DNA from: Ruditapes philippinarum
Lineage: Eukaryota
DNA: 64,000 nt
Direction of reading: 5' to 3'
Assembly (NCBI RefSeq): GCF_026571515.1
Contig: NW_026855039.1
Span: forward strand, 1 to 64,000
Shown here: positions 1-64,000 of the stretch, piece by piece
Layout of the letters: each line of letters begins with the position of its first letter
How positions within the stretch are numbered: position 1 is the stretch's first letter
Translations under genes and position numbers: made by a program
The notes under the pieces: model-generated
What the model was told of the DNA's origin: nothing
What the model saw: the letters and a program-made list of their open reading frames with translations, nothing else
Database searches by the model: none

Positions 1-1234
1 TGTATTGTTGGAAAAAGAGCAAAGTTCGACAACAAAACCATTTTTTAGCCAAACTCAACATCTAAGTCCCATAATTTTGCATGTCGAATATCTGTTGTTT
101 TCCGCCTACTGTGGAGTTGGTGCCAATGAAGCAGATCTTTTGGAAATTTTGTGAAATTAATTAAAACTGTAAGTTTCATTGAGAAAATCAACATAATAAA
201 AGACTTGAAGCTCTTACAAGATTAAGGGTTGTGAAAAGTGACACTAACGATTATAATAAACTGCGATTGATAGTTGATTATGTTAACACTATGCTCGGAC
301 ACATTACGTCGAATGCACATATTTATCAGAAATACACAATGATTTTACAGTCACAGGTTTATGTAGGCATGTCACGGAGCATGTCCAAAATAATTATAAG
401 TAGGAGTAGAAGTAGAAGAAACAAAAGAGGAATATGAGAATGAATAAATAATAAAAAAAGAACAGAAGAAGTGGCAGGAAACGAATAGGAAATAGTGCAA
501 TGTTAATAAGCTGATATAGAAGTAGAAGTTGTAGAAATAATTTGATCAATTTGATCAATGTTTTTCTATCTTATAAAGAGCAGCAAAAAAGTAGCTTATC
601 ACAGAAAAGCATACACTAAGTCTACGTGTGGTACCATAATTTTACATATGCAGCTTTAGAGAACTGAAATTCTTACTTTCAGTCATTTAGATTTTATGTA
701 TTCAGAAAAAATATATCAAAGCAATTTAAGTGATAACAAGAGCCATGTCAACATGGCCATCCCCCGCCGAATGTGTTTGCTCATTGGAAGAATGTATATG
801 TAGTAGAACAGAATAATTCTATTTTAAGAGGTCTTTTGGTAATGAAAACTGATGGCTATAGTGATTACAGATTTGAAACCTATATGAATACTGATGGCTG
901 AAAATAACAAAGGGCAATAACTGAAAAATAATGCAGGGTAGGTTATCATTCTTGTGTGCTGCATCCCTCATCAGTAAAATCTATCCACCTATGAAGTTTC
1001 AAGTTGATACCTCTGTAACGTTTTGACATTTTTACCAAGCTAGATTTTATTAAAGATTATCGTTTGCTGAAATGATTTTAGTGTAACTTTACTATTATGT
1101 TAATTGTTTATGTTGCGACAATGTATTTTAGTTTACGGTACTTTACAATATACGTTTAGTATACGTATTTTCAATAAACGTTTTATATCATATAATATAA
1201 TAATCGTCTCAGTGATAGTGATCATTCTAATCAG

Positions 1235-1310
1235 CCAATGAAAATTAAGTCATGCTTGAGCGATCATCTCAGCAGGTATAAATACGGCGATTAGATCAAA
1301 ATTATTCAGT
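1235..1310 (+). promoter_or_regulatory. LTR Pol II core promoter (CCAAT box, TATA box, TCAGT initiator)
   Basis: CCAAT 1235-1239, TATAAA 1277-1282 and TCAGT 1306-1310 at canonical ~30-nt TATA-Inr spacing. The same motifs occur in the 3' LTR at 4023, 4065 and 4094. Confidence 0.7.
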
Positions 1311-1336
1311 CTGCAGAGGAATTCACCGGGACCAGG

Positions 1337-1716
1337 TTATTCTGTGTAACTGAAGCCTCGCTTCATACATTGAGGATAATTTCGTTCACCTAACTGAAGC
1401 CTAGCTTCATAGGTAGAAAAGAAGAATTGGCCAAAACTAAATACTCTTGTTTATCCAATTGAAGCCTAGCTTCATGGATGTAGATGTAATATATTAAAGT
1501 TTGTGAATTGCATTTGACTCTGGGTACTTATAGATCTCCACATTTTCTGAAAGCCTCGCTATCAGGGAATTGGTAACATATAGGTATTAAAAATCCAGAG
1601 GTAGATTTAAAACGAATTAGATTTGTATAGTTGGAACTTTGTTATAGATCCCTACCAGCAGCTTATCTTCCTATCTAATAGAAGCCTCGCTTCATAGATA
1701 GGGAGGTGGTTGCTGG
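1337..1716 (+). other. Array of five RNA stem-loops sharing an apical UGAAGC-CU(C/A)-GCUUCA motif (second copy at 4125-4504)
   Basis: Cores at 1351, 1395, 1460, 1548 (variant) and 1681. Each sits on a different but base-paired lower stem containing G-U pairs. Confidence 0.75.
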
Positions 1717-1957
1717 ACTATAGGAAATTATCGGGTTGCAGCGTCATATCTATAGCTTTTGAATTATTTCATTGTGTTATAATTACAGTATTGTGACTTT
1801 TGATAATTTAATAGTGTATTACGGAATGTTAATTCAAGCTGATTGTTTATAATATTTGATCATTTAAGAATCATTTGTATCTAATCAAACGGCAGGTAGC
1901 CCAAAGAAAAATTTATTATACATATCTAAATATTCGCTCGGTACACGTTACAAAAAT

Positions 1958-1979
1958 TGGTGGCAGCGACGGTGGGATT
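1958..1979 (+). promoter_or_regulatory. Primer-binding site, tRNA-Leu type, with a 3-nt interruption
   Basis: TGGTGGCAGCG-acg-GTGGGATT versus TGGTGGCAGCGGTGGGATT, the complement of the 3' end of metazoan tRNA-Leu(AAG/TAG). Confidence 0.75.
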
Positions 1980-2031
1980 ATATAGATAAAAACACCATTA
2001 TCTAGACTCACAGGTTAAAATTTCGTTAAAA

Positions 2032-3692
2032 ATGGCTGAGAGTAAAGATTATATAGTTATGAGAATGAGCTTACATTGTTACATGAAAAACTTAGAGAAC
2101 TTCAGCACCAAAATGAAGCTTTGAAATTGCAAAATGAGATATCGGTACTTGAAAGGCAGATAGACAGTATGCAGTTATCTTTTCAAAATCAATATGACTC
2201 AAACTATGAAGGCAAACAAACGTCAACACCTAAATTTTTAACAAGACAATATGCAGCACCTCTATCAGAAAGAAGGCGACGGTTATTACCACCGACTCCA
2301 GATAAAAAGCCCTTTGAAATAGAACGTGACCCTATAAACTCAAATTCAAAACGAAGTGTTATGATGAAGCCAGCTACGTATGATGGAACTAGCTCATGGA
2401 TAGATTATAAAGCGCATTTTGAAGCATGTTCAGAAATTAATCGATGGACAAACAAAGAAAAAGGTCTTTATTTATCTGTTTTATTAAGAGGTCAAGCTCA
2501 GGGTGTATTTGGCAATCTGACAAGCAAATCACCGAATTATGATGAACTTGTATTAGCATTACAAGAAAGGTTTTCACCACCCAATCAAACTGAATTATAT
2601 AGAGCTCAACTAAGAGAAAGAAGACAAAAAGCTACAGAATCTTTATCTGAGATGGGGCAGGACATAAGACGTTTGACTAATTTAGCATACCCTTCAGCAC
2701 CATCAGATGTGAAAGAGACTTTAGCGAAGGAACAATTTATAGATTCTTTGGTTAACTCGGATATGAGGCTTAGAATTAAACAAGCTCGTCCTACTAGCTT
2801 GAATGAAGCAGTAAGACACGCTGTTGAGCTTGAGGCTTTCAACAGAGCAGAACAAAAGTCCTATGAAACCCGTGGTTATATGAGAAAGTTAAATTCTGAT
2901 CAGTATGAGTTTCTGAAAAGTGAAGATGACAAATTAGATAGCCTGACAAAATTAGTAGAGGAAATGAAGAATATGTTATTTATGTTTAGACGCCAAAATA
3001 ACTATCAAACATTTGATAAAAGAAACCGAAATACTTCAAAGCAAAAGCAGAATAATAGAACGTCTTCAAGAACATTTGCTAATGAGCCAAATACAAATAG
3101 TTTGAATTGTTATGAGTGTGGTAAGAAAGGTCATAATAAATACAATTGTCGAAAGTTCAGTGGCAGATCGAAACGAAAAATTAATCTGTTGGAGAAAGAT
3201 TGTGAAAACTCGTCTAATTCGTGTGGTTCCGGGTTATTTGTTGAAGCTACAATAAATGGCATTAAAGCTAATTGTTTAATTGATACTGGTGCAACATTTT
3301 CAATTATTTCTTCAAGTTTTATAGATAGATGTCAGTTTCCAGTAAGTTTAGAACCGTTTGGTACAAACATTGTAAATGCATCTGGAAAACCTTTAGAAAT
3401 AAAAGGAAGAACACATTTAGATATTAAATTGAATGATAGAATTTCAACAAATCCTTTCATAGTTTCTGACATAGAGGGAGATGCAATATTAGGATTAGAT
3501 TTTATGACAGCAAGAAATATTGTAATAGATGTTCCAAATAATCAGTTAACAGCCAATGGTAAAAAGATGAAAATAAATTGTAAAGGTCCGATTGGTTGTA
3601 ACCGCGTGATTTGTCATTTTTGTGGAATGAAATTTAAAAAGAAAGCTTATATAAGACAGCACTGTAGAAGAATACATAGTTCTGGAATATAA
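2032..3692 (+). CDS. Gag (capsid + CCHC knuckle) - aspartic protease - C-terminal C2H2 zinc finger polyprotein; 1-nt frameshift just after the likely ATG
   Basis: Gypsy Gag motif PATYDGTSSWIDYKAHFE...W...LRGQA; knuckle CYECGKKGHNKYNC at 3108-3149; protease LIDTGA at ~3276-3293 with ILGLDF; C2H2 finger CHFC-x12-H-x4-H at 3612-3677. The ATG at 2032 is out of frame with the long frame, which is open from 2046. Confidence 0.9.
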
Positions 3693-3782
3693 ATATAAAT
3701 GAGATTCGGAGTGTGTGTATGCCAAATCTAATTGTTTGAGGCAGCTTAAAACATATTTTGTAAGTTCATGCGGGGCGCATGT

Positions 3783-3801
3783 AAAACGGAGGCGTGGGTA
3801 G
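3783..3801 (+). promoter_or_regulatory. Polypurine tract
   Basis: Purine-rich AAAACGGAGGCGTGGGTAG directly abutting the 3' LTR. Confidence 0.6.
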
Positions 3802-4740
3802 TGTAACGTTTTGACATTTTTACCAAGCTAGATTTTATTAAAGATTATCGTTTGCTGAAATGATTTTAGTGTAACTTTACTATTATGTTAATTGTTTATG
3901 TTGCGACAATGTATTTTAGTTTACGGTACTTTACAATATACGTTTGGTATACGTATTTTCAATGAACGTATGAAATCATATAATATAATAATCGTCTCAG
4001 TGATAGTGATCATTCTAATCAGCCAATGAAAATTAAGTCATGCTTGAGCGATCATCTCAGCAGGTATAAATACGGCGATTAGATCAAAATTATTCAGTCT
4101 GCAGAAAAATTCACCGGGACCAGGTTATTCTGTGTAACTGAAGCCTCGCTTCATACATTGAGGATAATTTCGTTCACCTAACTGAAGCCTAGCTTCATAG
4201 GTAGAAAAGAAGAATTGGCCAAAACTAAATACTCTTGTTTATCCAATTGAAGCCTAGCTTCATGGATGTAGATGTAATATATTAAAGTTTGTGAATTGCA
4301 TTTGACTCTGGGTACTTATAGATCTCCACATTTTCTGAAAGCCTCGCTATCAGGGAATTGGTAACATATAGGTATTAAAAATCCAGAGGTAGATTTAAAA
4401 CGAATTAGATTTGTATAGTTGGAACTTTGTTATAGATCCCTACCAGCAGCTTATCTTCCTATCTAATAGAAGCCTCGCTTCATAGATAGGGAGGTGGTTG
4501 CTGGACTATAGGAAATTATCGGGTTGCAGCGTCATATCTATAGCTTTTGAATTATTTCATTGTGTTATAATTACAGTATTGTGACTTTTGATAATTTAAT
4601 AGTGTATTACGGAATGTTAATTCAAGCTGATTGTTTATAATATTTGATCATTTAAGAATCATTTGTATCTAATCAAACGGCAGGTAGCCCAAAGAAAAAT
4701 TTATTATGCATATCTAAATATTCGCTCGGTACACGTTACA
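3802..4740 (+). repeat. 3' LTR
   Basis: Near-identical direct repeat of 1014-1952. Confidence 0.97.
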
Positions 4741-5856
4741 CCTCAAATACTTTTTGAGAAAAAAATTGAATTGAAAAATTAAGTATGAAAAATAACAAAG
4801 GGCAATAACTCAAAAATTATAAAAGGTAGAGTTACCATTCCTGTGCAGTGCACACCTCCTGAGTGAGATCTATGCACCTATGAAGTTTCATTTTGATATC
4901 TCAAAGGCTTTTTGAGTTATGCTCTGGACAAAAATCAATTTTGAAAAATAACAAAGGGCAATAACTCAAAAATCATGCAAGGTAGAGTTATCATTCTTGT
5001 GCACAGCACTCCTCCTCAATGAGGTCTATCCACATATAACATTCCTCCTCAATAAGATCTATCCACCTATGACATTTCATGTTGATATCTCAAACACTTT
5101 TTGAGTTATGCTCCACTCAGGTGAAAAATTAGGTATGAAAAATAACAAAGGGCAATAACTCAAAAATTATGAAAGGTAGAGTTATCATTCATGTGCACTG
5201 CACACCTCCTGAGTGAGATCTATGCACCTATGAAGTTTCATGTTAATATCTCATAGGATTTTGGAGTTATGCTCTGGACAAAAATCAATTTTGAAAAATA
5301 ACAAAGGGCAATAACTCAAAAATCATGCAAGGTAGAGTTATCATTCTTGTGCACTGCACTCCTCCTCAATGTGGTCTATCCACCTATGAAGTTTCAAGTT
5401 GATAACTCAAATACTTTTAGAGATATGCTCCGGACAAAAATGTCGGACGGAAGGACGGACGGACGGACGGAAGGTCGGACGGACGGACGGAGACTATTTC
5501 TATATCCTCCGCCGAAAATTTTCGGCTGGGGATAATAAACTGGCCACAACTTATTTACAGTTTTGCTCATACCAATAAATGAATAAGACACTTTATTTTA
5601 TGTCTTTTTATAGTCCTATAGCAAACTTTACTGATCTACCGTCACGCATGGAAACAAATGAATGCAATAGGAACATATGCGTATTGGTAAACTATCATAA
5701 TTAGTTTACCACTGTCGGAATAGATTTATACAAACTTTTAAGATATAATAAGCATGTAACGCATGTGATATTTACAGAGAAAACCGGGTGCATATTATGC
5801 TTGTGTCGGATACGATCAATATCTAAAGTGAAAGTTACAGTGGTTTGTTTTATAAA

Positions 5857-8748
5857 ATGGCGGAGTCTATAGAAGACGATTCAAAACCATTTTACAATCA
5901 ATTGTTTCAGTTATTAAAATCGGTACCGACAACAGAGAGTGTGGCTGAAGAAAAAAGTGATCTTCACAGAGCCGCCGTTAAAGGTGACATAGAACTGTTA
6001 AAACAGACTCTGTCTTCTGGACAATGTGAAATTAATCTTCAGGATGACTGGGACCATACCGCCTTATTTACAGCTGTGCAAAAAGGTCACGGCGAAATAG
6101 CAAACATACTTATTTCACACGGAGCAAATATAAATGCGGATAGTAATGAATCATTAAAGGATAGTAATCCATTGCATTGTGTTCGTGATGTAAACATTGC
6201 GAAGGATCTTCTGAAGGCTGGTGGGGATGTTAATGCAATCAATCTAAAGGGTGACACACCTTTACACAGAGCCGTGATGAGGGAGGATTTACCAATAATA
6301 TCATTTTTGTTAGAACATGACGCTGATGTGAACCTACAGAATTATGAGGGTTGGTCCGCCTTACATACTTGCTGTTATCCATCAGGTAGTGAAACTATGG
6401 TGACAGCTATAAAATATATAATTTCACACGGGGGCAATGTGAACTTGCATGACCACTTTGAAATGACACCACTCCACCAACTTGCTAGAGGATCTGCAAC
6501 GAATTTGGCAGTGAAGACGCTTGTTTCGGCAGGATCAGATTTGCACGTCAAAGATTATCGTGGAAACTGTCCAGTCCATTACTTCCGCTCCTTTACAGCT
6601 GACGAAGAGGAGAACTTTATTGAAACTCTGAAAGAATTTATTGTGTCAACAGAAACGGCTAATGTTAGAGATTTCAGAGGTCAAACCCCTCTTCATATAA
6701 ATACAGATACATCTGCTAAAGTAATTGATAAACTAATACATCTGGGTTGTCAAGTAAACGCTCGTGACCACCAAGGAAAGACAGCTCTACATGTTGCGTC
6801 TGGTCTACAAGATAGACAAGATATCATACAGCAACTTTTAAAAACTGGACAAAATGTAAATGTAAAGGATAACATGGGAAGAACATCTTTACATGAGGCA
6901 GCAAAAGCAAGCAACCACGTAATAGCACAGTTATTGATATCCTATAATGCCGAGCCAAATGCGCGGGACATCTGCGGATGCACACCTCTTCACGAAGCTG
7001 CTTTAAAGCAAGATGCTAGAACAGTAGACATCCTCTTAAAGAGTGGTGCAGTTATTAACATCACAGACATAAACTTGTCGACTCCTCTCCACTTTGCAGC
7101 ATGGGAGGATAGTGAAAAGTCGGCAGAGTTTCTACTAGCTAATGGTGCAAATATCAACTTAAAAGATAATCTTGGTCATACACCTTTGGATATAGCACAA
7201 CTAAGAAGAGCAGTAAATGTAGCCGGCTTACTGACTTGCAGCGATCATAAAAGTGAGGCCAAGAATAAGGTAGAAAAAAATGAAAATATGTTTGCACTTT
7301 CAAATTGTGGAGGTCAATATCTTTCATTTAACACTGTTTCAAAGACAATTGAAGAAAATGAGATTACGAGAAAGGATCAGATGGAAGTTCAACCATTTCT
7401 AAGACTTATATTACAATCACCTGATGTAGGAAGAGGTTGCGATGAAGCCGAGGCTAGAGAAATTCAATTGGCAATGGAAGAGCTAGTGCAAACTTTGGCT
7501 GAAAGAATTGGAAAAACCGACTGGAGATTTCGATGTTCGCTGCTTCATGCAGGGAGTATGTCAGAAGGAACTAAAACACGATGTCCAGATGAGTTTGATT
7601 TCATATTTGTTTTGGAAGAGTTCAGTAAGCACTGTTATCCTGTCTTTTTAGACATTGATAGCGAAACGCTCACCGGTCTTCATATACCATCAAATATGAC
7701 TGGAAGGAGAGATTTGCCGGCTGAAACTGTTAAACTAGAAGACCGACCAAGCACAGTGGAACGGACATTATCAGTGTCGGTATCAGATTACGCTAATATA
7801 ACAATTAACAATACAGAAGAATCTGAACCTTTTGCTAAGTTTGCTGGATCGACTATCATGCCGGTATATAAGATGTATGATGGTTTTGCGCAACTTATCA
7901 CAAAAGTATTATTTCATGAAACTTTCCCGAAGAACCCAAAGTTAACAGTCATTGAGACAACTCTAGATCCAGCCATGAAACTTTGTTGGAGAGGATGCAG
8001 ATACAAAGATTTAGAAATAGACGTTGATTTGGTACCTGCAATTGTTCTTCAAGAATGGCCCGAACAGTTCAAAAAGGATAACATCCTTCTGACACCGGAT
8101 ATCCTGAGATTACCAAGCCTTGTTGTGCCTAAAATGACAGCAGGGACAGATGAAGATTTGTGGAGGTGTTCACTTGCTCCTGAAGAATCAGCTATCTTTA
8201 GGAAATTGAAACCAGCCATAAGGAACAGCTATGTGGCATGTAAAGCACTTATCTGCTCACACGTTTGTCCTCAAATTAGCTTTGATGGGAATGAGGAAGT
8301 AATGAGTTTTTATAGAATGGAACACGACAGTCTTTCTTCTGAAGAAAGTATTGAAGTTTTTGAAAACGCCGAGCATATTGTTCCTTCTTACATGCTAAAA
8401 ATGACTTTCTTTGCTGCTATTGCAAGCAAAGCTGAAAACGAGGGAATACAAAATGTTTACATGGATGATAGTGACCGATCAGGAAGCTTGGACAGTGGGA
8501 ATACAGAAAACCCCAAAGAAACAAGTGTTTATGGTCCTGCAAAGGAGATGTACGTGGCAGAGAAATTTGATGACTTGGATGTTCCACTTGTGCTTGATGT
8601 TTTCAAAAGATGTGCAGAATGCATTGATAAACGATTTGTGCCATCCTTCTTCAATCCAAAACATAATGTATTAGGTGCACGAGTAATGGAAGGTGATTTA
8701 GAAAAAGTTGCAGTATTTATAACTTTCATTCAGAGATTATTAGCCTAG
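5857..8748 (+). CDS. Ankyrin-repeat cGAS-like receptor (ANK + Mab-21/cGAS nucleotidyltransferase domain), 963 aa, uninterrupted ORF
   Basis: ATG at 5857 (AAAATGG). About 13 ankyrin repeats (TPLHxA...GAxVN) over ~5960-7230. NTase signature AGSMSEGTK...PDEFDFIF at ~7549-7610, third acidic residue in IDVDLVPAI, Mab-21 C-terminal motifs SYMLK and FFNPKHNVL. AATAAA at 8775-8780. Confidence 0.92.
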   Translation: MAESIEDDSKPFYNQLFQLLKSVPTTESVAEEKSDLHRAAVKGDIELLKQTLSSGQCEINLQDDWDHTALFTAVQKGHGEIANILISHGANINADSNESLKDSNPLHCVRDVNIAKDLLKAGGDVNAINLKGDTPLHRAVMREDLPIISFLLEHDADVNLQNYEGWSALHTCCYPSGSETMVTAIKYIISHGGNVNLHDHFEMTPLHQLARGSATNLAVKTLVSAGSDLHVKDYRGNCPVHYFRSFTADEEENFIETLKEFIVSTETANVRDFRGQTPLHINTDTSAKVIDKLIHLGCQVNARDHQGKTALHVASGLQDRQDIIQQLLKTGQNVNVKDNMGRTSLHEAAKASNHVIAQLLISYNAEPNARDICGCTPLHEAALKQDARTVDILLKSGAVINITDINLSTPLHFAAWEDSEKSAEFLLANGANINLKDNLGHTPLDIAQLRRAVNVAGLLTCSDHKSEAKNKVEKNENMFALSNCGGQYLSFNTVSKTIEENEITRKDQMEVQPFLRLILQSPDVGRGCDEAEAREIQLAMEELVQTLAERIGKTDWRFRCSLLHAGSMSEGTKTRCPDEFDFIFVLEEFSKHCYPVFLDIDSETLTGLHIPSNMTGRRDLPAETVKLEDRPSTVERTLSVSVSDYANITINNTEESEPFAKFAGSTIMPVYKMYDGFAQLITKVLFHETFPKNPKLTVIETTLDPAMKLCWRGCRYKDLEIDVDLVPAIVLQEWPEQFKKDNILLTPDILRLPSLVVPKMTAGTDEDLWRCSLAPEESAIFRKLKPAIRNSYVACKALICSHVCPQISFDGNEEVMSFYRMEHDSLSSEESIEVFENAEHIVPSYMLKMTFFAAIASKAENEGIQNVYMDDSDRSGSLDSGNTENPKETSVYGPAKEMYVAEKFDDLDVPLVLDVFKRCAECIDKRFVPSFFNPKHNVLGARVMEGDLEKVAVFITFIQRLLA

Positions 8749-9360
8749 TAAAGGTGTTGTTAATGCCAGTTTCAAATAAAGTTTTACAATTAAGACCAAC
8801 TTAAATACATTTTGTAAATGAACACTTTTCATAATTTTTTTAATAAGTAATAAGATTACTAGCAATATCTGACATTCATTTTAATTACCACATTAGAAAA
8901 CAAATTCCATCAATGATATCCCAGCCAAATAAATAATTTGATAAAAGTTTAAGAGCAATCGTAAGCTTGTTACAGACAAATAGATTTAAAGGCATTTTCT
9001 ACATAAATCAGTGTTATCTATGTGACTATTTTGACAGTACTAATTATAACATGTTATGTAGAGTGACTCGCTACACAATGCTACATACCAAATATATGAG
9101 CTCTGGCATTGTAATTTCTGACTAAGAGATTTTAAAAAATCTAGTCTTCTTCAGTCTGTTCATTATCCAAACTGAAAGAAAGGAAGACCATCTGACAAAT
9201 AGTTTGGTGAAGTTTGGTTAAAATCTACGACGAAATTTGCGAGGAGATCTGATCACAAATTAAAGGAATGCAAGTACAATCTTGAGCTCTTTTTAGTGAG
9301 ACTTTAAACTTGAATCAGGCTAATAAGTGCTTTATATGTACGCATAAAGCTTTCTAAAAT

Positions 9361-9595
9361 GAGCCGTGTCACAACAAAACCAACATAATGAGTTTGCGAC
9401 CAGCATGGATCCAGACCAGCCTGCGCATCCGCGCAGTCTGATCAGGATCCAAGCTGTTCGCTTACAAAGTCTATAACAAGTAGAGAAACTGATAGCGTAC
9501 AGCATGGATCCTGATCTGACTGCACAGATGCGCAGACTGGTCTTGATCCATGCTGGTCGCAAACCCATTATGTTGGTTTTGTCATGACACGGCTC
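9361..9595. mobile_element. Palindromic MITE, Sola-like
   Basis: GAGCCGTGTCA...TGACACGGCTC inverted arms of ~90 bp, with a 4-bp duplication AAAT at 9357-9360 and 9596-9599. Confidence 0.85.
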
Positions 9596-9977
9596 AAATG
9601 TAGAACTTAAGTACTCATGGTCTTACCCAGCAAAGAATAAAATGACTATTAGTATTTGCACATCCTCAGAAAATCACCTGTTTAGGTGTTTGATGGGTAT
9701 AAACATAAGTAGATCAAATACTTTGTGAAAGAATGTTTATATTTGCATTACATAACCATATCAATATGCATATACAAAATGTATATTTATATCTATACAA
9801 TAATAAATAAATTTATGTAATAATGCTAATTTTTTTATAATCAAACCTAAATGCAGTGAGCAACTATAGCTGTTTAAGACGTTTAATTTTTTCTTATGAT
9901 TGTCTTACTTAGTTTTTGTATATTTGCATAATAACAGACCTTAAAAGAAATGGCAAAATAAATGCTTTTGAAGACGG

Positions 9978-10577
9978 AATAGACTGATTTAGAAGACAGT
10001 TTATACGGAATAGACTGCTTTTGAAGACAGTTTATACAGAATAGACTGCTTTTGATGACAGTTTATACGGAATAGACTGTTTTTGAAGGCAGTTTATATG
10101 GAATAGACTGCTTTTGATGACAGTTTATACAGAATAGACTGTTTTTGAAGGCAGTTTATATGGAATAGACTGCTTTTGATGACAGTTTATACGGAATAGA
10201 CTGCTTTTGAAGACAGTTTATACAGAATAGACTGCTTTTGATGACAGTTTATACGGAATAGACTGTTTTTTGAAGGCAGTTTATATGGAATAGACTGCTT
10301 TTGATGACAGTTTATACGAAATAGACTGCTTTTGAAGACAGTTTATACGGAATAGACTGCTTTTGATGACAGTTTATACGGAATAGACTGTTTTTGAAGG
10401 CAGTTTATATGGAATAGACTGCTTTTGATGACAGTTTATACGAAATAGACTGCTTTTGAAGGCAGTTTATATGGAATAGACACCTTTTGAAGACAGTTTA
10501 TATGGAACAGACTGCTTTTTATGACAGTTTATATGGAATAGACTGCTTTTTATGACAGTTTATACGAAATAGACTGT
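9978..10577. repeat. 31-bp minisatellite, ~19 copies
   Basis: Unit GAATAGACTGCTTTTGAAGACAGTTTATACG repeated head-to-tail. Confidence 0.95.
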
Positions 10578-11222
10578 CAGAAATCTTCAAATTTAGGCCT
10601 TTCCAATGGAGAAAAAAGTAAGTCAAAGACTAAATAGAATGCAAACCATCCTTTTTAGTTGTCAACTTGCTTAAAACATTTATAACATAGGATATTACAA
10701 TTATGAATATACATTTCATAGAGACATGCCATTTTTGAAATAAATATTTAATGCATGACCGAAATCCAACAATATTTTCCATTTACAGTTTTGAAATGAA
10801 ATGAGGATATCATTATCAATATGCCTTTAATAATACACACACTTTCTACATGATTGGAAAAACCCTGATATGTTTAATGATTTTTGTTTTACATATTATA
10901 CCTATCTTTCAAAAGATTTTGTACAAATTTTGTGTCATACTTGTATATTACAAAGAAGTTTAAAGTAAACTCATCCTCGATATCTAACAAATAATAATGT
11001 AGGCAATTTACATTTTTATATCTTTAAAAATTAAAATTTTATTTGTAAGCTATGCGATTATAATATATGAATATATTAAAATGTCCAAATCAAAATACTC
11101 GATGCTGTATTAAACAAAAATTAATATTTATTATTCCCATACAAAGTGTTTACACTGAATCAAATTAATTAAAAACTTGATTAAAGCTGTAAGTCTAGAA
11201 GGTAAGCTAGGAAAACATATCA

Positions 11223-14200
11223 TTATAATGAGCTTAACTGGTTCTTTTTGAACAAGTGCTGCGATACAATCCATTCATTACCACCAGAATAACCGAAAAC
11301 TTCCGAACAAAATATAAAAAACAGTCTCCAGTTAAACAGTTGCTGATCGGCATCTTTTCCGTAAGCTTTCTGCAAAATCTTCATCACTTTGTCTTTATTC
11401 TGGTCCAATCTCTCTAGCCATGCTTCTAATGTCTTACTATAGTTTGTCCCGTTGACGATCCAGTAATCCTCTATTCTAACCCCATTCTGTAATCACAACA
11501 AAAATCCAAATGAAATGATAAATTTACAGAAGGCCCTACGATAATGTTGTTAGCAACTGTTGGCCCAACTGTTTTGTACGTACACTTGATTATGTTTGTG
11601 AAATTGTATATTGTGTGTATATTTATACAATAAAATAATATTAAACTTAATATATTTAGACAAGTTTACATAACACATGGTTTTCCCTAGGAATTAGTGA
11701 CAGAAGACATATGTCTACCCAGATATTTTTCAGTGCTAGGTTTCTATTTCAAAGACAGCCAACAAGGTTTACAGTTATCTTTTTTAAACCACCAGGCCAC
11801 AGTTGCCTCATATAAATTTTCATAAAACAAGAACTGTCGGAGGACAGTAACGCTTGACTATTCAAAAATTTGTCACAAGGGTGTTTCATTGAGTATAATA
11901 ATGCTTACCTATATGAATACATAAAATTGTCCGAAAAGGTACAAACCCTTCAAGTTTCAATACATTCCCTTCAGTAGTTATGGAGATACAAGCATACACA
12001 AAAACTTAACCAAGAATTTATGAATTGAATAAGGGGGATAATTATGCGAAAAAGTAAATCAGAGTTATGGGACTTGTGCCAATCATCTTAGATAATCACA
12101 GACAACAAGTGTGTGAAGTTTCAATCCATTCCCTTCAGTAGTTATGGAGATACCAGCTTACACGCAAAAACTTAACCAAGAATTTCTAAGTCGAAAAAGG
12201 GGCATAATTATGTAAAAAAGCAAATCAGAGTTATGGCACTTGTGCCAATCATCTTAGATAATCACAGAGAACAAGTGTGTGAAGTTTCAATCCATTCCCT
12301 TCAGTAGTTATGGAGATACCAGCTTACACGCAAAAACTTAACCAAGAATTTCTAAGTCGAAAAAGGGGCATAATTATGTAAAAAAGCAAACCAGAGTTAA
12401 GGGACTTGTGCCAATCATCTTAGATAATCACAGACAACAAGTGTGTGAAGTTTCAATCCATTCCCTTCAGTAGTTATGGAGATACCAGCTTACACGCAAA
12501 AACTTAACCAAGAATTTCTAAGTCGAAAAAGGGGCATAATTATGTAAAAAAGCAAATCAGAGTTATGGCACTTGTGCCAATCATCTTAGATAATCACAGA
12601 GAACAAGTGTGTGAAGTTTCAATCCATTCCCTTCATTAGTTATGGAGATACCAGCTTACATACAAAAACTAAACCACAGGGACGCCGACGCCGACAAATG
12701 GGTGACTGCATTAGTTCGATTATTCTGCGAATACTCGAGCTTAAAACCATTACAAAACATGAGGTGTGCTGCTTTAAATCTAAATTTAAGTTTTTTTCCA
12801 TCTATTTTCTTAATTACTTCCCAATAAATATAAACAAATGTACTGATGAAAAGGTACACCAAAAATAAACAAATGTAGGATAAAACAAACCTGGAAATAC
12901 AAGTATAAGTCTACTGAGGGCATGGTCCCACCGGTGAAGAAATTTTTTGCCATCCATTCAGTGTCTGAGCCAGGTTTTGTATCGAAGGCATATGGGTGTA
13001 GTTTATGGCACAGAACTTGTATAAACAATTTTCCGGAGGGCTTTAACCATGATGATACTCTCTGCATTAATATCTCATAATTCTTCATGTGCTGGAAAAA
13101 AAACCAATAACAACAACCAAACATAACACATAATTGTATCATATCTCATGGCAGAAGTTAATATGAATGTAAATATCACCTTTTGGGGTCTTTTTCTAAT
13201 ACAAAATTGAAAACTTTATCTTAATGAATCGAATGATTAAGTCTTCAGTAAAAATAAAGTAACGCATAGAGTAGCACAATCAGTAGCCCTCGGTTATTAT
13301 AAAAAATCAAACACTTCCAAAGTACTATGGAAAGTAACAAAAAATTGCAACTGGCAATCACAACTCTTCGGACCTTTTAGTCACACTTTGGTTAAAAAAC
13401 CACAGCAGTCAGAACAATAGTAAGGACATACATGTACTAATTACAAGCAGTATAGTGGTTAAATTACACTGCAAAAATTATACATTACTGCAGAATATTT
13501 AGTACAGCAGCCAGCAATTCTTGAATCATTTCATCACATTGTGCAAAAATTGACTAAAATAATGTATTTTCAAAGGTTAAGATATAAAATAAACATCACC
13601 TATTTTTATTGTTTTAATCTTATTCATACTCCCCAAAGTACAGAATTAAAACCAAGTGTGCATAGTATTTTAAATCATATTCTGATCTTGTGTCAGTGGT
13701 ACATGGTGACTGTTGGTCATAATCTAAATTATCCAAATACATGATCCTTTCTTTCAGATGGGTAATACACGTCCCTCAAAATTATGTAATAATGATCAGT
13801 TATATGCTTATAACTGAGCATTTCATTCGGTTTCTTGTGAAAAGCTGTCCTCTTAATGCCTACAACTAAGCATTTTGTTCAGTTTCTTGTGTATATAAGC
13901 TATGTGTTCTATAGGCCTATAACTAAGCATTTTATACAGTTTCATGAGTTTAAAATCATTACTTTATAGCGAGTATGAACAGGCAAAAATAGAAACCATT
14001 ATTGGAACAATACATCAAAATTTTGATAAACATATTCCCAAAGTTTTGGCACAAAAGTTTCTCAAAAATTAAAAATAAAATAACAAGCTCAAAGGTCAAA
14101 TAGTTTGATACTGAACACCAGTGTAAAAATCAAAGCAAAGCATTTGATTGGCTAATTTACCAATAAAGCTTATCATTGACCAATCAAAATAGTTTCTGTC

Positions 14201-17200
14201 AAACACTCAGGTCTCTGTCTGACATACTCATTTGTCAACAATCAAAACAAGTAGAATTTTATTGTGACTGCTATTTATATCTATTTATTTATTCATTTAA
14301 CCTTATAATTATTAAAATCAGCACCTCAAACATTTCTATTGAAATAATCCTGTCAAATCTTTTAGCAGTAGTGAACACATTGGCATCTGCTGTAATACAT
14401 TCTAGTTTCCCTTGGTAACCACCTGCTAATGCCCGATCTTGTATCAACTGTCTCTGTGTGTTAGAGTTGGATACACAAGTAACGTTACATCTTGGGAACT
14501 TCTCACATATGTACAAAGACAAAGATCCCCAGCCACATCCTAAATCCTGCAAAAATAAACCAGGAATAAACAACATGTCTAGCCATAAATTAAATCAGGC
14601 AATATCAACCAAGAGAGTTATGTGCGACACAAAAGAGAACGGACGGACGGACAACGGTAAATCTAAATGCCCCTCCCCCCAAAGTGTGGGCACAAAAATC
14701 AACTGGGGCACTCAAAAGGAAAAAATGTGAGAAAAAAATTATTAAAGAAATGTACTTTATTTAAATCTAAAATTGACATTCAGTGTGATTCTAAGTGGGA
14801 TTTGAGTCAAAAGCTATGCTTTTCATTTATAGGTAATATTTTATTGCACAATATAAATGTTTATTCTAGAAAAAGGGAGTGAATGAATAATCTGATATTT
14901 TGCATACAAGTTCTTGGTAAGCATTTAAAAGCTATGCTTTTCATTTATAGGTTATATATTTTTATATTTTCGCACAATATAAATGTTTATTCTGAATGAA
15001 TAATCTGATATTCTGCACACAAGTTCTTGGTATGGACGTACATTAAATGATATAGATAGATAGACAATTAACTTGTGTGCAAATTTTCAGATCAATCCCT
15101 CATTTCATTTTTAGAATGTGGAACATCATCGAAAATTTGAAAGCGCTAAGTAGCACAAAAATCTATTTTCAATTAATTATGAGTTTTTTTCTTAAATATT
15201 TTTTGCATATATTTTTGTTTTTATTGCCCTGGTCTCTGTAAGAACTTCAAATTTTATGTTTATAGGCTTTTGGACCTCAGTGGAGTTCCTTAAATTAAAT
15301 AATTATGAACATTCCAATTATACTGCCAAATCATATAAATTGAACCCCACCTATTACACTTACTATTCTATTTAATTATTCAAGACTGCATTTTCAACCT
15401 TAAAGTGTATCTAACTGTAACATAACTACCCATCTAAAAGTGATACTTACAAGAATTGTCTGGCCATCTTGCACCCCTGCTCTCTCACATATTTCTTTAA
15501 GAGACAAATCTTCAGCTGAAAATACAAAAAATATGTCAAACTCTCCTACATTAATATATCTGTTTCATTGAAAATTTGTTTTTAACAATGAAAAACAAAA
15601 ACAAAAGTTGACATATGGATTTTTTTGTTAGGTTTTACTTTTCACCAACACATTATAGGTCATATGGCGACTTTTCAGCTTTACTGGTGGAGGAAGACCT
15701 CAGGTGCCCTTCTGTGCATTACTTCAAACACGGACGGGCACCAGTCTTAGTAGAACCACCAACATTCCTAAGCTAGCTGGACAGCTTCCTCACATGAAAG
15801 AATCCAAAGTCCCTGTCGGGATTCGAACCCACAGCGATGGGGGCAAGTGATTTGAAGTCAACATCCTCAACCACTCTGCCAAGGATCCCCCTCATGTGGA
15901 TTTGAAAAAGCTGTAGGTTAATATATGCATATTTTGCATGAATCTTTTACGGGATCTTCATCACAGAAGAAGTTGAATCCATTGGTGTAAAATTGATGAC
16001 ACCTCATCCAGGTGGATTAATATAATGCAAAGGAGAGCAAATTCTCATACAAGAAAAAAATACCTGCTGTGCATAAAGGAATATCTGATGGTTACTAATA
16101 TAATTTTCAAATTGTCAATGAACAGCCAACTTATGTCCAGAACAGTTTGGATGTGACATTTTAAGTGCTAAATAAAACTTACAACTAGTGTTGATCATAA
16201 ATGCCATTTCTCTACTGCTCTATTTCTTTTACAAAGTATTACATTGCATTAAATGTTTTCCCCTTGTATAAAAAATTTTGTACAGTTTTTCATACAGTAT
16301 ACCTAAGTTGGTAACGCTTACATTTTCAGCAGTGCAAACTACTGGCTACATGATAAAATCTCTTCCAAATACAGAATAACCTCTTCAGAGAGGCCAGCTG
16401 CAGAGCCATTACATCTATACAACAACAATATCATTTCATCCAAAAGTAAACAATCTTTACATCAATAATATCATTCCTAGCAAAAGTAAACATTTACAGT
16501 AAATATAACATAGAGCAACACCTCTCTTCAGCAACCAAAACATTTGCCTCCCATTAATAGGGTATTACTTTGCAGAGGTTGGACTGTTATACAAATGTTA
16601 AAATTATTAGTTGTAAGAAATAGTATCTCAAAACATTTTTAGCAGCTAATTCTTTATACAGATTAAGGTTATATTTTACTGTACCATCTTCTAATGTATT
16701 AACACCTGCTGGCCAGCTACATCCACTGTACTTCAACCTCTTCCCAAGGACCTAAAATATATAATATTATCAGTCTCAGATTGAAGTTTACGAAGATACC
16801 TTTGGAATTGACAATTTAAGAGGAATTTTACACAAATTGGAAACTTTAGCGGTTGTTTGGCTTTGCTAAAAATTGAGTACTTAAACTTTCAATAAGTGAA
16901 TGATAATCAACCATATCATTGTGAAAGCTACTTAATTTTATGTTTTATAGATTCTATGAACAATTATTTCATTACATAATTTGGGCTTTATACCCTTATA
17001 ACATTACAATTTTGCATTACATAGCCATGTATAGTTTAGTATCTTTAGGTCTATTGATATTTGTTGTTGGGTTTGAACTCACACTATAAAGGTCATATGG
17101 TGACTTTCCAGCTTCATTAGTAGAGGAAGACTTTAGGTGCCTCTTCATGCATTTACTAGCAGGCACCCGAGTAGAACCCTCAAAGCTCTGTATAGGTTCC

Positions 17201-20200
17201 ATGAAAGAATTTAAAGTGCCTGGGTGGTTTTGAATGTACAGCAGTGAGGTGCTAGTGGATGCTTTCTTAGACTCATCATACACAGGTCATGTACATATCA
17301 AGAAAAGTAATTCAAGATGAACTTTTACCTATGGTCTCTTAACAAGTTTCATAGCCAAACATACATGATACAGGATGGGTAAATATTGGTAAACTGAACC
17401 AGTCCTTAAAGCACCAATAAATCACAACCTCGGAGACTTCTCTATATCTTATGATAATTTATTACAACATGTAAAACATGACTGTAGTAATAATCGCTTT
17501 AAGCAATTAGTGCTAGGAAAACATCCTCAAAAGGATTCTAAACAGAAAAATTAATGAGTTTATTCCCTTCATGCATATCTGTTGAGTTAAACAAAGATTT
17601 TGACAAGACTATGTGGTTTACTGGTTATTTGAGGTTTTAGTATTACATGTAGTTCAATGTGAACAAATATCAATATAATCATTTTTTACCGTTAAGAAAA
17701 ATTCTGATGGAACTTCATAATGTTGTTCATTAGCTTTGTCGGTATCTATAGCAACAGGTGACTCTCTTAGTCTCTGTATAAACTTCTTCTTGAAGAATGA
17801 CTGTTTCTCTAAGTCACCTCCACATTCTAGTTTCTGTATCCATGCTGCAAGGTTTGCTCTAACACCTAGAGATAAAACATGCAATGCTGTGAAAAAGGCT
17901 CAAAAGTAATTGGCACAAGAGTGTGGTATACAAGAGTATAATTATGAGTTTTATGCAACTTATATAACCTTAATTTCAAAAAAACATGTTGCATTTATAA
18001 TGTAAGTAGTTTTTTGTTACTACACTATACTGTGGAAGCTAAATGCAGGTGTTTGTCCTTCCGCAAGATTTGAATAATTATGTCTCTAAGATGTACACAT
18101 TGGACCTTAAGTTCAATCCAAAAATGCATGTAAAAGGCAGATCATATCAAGGTGTATCAAGGTGCGTCCACATATAAAGTTTTAATGAATTACCTTTATT
18201 AGTATTGAAGTCAACAACCATAAACAAAACTTTACAATAAAGATCAACCAACCCTGACTCTGATGAGTGGGTCTTGACAATAGTTTAGTCAAAATATTAA
18301 AAGATGTGCCAATACTAGATTCTGAGATATTTTACACCAGGTCAGAATCGACGTAGAGGGAAGATATTGCCCATACACATAATAGCAACATACATTTTGT
18401 ATCTCAATGCGTAGTTTAATTAGTTGGACTATTATAAACTTAGCAGGATGCTTTGGAACAAGGTAAAGGTGCATTAAATTTTAGTTCTATAAATATCACA
18501 TTGCTTTGTTAAATGATTAAAGGAGATAAAACTTTCATTTTTTAAGTATTTTGAGAACAGCAGAATCACCAGGAGGAAGAAGCATAGTAAGATCTCCTAC
18601 TATGCTACAGGAGCTCCTAGAAAAGTACGAAAAGTAAGATTGTACAGTATTTTTAAAAACATCTATGTAATGTTGGTTTTCAAAATCTGTTGGTTGGTCT
18701 TGCAGTCAAAATATTGACACTAAAAGTGACTGTGTCATGGATGCTGACTAATACACCATAGAAATCTTATGGAAGCTCCATCACAATGCTTTTGTGCACA
18801 TGACTTTGTCATGTTGTCTCATTCCATAAAACCTCAGAACTGTGCTCTGGAAAGTTACAACACCATTTCATTGTCAGATCGCATTGTTAAATATTTAGAT
18901 CAATGTCTATCTGGTGAGTCTATAGCTAATCAGGTAATTAAGAAGGCCAATGCAAAACTTAAGTTTTTATATAGAAAAAGCTCATTTTTAAAAAGGTACA
19001 TGTATACTAAACAGCTTTTAGTTTCTTCATTAATACAATGTCATTTTGATTATGCGTGTGTCTCCTGGTATTTAGGGTTGAGTCAAAATCTAAAAAATAG
19101 ACTTCAGGCCACACAGAATAAATTGGTGAGATTTATACTTAATCTCAGTCCCCGTACTCATATAGGGAGGGCTCATTTTGAGGAAGTTGGTTGGTTACCA
19201 GTACATCTGAGGGTAAATTTCCTTATTCTTGGTCATGTACATAAGATACACAACAGAAGTACACCCAGTTATTTAAATGAGCATTTTCAAATTGCAAATG
19301 AGGTACACTCTTACTCCACTCGATTTAGAGATAGTAACAGTTATTCTATTCCCAGAGTTAAGGGTTTCGGAAAGAAAACATTTGTATTTATAATGGTTGT
19401 CAGGAATGGAACAGGTTACCAACACATCTTAGGTTCATAACAAGTCGTGATAATTTTAAAAAATCTCTTAAGGAACATTTTATGCAATCAATATCTGTTA
19501 AGTCATTTTAATCCAATCATATATTACTCAGTTTTTATTTATGTATTTTTTTATGTTCACTGCATATTTTAGTAGTACCTATTCATTGTCAGACATATCT
19601 GTCATAATTATGATTATAATACATGTGTGATAAATTTTGTGATGGAATTACTTATGTGCAATAATTGATATAAGAAGTTGTGATTGAATAATTTATGTGC
19701 AATATTTGATAATTAGTAATTATTTTGCCTTTCTTGTGTCATATGATCAATTCTAAGGACCACAATGGAAATAAGTTGGCTTATGTCTTCTTTTTGTGTC
19801 ATCCTTGGTATTGAATATATGGCATCAACACATGCACTTTCATGTTCACATGTATCTCTTGATGTTGACATCGAATTTGTAGTTGTTTTATGACATGTAT
19901 TTTTTTACCAGAATAAAACTATCTATCTATTGAAAAACACCATGAAGAGTGACAGGGGCTTCAGATCTATGACCTCCCACAGTTCTTATAGCGAGCTCGA
20001 CGAGCTGGCCCGAAGGGCCTGCTCGCAAAGCGAGCTTTACAGTAACGCGAGTACCTGCTAAGTGATGGTTTTGAAAACTTTCGTCCGAAGTACCGAATTG
20101 GACACATCGCAACTTTTCGAATTTAAAGATAACGATAAAAACTGAGGAATTCTGACTGGATGTGTAGACTGGTCACCCGCGCACGTCTATGGGAACCATA

Positions 20201-21048
20201 ATTGGACAGGGACCAGAATAACGGAAGCTGTGTATAAAATATCGAATGACAGTTTTAAAACGGAAAATGTAAAATGAAAATTGAAGGCGCCATTTTGTTT
20301 GAAAAATCTGACAAATAAAAACAATTTTTTTGTCGAATTTTGTTGTGAAAACTATCTAGTATGAAAGGAAATGGTCTAACTAAGAAAATGAATCCGAACA
20401 CCAATATCTTTTATTCAGTCGTTAACGCTGTACAGACGTTTAAAGTATTGTTTACGCGACGTCACAATGTAGCGCCAAACAACACGTGCAAAACAATCAA
20501 ATCAAGTACGCTATTTTAATGTCGCAAACGTTTTAAGTTTTACATTTATTTCACTTTTAATAATCTTTATTTCGCTTGAAAAATTATAGAGTAAAATAAA
20601 ATAAACAAACAAAGTTTTATCAACGTTTTCAAAACTCGTTATTCATTTAACGACAGGGGCAGAGCCATATTTAACACAGTACGTGTGACGTCACACGCAC
20701 TCGTCAATGCATTTGAAATAAAAATGAGCGATTATGTCATACTATTTCACGTTCAATTTTAAAGTACATCAAGCTCGCTTTGAGGCTTTGTCTTTTACAT
20801 ATTAAATTTGGTCCAGCTTGAAGAAAAAACACCTTCACTAAATAGTAAATACATGCACAGATATGTAAACAATATCTAGCTCCATGATACATGTTATTAC
20901 ATGATGCAAACAGCTGGAAACAGGGAAAGTATGCATGATTACTAATCAAAAGTTTTCTAAGAATGCATCATAAAAAATATAATTTTATATGACTAATATA
21001 AACCAAAACATTTTCTTTACCACTTCTCAAAGCGTCGTCAGATGCCAT
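11223..21048 (-). CDS. SAM-dependent methyltransferase, coclaurine N-methyltransferase / cyclopropane-fatty-acid synthase (CMAS)-like; 7 exons, 340 aa
   Basis: GT-AG exons with consistent phases: 21048-21021, 17865-17690, 16751-16685, 15515-15451, 14546-14325, 13091-12891, 11486-11223. Motifs ANEQHYEVP, LKYS, ILDLGCGWGS, SIEMFEHMKNY, FFTGGTMPS, GGNEWIVSQHLF. Confidence 0.93.
11826..12746 (+). mobile_element. HINE-like element with 166-bp tandem repeats (intronic)
   Basis: AACAAG start; units at 12107, 12273, 12439 and 12605; GACGCC microrepeat and a terminal hairpin ending CTCGAGCTTAAAA. Confidence 0.8.
15625..15892 (-). mobile_element. tRNA-derived SINE
   Basis: Minus strand has A-box/B-box (GGTTCGAATCC) head and the same core as 26745-27074 (GTGAGGAAGC...GGTGGTTCTAC...GGTCTTCCTCCACCAG). 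Confidence 0.8.
17060..17260 (-). mobile_element. Degenerate SINE of the same family
   Basis: AGGTCATATGGTGACTTTCCAGCT...GAGGAAGAC...GGTGCC core similarity. Confidence 0.65.
18885..19930 (+). mobile_element. 5'-truncated LINE (CR1/L2-group) with RT C-terminal region, 3' UTR and (TATC)n tail
   Basis: ORF segment LDQCLSGE...KLKFLYR...LIQCHFDYACVSWY...LQATQNKLVRFIL is typical of the LINE ORF2 C-terminus; ends AATAAAACTATCTATCTAT. Confidence 0.85.
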
Positions 21049-21261
21049 TCCTGTAGTCGTATAATGTCACTAAATTAGAAAAAGAAAAGAACAACAGGTG
21101 CAATAGTCCAAAGTCCTGTCTGTACATAACGATAGAATCCGAACAGTGCCAAATTTGTTTACTTGACTGGTTTACAAGCTAAATTTACCGGTGACGTTAT
21201 TATGACATTTAGTTTTGATACAGTCTTTTTTCATTCGGACAACCTTGCATATTTTCCAAAA
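21049..21261. promoter_or_regulatory. Probable compact bidirectional promoter / overlapping 5' leaders
   Basis: Only 213 bp separate the divergent start codons at 21048 (-) and 21262 (+). A TGACG half-site lies at ~21192. Confidence 0.55.
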
Positions 21262-24200
21262 ATGTCAACATCACAAAATTCAGAGGAAAATCCCGAAGTT
21301 TCACATGAAAATAAAGATGAAGTACATGGAGCGAGTGGGAATGGTGGAGAATCAAGCACCCCAACAAGTCCCACGCACGCGAAATTTAAAGGTGCTGAAA
21401 TTTTTTTTGAAGTTGAGTTTGTTATTAGTTTTCGCGACATTTTTTTTTCTCAGGAATTCATTTTCATGAATTCTTTCTGTTATACCACTACGGCTTTCAG
21501 TGTTTTCAAAATGACCAGTGTTACATTTATTAACCTCTCTACTCTTGTTTCAAACTGTATTATAGTCCTATAAAATTAGACGTTTAGTACCACAGGCGCT
21601 TGTCACGTAATCAAATATTTTACATAAGTCATAACCGGTCTATATATGTATATAAAGATATCTAATTATAGTATATAGCCCATATAAAACTTTAAAAAGT
21701 TTATTTCAAGCACCTGTGTTTAGTACTACACTACGTACACTCCAACGTCTCATCAACTTCTCCATACGTTCCTTTAGCAAAACGCGCAGCGATTTTTAAG
21801 CATTACTTAAACCGTGGTAACTTACTACAAAAGCAATATTTTAGTCAAAAGATATGCAGGCAGTTAATTTAAACATTTTTGCATCAATGTACAACTTAAA
21901 TATAAATAACTCACCTTTGAGTAGTCCAATATATTAGACGTTACAGGCTTGTTATAGTTTTTGTCGGTCAAGCCTGACGTCTAATAGTTATTGCTCAAAA
22001 ACGCATAGCATCATAAAAAATTCCAAAAATGTCTATTGTCCTGCCTTGCAAGCTTTATTCAAAAGATTATCTTATTTTCTTTCAATTTCATGCTCAATCA
22101 TACACAAAAACTGTCAAACGATGTACTTATCAATTAAAAATAAAATATAAACATCAATCTGTTTTTGTCTATCAGCCATACTGGTTAAGCAAGGTGCTTT
22201 ACAGATTGATTCCAAATTTTTGAACGGAAAAATATATTCGAACACACTGACGGTGCATGGGCAATTATTTCGTTAAAAAAATATTCCGTTAGATTGTTCT
22301 GACTCAGTTAAACGCTTGCATTTGAATTAGCCAATCAGATTTCGCGCACTTTACGGCCGCCATTTGTTTATCGGCTGTAAAAGGAATTGAAATACATGAG
22401 AGGATTTAATCATGATTTTTCGGATGTGACAGTTTAATTATTTTGACAAAAGGTATTTATTTTTTAGTTTTGTTCATAAATAGGTAAAAAAATATGTAAA
22501 TACACGCTGTCTTCATTGTTTTTTGTTCCGCCCGATTTTCTGGCGGAACATGCTATGGGTTTTTGAGCAATTTCGATATGACGTTGCTTTGCCCAGAAGC
22601 AAAAATATCTCAAAGCGACGTCATATTTATAGGACTAACCTTTGAGTTGGAGTGTACGGAAACGTCTTATGTTATAGGACTAACTGTATTAGGGTTTATG
22701 AATTCATTTATTTAAGGAAGCTTTACAACGCAAACAGGACGTTTCGGCCCCAAACCAAACCGGCCCCTGTGCTAAAATCGGCCCCTAGACGTTTTGTAGT
22801 TACTATTAAGGTCCCAGCTTTTTGCATAGGGAGGCCTCAAGTCAGGTCTTCATAATCATTTATCAGTTAATTTGGGCAGTTGCCAAGTAATCCTAGTGGT
22901 GTTGAAACTCAAATCAAATGATGAGTGGAAAAAAGGCCTAAACACTTTCTTGCTAACTGTATGTTCAAAGTCATCATATTAATCTATCTATCTTCCGTTG
23001 GCTTGTTGACTTAACGCATGTACATCACACAGCGCCTGTTGATAATATCCGGCCGTGAATCTGAACTGATGACAACACTGTTACTGCCGATAATTGACTG
23101 CAATTAACATATTTTATTTGACATGATATGCAGATCCATCGGACATATTGCCCTCAAATTCACTGGTGTGCATAGCTTATACGACACCTATCACTTTAAT
23201 CAGCGAGTTTAAAACGTTTACACCCGGAATCGGTCTTACCATTTGACAATAAGTACACGCAACGTCACACCGACCGTGTAAATATATTTGCACATAAATT
23301 TATACACAACAGGAAAAGCACTAGTAAATGGCTCAATTCAATATGTGCATATGAAGTTTTAAGTTGGCGGCGTCTTTGATGTTCTTTGAATAGCATTCGC
23401 AAAAGTCGGTAAGATCATTAAAACTGGATCATTTAAACACCTGTAAAAATACGATGAAAGCATGTAGAACTTAGAAGTAACCTGCTTTAGCAAAAGGTCA
23501 TTCTTTATTGTTTTGTGCACTTAACTCACGACATTAATATCCATCTATAAAAAGAATAGAATAAAATGAATTAAAAAAACAGATTTAAATAAGACTGGAA
23601 AATAACTGATTTTTGGGTTTATTTGATTAAAAAGACAGACCATCTCCCGATCACCACTTGATTTCTGCTGATTTATTTTAAGGCCTTAACCCCCATTATA
23701 TCTAATTATTATGCAATATAAAACTTGTTTTATTAAAATAATTATTACTGAATAAAAAATCTGCATCTGTATTAAATAAAAAAAATCTGCATATGCACAT
23801 CTTATATAAAATAAATATTAATATTACTGAGTAAATAGATAAAACATCTTATAGATCAAATCAATGCACCCAGCACATTTTCACTTCTCCCTATGCCCTG
23901 ATAAGGGCTGAGGGAGAACTCACTTCTCAATTGACATTAGATTAACTCGAACCCTCTAGTTATTTGTTAAGAACTTAAGATTTTATATTCTATTCTAGTC
24001 ATTAAATTGATGTACAAGCTTGTTCATGTTTAATTATGTTAAGTTCAATAAATTTTTAGCAGTAAAAGTATAAGGCTTTTAAAATTAAAAGTTTTCTTGA
24101 CGTGTCTTTGGCTATGGGAATCGTATTGTATCCAAAAGTATCATATCGTACTTGCATATCACGATACGTATCGTATCGTGAGGTAGGTGTATCGTTACAC

Positions 24201-27200
24201 CCCTAGCACTGAACTGCTCTGGTGTAGGGAGTAGGGATACTGCAGGGGTAGGTGGTTCCAGTGGTATACCGTCCTAGGAAAGAATGAGAACTTATAATAG
24301 TGATTGATGTTTTGTTATTATTTTCAGTTGATGTTCTTTTGAAGCCGGCAGGGGATGCACCAATCATGAAGAAGAAAAAATGGGCTGTTGAAAGAAATAA
24401 AAAGATAGTATATATATCTGACTTTATAAAGAAATTCATCAGAATGGGCCAAAATGAATCAATAGTGAGTCTTGTAAGTCTTTTACAAATGAAAAGGTTC
24501 TTCCTACATATTGCCTATTTATAGATAGGCATTTGTTTCCAACAGATTTTCTGTAAATATAGTAATTATTAGTCCCCTACCGGTTTAACCGGAGGGGACT
24601 TTAGGTTTACCCTCCGTCCGTCCGTCCGTCCGTCTGTCAGTCCGTCCGTCCACAAAACTGGATCCCGCGATAACGCAAAAAGTACTGAAAATATTTTTAT
24701 GAAACTTGATATATGGATAGATGGCAGTATGGAGATTATGCACGTCTTTATTTTTTCTTCCTATGTTGAAAATTCTGGTTGCTATGGCAACAAATAGTCT
24801 GAAAATATGGCAAATTTAACACATAAACTGGATCCAGTGATAACTCAAAAAGTACTGAAAATATTTTTATGAAACTTGAAATATGGGTAGATGGCAGTCT
24901 AGAGATTATGCACATCTTTTTCTTTTCTTCCTATGTTGAAAATTCTGGTTGCTATGGCAACAAATAGCCTGAATTTCAAGATTTCTGATTTAAATTTTTC
25001 AGCTTTTTCACTATATGTTCTTTATTTCTTAAGGTGTTTACTTCAAACTTTAAATATAAGTTTCTGGTCATCAACCACATCATATGTGACAAGGTTTATA
25101 ACTCTAGCACAAAAAATATCAGTATTACCTCCCTTGAACTTAGATTTTTTAGGGGAAAAAATGTTGTCTTTTTTAAATAACTTCTTTATTTCCTAATGTA
25201 TCTACTTCAAACTACATATATATGTTTCTTATTATCACTCAACATTTTTGAGAAGGTTAAATACTCTAGCAAGACTATTTCCAGAATTATGTCCCCCTTG
25301 AACTTAGATTTTTTTCGAGAAACTGGTATTTTCACTCCAACTTCTTCATTCCTTATAGGATTTACTTTAAAATCCCACATCGTAATAATATGACAAGGTT
25401 GTATAAACATAATTTCCTTACTAAGCATGGAAACTTAACACATTACTGTGATATAGACAAACTTATTTTATTATGTTTTGTGGTCGATATTTTCAAATAC
25501 AGACTTCATCCTCAAATTCATTATAAATGGCAATACACAGGAGGGTATGACAATTAAAGAACTTTTTGAGGGACCGGTAGGGGACTACTGTATTGCCCGC
25601 AATACTATCAAATGCTTGTTTTCTTAGTCAGTTGTGTTAAAATACAAAATGATGACATAGTCGTTTTTATTGCTCGCTTGGCTCATTTTGGAGAATATTT
25701 GATGCAGGCTCTGTAATAAAAAAGGTCCAACCACCTTTACATGGAGTCCAATCTATTATTCATGGTGTCCAACAACAGTTTTCATTAGTCCAACCCCATA
25801 CCTTCATTTTAACTATAATATTTGAACCAGAATGTGATGTTAAAGTGCAAATAATAGTTTTGGTCTAATAAAACAGAATGTTTTAATCAAAGCATACAAT
25901 AAATTTACATGTATACATTTCTGCATAACTACAGCAAATACATACAATATAATTAAATAATTTTCTTTTATTATTGTAATATACAGGGAATCAATATCAA
26001 TGAAATATAATTAATACACTTAAACCATTATTTAAACAACAAATGTCCATTTCGTAGGCGAAAAGTCCATTTCGTGAAATTGATTCCATTTCGCATTCTG
26101 TTACTACTGATAAAGAGCATGGTCAAGCTAGTCTGTCATACTAATATCTAGAAAATGTGGTTTATACTCATATATTCACTATAATTGGTTTGTAGTAATA
26201 AGCATGTCCTAAGGTATAGTTCCAACAATTTAAGAATTGGTTTTGTGTTTATATCCATGAAATGCACATATTTTATAGGATTTATAGAAATTTATATTTC
26301 ATTTTCAATTTTGTCCATGTGTTTTGATTGAATCGGTCATTTGGTCGTCAATTTGGAATTAAAACATTAATAATAATATCAATCATCAGGAAATGTGTTG
26401 ACAAGGAAGTATTCTAGCATCAGTAATTAAAGTACTTATGTGTTCATTTATTTCTGTAAATATTATATATTTCAGTTCCTTTATGTAAATCAGTCATTTT
26501 CACCATCACCAGATACAGAAGTAGGATGTGTATTTGATGTAAGTAAAAGAGACTTATATTTGGATGTTTAAAATGCATACAGATTTTTATTATTTTTTTT
26601 TTCTCTGAAAAAGGGGGAGTATATTGTTTTGCACATTTCTTTACTGAAAGTTTTTTACACATTGTTGAGTACAATACTGAATTGGACGTGTTCACATGTG
26701 TCTAAACTATATAAGGCAAGATGCAAGCCAGGTCTAGTACAATAGGGGCCTCTGTAGCCGAGTGGTTAAGGTTGCTGACTTGAGATCACAGGTTCCTCAC
26801 CGCTGTAGGTTCGATCCTCACTGGTTGAAATCTTTCATGTGAGGAAGCCATCCAGCTGGCTTACGAAAGGTCGGTGGTTCTACCCAGGTGCCTGCTCGTG
26901 CCTGAAATAATGCCCGGAGGGGCACTTGGGGTCTTCCTCCACCAATAAAAAGCTGGAAAAAAAATTGACGAAAAAATCTTGGTGGGACGCTCTAGGATGG
27001 CCCGACTTGAGTGTATGGTCACCCATATGGGCTTTCCGGCGGCGACCTTAAATAAACGCATTAAAAAAAAAAAAGGTTTAGTACAAGTTTTGCAGCTGTG
27101 TATGAGTCTTATAGTATTGGTATTGCTCTAAACAATATACATGTATAATAACCTCTTTCTTTCACACCACTATATGTTGATATTTTGACAGAACCTTGTA

Positions 27201-28145
27201 ACTTCAAGTACAGCTATAAGGATTTGATATGGATCTTTTAAACTCCCAAAAATGAAAACAAGGCTTAAGATTGTGTATGATATACATTTGTTATGAAATA
27301 TTTGGACTCTAAAAACTAAAACGAGGCTATATGCATTTGATATGAACTTGTGTGAAAAAAATGTACATTGTATAAATAAACAAAATTTTAGAAATGATAT
27401 TAAGTTTTATTATATACTTATAAACGAAATATTGATAAATATTAATAAAATAAAAAAAACAAAAAAATAAATGCGTATTTTTATTTTGTGAATATAAGTA
27501 AATAAATATAAATAAATTAAATGTTAAGCTGTGGCTTTCCATAGTTTTATTTAAGAGGAAATATTGTGCATGCACATTTTTATTCGGTTGCGTTTAGTTT
27601 TCATCGTGTATGTTTAACTTCCAGTATTGAATTGGTGAAACTCTACAATTTCTGTGAAAATAATACTTACCAAAATTACTAAAACTTAATATAATAATTT
27701 AACCCTGTGACAATATGATATTAAGTTTTATTATATACTTATAAATGAAATATTGATAATTATTGATGAAATAAAATGTGTATTTTCATTTTGTGAATAT
27801 TAATAGATAAATATAAATAAATAAAATGTTATTTTAGATATGATATTAAGTTTTATTATATACTTATAAATGAAATGTTGATAAATATTAATGAAATAAA
27901 ATGCATATTTTCATTTTGTGGTTTGAAAATTATCATATTTTATTCATGGCTACCACCACTCATGAAATATTTATATTTTCATACCACTCGATGAAAAGTC
28001 CTGTATTTATTATCCTCTTTATATAGGTATAAATAGATAGATGTTGTTTAAGATATAGCTAACAATAATTTGTTTATTATTTCAGTGTTTTGGCAGTGAT
28101 GGCAAACTAGTTCTACATTATTGTCGGACACAGGCATGGGGATGA
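21262..28145 (+). CDS. ATG12: Ubiquitin-like autophagy protein ATG12; 4 exons, 129 aa
   Basis: Exons 21262-21391, 24328-24464, 26476-26538, 28086-28145, all GT-AG and in phase. Protein contains VDVLLKPAGDAPIMKKKKW, FLYVNQSFSPSPD and CFGSDGKLVLHYCRTQAWG*, ending in the conjugating Gly. Confidence 0.97.
21563..22682. mobile_element. Non-autonomous AcademH-like DNA transposon (outer)
   Basis: TAGTCCTATAA...TTATAGGACTA termini; 9-bp duplication ACTGTATTA at 21554-21562 and 22683-22691. Confidence 0.85.
21922..22637. mobile_element. Non-autonomous AcademH-like DNA transposon (inner, nested)
   Basis: TAGTCC...GGACTA termini; 9-bp duplication ACCTTTGAG at 21913-21921 and 22638-22646; subterminal inverted repeats. 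Confidence 0.85.
24566..25620 (-). mobile_element. HINE-like element in ATG12 intron 2
   Basis: Terminal hairpin AGTCCCCTACCGGTTTAACCGGAGGGGACT, (CCGT)n, duplicated ~170-bp units, subterminal inverted copy CCGGTAGGGGACTA, CTTGTT end. Confidence 0.8.
26745..27074 (+). mobile_element. Full-length tRNA-derived SINE with poly(A) tail
   Basis: A-box TAGCCGAGTGG, B-box GGTTCGATCC, conserved core, A-tail; flanked by AGGTCTAGTACAA / AGGTTTAGTACAA, a probable target duplication. Confidence 0.85.
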
Positions 28146-28937
28146 ACATTGCTGAGAAACCATATATTGGAATAATAGTAACTGTGACAAAAACTTACCT
28201 TATCAAGTGTTTCATTTAAATTATATGAACTATGTATATAAGTCTTTTTTTTATTTTTTTGTGTATCTTCAAATACACTGTAACAATATCTTTATATATT
28301 AAAGCTGCATTTGTCCCAGCAAACCAGGGTTGAGAAACAATTGATTCATAATTATTGTGATTACTGGATTTTTGGATTGTGATTCTTAGCCGGATTTGAG
28401 CAAAAAACATTGCAGCGCTTTTCATTTTCAGGTCATTTTGCATACCAGTTAAGAATTACAAAAATTATTATTGTGGAAAAATGGGTTGAGAGAATCACAC
28501 AAGAAGCTGTGGAGTCCCAAAAGAAGTATTGTTTTATAAAATTTGTTAACAGTAAAATTATATTTTTCCATGATAAACTTAAGAGACTAAGGATATCTTG
28601 TGAAATTTAAATGCAAATATCAACAGTAATATTAACTACTGTATTGATTTCATAATATTGTGTTTGACTTTCGGAATTGTTGTTACATACAATGTCTCTG
28701 TTGTTTAACACACATTATTATTATTAAATGTTCCAAAACAAAATATTTTGCTGCTATTTTAAGTAAGGTTTAAATCATTTAGCGATGATGTTACGAATGT
28801 GCCATTGGCTTATAAATAATTTTACAAACATATTTCTTTCATACAGACATTTCGGTAATATCTTTTCTTCAAATTTGCAATATGCATGGTTATATTTATT
28901 ATTTTAATTTGATCATTTGTGTTTTATTCAGACTTAC

Positions 28938-30525
28938 TTTTTAGCTCACCTGTCACAAAGTGACAGGGTGAGCTTTTGTGATCGCTTTTCGTCCGGCGTC
29001 CGTCCGGCGTCCGTCCATAAACTTTTACTTTAAATGACATCTCCTCATAAACCACTAAGCCAATTTCATCCAAACTTCACAGGAATGTTCCTTTGGTGGT
29101 CACCTTTAAAAATTGTTCAAAGAATTTAATTCCATGCAGAACTCTGGTTGCCATGGCAACTGAAAGAAAAAACTTTAAATATCTTCTTTTAAAAAACCAT
29201 AAGAGCTAGAGCTTAGATATTTGGCATGAAACATCTTCTAGTGAGTGTCTACCAAGTTTGTTCAAATAAAAGCCCTGGGGTCAAAATTGGCCCCGCCCCG
29301 GGGGGTCATTGATTTTCCCTATATGCATATAGTAAAAACTTAAAAAATCTTCTTTTAAAGAACCCAAAGAGCTAGAGCTAAGATATTTAGCATGAAACAT
29401 GTTCTAATGGGTGTCTACCAAGTTTGTTCAAATAAAAGCCCTGGGGTCAAAATTGGCCCCGCCCCGGGGGGTCATTGATTTTCCCTATATGCATATAGTA
29501 AAAACTTAAAAAATCTTCTTTTAAAGAACCCAAAGAGCAAGAGCTAAGATATTTAGCATGAAACATGTTCTAATGGATGTCTACCAAGTTTGTTCAAATA
29601 AAAGACCTGGGGTCAAAATTGGCCCCGCCCCAGGGGGTCATTGATTTTCCCTATATGCATATAGTAAAAACTTAAAAAATCTTCTTTTAAAGAACCAAAA
29701 GAGTTAGAGCTAAGATATTTAGCATGAAACATTTTCTAATAAGTGTCTACCAAGTTTGTTCAAATAAAAGCCCTGGGGTCAAAATTGGCCCCGCCCCGGG
29801 GGTCATTGATTTTCCCTATATGCATATAGTAAAAACTTAAAAAATCTTCTTTTAAAGAACTCAAAGAGCTATGGCTAAGATATTTAGCATCAAACATGTT
29901 CTAATAAGTGTCTACCAAGTTTGTTCAAATAAAAGCCCTGGGGTCAAAATTGGCCCCGCCCCGTGGGTCATTGATTTTCCTTATATGTGTATAGCAAAAA
30001 CTTAAAAAATCTTCTTTGAAAAAACCCAAATAGCTAGAGTTAAGATATTAAGCATGGAACATCTTTTAGTGAGTGTCTACAAACTTTGTTCAAATAAAAG
30101 ACCTGGGGTCAAAATTGGCCCCGCCCCGGGGGTCATTGATTTTCTTTATATGTGTATAGCAAAAACTTAAAATCTTCTTTGAAAAAACCCAAATAGCTAG
30201 AGTTTAGATATTAAGCATGAAACATCTTCTAGTAAGTGTCTACAAAGTTTGTTCAAATAAAAGCCCTGGGGTCAAAACTGGCCCGGCCCCAGGGGTGTCA
30301 TTGTTTTTAACTATAATGTGTATAGTAAAAACTTAAAAAAAATCTTCTTTTAAAAAGCCCAATGAGCTAGAGCTTAGATGTTTAGCATGAAACATCTTCT
30401 TATGGGTGTCTACCAAGTTTGTGCAAATAAAAGCCCTTGGGTTAAATTGGCCCTGCAACATTGGGGGGGTTGGGGGGGGCCTATATACAGGTGAGCGACC
30501 TCAGGTCCATCATGGCCCTCTTGTT
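28938..30525 (-). mobile_element. HINE-like element with ~8 tandem ~165-bp repeats
   Basis: Terminal hairpin GCTCACCTGTCACAAAGTGACAGGGTGAGC, CGTC microrepeat, unit GGGGTCAAAATTGGCCCCGCCCC at 29277, 29443, 29609, 29775, 29940, 30105 and 30268; CAGGTGAGC...CTCTTGTT end. Confidence 0.85.
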
Positions 30526-30784
30526 TAGTTAAAATGGACTTCTTTTTAGTATACCCAAAATTCACTTTTCTGAGCATACTTATTTCGGGACTAAAAATAT
30601 CTTTTTTGGTTGGCCTAGATCCATTTCTAAAACGGAGGGAACTTTTTTTTCATAAGTTAAATATTTGAAATTCATTTGTATACAGTGTCTATACATGAGT
30701 CAGAATGAATACTATTCACTGTGATAATGTTTTAGCCTGCAATGTTTGTACATGTACATTGATAATTTGATAAAACTTGTCTTG

Positions 30785-31035
30785 AGGGGCGTCAGCGACT
30801 AATAAATTAAGGGTTTTTACTTCAAACTCCTGCCTATATCACCTCTGTGGGTTTGAAACCTGCATGGGACATTTAATTATTTAATTAATATGAGGAAGTC
30901 TGTGTTTCTACTCTGGTGCCCGCTTGTGCCTGAATAAATGCACAGAGGGGCACCACAAGTCTTCCTCCGCCAGTATAGCTGGAAAACGGCTATATTATGG
31001 TGCACTTTAAAACCCAACATCCAAAGCAAAAAAAA
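30785..31035 (+). mobile_element. Degenerate tRNA-SINE (paralogous copies at ~42780-42900 and ~56730-56960)
   Basis: GGGTTTGAAACC B-box-like motif and the GTGAGGAAG...GTCTTCCTCC core. Confidence 0.7.
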
Positions 31036-31604
31036 ACCCTCCAGTTTGTCTTTGCTTTGTCAAACTTTGTTCGGATTTGTTGATTATGTATATCTATTTC
31101 ATAACAATTTTATTTATATCTGATAAGAAGGCATGTATCGTTATTATTTATTATTATGTGAGAAATAAATTATTATATAAAATTTATTGTTAGATATTTT
31201 TTATGTGTATATTTTCTTGGTCTTTGAAAGATATTCATAAGTAATATGACATACCTCTCCAAAACTGAAATAAATCATGCCCTTTGGGTGAATAGTGGCC
31301 AATCCCTTGGGGCCACTTGAATCATATAGACTTACATTGAAATATAATTTAAGTCATATTGTGTATAATTAGGGCTAAGACAGTGTGCTGTGAACCTTTA
31401 GGAAATTGATATTTATCAAGACCGTGTGTTGATAATAGACTAACATAGGAAACCATTTATTGTGTGTATCTCATATGCCAAGAGCTTAAATATTTTGCAA
31501 GAAGCATTACACTCGCATGCGTTCGGCACATTTGTCTTGCAAATAATGGTCAAAATGGGTATTTGATCGTAATTTTGTTCTTGATGATCAAGGGGGTGAT
31601 TTAT

Positions 31605-32418
31605 ACGTGAGAGTTGCTTTTAAGTAATGTTGACTATGTGATTGGTACTGTGGAGTAATGTTGAATGTGTGAGTAGCGTTCTGTGAATGATGTTGACTAT
31701 GTGAGTGGTGCTGTGGAATAACGTTGACTATTTGAGAGTGGTGCTATGGAGTCATGTTGACTGTGCAAGAAATTTATGTGAGTAATGTTAACTGTGGGGT
31801 TATGTTGACTGTGTGAGTGGTGCTGTGGAGTAATGTTCACTTTGTGAGTGTTGTTATGTGAGTAATGTTGATTATATGAGTGGTGCAGTGAATCAATGTT
31901 GACTATGTTATTGATAGTGTGGATAAATGTTGACTATGTGAGTGGTGCTATGAAGTAATGTTGACTATGTTATTGATGTTGTGGATTAATGTTGACTACG
32001 TAAGTGGTGCTATGGGATAATGTTGACTACGTGAGTGGTGCTGTGGAGTAATGTTGACTACGTGAGTGGTGCTGTGGAATATGTTGACTACGTGAGTGGT
32101 GCTATGGAATATGTTGACTACGTGAGTGGTGCTATGGAATAATGTTGACTACGTGAGTGGTGCTATTGAGTAATGTTGACTATGTGAGTGGTGCTATGGA
32201 GTAATGTTGACTATGTTATTGATGTTGTGGAATATGTTGACTACGTGAGTGGTGCTATGGATTAATGTTGACTATTTGAGTGGTGCTGTGGGTAATGTTG
32301 ACTACGTGAGTGGTGCTATGGAATATGTTGACTATGTGAGTGGTGCTATAGAGTAATGTTGACTACTTGAGTGTTGCTATGGAGTAATGTTGACTATGTG
32401 AGTGGTGCTGTGGAGTAA
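31605..32418. repeat. 29-31-bp minisatellite
   Basis: Unit AATGTTGACTATGTGAGTGGTGCTATGGAGT, about 25 diverged copies. Confidence 0.93.
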
Positions 32419-33002
32419 TTGTAATCTAGTGGCTATATTTTTACAGCCAAACATTTTAATAAATGTATTGTTAGATAATTGCTTATATACGAGTCCTTGC
32501 TTGAGGGGTTACAATATAGACAACATTAAACAAACAATGAAAAATACCGGAAAAAGCATTATGATACTAAATACAATCAAAATTTAAATATTGCCAATAG
32601 CTTGTTAAAAGGAGACACGCCAATTCAATCCGTTTCCTTTTAGAAAAAAAATCGTGCGTTTGGCCGAAATAAGGGTATTTCACAGATAATATTATGCACA
32701 TGCACTAGGTCTTCAGCGTTCACGTATTTATACTGTGACGTCTAATGTCGCACCAGACTAAAAAAAATGTTGAAAATCGATATTTCATCACATTATAAAT
32801 CATCTTATATAGAAAACGGAAGTGGATGTATAAAACGTTTTTTTTAAAATTACCGTGATCACGTTAAACGAGATTTGACGTCGTGATTTACGCATGACGT
32901 TGACGTTGTTTCTACGCGACATTGTCATTGACGCCAAAGCAATAGCAAAGAGAATTTATTCACTTAGCAGTTTTCAGCGATATTTAACGAATATCGACAG
33001 TT

Positions 33003-36000
33003 ATGGAGGAAGTTTTTATACCGAAAATATCTATCCTGACCCAAGATGGAGGAATGTAAGTGAAATTTCAATTATTTCACCATAGGTTTGTAAGAAAAGA
33101 TAAAAAAAAGTCTGAAGTGCAAGTAGATCTGGCTTAAGATACACAAACAAACAATTTCTGTGCAATCATATCATCAAGCCACAAATATCTATGTATCTAT
33201 TGATTAGGTTTTAATTTATTTCATTCATTAGTCATCATTTTGCATTTATTTATTTATTTTATTTATTTATTTATTACAGACTTTCCAGTCTTGACAGTTT
33301 ATCTGTATTTACCGGATACGTTCCCATTACAGTTCCGATTTTCCAGGCAGTGAAAGTTAAGCAAGGTTTGTGATTTTCTAAAACGAAGAATCTTTTAAGT
33401 GCTTAGAATAATTCACCTTCGTGTATCTTAAACATTTCTTGTTTGTAGTACCTGTTCGTTTAGTTTTGTCTTATCATTTTACATCTCGTTAAATGACTTT
33501 CCCGACTGTTGTTTTACTTCTCCGACTGTTGTTTTATTGTCTTTCTTAACCATCAAACCATTATGGACTGCGGAGAAAAGTTCTTCTTTGTCGGGAATCG
33601 AACCCACGACCTAAAAATTTAGATACTCGGTGCTTATTTTCAACACCCGTCAATTTCAATTTGCCTTTGTCTAAAGATATATAGAATCTATTATTATCGC
33701 GTTCATCGTTTCTTCTAAAGCTTCTTTTTTACATACTTCTTTCTAACTTCTTTTTTACTTCTTTCTATTGTTTCTATCTTTTTCTTTCTATCTGTCTCTT
33801 TCTCTAGAAAACAGACTAACCACTTTCCTACGAACTTTGAGAAACTCTGTTCTGAAATATTCTAGACAAGATTATGATATCATTAGTACTGATGAAGATT
33901 TTGATACCCTGTAAGATTTTATAACATAAAGTTTATTCTTGTAACATAGGCATGCGGCCCAAAGTACATCACAGTGCAACAAACATAAAAATGCAATGAA
34001 AATACAATGTAAAATTTATATGTTTATGTATTAATAATAACCTGTTTTTCACTTGGTATAAAAACAACATATTTTTGTGCTCGCAATATGATGAAAGTTA
34101 AATTGTATAGCAGCAATAAACGATCGTTGTTAAAATAAATGATACAAATTGAATTACATATATATTACAACTTGCAGTATGTGATTCAGTGATTTCGTTT
34201 TTACTGTAAGACGTTCTAATTTTCTTATAGTCAAGTGACACACTTAAGTACTTCTTATTGACTTTCTTTTTACATTTTTGCCTGCCATTATAGGTTTTCC
34301 TCTGAGACACACCAAGTTTTAAAAGAACGCAAAAGAACGCTGGTACACTTCATTAAGAAACATGAAACAGCCCTGCTTGCATTGAGAGAAGCTAGAATGG
34401 TAAGTTTTATCTTAACTAAGGAACGCTCTAAAGAACAAAACATTGCAACGTGCATGATTATACCATTTCATATCATATTTGAATAGTTAATTTAGAAATC
34501 AGTATAATCATGTTAATATACCATAGTTTGAAGATTAATTGATTTTTTATTTGCAAAGCTATGAACAAAATATCAGTTTTTAATTGTATTCTGTTGCATG
34601 GTATAGTATTTTAATATAATTGATTAATGCATCATTTTACCAGACACTAATGGTTTCTTAGATTTATATAAACTATCCCTGATTTACAGAATTGTTGGAA
34701 GTCAAAAGCAAAGCTGCAAAAGTATGAGTTGATTTTAGAGACACAGAGATCTTCGTTACGTTACAACCAGAACGAGGCTAAAGTCAGAGAGGCAGCAATT
34801 GAGGTATGGGCTTTTTGACTGCTTTTATTGCCCATATTACTGTCTATAAAGATTAAATCTTTTACCAATTCTTGGACAGAAATTCCCAGTCAAAACAGTT
34901 GTGCCAAAGTTTTTGTTTGTTTGTTTGATGTTATTGTTGTTGTTAAAGCTATGAACTAGATCTTTAATAAATAATACATCAATGTACAAATTCTGTGTTC
35001 ATACATACTTGTTTCCATTCATAATGGCATCTTGAAAAATACAGTTCACGAATTATTGAGTTTTATATATAAATTTTATATACAATATAAGACCATAATG
35101 TTGGTTTATTTTTTACAGGATATGGAATTAGTACATAATAAATGGATGGTCAAGCACGAGAAAGACCATATTGCTTTTGAGAACAAATTCTTAGCTGAGA
35201 TAAGTTTGCGAGAGAAAATTCAAAAGGTAGGTTATCGCATATCATACAGTATTTTATATGATTATATTAAAGGTACATTACATTGGTGGTACAATTCAAG
35301 TGCATGTTTTGGAACCTTTCGAGTCAACTTACACCATTTCTATAGATAATTGTACAAACATATACATAATATACTTCATATTAAAAATATTATAAATATT
35401 GTTTTTCTATTGCCAATATTATTTAGAACTTTTTGTGTTTGCTTAATTATTATTATCGCCCATGTGTGGTCTACTGTCATAGCGGTTTTATATCTTATTT
35501 TAAAGGATGGACTTTCACTTAATTGTACTTGCTTTGTAAATTACGGTTTGTAAATTGTATTATAACATATCTATTTTACAGATGTCAAACGACCTTGAAC
35601 TTGATGTAGTTGAGATGCTTACTGATACAATCAGAACTTTGATGAACAAAAACAGACAAAATCTGAGGTACGTTAATTTCTTGATAATACAATTTATTTG
35701 GAAGAAAATAAATTGTTGGATATTTCTATGATACATGTAATTAAGTTAATTAAACCTTTCGCACGATACATTGAACGCAGCATTGATTGATTGATTTATT
35801 GATTGAAAAGAAAAACTTTATTGGATATTTTTTTAATATATGTAAGATGATAAAACCTTTCAAACGATAAACTGAACACAATATTGAATTGATTGATTGA
35901 TTGATCGATCCATTTATTTACTCATTAATCAATCATTATTTTGGTCTTTGTTTCATGCACTTTTTACTGTTTGGCCATTGATCATTAACTTTTTTTATTA

Positions 36001-37031
36001 TTCTTTGACTGCAAGAAATATACGTTATGTTCATTATTGAAAGACAATGTGTTTTTCTTTTTTCTGACAGTGATACAGAAGTAAACAAACTTGCCACACA
36101 AGTATACAAACAAACATGCCGTACATACAAGTTTAGGCAAGCATCGGTAAGTATCTGTACTTTCTTTCTTGTTTTTCTTCTGTTTTTATGTAAGTTATAA
36201 TTCCATACGTTTATTTCCATATATGATTTTTGTTTTAGCCGCTTATTTAACCGGACATTAAATTTGAAAACTATGACATGATTATAAGGTAATCAAAAAG
36301 TGATTAATTTTGTTAAGTTGAAGCGCATGCTACGCACAAGTTCACTTTTATTGTTTAATAAGAAACTTCGGAACAGATTGTCCCAGCAGGTTCGCTATAA
36401 CCGAGGTGTACTGTAAACAGTGTCTACCTATCTATTAAAGTATTTCAAAATTATCACACGAATAAAATGAAGAAAAATGTAAACAATGGGAGAAAATCTC
36501 ATTTTTAATAGATAAATATTTATGTATTTCAGAACATACCATGTGAGAAAGAATGGATTGAGGAACCTGAATATGTAAACACTAGAATTAACAAACAAGA
36601 TATTCAGAGAAAGGTTTGTTTGATTAATAATTAAGATTTCTTTCTTTATTTTTCATTTAATTATAAAGAAATTTTGACCTTAAAAGATTTTGGCTAATTG
36701 CCGCTATTTAAAAAAAATAAATTAATAGACAGGCATTTGTAAATTCGTTTTAAACTTGCAATTATGCACAGAAACCAGTTTCTTGGTACTTCCACAATGC
36801 GCATTTTATAAATAACACGGAGTGAACCGACTATAACACGGAGTAGCTAAACTGTAACGTGGAGTTTCGTATTTTACTATAGGGAGTACTATTATGGTGC
36901 GGGGGATCATTGGGATGGGTGGGGTTTATTCTGTTGACTGCTATATATAGATAGTAAATTTAATTTAAAGTTCATAACGCAAACCATATTTCTTTTTTCA
37001 GATCAAGACAACAAGTCTGGAAATGGACTGA
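33003..37031 (+). CDS. Uncharacterised, probably alpha-helical protein; 10 exons, 280 aa
   Basis: Manual splice model 33003-33055, 33280-33365, 33808-33910, 34294-34399, 34690-34803, 35119-35226, 35582-35667, 36071-36146, 36533-36613, 37002-37031. All introns GT-AG, phases match, no internal stop (MEEVFIPKISILTQDGG...IKTTSLEMD*). Confidence 0.8.
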
Positions 37032-39529
37032 AAAGCTTCTTCGTTTTTACCCATTTGTCATCATTGATTTTTCATTTCAAATGGGTTTTTTATTTGTTAT
37101 TTTTCCCATTCAAAATGGGTTTTTAAATTGTTGTTTTTTCCCCATTTAAAGTGGGTTTATTACGAATTAAAAAAGGAAATCGAAATATCTAGTTAAATAT
37201 ATTTTAAATAACTAGAAAAATGTGTTGTATTCCCTTTTCTCCTATAGATACCAGTGCAGCACAACGTTATCAATTTTCGACATTTTACTTGTTCACTCAG
37301 TTAACAAGATTTGTGTGCTCCGAACGAAACAGACAAAATATCAATACCGATAACATTGTCCGAAACTGCATTATCAACATAATTGTCCAAAAATTATCAG
37401 TCCTTAAATATAATGTTAGCTGGTTGTGAAACGCTCTTATAGTGCTCTTTGAGTAATTTAAGCTGCGTGTCCAGTGCTCTGGAAGTAATGTTGACAATAT
37501 ATGCAGTGCTCTTTGAGTAAAGTTTTAACCTGAGTCATGGTAAATAATTTCATTGGAGAAGCGGAGTATCAAACTTGTGACCCCTTGATTTATATCGGAC
37601 ACTGTTACCACTGAGCCCCAGCGCCCGATCTGATTAAAGGCGTTTTTAAAGGCGTTGTTAGACATTTACTAACATTCGTGGCCTTGCTCGAGGGATTATA
37701 ATATAGACAACATTACAGAAACAACAGTCCGCCATGAGTAATGTTGAGGTTTCAAGCAGTACTCACTCACTTAGTAATTTTCAGTAAAAAGTCAAGATTA
37801 TAGGTCAAGTTATCTCTACATTCGCAAGTAGCCAAAAAACTTATATCTAATATTTTTATAAGTTACAACGTTCTTTCATCTTTTGACTGCAATATGAAAT
37901 ACTATGAAAAAAAAGGAAACAGAAAAACAATCAGAATCGCTTAAGAATGCCCAAAACGGCAGAATGAAAATGTTACATGCTCGGTTTGACGGTAATGGTA
38001 ATTGCAAGCCACCGTCCACATCTTCTAGCACCGGAGTAAGAAAGTCGTATTCAACTTTTAAAAATTTAAGGTGGACCGAACCGTCTAATAGAGTTTGAAA
38101 ATACATCGTCAGACAAACAAAACGCTTTGCTGATTATTACAATATTAAATGTGTCATTGTCATTTTATTAATTTTATATTATAGCTAATGTAGAGAAATT
38201 AATTAAATGACTATTTATATTCATTGTCATCTTATCTCACAGTGTTGATGGAGTGGCTTTTTGGATGATTATGTTAAGATTGGTTAAATAAGTCAAAGCA
38301 TCTAGGAAAAACACACAATTGACTTCTGCACATGGTTAAAGAAGATGCTGTGCATACTTATAGTATTTTAATGCATTGATTTGAAAGTCTTCTGAGTTCT
38401 TATGAAACTACATTTCTTACCTTTGTGTTCAGCCCACCTGCCAGTTTTAAACATAGAAGTGATTTTATTGAGCGTACATAAAATTGCATTTTTGTTTAAT
38501 ACATCTGCTATTATGGTATGTACATGTAACAAGTCAAGAATGGTTTTCTGCCTTAATGACAGGACTGAACAAGGAACCTATTCCCATTTGTGAAAATTCA
38601 TACTTAATTATTCAGAATACACAGTTTTGTGTTTTTCACGACTGAAAGTTCCAACACGATTATAAAATTTCCACAATGCGGTCCCGAACGTGTTTACAAA
38701 ATGGTTAAAAGAGAAGCTGTTATATTTCTTGTTATACAAAAGATTAATGCATAACATGTAAGTGAAGATAAGAACAATACATACAAAAAATATTTAAATA
38801 CAAGGTTATTCAATTCAAACATGACGGGATATTCGCAATTTGTGTACCATTTAATGTAACTAAATCCCTCATCCCGTTTTTCCCAAATAATTATTTTTAT
38901 TGTCCAAAAGAAAAGCGTTGTAACGAATTTTACTTGAATCAGGCTTTGAAACGCACAAGAAGTTGATATGGAACTCGAGTCCAGGTGTAAATTTCACCTA
39001 AAAAGTGTTTTTTTTCCATTATTAGTGCTTCACTCGATTTATCATCTATAAGGAAGTTCCATTTTCACATTGTTGACCTTTGGACCTTAATGGTGTTAAC
39101 CAACAATAGTATACCTAACTTGCTAGGTAAAAACTTGAGATAGACTGGCTATATTTCTATTTCAATGCAAGTTAATTTAATCAAATAAGAAAGCGTTCAT
39201 AATTAATTAGATTTATGGACACCTTATTTTAACTTTAATTTTTTTGTTTAATTCTGTCTTTGCAAAAACACCTGGATGTAAAATGAATTAATCAAAGAAA
39301 ATAATACAAAAATCTACAATTTGATAAACTTATGTCACTGGGTGAGAAAATTGATCAGCCTGACCGAGTTTTGAACCCACAACTATTGGAATACCGTACA
39401 ACGGCTCTACCGACTGAGCTATTAATCCCTCCTACACACGTTTTTATTATAAAATTTGTTAACAGTTTAAAACCTTGTCACAAGAAATGAAAAGTATATA
39501 AAAATAGTATTTTAGAGTACTATGTTATT

Positions 39530-41380
39530 TCCCTATTCACTGATCGGTCGAGTATTGTTTTTCTGTTCCATTTATTCCAATGTACCAGAGTTTTCATGTT
39601 CGTTTTTTCTGTTTATTTGTTTCTTTATTTGTGTTACTGGTTCGATGTCGCGATTTGAGAAATTTTTAAACCGCATGCTTATGATAGCCTCTGGGAAACC
39701 CTCAAGGTATCTTGTGTATATATGAGTTGATGCGTTTTCAAAATCATGCATATATTCTGAGGGTGCAGAAAAACCGTAATGACGTTTCTTTGGTACTTTT
39801 GTGCCGATTTTGATTGAATCACCACAGCTCTATCGGAGGTCGACTGTTACATTAAATTATATGGAGAACTTTCCTTTTTGAGAATCAACTCTGGAATTAA
39901 GTTGATAACTTTGTCATCTTGGTGCAGTTGTCGTATTTGAAAATTTTGTTTAAAGCTAAGACTTTCAATAGCGACACTGCCTGATATATCAAGGCTTAGG
40001 GATTCATGAGTTCCAACTTTCCCATTGGCTCTAAAACCTATCCGTCTATTATGCCCTTGGATATTGACTTGACTTGTACAATTCTATTCCTATCATAAGA
40101 GTGAAAAATATTTGGTGCGCGACACTCTTCATCATACGCGGAATACAGAGACTTTTTCTTTTTCTCATGTGGACGAAATTTTCCAAGAACTATGTTTTGC
40201 TAAACACACATCCCTTACTATGTAGCTATTTGAACTGTACTAGTAATGCTATCATGTATGTATTTTTTCTCATCACTTTCGGAACTATTTACCATTAATG
40301 TTTCTGTCTCAGGAATACGCCTTTCACAGGAGTTTGTGCAAACAGCCACACGTTGTATTCTGTTGATGTAACCTGAAATATCTGCATATTCTTCTAATGA
40401 AAAGTACCCCTTCCTACTTACACTTCTAAGTAATGATTCACTTGTCATAGTTTGTATCCGTACTCGATAAAAACACTCGCCAATAAATTTACGGACTTTC
40501 ATGCCATTAACTTCTTCTCCATTTTCTGCAATCTTCTTTCTTGCCCATTTATCAACTGCTTCCAATATCTTTGTTTCATCGGCATACAATGTATCACCCT
40601 TTAGAATATACAGCAGGCATTTCTCATTCAGATTCATAAAACTTTCAGATTCGAGGACTTCCAATGTATGGTTGTCGATAAAAGAACAGCAGGTGTCTCT
40701 CAGTGCAGTGAGGTCGTACAACATCGCGTTACTGAGAACATCACATGCGTTGTCCGTTGTAATGACTTTCATCAACAAGTCTGCACAATACTGTACAAAA
40801 CTGGAAACTTGGTAGAAGTGAGCTGTACGCAAAATGTCAAACGCTGTTTCTGCAGAAAGGTCCATGGTTTCGTTTTATACGTACCTAGAAAAATGTTGAG
40901 CTATTAATAACAAATTCTCCGAGTACAAATGATTTTAATGTTTAATTGCTGTGAAAGAGCATTTAACGTAGTTACCTCTTGGAATTCAAAGGACAATTAA
41001 AACAAGATTCACTACATATATCAACTATTAAAGAATAGAATAACTTGAATATCACAGCTTATCTACCTTTGTCATAAGTCGAATGTTTCCCTTGTCACGT
41101 GTTCCAGTTCCACCTCGTCATTCCTTGTCAGCACATGGACCAAAGAAAATTGCCTGGAACACTAGACTTCTAGCAGCTAAAACAATCTTATGTGCTTTAA
41201 TTGTAGCCACCTCAGGGTGATCTTTGTAGTGGAAAGTCACATCAGTCCAAAGACTTAAGTTAGACATTTCTAACATACATGCTGCAAGACCTTCGGTCTC
41301 GCGAGATATCAATATTTCACCGCTGCTCGTAGAAAAATACATAGCCTCAGAAATCTACTACAACATAAAATTCCGTATTT
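39530..41380 (-). pseudogene. BTB/POZ-BACK domain pseudogene (copy A)
   Basis: Colinear with 45582-47376 but carries a +1 frameshift at ~41123, TGA at ~41073-41075, TAA at 40875-40877 and TAG at 40218, with further degeneration downstream. Confidence 0.9.
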
Positions 41381-44264
41381 ATCCAAATGTGTACTTGTAT
41401 TCGCAGAAAAATTAACAGATGTGTGTGTAACTAAAAGTTATGTACGTAGCAAATTTTTACAAGCTATTCAATAGATATGAAGTCAGTTAAAAAGCGTATA
41501 ACTTGTAACTGAATGTTGTCATTGAAATAATTTCAATGCTTTAGTGTCAACGGTAAATATTTCTTATTTTACAAATTACTTTTATTCATAAGCACAAAGT
41601 GTGACGTTAACAATAGATACAAGTCTTACATAAGTTTAAATCTAAACAGTATTCTAATTGCAATGCTAAATCAATAAAAATACGCGATTTTTTAAATCTA
41701 AATTTCAACTTTTTTTTACAAATCTTAGGCGAATAAAGCTACCCTTTGAATTATTAAAAAACAATAACATATCAACTGTGATATAAACTATACTGTAATG
41801 TTGATTCCATAACCTTTTGGTTGATTCTCAAAAGAGTTGTAACATAGAATATCTCTGTGATTTAATACACACGAAATTTGTATGTAAACAAAATAATATT
41901 CTGCTATTGTAACTTTAGTTTCATCCTTTTAGATTTGGGTGTTACTGCAGTATGCTTTAATAAGTAAAGTTGGAATGTCATAATCTGGTGTGGAATTTCT
42001 TTTTTAAAATTTGTCTTCTGATTAGTGTCAATTAGAAATAAAAATTAGATACATGTTATGTGGTGAAATCGTTTCACACTTATGACATTCTCTGTGTGTT
42101 TTCATGCTAACAAATACATATGAACTAAACTTTTTATTTAATAACATATTAGAGTGCATGTATAATGTTATGTATTTGAATTAATTGATGGGTAATCGCC
42201 CCGAAAATCCAGAACATTGAATCCAGTGAAAATTTCTTCAAAATTAATTATTCAGTGAAAATGGTTAAAAATCTGGCTCACAATCAATTGATTGCTTCTT
42301 GATTGAATATCGATTTTTCTGTAATTCGTAGTCAAAAAACTGCAGTGCTTTTCATTTTTAGGTCATTTTGCATACTGGTTAATAAAGATAATTATTCTGG
42401 AAAAAATAGGATTGCCATCAATGGAGTCCCAAATGCGATTTTGTGAACAGTAAAAATATATTTTTTTCATAATGTTACAATTGATTCTCGAAAGAGTTGT
42501 TACATACCAAGTATCTGTTGTTTAACACACATTCATATTGCACTTAAACAGAATTATAAGTTTCAGAACAAAATATTTTTCAAAATTATTATTTGTAAAA
42601 ACTACAGATATAAAGTAGGGATTAAATGGCTTGGCGATTATGTTAAAACGTGCCATTGGCTTTTAATGAAATTTACTAAGATAATTATTTCCTTCATACA
42701 GACATTTCTTCAAATTTCAAAAAGGGCTTTTGGGATATATAAGCTTCCTACAGTTTAAATTGTGTTTAAGTGTAGATTATGGGTGTTTCTTCTCATGCCC
42801 AAATTAATGTATGGAGGGGCACTCAAAGTCTTCCTCCACTACTAAAGCTGTAAAGTGACCATATGACCTTTACAGTGTTGTTGCAGTTTAACCCCACCAG
42901 AACTCGTTTAAAGCTTGTCTTTATTTGATTTAACTTTGGTCAGATATTTTATATATGTATATCTTTTTCATGAAAAACTTATTTATATTTGATAGCAAGG
43001 CATGTATCATTATTTGTGTTAATATTCTTTTATGTGCAAAATAAATTATTATTGAAAATATATTTCTTTAGATATTTTTATGTGTATTTTTCCTTAGTCT
43101 TAGAAAGATATTCATAATAATGCGGCACAATTCTATTGATGAATACTATTGATAAATACTTTTGATGAATTTTACAAGATTCGAGTACATGCTGAATCAT
43201 TAAGAAATTGTGGGTCATATTAATTCAGATTAAAGTCGAGGTTAGTTTTGTTTTGTGAAACTAAAATGCCCAGAGCTTAGAAATTTGGCATTAAGCATTG
43301 CTCTGTGGACATACCTGTTAATGAATCATGTCCCCTGGGTCAATATTTGCCATGCCTCAGGATTCTCTTAATTTGTACAGACTGTATATAGGAATGCACT
43401 TAATAAGATAAGCGTTATTGTGTCAAACTACATTGCCCAGATATTTGGCATGTGGCATTGCCATGTGGACCTCTATAATATTGATAGTAATAACGCTCGT
43501 GGGTCAATATTGGCCCAATCCCGCGAGTTGCTAAATTCATATAGAAATATAAAGGTAAACGCATTGAGTTTTATTGTGTGAAACTATAAAACCCAGAGCT
43601 TAGATATTTATCATGTAGCATTGTCATGGGACCTCCACACAACTTATTTGAGTCTTGCTCCTAGAGTCAATATTTTCGTTCCATAAGGATCATATAATTT
43701 ATATAGGCATATATAGGAAAAATTAAGTTATATTGTGTATAATTACAATGCACAGATCTAAGATATTTGACATGTATTATTGCCGTTTAGACATCTTCAA
43801 AACTGAAACAAATTATGATCTTTGGGTAAATATTGGCCAGTCCCTGTGGGTAACTTGATTCATATTGACTTACATTGAAAAATAATTGAAGTCATATTGT
43901 GTGAATGTGCAATGAGGGCTGTGGACCTTTAAGAAATTGATATTAATCAAGGCCCTGTGTTGATGATAGACTAATATAATAACATAGGATACCACAAAAT
44001 CTCAAAATAATTTACCATGTAGACATTCGGCACACTTGTCTAGCCAATAATGGTAAAATTATTATAAGATAATCTCCCCTAGATTATTAAGAACAAAATT
44101 ACTATTCAGCACCCGTTTACTATTTGAGTAATTTTGCTTTATGATCTTTGATAAGAATATGTTTGCAACCAAAATTGCTGGAAGTACAAGTTTGCAACAA
44201 AAATGCTGTTTAACAAGATATTTTTGTGTATTGGTCTTGTTTATTAAACAGTTATAACAATGGT

Positions 44265-44386
44265 GCTTGAAATTCTATCAATAATGACTCTAAAGGTCCA
44301 ATTTCCTATACATAATTTTTTTTATATAAAAAAGGTATTGATTTTTGTTATTGGACTTTAGAGCGATTATTGATAGAATTTCAAGC
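44265..44386. repeat. Inverted repeat (~38-bp arms), probable transposon remnant
   Basis: GCTTGAAATTCTATCAATAAT...CTCTAAAG.TCCAAT paired with ATTGGACTTTAGAG...ATTATTGATAGAATTTCAAGC. Confidence 0.7.
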
Positions 44387-45581
44387 TCCTGTGGTTATAC
44401 AGCACTGATAGAAAAATATTTTTATATTGTCTGGGTTGATGAACTTCAAATCTTAAAGAATTGAATAAATGAGTAAAAAACCGACAAGAAAAATCACCTG
44501 TCAAATCTCAAAATATGTACATGACCAATTTGTATCTTCAATAACTTCTCAGGAGCTGAGCATCTCCATAAGGAATTGGCATATTAAAAAAAATTCATAA
44601 TAACATTCAAACCCGCTTACGTGCGGGCGTTATAAGTATTTATGACTAGCAAAAAAAAAAAAAAAAAAACAACCAAAAAAAAAAAACAAAAAAACAACAA
44701 CAACAACAAAAACAACCACTTTATCATTGAATACTAAATGATGTTTCGGGCACACATTTTATAATACACATTTCTATATTTTCCGACATGCAAAAGTTTG
44801 AGATACTTACGTTTTTACTGGACCTTTCACTTCATAATAATTTAAGTTAACTTAATACATTACCGATAATAACGTTAACTAGGCCGATACGAAAGTAAAT
44901 ACTTTAATGAATGATGGATGTTGCATAAATAATCAGGCGGGGAAAATGTCTTTAAATATTTCCTGAAAGTTTGGGCAAAATATCATGTTATTTTTGCAAA
45001 ATAAATAAAAAAGTGGTAAACATGTGTTTACAGGGCAGGAAAAATATGTAGCCTGTCCGTACCACGGATTTACCGACTGAGCTATTAATCCGCTTACACA
45101 CTTTTTTAAGTAATAGAAAGAGCATCGAAACACGAGGCTATCTGATTTGTACTAGGAGGCATAGCCCCACGAGTATTCATCGGATTACCGAGTGTTTTGT
45201 ACCATTGTCAAACATAAAGAGACGGTCACTGTTGTCACAATATGAAACCTCAGAAATAAGTAACCAATGAACGAGCATTTGAATATGATATTGCTATCGC
45301 TTTCCCATTCTCTGCCGTCACAATAAGTAAACCCCAGCAAAAAACGAGCCAATCAATGGGCATGCTCTGGAGTGCGGGTAACTAATACCTGCACTCAAGT
45401 TAAAGCACGCTTTTACTCTAACGCACTTTCAACAAAAAGGTCCTCAAACTATGATACAAATAAAAATAGTGAACAGTTTAATTCTGTGAAATTAGAAATG
45501 AAAATTTATTTTAGGATAATATGTTATTTCTTTTGATCTGACCGGTCAACTTTTGTCTTTCTGTTGTCTTTCTGATTCCAC

Positions 45582-47376
45582 CTACGACTTTTTGGAACAG
45601 ATTCCATGTACTTTTTGTGTTCCACTTTTCAGAGGAAGGACAGGTTTAATATCGCGATTTGAAAAAAATTTAAACTGCATGCTTTTTATTGCCCCTTGGA
45701 AACCATTAACGTATCTTGTGTGTATTTCACGTGAGTGTGCAGAAAAACCGCAATAGTTTTTTTTGGGTACTGCGCCAATTTTGATTGCACCACCACAGGT
45801 ATATCGAAGGACAACTGTTAATTTGTACGGAGAACTTGCTTTTTTGAGTATTAATTCTGGAATTATTTTAATAACGTTGTTGTCTTGGTGTTGCATTTTA
45901 AAATCTTGTTTAAAGCTAAGACTTTCAATAGTGACACTACCTGATATATCTAGGTTTAGGTATTCAGGGAGTTCCAACTCTTCAATTGGCTTTAAAACGT
46001 ATCCTTTTACTTCATTCCATATTGACTCGACTTGTACAATCAATTTATTACGAGACATTTCTTTATCTTTTTTAGTTATACTTTGAATTTGTTTATGATA
46101 CTCATTTTCAAACGGGGAATACAGAGACTTTTTCAATGTTTCATACGGACACAATTTTCCAATAACAATTTTTGATAAACACACATCTCGTCCTACAACT
46201 ATTTGAACTGTACTTGAAATGCTATCATGTACTGTGTATTTGTTCTCTCCACTTGCCAAACTATTTTCTTCACCTTTACAATAACCTAACATTTCTTGGA
46301 CTGTCTCGGTCTCCGAAATACGCCCAACACTGGAGTTTGTAGAAACGGATATACCCGATATTCTATTGATGTAACCTGAAATATCGGCATATTCTTCTAC
46401 TGAAAAATATCCTCTTCTACTCACACTTCTTAGTAATGATTCACTTGTCATAGTTGGTATCCGTACTTGATAAAAACACTCGCCGAGATATTTACGGACA
46501 TTCGTGCCGTTAACTTCTTCTCCATTTTCTGCAATCTTCTTTCTTGCCCATTTATCAACTGCTTCCAATATCTTTGTTTCATCTGCATACAATGTATCAC
46601 CTTTTAGAATATACAGCAGGCATTTCTCATTCAGATTCATAAAGCTGTCAGATTTAAGGACTTCCAATGCATGGTTGTCGATAAAAGAACAGCAGGTGTC
46701 TCTCAGTGCAGTGAGGTCGTACAACATCGCGTTACTGAGAACATCACATGCGTTATCCGTTGTAATGACATTCATCAAAAAGACTGCACAAAACTGTACA
46801 AGACTGGAAACTTGGTAGCAGTGAGCTGTACGCAAAATTTCAAACACTGTTTCTGTAGAAAGGTCCACAGTATCACTGTATACGTACCTAGAGAAAATGT
46901 AGAATGATTAACAACATATTCGGTAGGAAAAAATGATTTTAATGTTTAATTGTTGTGAAAGAGCATTAATGTAGACACCATTTAGATTTAAAAGGACATT
47001 TAAAAAAAGTTTCACTAAATATATAAACTTGTAAAAATAGAGTTATTTTAATATCACAGGTTATTTACCTAAGGAATAAGTCGAATGTTTCCCTTGTTAC
47101 GTGTTCCAGTTCCACCTGGTCATTCTTGTCAGCACATGGACCAAAGAACATTGCCTGAAACACTTGACTTCTAGCAGCTAAAACTGTCTTGTGCGCTTTG
47201 ATTGTAGCCACCTCAGCGTGATCTTTGAAACGAAAAATCACATCAGTCCAAAGACTTTGGTTATACATTTCTAACAAACATGCTCCCAGACCTTTGTTCT
47301 GTTGACAGCCGACGGTATACGTCTGTAGGGCGTCTGTAGAGCGTTGTAGAACGTGAACAGCGTCATCTGACTCCAT
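45582..47376 (-). CDS. BTB/POZ-BACK domain protein, BTBD1/2/3/6-like (copy B, intact; 2 coding exons, 537 aa)
   Basis: Exons 47376-47069 and 46887-45582. Motifs WTDVIF...IKAHKTVLAARSQVFQAMFFG, FLRYVYSD, and BACK-type E..ILEAVDKWA...VRIPTMT. Confidence 0.9.
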
Positions 47377-48509
47377 CCTGAATAGATCTTCTACCAATTA
47401 TTGTATCCAAAAGAGTACCTGTATGCGAGAGCAATTAATATATTTATTTAATATAACAAATTTAATAAAATTTCTACAAAACTATTCAATGGATATAAAG
47501 TCATTTTTAATACGTATAACTTTAAACACACTGAATGTCGTCACTGAAATAATATCAGCGCTCTAGTGACAACCGTAACAAAACATATCTAATATTACAA
47601 ATAACTTTTATTCATAATCACGAAGTGTGAAATTAACAATAAATACAAATCTTTCACAAGTATGATTTTTTAAACTGTTACGGTCAGGGCTGGGAATCAA
47701 AACTGCGTCGTATCCTACAAAATGTAAACAAACGCCGCCATCTTGGAACGAAAAACGTATGTTTTTGTTTATAACTCTTTTTGTTGGAAATGACTGAAAA
47801 CAAGATATATGTATTAACACGCTACACTATTTTCCGCTTCGTTCGGTATATGTTGCTTGCACAACTATTCTGTAAAACAAAAGTTATAGCGAACTTGCAA
47901 CTCGAAGCGGGGCAGAATTTTTATGAAAATGTGTGGATACGACGCAGTTCATATTGCTTTATCTATCGTTTTTTCCTTCAAATCAATTATATATTTGTTT
48001 CAGAGTTCACCATAAACTTCGAAATATAATTTTGCATCATTTACTAAAATTTCATTAAAAAAAGATGTTTTTTTTCTAAGAAAATAATGATTTTTACGAA
48101 ATGATACGACGCAGTTGAAAATAAAATATGATACGACGCAGTTGTATTTTTGGCAGTCTTTTCAACAGGGATAATTTTGGCAATATATTTCTATTTTATG
48201 GAATAATCACTTGCGCTAGATAAAAATCCCAGATCATTTGCGGTGTATAGCAATGTTCTGTTGCTTTTGATTATTTAGAATACAATGTGTCATGTCCAAT
48301 ATAACATTTAATTTGAAAGTTATCATTGCGGAAGCTACTTTTCAGTTAAACATGAACATGTTACCTTATTGATCATAATATCTGAAATAATTTCTTATAT
48401 TTTCCTGTATGTTCAATATTATCCCTATTTTTTTTTCGCAAAAAAATGTAGAAATCTATTAACTTGAATTCATTTTGGCTAGCTGCGCTCTAAGTTAACT
48501 GTGGTTCTG

Positions 48510-48775
48510 CATGTTCTGGGTTTGACTGCTTTTTTTGTGGTTTCTTTTCAAACTTTCACTCTACGCATTAGCTTTACTAGGGGCGAGGACCTCAGGTGCG
48601 CCTTTGTGCATTATTTCAGGCAAAATGTTGTACCTGCAGAGAACCATCGACATTTTGAAACTAGCTTGATAGATTTTCCACACGAAAGAATAAAAAGTCC
48701 CTGGTGGTTTTCGAATTCATAGCAGTTGAGTTCAAGTGATTTAAATTCTGTAAACATAAACAGCTCGGCCTCGGT
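48510..48775 (-). mobile_element. Degenerate tRNA-SINE inside the long-TIR element
   Basis: GACCTCAGGTGCGCCTTTGTGCATTATTTCAGGC core, matching 15625-15892. Confidence 0.65.
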
Positions 48776-48819
48776 CGGACACACCTGTCTGATTTGGTTT
48801 TTTTAACAAAATTTGTTAA

Positions 48820-49326
48820 AGGGATACACAGGCAAAATTTTCATCTCTTAGTTTTGAATTTTTCATTCATTATTCTATTAATGCCCTCAAAATGAATATA
48901 TTAGACAGTCAAAGAAACAAAACTTTTTCCATATAAAGAATAAAATGGTGGTTTCCTAACTTGACCCGCGTGGGTCAGGTTAGAGCGCTATGATTTCGCA
49001 ATATTTGCCAAAGTGAACTCTGGAAACGTTAAAGAACATTTCAAATGAATGACATAGACTTGTTTCAATCATACAATATCCAAAATATCTGTTTTTGTAA
49101 TTTAAAGGATTGGCTGAAGTTACCTGACTTGTTTTAAAACTATTTTTTAATTCTATTGGAGTCTAAATCTTGTTAAACATGTATAGATATATTTACGTTT
49201 CAAACCCAAAATGTATAAAATTCAAACAGACATTCATGCTGAAACTTCAAGAAACGTCGTTTTAGCCTGTTTTCAGTACATAAGATCATTTTAATATTTT
49301 TGTCATTATTTTGCCTGAATATCCCT
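48820..49326. mobile_element. Kolobok-like MITE nested in the long-TIR element
   Basis: TTAA|AGGGATACACAGGCAAAAT...ATTTTGCCTGAATATCCCT|TTAA. Confidence 0.8.
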
Positions 49327-51609
49327 TTAACGTCAGCTGTACAAATAAACAGCTTTTTTTATTAACTTCTGGCGTGAAGTTTTAAGATTATAAATATTTG
49401 AATTAATTATAAAGGGAATAAAATTTAAATTTCTTATTTCGGTATGACTAGCAGAGAAATTTGAACATTGTAAACAGGGGGTAATCCTCTGTGAAGTCAT
49501 TTTCTGAAAACTTTTGTTTAAGTCTTCAGGCAATTCATTATCAAATAAAAATCACACTTAGTTAAGATGTCATATGTCTCTAGTCTGTTGAAAATTCGAT
49601 ACGATAATCTGACCTAAATTTTCTGTTCAATATTGTGAAAACTTAATCATTCTTCAATACTGTTGAAAGATAATGTCTGCCTATATCTGTATCAAATTCA
49701 TCGGTGCATAGCGTAAAATACCTTTGCAAAACGGATACCTTTTTTACAAAATAATTTGTAGTTGTATCATATGTAACTCGATTTTGAAAATTTAAAGTTT
49801 TTTGATGGAGAAGAATGATACTTAAGTGCAAATATAGAAAATACATTCCCATTGGCGATAAAGAAACGCAATACGACAAAATCGGGGGTAAAGTTCCGCG
49901 GCGCTGAACATAAAATGACTAAACGGAACGCATAACCTACTTGCAAAAATATATTGTAGCTTAACCATTTATAATATAATTTTAAAACTTTAATGTTCAG
50001 TTTCAAATAATAAAGCTCATCTGTTCTCATCGATAATTAAGAAAATGAATACAATAAAATCGTCACGTAAAAGACATAAGTAATAACGGAATTGACGGAA
50101 ATTATTGCTAATTACAAGTAATAAAGGTAGGCATTCCCGATAGCGAGAGACATTTTCAAAATTTATAATTCTTTCTTTTTTTTTTTTTTTTTTTTTTTCT
50201 TTTTTTTTTAAAGGTCATTCCTGATCAATACAGGGTCCAGGAGAGGTTACACTGGAATATTGAATTTTGTATCAAAAATAGTAATCACTCCCATTTCGAA
50301 CTCATGGGAACAAGTTTATAAGCATGCTAAGGCAACACTAGAACACATTGTCATATGGGTGTGCGATCACGTGTTTCAATGTATATTGCATTTGATACAG
50401 CTTTTCGGAATTTGTAGATGCTTATGATTAGTACTAAAATGCGACCGAAAAATGCAGCCTTAATAGAATTGTATTACATTTCCATTTTTTTTTAAACCAA
50501 TGAGTGACCTCTGCTTTTGACTTAAGTTGTAAACAAGAAATGTTGTTGGACGTTATTAGCATACCTAGCACATAATTTAAATAGTTTAACCAATATTCAG
50601 TCTGAAATGAAAATACAACTGCGTCGTATCATATTTTATTTTCAACTGCGTCGTATCATTTCGTAAAAATCATTATTTTCTTGGAAAATAAACATCTCTT
50701 TTAAATGAAAGTTTAGTAAATGATGCAAAATTATGTTTTGAAGTTTATGGTGAACTCTGAAAACGAGTATATAATTGATTTGAAGGAATAAACGATAGAT
50801 AAAGCAATATGAACTGCGTCGTATCCACACATTTTCATAAAAATTCTGCCCCGCTTCAAGTTACAAGTTCGCTATAACTTTTGTTTTACAAAATAGTTGT
50901 GCAAGCAACATATACCGAACGAAGCGGAAAATAGTGTAGCGTGTTAATACATATATCTCGTTTTCAGTCATTTCCAACAAAAAGAGTTATAAACAAAAAC
51001 ATACGTTTTTCGCTCCAAGATGGCGGCGTTTGTTTACATTTTGTAGGATACGACGCAGTTTTGATTCCCAGCCCTGACGGTATCAAAAATAATACTCTAA
51101 TCGCAATGCTAAATCAATAAAATGACACAATTTTTTTATCAAAATATTAACATATTTTACTAACATGGTTTACAGAATCTAAGGAGAATTAATATATATT
51201 GTTAAATTAAAGAAAAATCAGCAGTAATATTAACTATTATTATTGGCGTCCGCGCCGAAGCGCGGCGCTCTTATGGAATGAGATCAGATTTTGTGAAAGG
51301 GCGACAGCAACTTCTCGAGCCTTTTAGTCGGTCATAATAAAAGCCGAAAATTCCGATCGGTATGAGGGTGCTTGATTATTAAATAAGAATGAAATGTCGC
51401 GATATGTTACAATGAATTTTCGCAATGCAAACATTTACAAATGAAATAACCTTTTCCGTCAATAAATCGCGCTCTTCGGGGTTTTTTATTTATCATTTTG
51501 TAGTACACAGTCGGTTATCATGTCATGGTATGTTATTGTTGTACATGTATCCTAGAATGATCAGTTGATGACCTAAATATTCCAAAAACCTATTTATAGA
51601 TATTATATG

Positions 51610-51743
51610 TTATTTTGGTTTAGGAGTGATATATGTGGATATATTACCTGTTAAGATTTTATATCACCCGAGCCGTTAGGCGAGGGTGATATTTTATCTT
51701 GGCAGGTAATATTTCCACATATATCACTCCAAAACCAAAATAA
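51610..51743. repeat. ~130-bp near-perfect palindrome, probable end of a non-autonomous element
   Basis: TTATTTTGGTTT.GGAGTGATATATGTGGA...TCCACATATATCACTCC.AAACCAAAATAA around a GC-rich loop. Confidence 0.8.
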
Positions 51744-53834
51744 TAATTTTATTACCCTTCCCCTGCCGAGTTTAGACGATTTTTTTAAAATCATTGCTGT
51801 TTCAAATGAAACGTCGAAATAAGATTCCCTTTAAGGGTACCTCTTCATCACAACATGACGTCACATAAATACATGACGTATTTTTCCCGTACCTACCGAA
51901 TGTAAACAAGAGAAAAGGAGTAGTCTATTGAAAGCATTTTTTTGTAATTAATATCAAGCTTTCACAAGGTCATATTTGTTTTCTATACTGATGGGAATTT
52001 GTATCATTACTCTATTTTGGTAAATATTTATCATTTGACAGTTAAAAAGTGCTTGTAAATCGGAATTTACACCGCGTAAAATCGAACCGTACGCGCATCA
52101 CCTCAGCGCATGTCGTTTACAACGTTGGGTACCCAACGGGGAAATTTAGTGTGTATATTACCCGTCTGGCTCGGTTATATCAATTTCTTTCGGGTGATCA
52201 ATATCCAATCAAAAGGGCGGAAAAAATCTGGCAGGGTAATAAATCTTTTTATCACTCCTATCGGTAAATGCCGGTCTCTCCCGGTCTATTTTGACCAGGA
52301 TTTACTAGTGACCGGCGAATAGTACCACACGTTTATTGTCCGGTCTCTCCCGATTTTGGAGTAGATGTTTGATATCGTTACAATTGGAAAAAAACAACAA
52401 TAGCATGTTTCATTTTATCTATATGAGATAAAAACAATAAATATGTACACGGATTTATATGTAATATAAATCCGTGATATGTACAATAATTGAGAAAAAA
52501 GGTACATTTTTTATGGTATTAAAATGACATTATCAACTTTGAAACATTTTATTTAATTATTCAATTTGTTATCCGTGTTTAGTAAAGATGCCGAGGAATT
52601 ATTCAAAGTTACAAATTAGATTTTATGAATTATTCAATTGATCGATAATTTAAAAAATGATAAAGAAAAATACAATGTACATGTACATGGTTTAAGAATA
52701 AACAATATTATATATTGAAAGATAAACCATAATTTACTGACTTTTTCCAGTTAAGCTTTTACTTATAATCGTCGGTCAATATGACAATTGAATTCTTAAA
52801 ATTTATTTTACAATTTTAATAAAAAAGAGTAGTAAAAACTCAGTATTAAAATAGCACATAAAACACAAAAAAGAATAAAAGAAAACAATATTCATAAAAT
52901 TTGTATTTTTTTTAAATTAAAATTAATAGATATTACAATTATTGTATAATAAACAATTATGCTCAACATGATCAACATGGTAATATAACCAGTGTCATAT
53001 TTTTACTAACTTAAAGTGTGAACAGATACCTTAAGGGGGTCTTCGCTAATAGCGATTACATGTACATAATAAGGGACAAATGTGTGGTACGTGTTGATCA
53101 TGCGTTACACATATGGATTATAAATGATTGCATACATGTATATCCGTTGCTATTAATAACCACGATCATAAAGAAATAACAAGTAATATTCTAATCTCTA
53201 GCATGCCAATCAAAGTTCATAATGAACAATGTCTTTCGTCCGCTCATTCATAAGTGGTATACATTTCTGGTAGTTTATAAGAATATCTTGTCATCATATG
53301 TGTACTAGTTCATCTTCACTTGCTGCATTTCTTGCTTGGACGCCCTTTGATGCTTTGCATCAATGCTTTTCTTGTATTGATTAAAATGTCTCAGTAATTT
53401 AATCCACGTGAAAATTGTATGTCTATTATTCTGCTATTTTAAGTGAGGTTTCACCCATTTAGCAAAGATTTGAGTGTTACTGCAGTATGCTTAAGTAAAG
53501 TTAGAATGTCACAATTGTAAAACTTGAATAGAGATTATGTGCTGAAATCATAACATACCTGTTACACACTGTCTGCATGTTTTAAACTGTTATATACATG
53601 TAATCTATAGTATTTATATTATAAAGTATTAGTGTATTTGAATTCACTGATTAATAAAATTGCACCAAAAATCCAGAACTTTGAAGCCCTTGAAAATTTC
53701 TACATAATTATACAGTGTTAAATCATTATTAACATCAAAATTTTCTACTTGGAAGTCATTTAAACAGAATTGCTACTACACTGAATTAACAAATGTATAA
53801 GTAACAAAGTCTGTTTTATATATTTACACTACAG

Positions 53835-54581
53835 TGAACAGAACGTGTCTCCAGTGTTGCATGGTCCACCGTGTATGCTTCATGGTCCATTCCAAACGGG
53901 CCTGGTAATGTCGACGCGTCAAGGGGATACGTATGCAAGGTTTTCTCGACCGCAAATTACCTTCATGCAGCCTTCTACTTATCGTCTACATAGAATAACG
54001 GACTCCCAAAGTATTAGCAAGGTCATTTCGAAGAGAAGTTGCTGCCGACAACCTTGCACGACCTTGAACGACCAAGAACCGGTTCTGAGCTTGTGCTGTG
54101 ACATTTTGCCGACCTCTAGTATACCTCCTGGCGGGTGTACCATGTAGCTGGTATCTCTCACAGGCTCTGGTGGTGACGGTGTGGTTTACACCTAGCGCCG
54201 GACCAACGTCGCGGAAGCTGCCCCACCCCATCTGCTGCACCATCTTTTCAGCCCTCATAACTCTGCTTCTCTCAAATGCCGCCTAATGTTAGCATTTGCC
54301 ATTCAAAGTGACAGATGCCACTTAATGACAATAAGCCGGTAATGTCGCCGTATTACAAGACAGGTGATTGTACACCCAAACAAAAAGATGAAAATATTGG
54401 GTATATGCTTTCCATGCTACTTAGACGAGTTGTAACGGATTAGTCAACACGGTTCATGTCAAGGGACTATCTCAAAACATTGCTGAATCAGAATTTTCAA
54501 AAAATGGAAAGAAATCTTTTATACTTGTGATAATATAAAAATTAACTTATGGTTCTTAGCAAAAATTGTTGAGTGGTATAT
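53835..54581 (-). mobile_element. Truncated, decayed Tc1/mariner element (N-terminal transposase part)
   Basis: HTH-like SFRDVGPALGVNHTV...GRQNVTAQAQNRFL, and WRHVLFT cut just before the first catalytic Asp; TA-flanked putative end at ~54580. Confidence 0.75.
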
Positions 54582-57500
54582 TTAAAGCTTAGACATGATG
54601 ATAAGCGAGGATACTGAAAGGTTAAATTACACATTGTTGAGTACAATACTGAAAGGTTATTACTCATTGTGAGTACAATACGAAAGTCTCTCTTAATGCT
54701 CTCAAAAATGCAGAATGACTTTTTTCTATTACACCACCATACAATATATGAACTTATTTTAGTATCGGATATAGTTAGAATGTGCGTTCATGGACATTAC
54801 CGTCCATGAACAGGCCCTGAAACATTTTCAATTTTGCCGTGTTGGGCTTTCGTTAGGGATTCTTATTTTCTCTATTCTATACCTAAAGCTAAGTATGGTG
54901 CGATCCTTAAGTATTTGTTTTCATTGTGCATGTGTATTTCGTGGGTTTGCGGAACATTCTTACAACACAGTTTTTGTAATAAAATAATAATTTTTTTATA
55001 CACATTCTAGCTGAATATTTTAACTTTTTACATTATTCTTCACATGACACACACTCATCGTCTCTTGGAATACAACTTTTTAAAGATGCATAATTCAATG
55101 AATTTTCTTTGTTTTCTGTTTCCAATAATGTTACAAATTTCACAATAATATTCCGTTTGATATACAATTGACTCTCGATAAGTCAAAATCGCCTTACTCA
55201 AAAATCAGCGTCAGAATTTCTAAAGTCACGTCAAATTTCATTCTTTATCTTCTGTATCTTTATACTTTAACCCCGCTTAGGTCAAATTTTGACTCACCGA
55301 GACTCCTGTATTTTGTAGCCACATATTCAGATATGTAATAGATTCGTTTCAGTGATTCGGATACAGCAACAAATGCTGTCGATAATCTTATCATTCCCTT
55401 ATACAAAAACATAACAGATACAGATTAATATAATAACGATTGATTCATTTGATTTGTAATATGTACTTCCAAATATAAGAGTTATTCCGATATATTTGTT
55501 GTTGTTTCTGGCTATAGTAGATTAGGGAATGGTTGATTTACTCTCGACATAAAAGTTAACTGGCTGACAATCCATTGATAACTACTTTGAAATGATGAAA
55601 AACCTTGCTGAGAGTAAGTCAAATGGTTGAAAAACTGGCTTGGAATCAATTGTTAACTTCTGAAAAATACCTATATTCAGCGTAAGCAGGATTTTGAAAG
55701 GATCTCCACTAAAGCCTAAAATATTCTTAATACTAAGAATTAAATTGAATATGGATTTTTGTGTGATTCTAAGCAGGATTTGAGCGAGAAATGTTGCAGC
55801 GCATTTCCTTTTTAGGTCATGTTGCATAACATATAACAATAAAAATATTATTATGGAAAAATGGTTGAGTGAATCACACAAGGAGTCACGAGTGGAGTCC
55901 CAAATGAAATATGTTTATAAATTTGTAAAACAGTAAAATTATATTTTTTTCCATAATAATCTAAAGAGAATAAAGGTATCTTGTGAAATCTAAAAAATAT
56001 ATCAACAGTAATATAAACTATTATTATATTCATTCCACAGTCTTATGGTTGATTCTCAAAAGATTTATAACATAAAATGTCTCTAATGTTTAATACAGAT
56101 ACATATTGTACAACAAAATAATTAAATGTTCAGAACAAAATAATTTGCTGCTAAGTAAGTAGGATTTAAATCGTTTAGCGATGATGTTACGAAAGTGCCA
56201 TTGGTTGAATTAACTATATATTAACATATTTCTTTCATATATATTTTTTGGAAATATTCTCACATCAAATTTCAAAAAGGCTTTTTAAAGTACTGACAGG
56301 GGATATACGAGTTATATACACTTTAATTGTGTTTTTAAGTGAAGTTCTTGCACGATTATGGTTGTAATTGCATTAATAATTCTCGAAATGCATGTGTAAA
56401 GCAATCACACCTGCACGAATGAAATGTCATAAAATATAATCCAATATGTATGTTATATATTTTTGTTGACTTTTTTTCGGGACTTAAATATCATTTTTTA
56501 GCTGAAACAGAGCCATTTCTAAAACAAAGGGAAAATTACAGAAAAAGTTTTTTCTCTTTCTTACGAGAACAACACAATGAAGATAAATATTTGAAATTAT
56601 TTTGTATACAGTGTCATGTAAGACAGAGTTAGAATGAATGTTTTTCAGTATTCACTGTGATAATGTTTAAGCCTGCAATGTGTAAACATGTACATTTGAT
56701 TTAATATAACTTCATTTTAACTTGTCTTTGAGAGACGTCAGTGGCTAATAGATAAAAGGTTTTGACTTCAAACCACATGCCTCTCACCGCTGTGGGTTTG
56801 AAACCTGCCAGGGACTTTGGACTGTTTAATGTGAGGAAGTCGGAGTTTATACTCTGGTGCCTGAATAAATGCATTGAGGGGCGACATAGATCTAACTTCA
56901 CCTGGAAAGTGGCCATATTATGGTGTGCTTTAAAAGCCAACATCAAAACAACAACAAAAACAAACTCCAGCTGTTCTTTGTTTTGTTAAACTTTGGTCAG
57001 ATATGTTGTACATGTATATGTATATCTATTTTATAACAAATTTATTTATATCTGATGAGAGGCATTTATCATTTTTATTTATTTGTGTCAACATTCTTTT
57101 ATGCGCAACATAATTTATTATTTAAAATTTATTTTTAGATATTTTGTATGTGTAATTTTACTTGGTCTTACGGCACACCACTATTGATGAATAGCATAAG
57201 ATTGGAGTACATACAGTAATTGTTGGTCATATTAAGTCAGATAAAATGATGTAAGTCTTATTGTGTCAGAGCTTAGAAATTTGGCATTAAGCATTGCTCT
57301 GTGGACATACCTGATAATGAGTCATGCCCCTGTTTGCCCCAGAATTCAATCAATATAGACTTTATATAGACATGATAGATAAGCCCGTTCTAAGAAAATT
57401 CTTATCGTGTGAAACAACATTACCCAGGACTTGGATATTGGCATGTGGTATTGACTTGTGAACCTCCATAAAATTGGTTTGTGGGTCAATATTGGCCGAA

Positions 57501-58472
57501 TCCCAGGTGTTGCTTAATTTATTTAGAAATATTTAGGTAAACACATTGAGTCTTATTGTGTGAAATTGCAAAACCCAGAGCTAAAAAATTTGTCCTGCTC
57601 CTAGGGTCAATTTTTGCCATGCCAAGGGTGTTGCAAAATTTATATAGGAAAAATTAAGTTAAGCTAAGATATTTGGCTTGTATTACTGCCTTTAAGACCT
57701 CTTCAAAACTGAAATACCGTAAATCATGCCCCTTGGGTAAATTTTGGCCAATCCCTGGGGTCACTTGATTCATATAGATTTATATGGAAAAATAATTAAG
57801 TATTACCATGGTCTTCGATCAACTTTGTTTAAACCTTTAAAATATTATCCTTTGAATACTTATTATACATTTAAAATGCTCATAACTTACGTGTTTGGTG
57901 AGAAGTATGGTCTTCTGAGCTATGAAGAAAGTGACGAACGTTTGATAAGAAATTATTTTGTTCATTTTCAATTTACATTTTGATCTATATATGTAAAGGT
58001 ATGTCTAAAACAACAACAAACGAAGTTATTAAATTATCCTTTGCAAACGGAACAAAAATACAATCGGGGTTTGAATCTTATGAATTACTGATAAAATGGC
58101 TTAAAATTTCCTGTTTAATTGCTAAGTTGGAAAATATATCTTCAGACAAAACAAAATAAAACGCTTTGCTGATACACTATCATAGTATTAAATGTTTCAT
58201 TGTCATATACGTAACAGCATACGGCGCTTAATTTAATACAGAAATTACTTAGATGCCTATTAATAAACATTGATATCTGAACTTGACGCAGTGTTTTTTT
58301 TATGTTTTTAAAAGGCACACAATGCCTGAATAATCCATATTTTTATTCTTTGGAAATGTCAAACATGTGTTTTTTAACGGATTTTGAACATGTTAGATGT
58401 TTAACGGCAAAAGAAAGTACATGTAGTAGCAGTATTTGACTTCCATACAAAATACCAATTATACCAAATGTA

Positions 58473-59685
58473 TGGTGGCACAATGGCGACATGTGTGTGT
58501 TTTTGTTTATCTCGTGTGCACGAGATACTATGTCATGGCCACGAGTTACTATGTCGTGGCCACGAGTTACTAAGTCATGGCCACGAGTTACTAAGTCGTG
58601 ACAACGAGGTAATTAAGTCGTGGACACGAGATACTATGTCATGGCTACGAGAAACTAAGTCGTGGACACAAGATAGATAAGTGGTGGCAACGAGATACTA
58701 TGTCGTGGCTCCGAGTTACTAAATCGTGGGCACGAGATAAATAAGTGATAACATGATCTTTCCTTGTTATATAAACCATGGCTTATTTCTTCTAAATTAT
58801 TCATCAGACAAGGATAGTACATGAAGTGTCAGGGTAACCTTGACCCTTGACCTCAAACATCCTTAAAGGTTATCTACTGTCCATGGGCAAAATCCCTACT
58901 AAATAAAGTTATCGTATAAACAAGGTAAACAGGTCGTATTACGTACAAACTGATCAATTCTATTACAGAATTGTGCCCACAAACGGCTTTAACTTAGTCA
59001 AAATTAATGTCTGAATTATGGTCATTGGAAGGTGACTTTCTGATATGATCCTTAACCCATGTATCAAGTTTAAAGTGAATATTTTCAGTATTTTCAAATA
59101 TTATTGTTGCATATAAAACTTTAAGTAGAAAGTCTAAGTTAAAAAAAACTTCAATATAAATATAGTGTAATTTGATTGGTTAATTATCTCGTGCCCACGA
59201 CTTAGTTATCTCGTTCCAACGACTTAGTAACTCGTGGCCACGACATAGTATCTCGTTCCAACGACTTACTTATCTCGTGCCCACGTCTTAGTAACTCGTA
59301 GCCACGACATAGTATCTCGTTCCAACGACTTATTTATCTCGTGCCAACGGCTTAGTAACTCGTGGCCATGACATAGTATCTCGTTCCCACGATTTATTTA
59401 TCTCATGCCACTGGCTTAGTAACTCGTGGCCATGACATAGTATCTCGTTCCCACGACTTACTTATCTCGTGCCCACTACTTAGTAACTCGTAGCCACGAC
59501 ATAGTACCTCGTTCCCACGACTTATTTATCTCGTGCCAATGGCTTAGTAACTCGTGGCCATGACATGGTATCTCGTGCCCACGACTTAATTAACTCGTGG
59601 TCACGACTAAGTAACTCGTGGCCACGACATAGTATCTCGTGCGCGCGAGATATATAAAATCATACATGTCACCTTTGTGCCACCG
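58473..59685. mobile_element. Foldback-like MITE whose arms are inverted arrays of a 21-bp repeat
   Basis: GGTGGCACAA.GG.GACATGT at both ends in inverted orientation; CACGAGATACTATGTCGTGGC units at 58519-58740 and their complements at 59185-59650. Confidence 0.85.
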
Positions 59686-60299
59686 GTTAATGCCAACAAA
59701 GCATAAGAATTAAAAGATAGTTCATCTATATGGCAAATGATTTTTTTTAAAACTGTAACAAGACACACATCTCGGTTCTTTCCGTCACACGTGGAACTTA
59801 TGAATGATAGCCGAGATGTTCCGATTTGTAAAGATATTAGCCTTTTTGAGGCATAATTTAACCATTTATTAAAACTGTTAAAGAGATCAAAATTATCAAT
59901 TCCACTGCATTTTCAGCATCTAGGAAACACACAATGGACTTCTGTTTAGTAAGCATCTATGCCATTTGGACTGCTGTCAGAGCACTATAATCTTATTTTC
60001 AAACCTTTGTGTTTAGCCGACCTGTCAGTTTTATTTTATTGAGCGTACATGTGCATGAAATGACAAGTACTAGAATACATGTTACTATGGTACCTACATT
60101 GTAACTATTCAAGAATGTTTTTTGTGATAATGACGGGGCTGGACAAGGTACATATTCTCTTTTTTAAAAATTCCTATTCTCAAATAATTTGCAAAAAATT
60201 ATTCAGAATGGCCAGAATGACAAATTTTTAATACCGAGTGTTACCGCCACGTGTCCTGGTGATAGCTTCAACCCTTCTCCTAACACCCGGGCGTTTTGC

Positions 60300-60530
60300 C
60301 TCAGTTTTGACATGTTCACAACTGAAATTTTAAATTTTGTTTGGGCAATGGTACAAACAATTTGTTGTCAACCTGCAACAATTGGAACAAACTATGCACA
60401 AAGAATGGCAAAATTTACCTCAAAATGCTTTAGACGCCTTACTGGTAGTATGAGGAGGGTTCAGGCTATCATCCGTGCATGTAGGGGTTACACGCTATCA
60501 TCCGTGCATGTAGGGGTTACACACCTTTTT
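60300..60530 (+). mobile_element. Tc1 transposase C-terminal remnant
   Basis: RRLTGSMRRVQAIIRACRGYT resembles the Tc1 C-terminal SMRRRxxAVIxAxGGxTxY motif. Confidence 0.6.
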
Positions 60531-61149
60531 AAAAGTTTGGCTACATAATGTCATGGTTACGTAATCGTCAACTTTTTTTTCCAAAAATACCACCAGTTAA
60601 TGTTTTGTAAACGCTCCAACACCATACTAATGAATTCTTAATATTTAGTAAAAAACAACACATTTGTTAATGCTTCAATAATTTGGTTAAGAATTGCTAA
60701 ACTCATAAATTTATTGGTTTATAATAACTAAATTTGTATCGCTTCTTATCACATTGCTATTTCTTAGCTCAATTATGTCGTCATCGCATGACAGTGCTTT
60801 CAATCACACATTTTTCCAGGTGTATAGTTTTCCTTTTGTAAAATTCTGCATTTGCTTGAACAATATTAAAACAAGTAAATGTAAAATAACTGAATTAAAA
60901 ATAAAACTTAAAAAAGCAAAAGAGAAAACAAAACAAACAAAAACAACAACAAACACAACTATGTAGTAAACATATGTTACTGGGTGAGAAATAAATGCAG
61001 CCTGTCCGGGACTTGAACCCGAAACTCTTCGACACTGTGCCGCAGCTTTACAGACTGGGACATATATGACTTCTTTTAGTTAGTGAACAGATATTAGAAA
61101 TGAAAAATATGTTTTAGGATATTATGTTAGTTCCTTATAAACGTTCGGT

Positions 61150-61617
61150 CAAGTTTTTTTTCTGTTGTCATTTATTCAACGATACCAGAGTTTTCGTGTT
61201 CATTTGTCTCTTTATTTGTAAGTCCAAATACTGATTCTATGTCGCGATTTGAGAAATTTTTAAACCCCATACTTTTGATAGCCCCTGGGAAACCTCCGTC
61301 GAAACTTGTGTGTATATGACACGATTCTTTTTAATAGGATGAAAACCCATTAAGGGTTCAGAAAAAAAACGGTAATGAATTTTATTCGCTACTTTTGCGC
61401 CAATTTTGATTGCACCACCACAGCTATATCGAAGAACAACTGTTAAATTACACGGAGAACTTTCCTTTTTGAGTAGTAACTCTGGAATTACGTTTATAAC
61501 GTTGTCGTCTTGGTGTAGTTATCTTATTTGAAAATCTCGTTCAAACCAAAAACTTACAATAATGACTGTACTAGATTTATGTAGTCCTAGGCATTTAGGG
61601 AGTTCCAACTCTTCAAA
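61150..61617 (-). pseudogene. 3' fragment of a BTB-BACK paralogue
   Basis: Aligns to ~61900-62383; homology stops abruptly after GGGAGTTCCAACTCTTCAA. Confidence 0.85.
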
Positions 61618-61928
61618 AAATTATAAAGTAATATCGTTTGAAAATACAAGAGCTAATATTTTGTACTGCGGACCTTTAGGAAATTGATATCAATCAAGCC
61701 TATTTGCTTGATAATAGACTAACATAGGAAACCATTTATTGCGTGTATTTCAAATGCCAAGAGCTAGGGCTTTTTTGCATATAGAAGAGACCTATACATT
61801 TTTACTAAATTAGTGAACAGTTTTATACCATTACATAAGAAAGAAAAAACATGTTAAAATGGTATGTTTTAGGAAAATATGTTATTTCACTTGAACTGAT
61901 CGGTCAAGTATTCCCTTCCTGCTATCTT

Positions 61929-63264
61929 TTATTCTACTGTACCAGAGTTTTCTTGTACGTTTTTCTGTTCATTTGCGCTTTTATTTGTAAGTCCAAGTAC
62001 TGGTTCTATGTCACGATTTGAGAAATTTTTAAACCCCATACTTTTGATAGCCCCTGGGAAACCTTCAACATAACTTGTGCGTATATGACAAAAATTTTGT
62101 TTAGCAGCAGGCAAATGTTTTGAGGCTTCAGAAAAATCACGATAAGGTTTCTTTGCTACCTTTTCGCCAATTCCGATTGCACCACCACAGCTATATCGAA
62201 GGACAACTTTTAAATTATACGGAGAACTTTCCTTTTTGAGTATTAACTCTGGAATTACATTAATAACGTTGTCATCTTGGTGCAGTTGTCTTATTTGAAA
62301 ATCTTGTGTAAAGCTAAGACTTTCAATAGCGACACTGCATGATATATCAAGACTCAGGTTTTCCGGGAGTTCTAACTCTTCAATTGGCTCTAAAACGTAT
62401 CCTTTAATTTCTTGCAGTAATATTGACTTCACTTGTACAATTGTACCCCGATACACGTTTATATCGTTTTGAGATATTCTTTGAGTTTGTTTGTAAAACT
62501 CGTCTTCAGACCATGCAGACGGAGAATACAGAGACTTTCTCAATTGTTCATACGGACAAAATTTTCCAAGAACAACATTTGATAAACACACATCTCTTTC
62601 TACATCTATTAGAACTGTACTGGAAATGCTGTTACGTATGTATTTGTCCTCTTCTTTTGCAGCACACCCTATTATCACTGTTTCTGTCTCCCGAATACGC
62701 TTTACACTGGAATTTGTAGAAACGGAAACATCCGGAATCCTATTTATGTAACCTGAAATATCGGCATATTCTTCTACTGAGAAATATCCCTTTCTACTTA
62801 CACTTCTAAGTAATAATTCACTTGTCAAAGTTGGAACCCGAACTTGATAAAAACACTCGCCGAGATATTTACGGACATTCGTGCCGTTAACTTCTTCTTT
62901 ATTTTCTGCAATCTTCTTTCTTGCCCATTTATCAACTGCTTCAAATATCTTTGTTTCATCGGCATACAATGTATCACCTTTTAGAATGTAAAGGAGGCAT
63001 TTCTCATTCAGGTTCATAAAACTTTCAGATTCGAGGACTTCCAATGCATGGTTGTCGACAAAAGAACAGCAGGTGTCTCTCAGTGCAGTGAGGTCGTACA
63101 ACATCGCGTTATTGAGAACATCACATGCGTTTTCCGTTGTAATGACATTCATCAAAAAGTCTCCACAATATTGTACAAGACTAGAGACTTGATAGAAGTG
63201 AGCTATACGCAAAATATCAAACGCTGTTTCTACAGAAAGGTCCAGGGTTTCACTGTATATGTAC
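61929..63264 (-). CDS. BTB/POZ-BACK domain protein copy C, large last exon (first coding exon not in window)
   Basis: Same phase-2 acceptor (CTAG|GTAC) as copies A and B; open frame YIYSETLDLSVETAF...ENSGTVE*. Confidence 0.85.
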
Positions 63265-64000
63265 CTAGTGAAAAATGTAAAACGGTTTGAGTTAAGTAAC
63301 ATTGTTTATGCTTATAAGTTAAAGTAATAACACCATAACGTACATTCTAACAAACATAATATGATACATATGTACATTGTAAAACTATCTAATACCTAGG
63401 AAATTTAGATATTTCAAGGCCAATACGGCAAGATCTAGGTCATTATGCAATTTTTGTCGCCTTGCTTATTACTTTTTTCAATAATGGGCGAGTAAATGAA
63501 CGCACGTGTAAAATGACGTAATCAACTTTCAGTGACATTTAAGATAGCTGCTGACGTTGAACGAACTGTTAGATGACATAATCAAACACAGTATTGAAGA
63601 AGACCTTTTATCTCAAGAAAATATCCAATAACTGACTCCAAGCCAAATCATGATCCGAAAATGACTTCAGATTGACGATAGATCTACTCTATAAACATGA
63701 AAGGAGAAATTTCAAAAACGATATTAAAGCTAAAGAATTTCTTCTAGTTGAGTATATAGATCTAGATTTAGCGCTACATCTCGCGACAGATCTTAAGACA
63801 ATAACAGCCAATTTGCAACAAAAGAAGAACCATAACCATCAACAAGAAAGGGAAAGGATCGGGGATATCTAGACCTAGATTTATGACTTGACAACATCAG
63901 AACGTTCTGGAGCGCACAAACATGTAAGTTATAATGCACTTGAGCACTTGATTGTCCTATCTGTTTTATAGTGGGGGGGGATAATGTAAAGCGTGTAAGA

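Follow-up and report, generated by a model that had tools for sequence, protein, structure and literature searches.

A mobile Ty3/Gypsy family of Ruditapes philippinarum lacks pol and carries a C2H2 zinc finger in frame with Gag and protease, seen here in a frameshifted copy

The element described here lies in a 64,000-nucleotide stretch of the Ruditapes philippinarum genome (the window). It is a frameshifted member of a mobile family without pol; the family probably borrows reverse transcriptase (RT) and integrase from a full-length relative in mixed particles, and its zinc finger likely binds nucleic acid. We give this reading a probability of roughly 0.7. The family (family A) is of the Ty3/Gypsy type and comprises ∼30 copies, which arose through insertions of their own. 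A first-pass annotation had described intact LTRs, a target duplication, a primer-binding site, a polypurine tract and a 1849-bp interior, with Gag, protease and a C2H2 finger following one another in a single frame, and this layout was confirmed:

1010..1013, no strand: left target-site duplication, CCTC
1014..1952, + strand: 5' LTR, 939 bp
1277, + strand: TATAAATA within the 5' LTR
∼1353, 1397, 1462, 1551 and 1682, + strand: five AAGCnnnGCT hairpin motifs in the 5' LTR
1958..1979, + strand: primer-binding site, complementary to the tRNA-Leu(TAG) 3' end
2032..2053, + strand: Gag start codon (2032) and a frameshift private to this copy (∼2051–2053)
2046..3692, + strand: Gag-protease-C2H2 reading frame, 548 aa stop to stop
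2346..2870, + strand: capsid region, strongest purifying selection, 95% aa identity to the full-length element L063
3108..3149, + strand: CCHC nucleocapsid knuckle, seen in the sequence
3216..3605, + strand: retropepsin-type aspartic protease, DTG at 3282
3600..3614, + strand: deletion junction, from homology breakpoints against L063
3612..3677, + strand: C2H2 zinc finger, from a post-integrase tail
3783..3801, + strand: purine-rich tract ahead of the 3' LTR, common to L063 and other full-length relatives
3802..4740, + strand: 3' LTR, 939 bp
4741..4744, no strand: right target-site duplication, CCTC

The element totals 3727 bp, with a conserved ORF, and has the features of an LTR retrotransposon: paired TG...CA LTRs (8 mismatches and no gaps between the 5' and 3' copies), a target duplication, a primer site and a purine tract. 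The match between the primer site and the 3' terminus of the genomic tRNA-Leu(TAG) is interrupted by 3 extra bases following the first 11, and the 5' LTR hairpins likely lie in the R/U5 leader, as placed from the TATA position. The stop of the frame is 109 bp upstream of the 3' LTR. Pfam matches within the frame are to Retrotrans_gag and aspartyl protease; RT, RNase H and integrase domains are absent, and the element is thus not an autonomous Ty3/Gypsy. The order protease-RT-RNase H-integrase typical of Ty3/Gypsy is present by Pfam in the full-length L063, L064, L065, L069 and L070, and the Gag and protease of the element cluster with L063 in trees. The ATG of this copy is out of frame with its Gag frame because of the small frameshift near 2051–2053, which was present in none of the other copies (25 compared); this copy is not an intact gene.

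The first-pass annotation had offered either a one-off deletion or a mobile satellite family, to be told apart by searching the genome with the protease-finger junction. This search returned 34 matches, 30 of which span the whole junction. Both LTRs were complete in 22 of the 33 stretches examined, and 20 of these 22 copies have their own 4-bp target duplication, with no BLAST match among the insertion flanks. LTR pairs diverge by 0–3.8% within copies, the mean difference between copies is 7.6%, pol is absent from all 22 complete copies (interiors 0.6–2.7 kb), and the ORF is open from ATG to finger in 12 of 25. The junction is therefore not unique to this locus, nor do the other copies carry full pol, and it is the mobile family that stands. 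Contigs from three of four other sequencing runs bridge the junction, so it is no assembly artefact; one 2376-nt contig (depth 39) spans it, from a run only guessed to be RNA. The frameshift near the start of this copy would suit a dead one-off deletion, but ∼30 insertions with their own duplications, together with the bridging contigs, rule this out along with an artefact, and we consider the chance of either practically nil. Runs labelled RNA-Seq were set aside as evidence of expression: two yield 73–74% of reads diverging at GATC sites, a mark of Hi-C DNA, and a third, from which no reads were recovered, is not evidence on expression.

The finger has the pattern C-x2-C-x12-H-x4-H, and its four zinc ligands are invariant in 25 of 25 copies. 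A profile built from 8 related fingers matches solved C2H2 proteins (best E 2e-13), and the structure model predicts a hairpin and a helix (pLDDT ∼78–85). By pattern, profile match and modelled fold it is a classical C2H2 finger, which alone falls below the Pfam cut-off (zf-C2H2 E 0.21; zf-C2H2_4 E 0.033).

A 3' accessory ORF had been suggested as the source of the finger, and this does not hold in the closest relatives: a C2H2 sits 82–129 aa past the integrase C-terminal domain, in frame with Gag-Pol, in 7 of 7 integrase-bearing ORFs examined. Homology to the L063 protease end stops at ∼3607, homology to the L063 finger begins at ∼3606–3612, and the finger DNA aligns with that of L063 (score 52.5 vs. 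a maximum of 40 for shuffles); ∼3.3 kb of RT-RNase H-integrase is missing relative to L063. Since the finger is the Gag-Pol tail in full-length relatives, these alignments show that a deletion of RT-RNase H-integrase fused protease to finger in frame, and that the finger is not foreign cargo. In other lineages the equivalent module may be a separate ORF, pol in the distant protein P0042 terminating just ahead of it. An origin from spliced helper RNA was not supported by sequence comparison because junctions differ by lineage (4–113 aa past the protease). Two precise deletions flanking the finger were also considered, as the 79 nt past the last His are unmatched in L063, but dropped, since short-tailed full-length relatives exist. 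Because two of these, L082 and L113, end 7–9 aa past the finger, the only part of the tail that short-tailed relatives retain, the near-3' place of the family A finger may be inherited and the finger kept partly by position. The proposed search for an autonomous partner led to L063, the sole close full-length relative, which carries the finger and shares the primer site, LTR ends, purine tract and 80% of the 3' LTR half. L063 occurs only once, however, and a stop interrupts its integrase region; this assembly therefore does not reveal an intact helper.

Selection was assessed in 24 family A copies, with variants common to at least two copies counted as shared. The dN/dS comparison that the earlier annotation had proposed gave a purifying signal, with 0.38 for shared vs. 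0.79 for private variants over the whole ORF. The finger has 4 shared replacements where 22 would be expected (P 3e-6), and its synonymous changes are close to the expected number (3 vs. 4.0), while the CCHC knuckle had no measurable depletion (15 vs. 19.8 expected, P 0.17); these P values are rough because the finger offers only ∼10 synonymous sites and the counts ignore kinship among copies. Capsid, protease and finger are depleted of inherited amino-acid changes, and constraint is stronger on the finger than on the nucleocapsid knuckle. This, and a family B protein (below) that has no CCHC knuckle, fit a nucleic-acid role for the finger. Within the frame, no frameshift occurs in more than 5 of 25 copies, the maximum case being an A run, and a 2-nt indel directly past the last His divides the copies 14/11.

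Two further families were found in the same genome. Family B has the parent L069, a tRNA-Lys-type primer site and duplications in 8 of 10 complete copies; family C joins Gag to an N-terminal piece of integrase and the finger, has the parent L065, and is represented by 3 complete copies, all with duplications. We read the three families as separate pol-less deletions in one genome, from different parents, each with the finger in frame. Retention of the same finger by two other families suggests that it likely serves some function by itself. It was the finger that led to A and C, and only B is free of that bias; the finger signal in B is weak (2 shared replacements vs. 6.9 expected, P 0.03).

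Fusions were also found elsewhere: 23 of 236 retrieved protease-bearing proteins have a C2H2 4–113 aa from the protease and no pol, and 21 proteins with a protease-to-finger fusion come from other sources, these including 10 Mytilus gene models that are possibly spliced predictions. No LTRs or duplications were seen for any of these 21. Eight of the fusion proteins lie on contigs too short for pol as an intron. No loci for the non-host fusion P0126 were found in metagenome contigs, and a word search with the junction of P0011 gave no further fusions. A single origin was rejected on the protease tree (p-AU 1e-91; P0091, with no DTG match, left out), and with it one ancient satellite swapping capsids. 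A lost post-protease cleavage motif does not set the fusions apart, GC[YF]R occurring in 9 of 22 of them vs. 11 of 23 RT-bearing proteins. A finger-less, Gag-only pol-less element was seen once (L147), and L058, L060 and L123 have lost the capsid with finger DNA still present.

The finger could be a passenger, kept because deletions have to spare the nearby 3' end and conserved through an RNA signal or in appearance through a small sample. Its low overall DNA diversity (0.046), the short-tailed full-length relatives, the Gag-only element and the capsid-less derivatives that retain finger DNA would all accommodate this. We nevertheless consider it unlikely, as replacements in the finger are depleted and synonymous changes are not, the frame is unconstrained directly past the last His, there are many separate in-frame junctions, and families B and C stop 8–9 and 48 aa past the finger, where their parents extend for 229–245 aa.

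Capsids are 95% (A) and 96% (B) identical in amino acids to those of the helpers (dS 0.11–0.12), whereas proteases are 65% and 51% identical (dS 0.87 and 1.66) and the family A finger is 59% identical to that of L063 (dS 1.6). Because capsids reach 95–96% and protease and finger only 51–65%, a helper-like capsid beside an old, diverged protease and finger suggests mixed particles. Satellite Gag would co-assemble with the single-ORF Gag-Pol of the helper, which would explain the matched capsids; template switching would keep the two matched, and helper enzymes would act on the LTR ends, tRNA-Leu site and purine tract that both elements have. As the last module of every Gag-protease chain, the finger would be enclosed in the particle, where it may help to retain or package RNA or cDNA of the element itself, finger-bearing deletions then being favoured over Gag-only ones; this part of the proposal is tentative, and we rate it at slightly less than even.

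Other roles for the finger were weighed within the same mobile family. The earlier suggestion that a released finger reads the LTR hairpins (GAAGC-nnn-GCTTC) is not borne out and is very unlikely: each of the 22 family A 5' LTRs has 3–5 copies of the motif, L063 has two and L082/L096 have three, but AAGCnnnGCT is missing from family B and from four full-length elements (L069, L065, L066 and L070), all with a similar finger, and one zinc finger reads ∼3 bases. It is possible, though rather improbable, that the finger serves to bring the particle or integration complex into the nucleus or to dock it on chromatin, rather than to capture RNA. Integrase tails of other Ty3/Gypsy elements have such roles, the finger is an integrase tail in full-length relatives and alone of that tail persists in short-tailed ones, it is very basic (KFKKK...RQHCRRIH), and in family C it adjoins the integrase N-terminal zinc domain; however, without an integrase core it could steer integration only by touching the helper's complex, and the target duplications have no strong sequence preference. 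Lastly, the finger might bind the helper's finger or integrase tail, drawing scarce Gag-Pol into particles rich in satellite Gag. Single C2H2 fingers often mediate protein contacts and every family retains the finger of its own parent lineage, yet it is the capsid (95% identical to L063) and not the finger (59%) that tracks the helper, which makes this distinctly unlikely.

The preferred reading, a pol-less satellite with a nucleic-acid-binding finger that shares particles with a helper, has counterparts in plants, where Gag-supplying satellite retrotransposons are known (PMC9744471, PMC11302176, PMC4350172; comparisons follow the available portions of the cited papers). The semi-autonomous wheat Gypsy elements RLG_Sabrina_SA and RLG_WHAM have long co-evolved with the autonomous RLG_Wilma and are proposed Gag suppliers (PMC9744471); as in these, a Gag-protease ORF is intact in the family with no RT or integrase. 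Unlike them, the present elements are from an animal, have a C2H2 in frame (the available text of PMC9744471 mentions no zinc finger) and have several origins. In the einkorn pair RLG_Quinta/RLG_Cereba, the Quinta Gag is far from that of its helper and an extra domain, DUF1, is of unknown origin (PMC11302176). Like Quinta, the present element descends from a Gypsy with one ORF, has primer site, LTR ends and purine tract in common with its putative helper, retains Gag plus one extra domain, and recombines; here, in contrast, the capsid is nearly helper-identical and the extra domain is the helper's integrase-tail finger. As with Sabrina, WHAM and Quinta, family A is multi-copy, with its own insertions, no RT or integrase and a kept ORF (12/25 open, dN/dS 0.38), and we infer from capsid identity that its Gag is supplied to shared particles.

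Plant TR-GAG elements (PMC4350172, in its available part) are likewise <4 kb, with LTRs, primer site, purine tract and a single ORF with Gag, but their Gag is Copia-like and aspartic protease is excluded, whereas the present element combines a Gypsy-like Gag, an intact DTG protease and a C2H2. TRIMs including Helenus (<1 kb and non-coding in the available part of PMC10886601) differ from a 3727-bp element with a conserved ORF. The full-length Ty3/Gypsy relatives in this genome (L063, L065, L069, L082 and others) share Gag, protease, LTR ends, primer site, purine tract and C2H2, but in these the protease and the finger are separated by RT, RNase H and integrase. Membership in the named mollusc Gypsy clade (Mag C-clade, MolGy1-16; PMC6238403) would be judged by position in an RT tree with reference elements. 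In the literature searched, with Repbase and most subscription journals outside its scope, we found neither a description of Gag-supplying satellites in bivalves nor a report of any C2H2 finger behind integrase in this Gypsy clade, and the available portions of PMC2836005 and PMC10886601 yielded nothing on a Gag-protease-finger layout; such families may already stand in Repbase or subscription journals as unnamed non-autonomous entries.

We see an even chance that a single-ORF Gypsy clade has repeatedly spawned Gag-plus-finger satellites across bivalves, in which RT and integrase are dropped, the capsid is matched by recombination, and the finger on every Gag wins packaging or nuclear delivery, or excess Gag is supplied beyond what a single-ORF helper is able to produce. 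If true, this would mean that a class of semi-autonomous retrotransposons in animals has been overlooked, and an integrase-tail domain not described before would gain its first function. Three deletions in one genome, with more elsewhere, form a natural deletion series of the parts needed in cis when enzymes are borrowed, one that singles out a 22-residue finger, and matched capsids with old proteases make helper-satellite co-packaging testable from sequence alone. Pol-less satellites of this kind escape RT-dependent pipelines, and annotation lists them as host 'C2H2' or 'CCHC-domain' genes.

The window copy of family A, the pol-less LTR elements in which an in-frame junction joins the protease to a C2H2 zinc finger where RT-RNase H-integrase is missing, was read from its sequence as follows:

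1014-4740: family A element, interior of 1849 bp
2046-3692: open frame with Gag, CCHC knuckle, aspartic protease (DTG) and C2H2 pattern, in that order

The LTRs, target duplication and 1849-bp interior described in the first-pass annotation were all recovered: the LTRs are 939 bp each, start with TGTAACG, finish with CGTTACA and differ at 8 sites with no gaps, and CCTC lies on both sides of the element. The Gag-protease-finger ORF stood in so far as all three parts share the frame 2046-3692, but in this copy the start codon at 2032 belongs to a different frame because of a small private frameshift near 2051-2053. By structure matching, the protease fold resembled Ddi1 and retroviral proteases; the top named protein match (77% identical) carries the label Ruditapes philippinarum in its source, and other named matches were mostly bivalve, which makes a clam the likely host. 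The insertion site is a host repeat of ∼156-bp units (891-1013 and 4741-5530), whose end carries a GGAC-rich segment plus a palindrome (5503-5534); it resembles bivalve Helentron-type repeats. An intronless 973-aa ORF at 5827-8748 (+), starting 1.1 kb past the element, has the look of a cGAS-like receptor with ankyrins: ∼7 ankyrin blocks precede a Mab-21 nucleotidyltransferase domain (Pfam E 1e-4, narrowly missing the cut-off). A pair of similar BTB-BACK ORFs on the minus strand (441 aa at 45585-46907, 458 aa at 61932-63305) is likely a local duplication.

A genome search with the 302-bp junction region, whose matches are a lower bound, returned at least 34 places, at least 30 of them across the full length, and the junction was bridged by contigs from three of four other sequencing runs. 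The 33 other places were fetched as 32 stretches, to which the window copy was added for an LTR census. Both LTRs were complete in 22 copies, 20 of which had their own 4-bp duplication, and no pair of left flanks matched; seven of nine solo LTRs checked also had duplications. Pol was sought inside the family A copies and found in none. Family A has thus spread by its own insertions, as the earlier suggestion of a mobile family held, and the alternative of a one-off deletion is contradicted by the many full-length junctions and the consistent lack of pol. Complete copies have interiors of 0.6–2.7 kb, mainly 1.85 or 2.03 kb depending on an in-frame 180-nt segment of Gag; one copy has 5.5 kb between its LTRs through inserted tandem repeats. 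Because LTR pairs differ by 0–3.8% and copies by 7.6% on average, the family has been mobile both for long and recently.

Several variants were seen along the way. Two miniature derivatives (L058, G000:C6508; L060, G000:C5617; interiors 637–647 bp) share a single deletion that brings the finger up against the Gag N-terminus (in frame in L058), and L051 (G000:C2460:927-10538) holds two interiors in tandem around a common middle LTR. About half of the family A copies have the same three extra bases within their primer site (e.g. window 1958-1979), and these also occur in other lineages (L121, L147). The tRNA-Leu 3'-end motif forms tandem arrays at G000:C13702 101736-109515 (12 copies) and C9372 258347-264906 (5 copies). 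Reads of runs X22 and X23, labelled RNA-Seq, break at GATC sites like Hi-C libraries.

Used as separate queries, the protease and the finger matched the same contigs, 3.3–3.8 kb apart, and in all seven integrase-bearing ORFs examined, two of them (L069 and L070) picked from the protease list alone, a C2H2 finger lay in the same frame 82–129 aa beyond the integrase C-terminal domain. In the closest full-length relative, L063 (Gag-protease DNA 85–87% identical), homology to family A passes from the protease end to the finger no more than about two codons from the first Cys. Sequence homology indicates that the finger derives from the post-integrase tail of a full-length parent. Two full-length relatives (L082, L113) stop 7–9 aa past the finger, and therefore one deletion from a short-tailed parent suffices for family A. 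A candidate for the anticipated autonomous partner is L063, which shares LTR ends, primer site and purine tract and has its finger after the integrase, but no other copy of its RT exceeds 77% identity and a stop interrupts its integrase region. Its 5' LTR holds a 340-bp insertion (1577-1915; G000:C9785) whose tRNA-like head and poly(A) tail mark it as a likely SINE.

Family B (parent L069), discovered by a protease search that disregarded the finger, has 785-bp LTRs, a ∼2.45-kb interior, a primer site unlike that of family A and the layout Gag-protease-linker-CPxC-C2H2, with no knuckle and a stop 8–9 aa past the finger. Some 18 places show a match to the greater part of its junction region; complete copies have duplications at 8 of 10 and an open frame in 4 of 10. 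Family C (parent L065), discovered via the finger, encodes Gag, an integrase N-terminal piece and C2H2 with no protease (7 full matches; 3 complete copies, each with duplications). Of 264 retrieved proteins, 236 had a protease, and 23 of these carried a C2H2 4–113 aa from it and no pol: two from families A and B, ten Mytilus gene models, which might be spliced predictions, and 11 from ENA, JGI or Logan contigs, 8 of which leave no room for a hidden pol. On the protease tree family A paired with L063 (99/91) and family B with L069 (100/99), and one common origin of 13 fusions was rejected (p-AU 1e-91); the capsid tree requires at least six changes. Judged from these sequences, pol-less Gag(-protease)-finger elements have arisen repeatedly. 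Against this, no mobility was seen for the fusions from other sources when their loci were sought, and there is one pol-less element from a capsid search and 13 further stretches, L147 (G000:C10956; 1104-bp interior, own duplication, single sighting), which encodes the Gag capsid region alone, with protease and finger absent. Three proteins (P0042, P0050, P0104) join Gag-protease to the integrase C-terminal domain, with RT and core missing, and are possibly another kind of pol-less derivative.

Selection was assessed on 25 aligned family A interiors (nine of the 32 fetched stretches, which were truncated, rearranged or interrupted, were set aside); 12 of the 25 are open from ATG to finger. In 24 copies, with one tandem duplicate removed, the proposed dN/dS comparison gave 0.38 for variants shared by at least two copies vs 0.79 for private variants, as expected if inherited changes underwent selection and post-insertion changes did not. 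Observed vs expected shared replacements came to 29/162 in the capsid, 46.5/120 in the protease, 64.5/74 in the linker, 15/20 in the knuckle and 4/22 in the finger (P 3e-6), counts that are only indicative since relatedness among copies was ignored and the finger has ∼10 synonymous sites. The finger is thus depleted of shared replacements; that of family B had 2 vs 6.9 expected (P 0.03). In family A, the four ligands of the finger are invariant in all 25 copies, the copies fall 14/11 for a 2-nt indel immediately past the last His that alters the tail, and inside the frame no frameshift occurs in more than 5 copies, that one in an A run. The finger is probably under protein-level selection, and that it is a mere passenger seems improbable. 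In Gag, the C-terminal end of each chain is the inner end. We tentatively favour nucleic-acid binding inside the particle, because the finger is basic, sits at this inner end and is more constrained than the knuckle, which family B lacks. Nuclear import or chromatin docking is a rather unlikely role, and contact with the helper's tail is less likely still than a passenger finger. Reading of the LTR hairpins, as first proposed, is very improbable, the motif being missing from family B and from four finger-bearing helpers.

Between family A and L063, the N-terminus and capsid are 93–95% identical (dS 0.28 and 0.11), vs 61% for the linker, 65% for the protease (dS 0.87) and 59% for the finger (dS 1.6). 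The corresponding values for family B and L069 are 96%, 96%, 64%, 51% and 56%, and family C DNA is 96% identical to L065 across the LTR and Gag start and 74% beyond. The nearest neighbour of the window copy varies along its length. By these comparisons, satellite capsids match those of their helpers, and we infer that the satellites are old and were refitted with helper capsid and ends through template switching in shared particles. An L063-type helper, supplying RT and integrase, would mobilise family A in trans (probability roughly 0.9). Family A would work like the wheat Gag-protease semi-autonomous elements and shows sequence features given for them (PMC9744471); by the descriptions in PMC4350172 and PMC10886601, it belongs to neither TR-GAG nor TRIM. 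In the literature outside Repbase, we found no such elements described in bivalves and no post-integrase C2H2 finger in this clade. Helper Gag and Pol occupy a single frame of ∼2000 aa; therefore the satellite's extra Gag could benefit the helpers too, as proposed for RLG_Quinta (PMC11302176).

Follow-up and report, generated by a model that had tools for sequence, protein, structure and literature searches.

A selected array of RNA hairpins in the leader of a bivalve Gypsy retrotransposon lineage, with a zinc-finger protein as its candidate partner

Which function could maintain a row of five RNA hairpins in the long terminal repeat (LTR) of a retrotransposon, and which protein could bind them? 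The question is raised by a Gypsy element on the + strand (1014-4740, 3.7 kb) of the window, a stretch of 64,000 nucleotides from Ruditapes philippinarum (contig NW_026855039.1, positions 1 to 64,000). The element is assigned to Ty3/Gypsy by its LTRs with TG...CA ends, its target duplication (CCTC, 1010-1013 and 4741-4744) and its primer-binding site (PBS; 1958..1978, +), which we take to be of the tRNA-Leu type; the order protease-RT-RNase H-integrase is present in the full-length relatives L051, L052 and L054. The 5' LTR (1014..1952, +) has 939 bp and differs from the 3' LTR (3802..4740, +) at 8 positions. It contains a CCAAT (1235), a TATA box (1277-1284, +) and an initiator-like TCAGT (1306-1310), the spacing of which suggests a transcription start near 1308. 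A 548-codon frame (2046..3692, +) codes for Gag, a CCHC knuckle, an aspartic protease and a C2H2 finger of 22 residues (3612..3677, +), which is in frame with the protease and forms an island between two deletions. RT, RNase H and integrase are absent from this frame, and the copy is non-autonomous; its first ATG (2032) lies in a frame other than that of the 548 codons. Of the Gag relatives that are named, the closest (77% and 57%) belong to venerid clams. The LTR search resulted in 168 candidates, of which 40 were scored; most paired LTRs are spaced by ~2.7-3.3 kb. One full-length member of the window family (L056) was found.

The element sits within a tandem repeat of ~160 bp (942-1013 and 4741-5424). 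In seven LTR copies (L032, L034, L042, L044, L048, L056 (5' LTR only) and L097), SINE-like inserts of about 330-790 nt, with differing lengths and tails, are found between TATA and initiator (1298-1310 in the window). This gap is an apparent insertion hot spot, separating the promoter from the hairpins. ARAGORN called no tRNA genes in the inserts.

The initial annotation placed five hairpins downstream of the TATA box and initiator. They are indeed present, in both LTRs (the second array copy is at about 4121-4507). The core, TGAAGC-CT(C/A)-GCTTCA, starts at 1351, 1395 and 1460, as had been stated; the fourth copy is a variant (AGC-CTC-GCT at 1552-1560), and the last match starts at 1680 with one mismatch, its GAAGC being at 1681. 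All four core copies recur in the 3' LTR (4139, 4183, 4248 and 4468), so that the window has 8 matches versus 0.09 expected (0/100 shuffles). Genome-wide, the 13-mer core occurs 392 times, the reversed control 4 times. The fold of 1308-1730 (-139.5 kcal/mol) recovers each of the five hairpins, together with the A(C/T) bulge and the lower stems that had been described. Hairpin 1 (1333..1384, +) has a long lower stem, an AC bulge, a 6-bp upper stem and a CUC loop. Hairpin 2 (1388..1414, +) has a 5-bp lower stem, an AC bulge, a 6-bp stem and a CUA loop, and hairpin 3 (1451..1481, +) has a lower stem, an AU bulge, a 6-bp stem and a CUA loop. Hairpin 4 (1517..1600, +) carries its variant apex on a long interrupted stem. 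Hairpin 5 (1652..1719, +) has 27 predicted pairs, with an AU bulge, an A-A mismatch and a CUC loop. When 1308-1730 is folded as RNA, the + strand has a z of -8.0 and the - strand of -1.3. This asymmetry is due to hairpins 1, 4 and 5, because the 13 G-U pairs, all on one strand, are distributed as 4, 0, 1, 4 and 4. The sequence between the copies had been considered unrelated, which does not wholly apply to hairpins 1-3: their flanks have ~20 nt in common, and they look like old duplications.

The motif had not been recognized as a described one, and Rfam has nothing at the gathering threshold for the window LTR (best E = 1.1) and 0 hits for six related loci; hairpin 5 matches microRNA models only weakly (E about 1-9, far below gathering). 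In searches of openly accessible full texts, we found no account of the RNA or of the protein family; the supplements of mollusc surveys may include these elements. Bivalve Gypsy elements are also among the mollusc Gypsy clades, which are classed by RT/RNase H (PMC6238403). The main text of that survey is silent on the PBS, on zinc fingers and ORFs, and on elements that are non-autonomous (PMC6238403).

Whether the structure is under selection was analyzed in 57 LTR copies. Four copies with less than 82% identity were dropped and near-identical ones merged, which left 37 rows; the columns of the hairpin-4 apex are not considered. Variants found in a single row, which mostly represent decay after insertion, are as frequent at paired as at unpaired sites (0.42 versus 0.41 per site), and 14/83 keep the pairing. 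Variants found in at least three rows are rarer at paired sites (0.094 versus 0.292 per site, p = 8e-5), and 13/19 keep the pairing (p = 2e-5 against the private ones). When the analysis was repeated on 41 rows with pairs of high probability, the latter was confirmed (24/37 shared versus 27/116 private, p = 6e-6), with a weaker depletion at paired sites (p = 0.045), which thus depends on the pair set. In a U3 control, shared and private variants did not differ significantly in pairing (p = 0.18). Of two other families, L068 has the same signal (5/5 versus 6/39, p = 4e-4), and L067 is borderline and not significant (p = 0.06). The first bulge base is an A in 35/35, 36/37, 36/37 and 37/37 rows, and the second is C or T. 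In the LTR leader, selection acts on the array as a + strand RNA structure, consistent with the multivalent module that had been postulated, and the covariation sought among homologous LTRs exists.

The build of the hairpins recurs in L187, a metagenome contig with a Gag 74% identical to that of the window. It has four hairpins with the same A-pyrimidine bulge, 6-bp stem and triloop, in which stems and loops differ. In an alignment of eight units from the window and L187, 96.6% of the cells pair and 16 changes are two-sided (0/500 shuffles), figures which overstate independence because the units were chosen for folding and include duplicates of one another. The loops are CUC, CUA, UCU, AAA, CCU and ACA. 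Because the L187 hairpins have the same build but other loops, the loop is not the fixed part; its three bases vary freely across relatives, in which the bulge and the closing GC/GC pairs are retained. The apex, which the initial annotation considered conserved, is conserved only within a family. In local folds, L193, L198 and L208 have 5-6 GC-closed triloops each and L068 has three; L067 has four with another apex. Many sister families have their own triloop hairpins, and several have none. Only 7/20 leaders reach z <= -3, and several are devoid of strand bias. A strong array was not found in the leaders of L051, L054, L058, L189, L194 and L203, and the R/U5 z is about 0 in L051, L054, L058, L189 and L203, all of which are finger-bearing. 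Repeated triloop arrays are also lacking in the 500 nt before the PBS of 16 distant families and in the distant finger-bearing families L083, L085 and L089. A short Gag tree does not group the window family and L187 as sisters. A covariance model retrieved only its own training units as strong matches, with L068 and L193 at E 0.05-0.8; viral contigs gave no locus and phage records no match.

A second conserved box is lineage-wide. In this box (1869..1911, +), AATCA repeats are followed by a hairpin of 3-4 bp, the loop of which is purine (1891-1901 in the window), and then by an A-rich tract; it is present in 16/18 LTRs (doubled in L053, L059 and L194). Its stems covary across families (GGC/GCC, GAC/GTC, GGA/TCC, GGT/ACC and GCC/GGC). 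The box is a candidate core packaging or 3'-end signal. It was also considered as a splice donor, which is ruled out by the lack of a GT at this position in several families. An ACTTACC-like motif follows the PBS in L051, L053, L054, L058, L067 and L068 (about 2006 in the window), and could be an opposite-strand splice donor or, when read in sense, a U1-like sequence.

The candidate partner of the array is encoded behind integrase. Full-length relatives have one frame of ~1,950-2,000 codons, in which protease-RT-RNase H-integrase is followed by one or two zinc fingers. In all 11 relatives in which the integrase-to-finger junction is intact, a pyrimidine tract and a YAG are found 1-21 nt before a Met, which opens a zinc-finger protein of 248-327 aa (217 aa in one case). 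At this junction, the acceptor of the deleted L062 is no more than weak, and in L189 the frame is shut by a stop just upstream. Alignment searches retrieved stand-alone proteins that begin at the post-integrase Met, some of which may derive from genomes close to that of the window; RefSeq models among them are XP_060584443.1, XP_060581387.1 and XP_053373393.1. This Met is residue 1 in 31/45 family proteins. On the other side, a candidate 5' splice site (CAG/GTTATT, 1333..1341, +, cut 1335/1336) is paired into the base of hairpin 1; its GT is retained in 33/37 LTR copies. A donor-like site at +50..99 from the TATA box is found in 10/18 elements versus 16/202 other bins (p = 2e-7), and a strong donor is missing from this range in 8/18. 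We thus predict that the zinc-finger protein is made from a spliced message. The array would be located inside the intron, because the candidate donor lies just upstream of the hairpins. Neither a processed copy of the spliced message nor a poly(A) end was found among 27 loci, and the 18 LTRs compared have no conserved AATAAA. In two runs filed as RNA-Seq (X21 and X22), chimeras make up 72-74% and loose ends fall at GATC, resembling proximity-ligation DNA; run X23 had 0 reads and run X24 had 7, and no transcript start, end or splice was readable in any of the four. In the distant Gypsy elements L083, L085, L087 and L089 (Gag about 35%), a separate post-pol frame is preceded by acceptor-like sequence and a Met and codes for zinc fingers of another type, so that spliced finger genes may be widespread.

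Among the best 25 of 31 Pfam matches for 11 accessory proteins, most are zinc-finger families and none is a Rev or Rex family. A structure model (pTM 0.22) is confident only in the fingers and the last helix; a fold search retrieved C2H2 proteins of the generic DNA-binding kind, all of them above E = 0.001, and Atlas hits were under 0.9. The start of the protein resembles the tail of host histone H3. T3, K4, T6, R8 and K9 are matched in 34, 39, 38, 33 and 31 of 45 family proteins, and all five in 22/45, counts for proteins gathered by a profile that already contained the motif; A1 is matched in only 12/45 and R2 in 0/45. An acidic DW..P motif is present in 29/45. Both features point to a role at chromatin rather than in export. 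A PDB sequence search with the 22-residue N-terminus gave no match, and a model of the acidic motif in complex with H2A-H2B, in which alignments were unused, reached an indecisive score of 0.02. Viral histone mimics are known, namely the H3 tail of influenza NS1 and the DWP motif of EBV BKRF4 (PMC12937675, PMC9477414). The parts of these reports cited here show the same short H3-like tail and an acidic stretch with Trp and Pro (PMC12937675, PMC9477414). In the clam lineage, both features are on one zinc-finger retrotransposon protein, and the W-to-P spacing is unlike that of BKRF4 (PMC9477414).

The finger is retained where most of pol is lost. It is intact and in frame in 16/17 deleted copies, and the sequence behind it drifts. 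L062, L060 and L182 have lost RT by other deletions, and their fingers are also in frame. The H3-like tail and the acidic motif are dropped from deleted elements. The hairpins are more numerous in the deleted partner for the window family versus L056 (five versus hairpins 4 and 5 only) and for L067 versus L053, but not for L062 versus L054. The finger DNA of deleted families is only ~72% identical to that of the full-length partner versus 85-96% for gag (window versus L056; L062 versus L054). This low identity could reflect fast change or a different donor.

We propose that the array is a multi-copy site for the zinc-finger accessory protein of the lineage, marking unspliced RNA for export and use, a reading to which we attribute slightly less than an even chance. 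The C2H2 finger of the element, which had been named as a possible binder, is kept as the candidate. Transcription would begin near 1308, and by default the donor ~28 nt into the transcript would be joined to the acceptor right after integrase, resulting in a short message for a zinc-finger protein of 250-330 aa. The 5' copy of the array would then be present only in unspliced RNA, because the hairpins are just inside the predicted intron. The finger would bind the bulged stems, several at once, and binding at hairpin 1 could also hold the donor paired. Deleted elements would depend on a full-length partner for RT and integrase; a finger fused to Gag-protease, together with more hairpins (5 versus 2), might help them to compete. 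Against such an export pair, finger and array do not always co-occur, a strong donor is missing in 8/18 elements, no processed copy of the spliced message turned up among 27 loci, and the protein has the chromatin-type features mentioned above. A more encompassing version is possible, but we consider it doubtful: a spliced zinc-finger protein with an H3-tail mimic might read family-specific arrays on nascent unspliced RNA, providing self-specific anti-silencing as well as export, and deleted parasites would amplify the array and keep the finger in order to capture the machinery, all this in a widespread bivalve Gypsy lineage.

The closest precedent, and the only invertebrate regulator, that our searches turned up is CERV, the regulator of the C. 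elegans LTR retrotransposon Cer1, which marks unspliced RNA for export (PMC10309623). As far as the cited sections describe it, Cer1 resembles the clam lineage in being a Gypsy-type element with one long frame and no envelope, and in having an extra coding region behind pol and ahead of the 3' LTR that is spliced (in the clam: predicted to be) and codes for a cysteine-based motif (PMC10309623). CERV has 517 aa and five exons, some of them shared with Gag, and a proposed C4 loop, and its homologs are confined to nematodes; the cited sections name no RNA response element (PMC10309623). The clam protein, in contrast, is a C2HC/C2H2 protein of 250-330 aa with one predicted exon, and is accompanied by a candidate RNA element. 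HIV-1 Rev is a protein from spliced RNA that acts on intron-containing RNA, as summarized in the same source (PMC10309623). Rev/RRE and Rex/RxRE share with the clam model a protein from a spliced message and a structured element that is multivalent and resides on intron-containing RNA; in the clam, the spliced message is predicted, the structured element is found, and its intron placement depends on the predicted donor. The Rex element of HTLV is located in the LTR. Rev and Rex rely on motifs rich in arginine and on a leucine export signal, and RRE and RxRE are large branched RNAs, whereas the clam protein uses zinc fingers and its candidate element consists of repeated triloop hairpins.

How full-length RNA of LTR retrotransposons with splice sites exits the nucleus, and how an element distinguishes its own RNA from that of a relative, is for the most part an open field. 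The lineage supplies both halves of a possible answer, a covarying RNA unit of 27 nt and a finger of 22 residues, in many natural variants. If the finger binds the hairpins, the pair would resemble Rev or Tat systems but lie outside retroviruses and be assembled from other components, and would represent a new mode of RNA recognition by C2H2 fingers and possibly a histone mimic of a transposon.

A TAR-like role had been suggested from the start, and it stays a live, albeit unlikely, rival to the marking of unspliced RNA. The finger would bind nascent hairpins at the promoter, in the manner of Tat, and the tail and the acidic motif would recruit or decoy chromatin factors, leading to self-specific activation or anti-silencing. 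Lentiviral TAR is a hairpin at the 5' end with a 5'-side pyrimidine bulge below a short upper stem and with a sequence-specific loop. The clam hairpins would likewise be near the 5' end, with the array starting ~25 nt after the inferred start, and have a 5'-side bulge beneath a short stem. Their bulge is, however, A-pyrimidine, they occur in 4-6 copies, and the six loops of the window and L187 are three free bases rather than a specific sequence. The five matched H3 positions and the acidic motif, which recalls the H2A-H2B-binding motif of BKRF4, fit such a tether. The poor matches at A1 and R2 do not, the H3-like motif may be a nuclear localization signal, and deleted elements, which keep the finger, dispense with the tail and the acidic motif.

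The other initial suggestion, a packaging or dimerization signal, would be read by the Gag nucleocapsid, with the C2H2 finger being uninvolved. The array is positioned as expected for it, after the candidate donor and before gag: retroviral packaging signals are typically downstream of the donor and upstream of gag. The surplus of hairpins in deleted elements (2/3 pairs) would also fit. The loops, however, are variable triloops that lack self-complementarity, hairpins are unlike even in families whose Gag is similar, the lineage-wide element is another small hairpin, close to the end of the LTR (the AATCA box), and the retention of the finger would be left unexplained. We consider this signal rather improbable, and the marking of unspliced RNA likelier because a candidate donor lies upstream of the array, and an acceptor and a Met precede the finger protein.

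Sites for host RNA-binding proteins involved in export, stability or translation, comparable to the constitutive transport elements of simple retroviruses, are less probable still. A fixed host partner would explain that the same unit is found in two non-sister Gag lineages from different records, but the hairpins differ in further families of the same genome, and Rfam has no match. Far less probable, and largely refuted by the covariation outside the core, is the reading of the cores as DNA palindromes, spaced by 3 bp and bound by a dimeric transcription factor: the core in the window is perfectly palindromic (6-3-6), folding is also seen for the - strand as DNA (z = -3.1), and L068, L193 and L208 show no strand asymmetry, yet the lower stems all pair despite differing in sequence, the bulge is one-sided, a U-G wobble is retained in 4/4 L187 units, and inherited variants keep the pairing outside the core. 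Equally far-fetched are small-RNA precursors, for which the length of hairpin 5 and its weak microRNA-model scores could be cited but in which the arms would be conserved, whereas here apex and bulge are kept and the arms vary, and neutral duplications tidied by template switching in reverse transcription, which would fit the duplicated look of hairpins 1-3 but would yield perfect repeats rather than 13 one-strand G-U pairs and an invariant bulge A.

Elsewhere in the window, an intronless 973-codon frame (5827-8748, +) codes for ankyrin repeats and has a weak match to Mab-21 nucleotidyltransferase (E 1e-4); its product is a candidate cGAS-like receptor. Three related repeats are found on the - strand (about 40218-40874, 45582-46907 and 61929-63305), and the two that were scanned are BTB/BACK frames.
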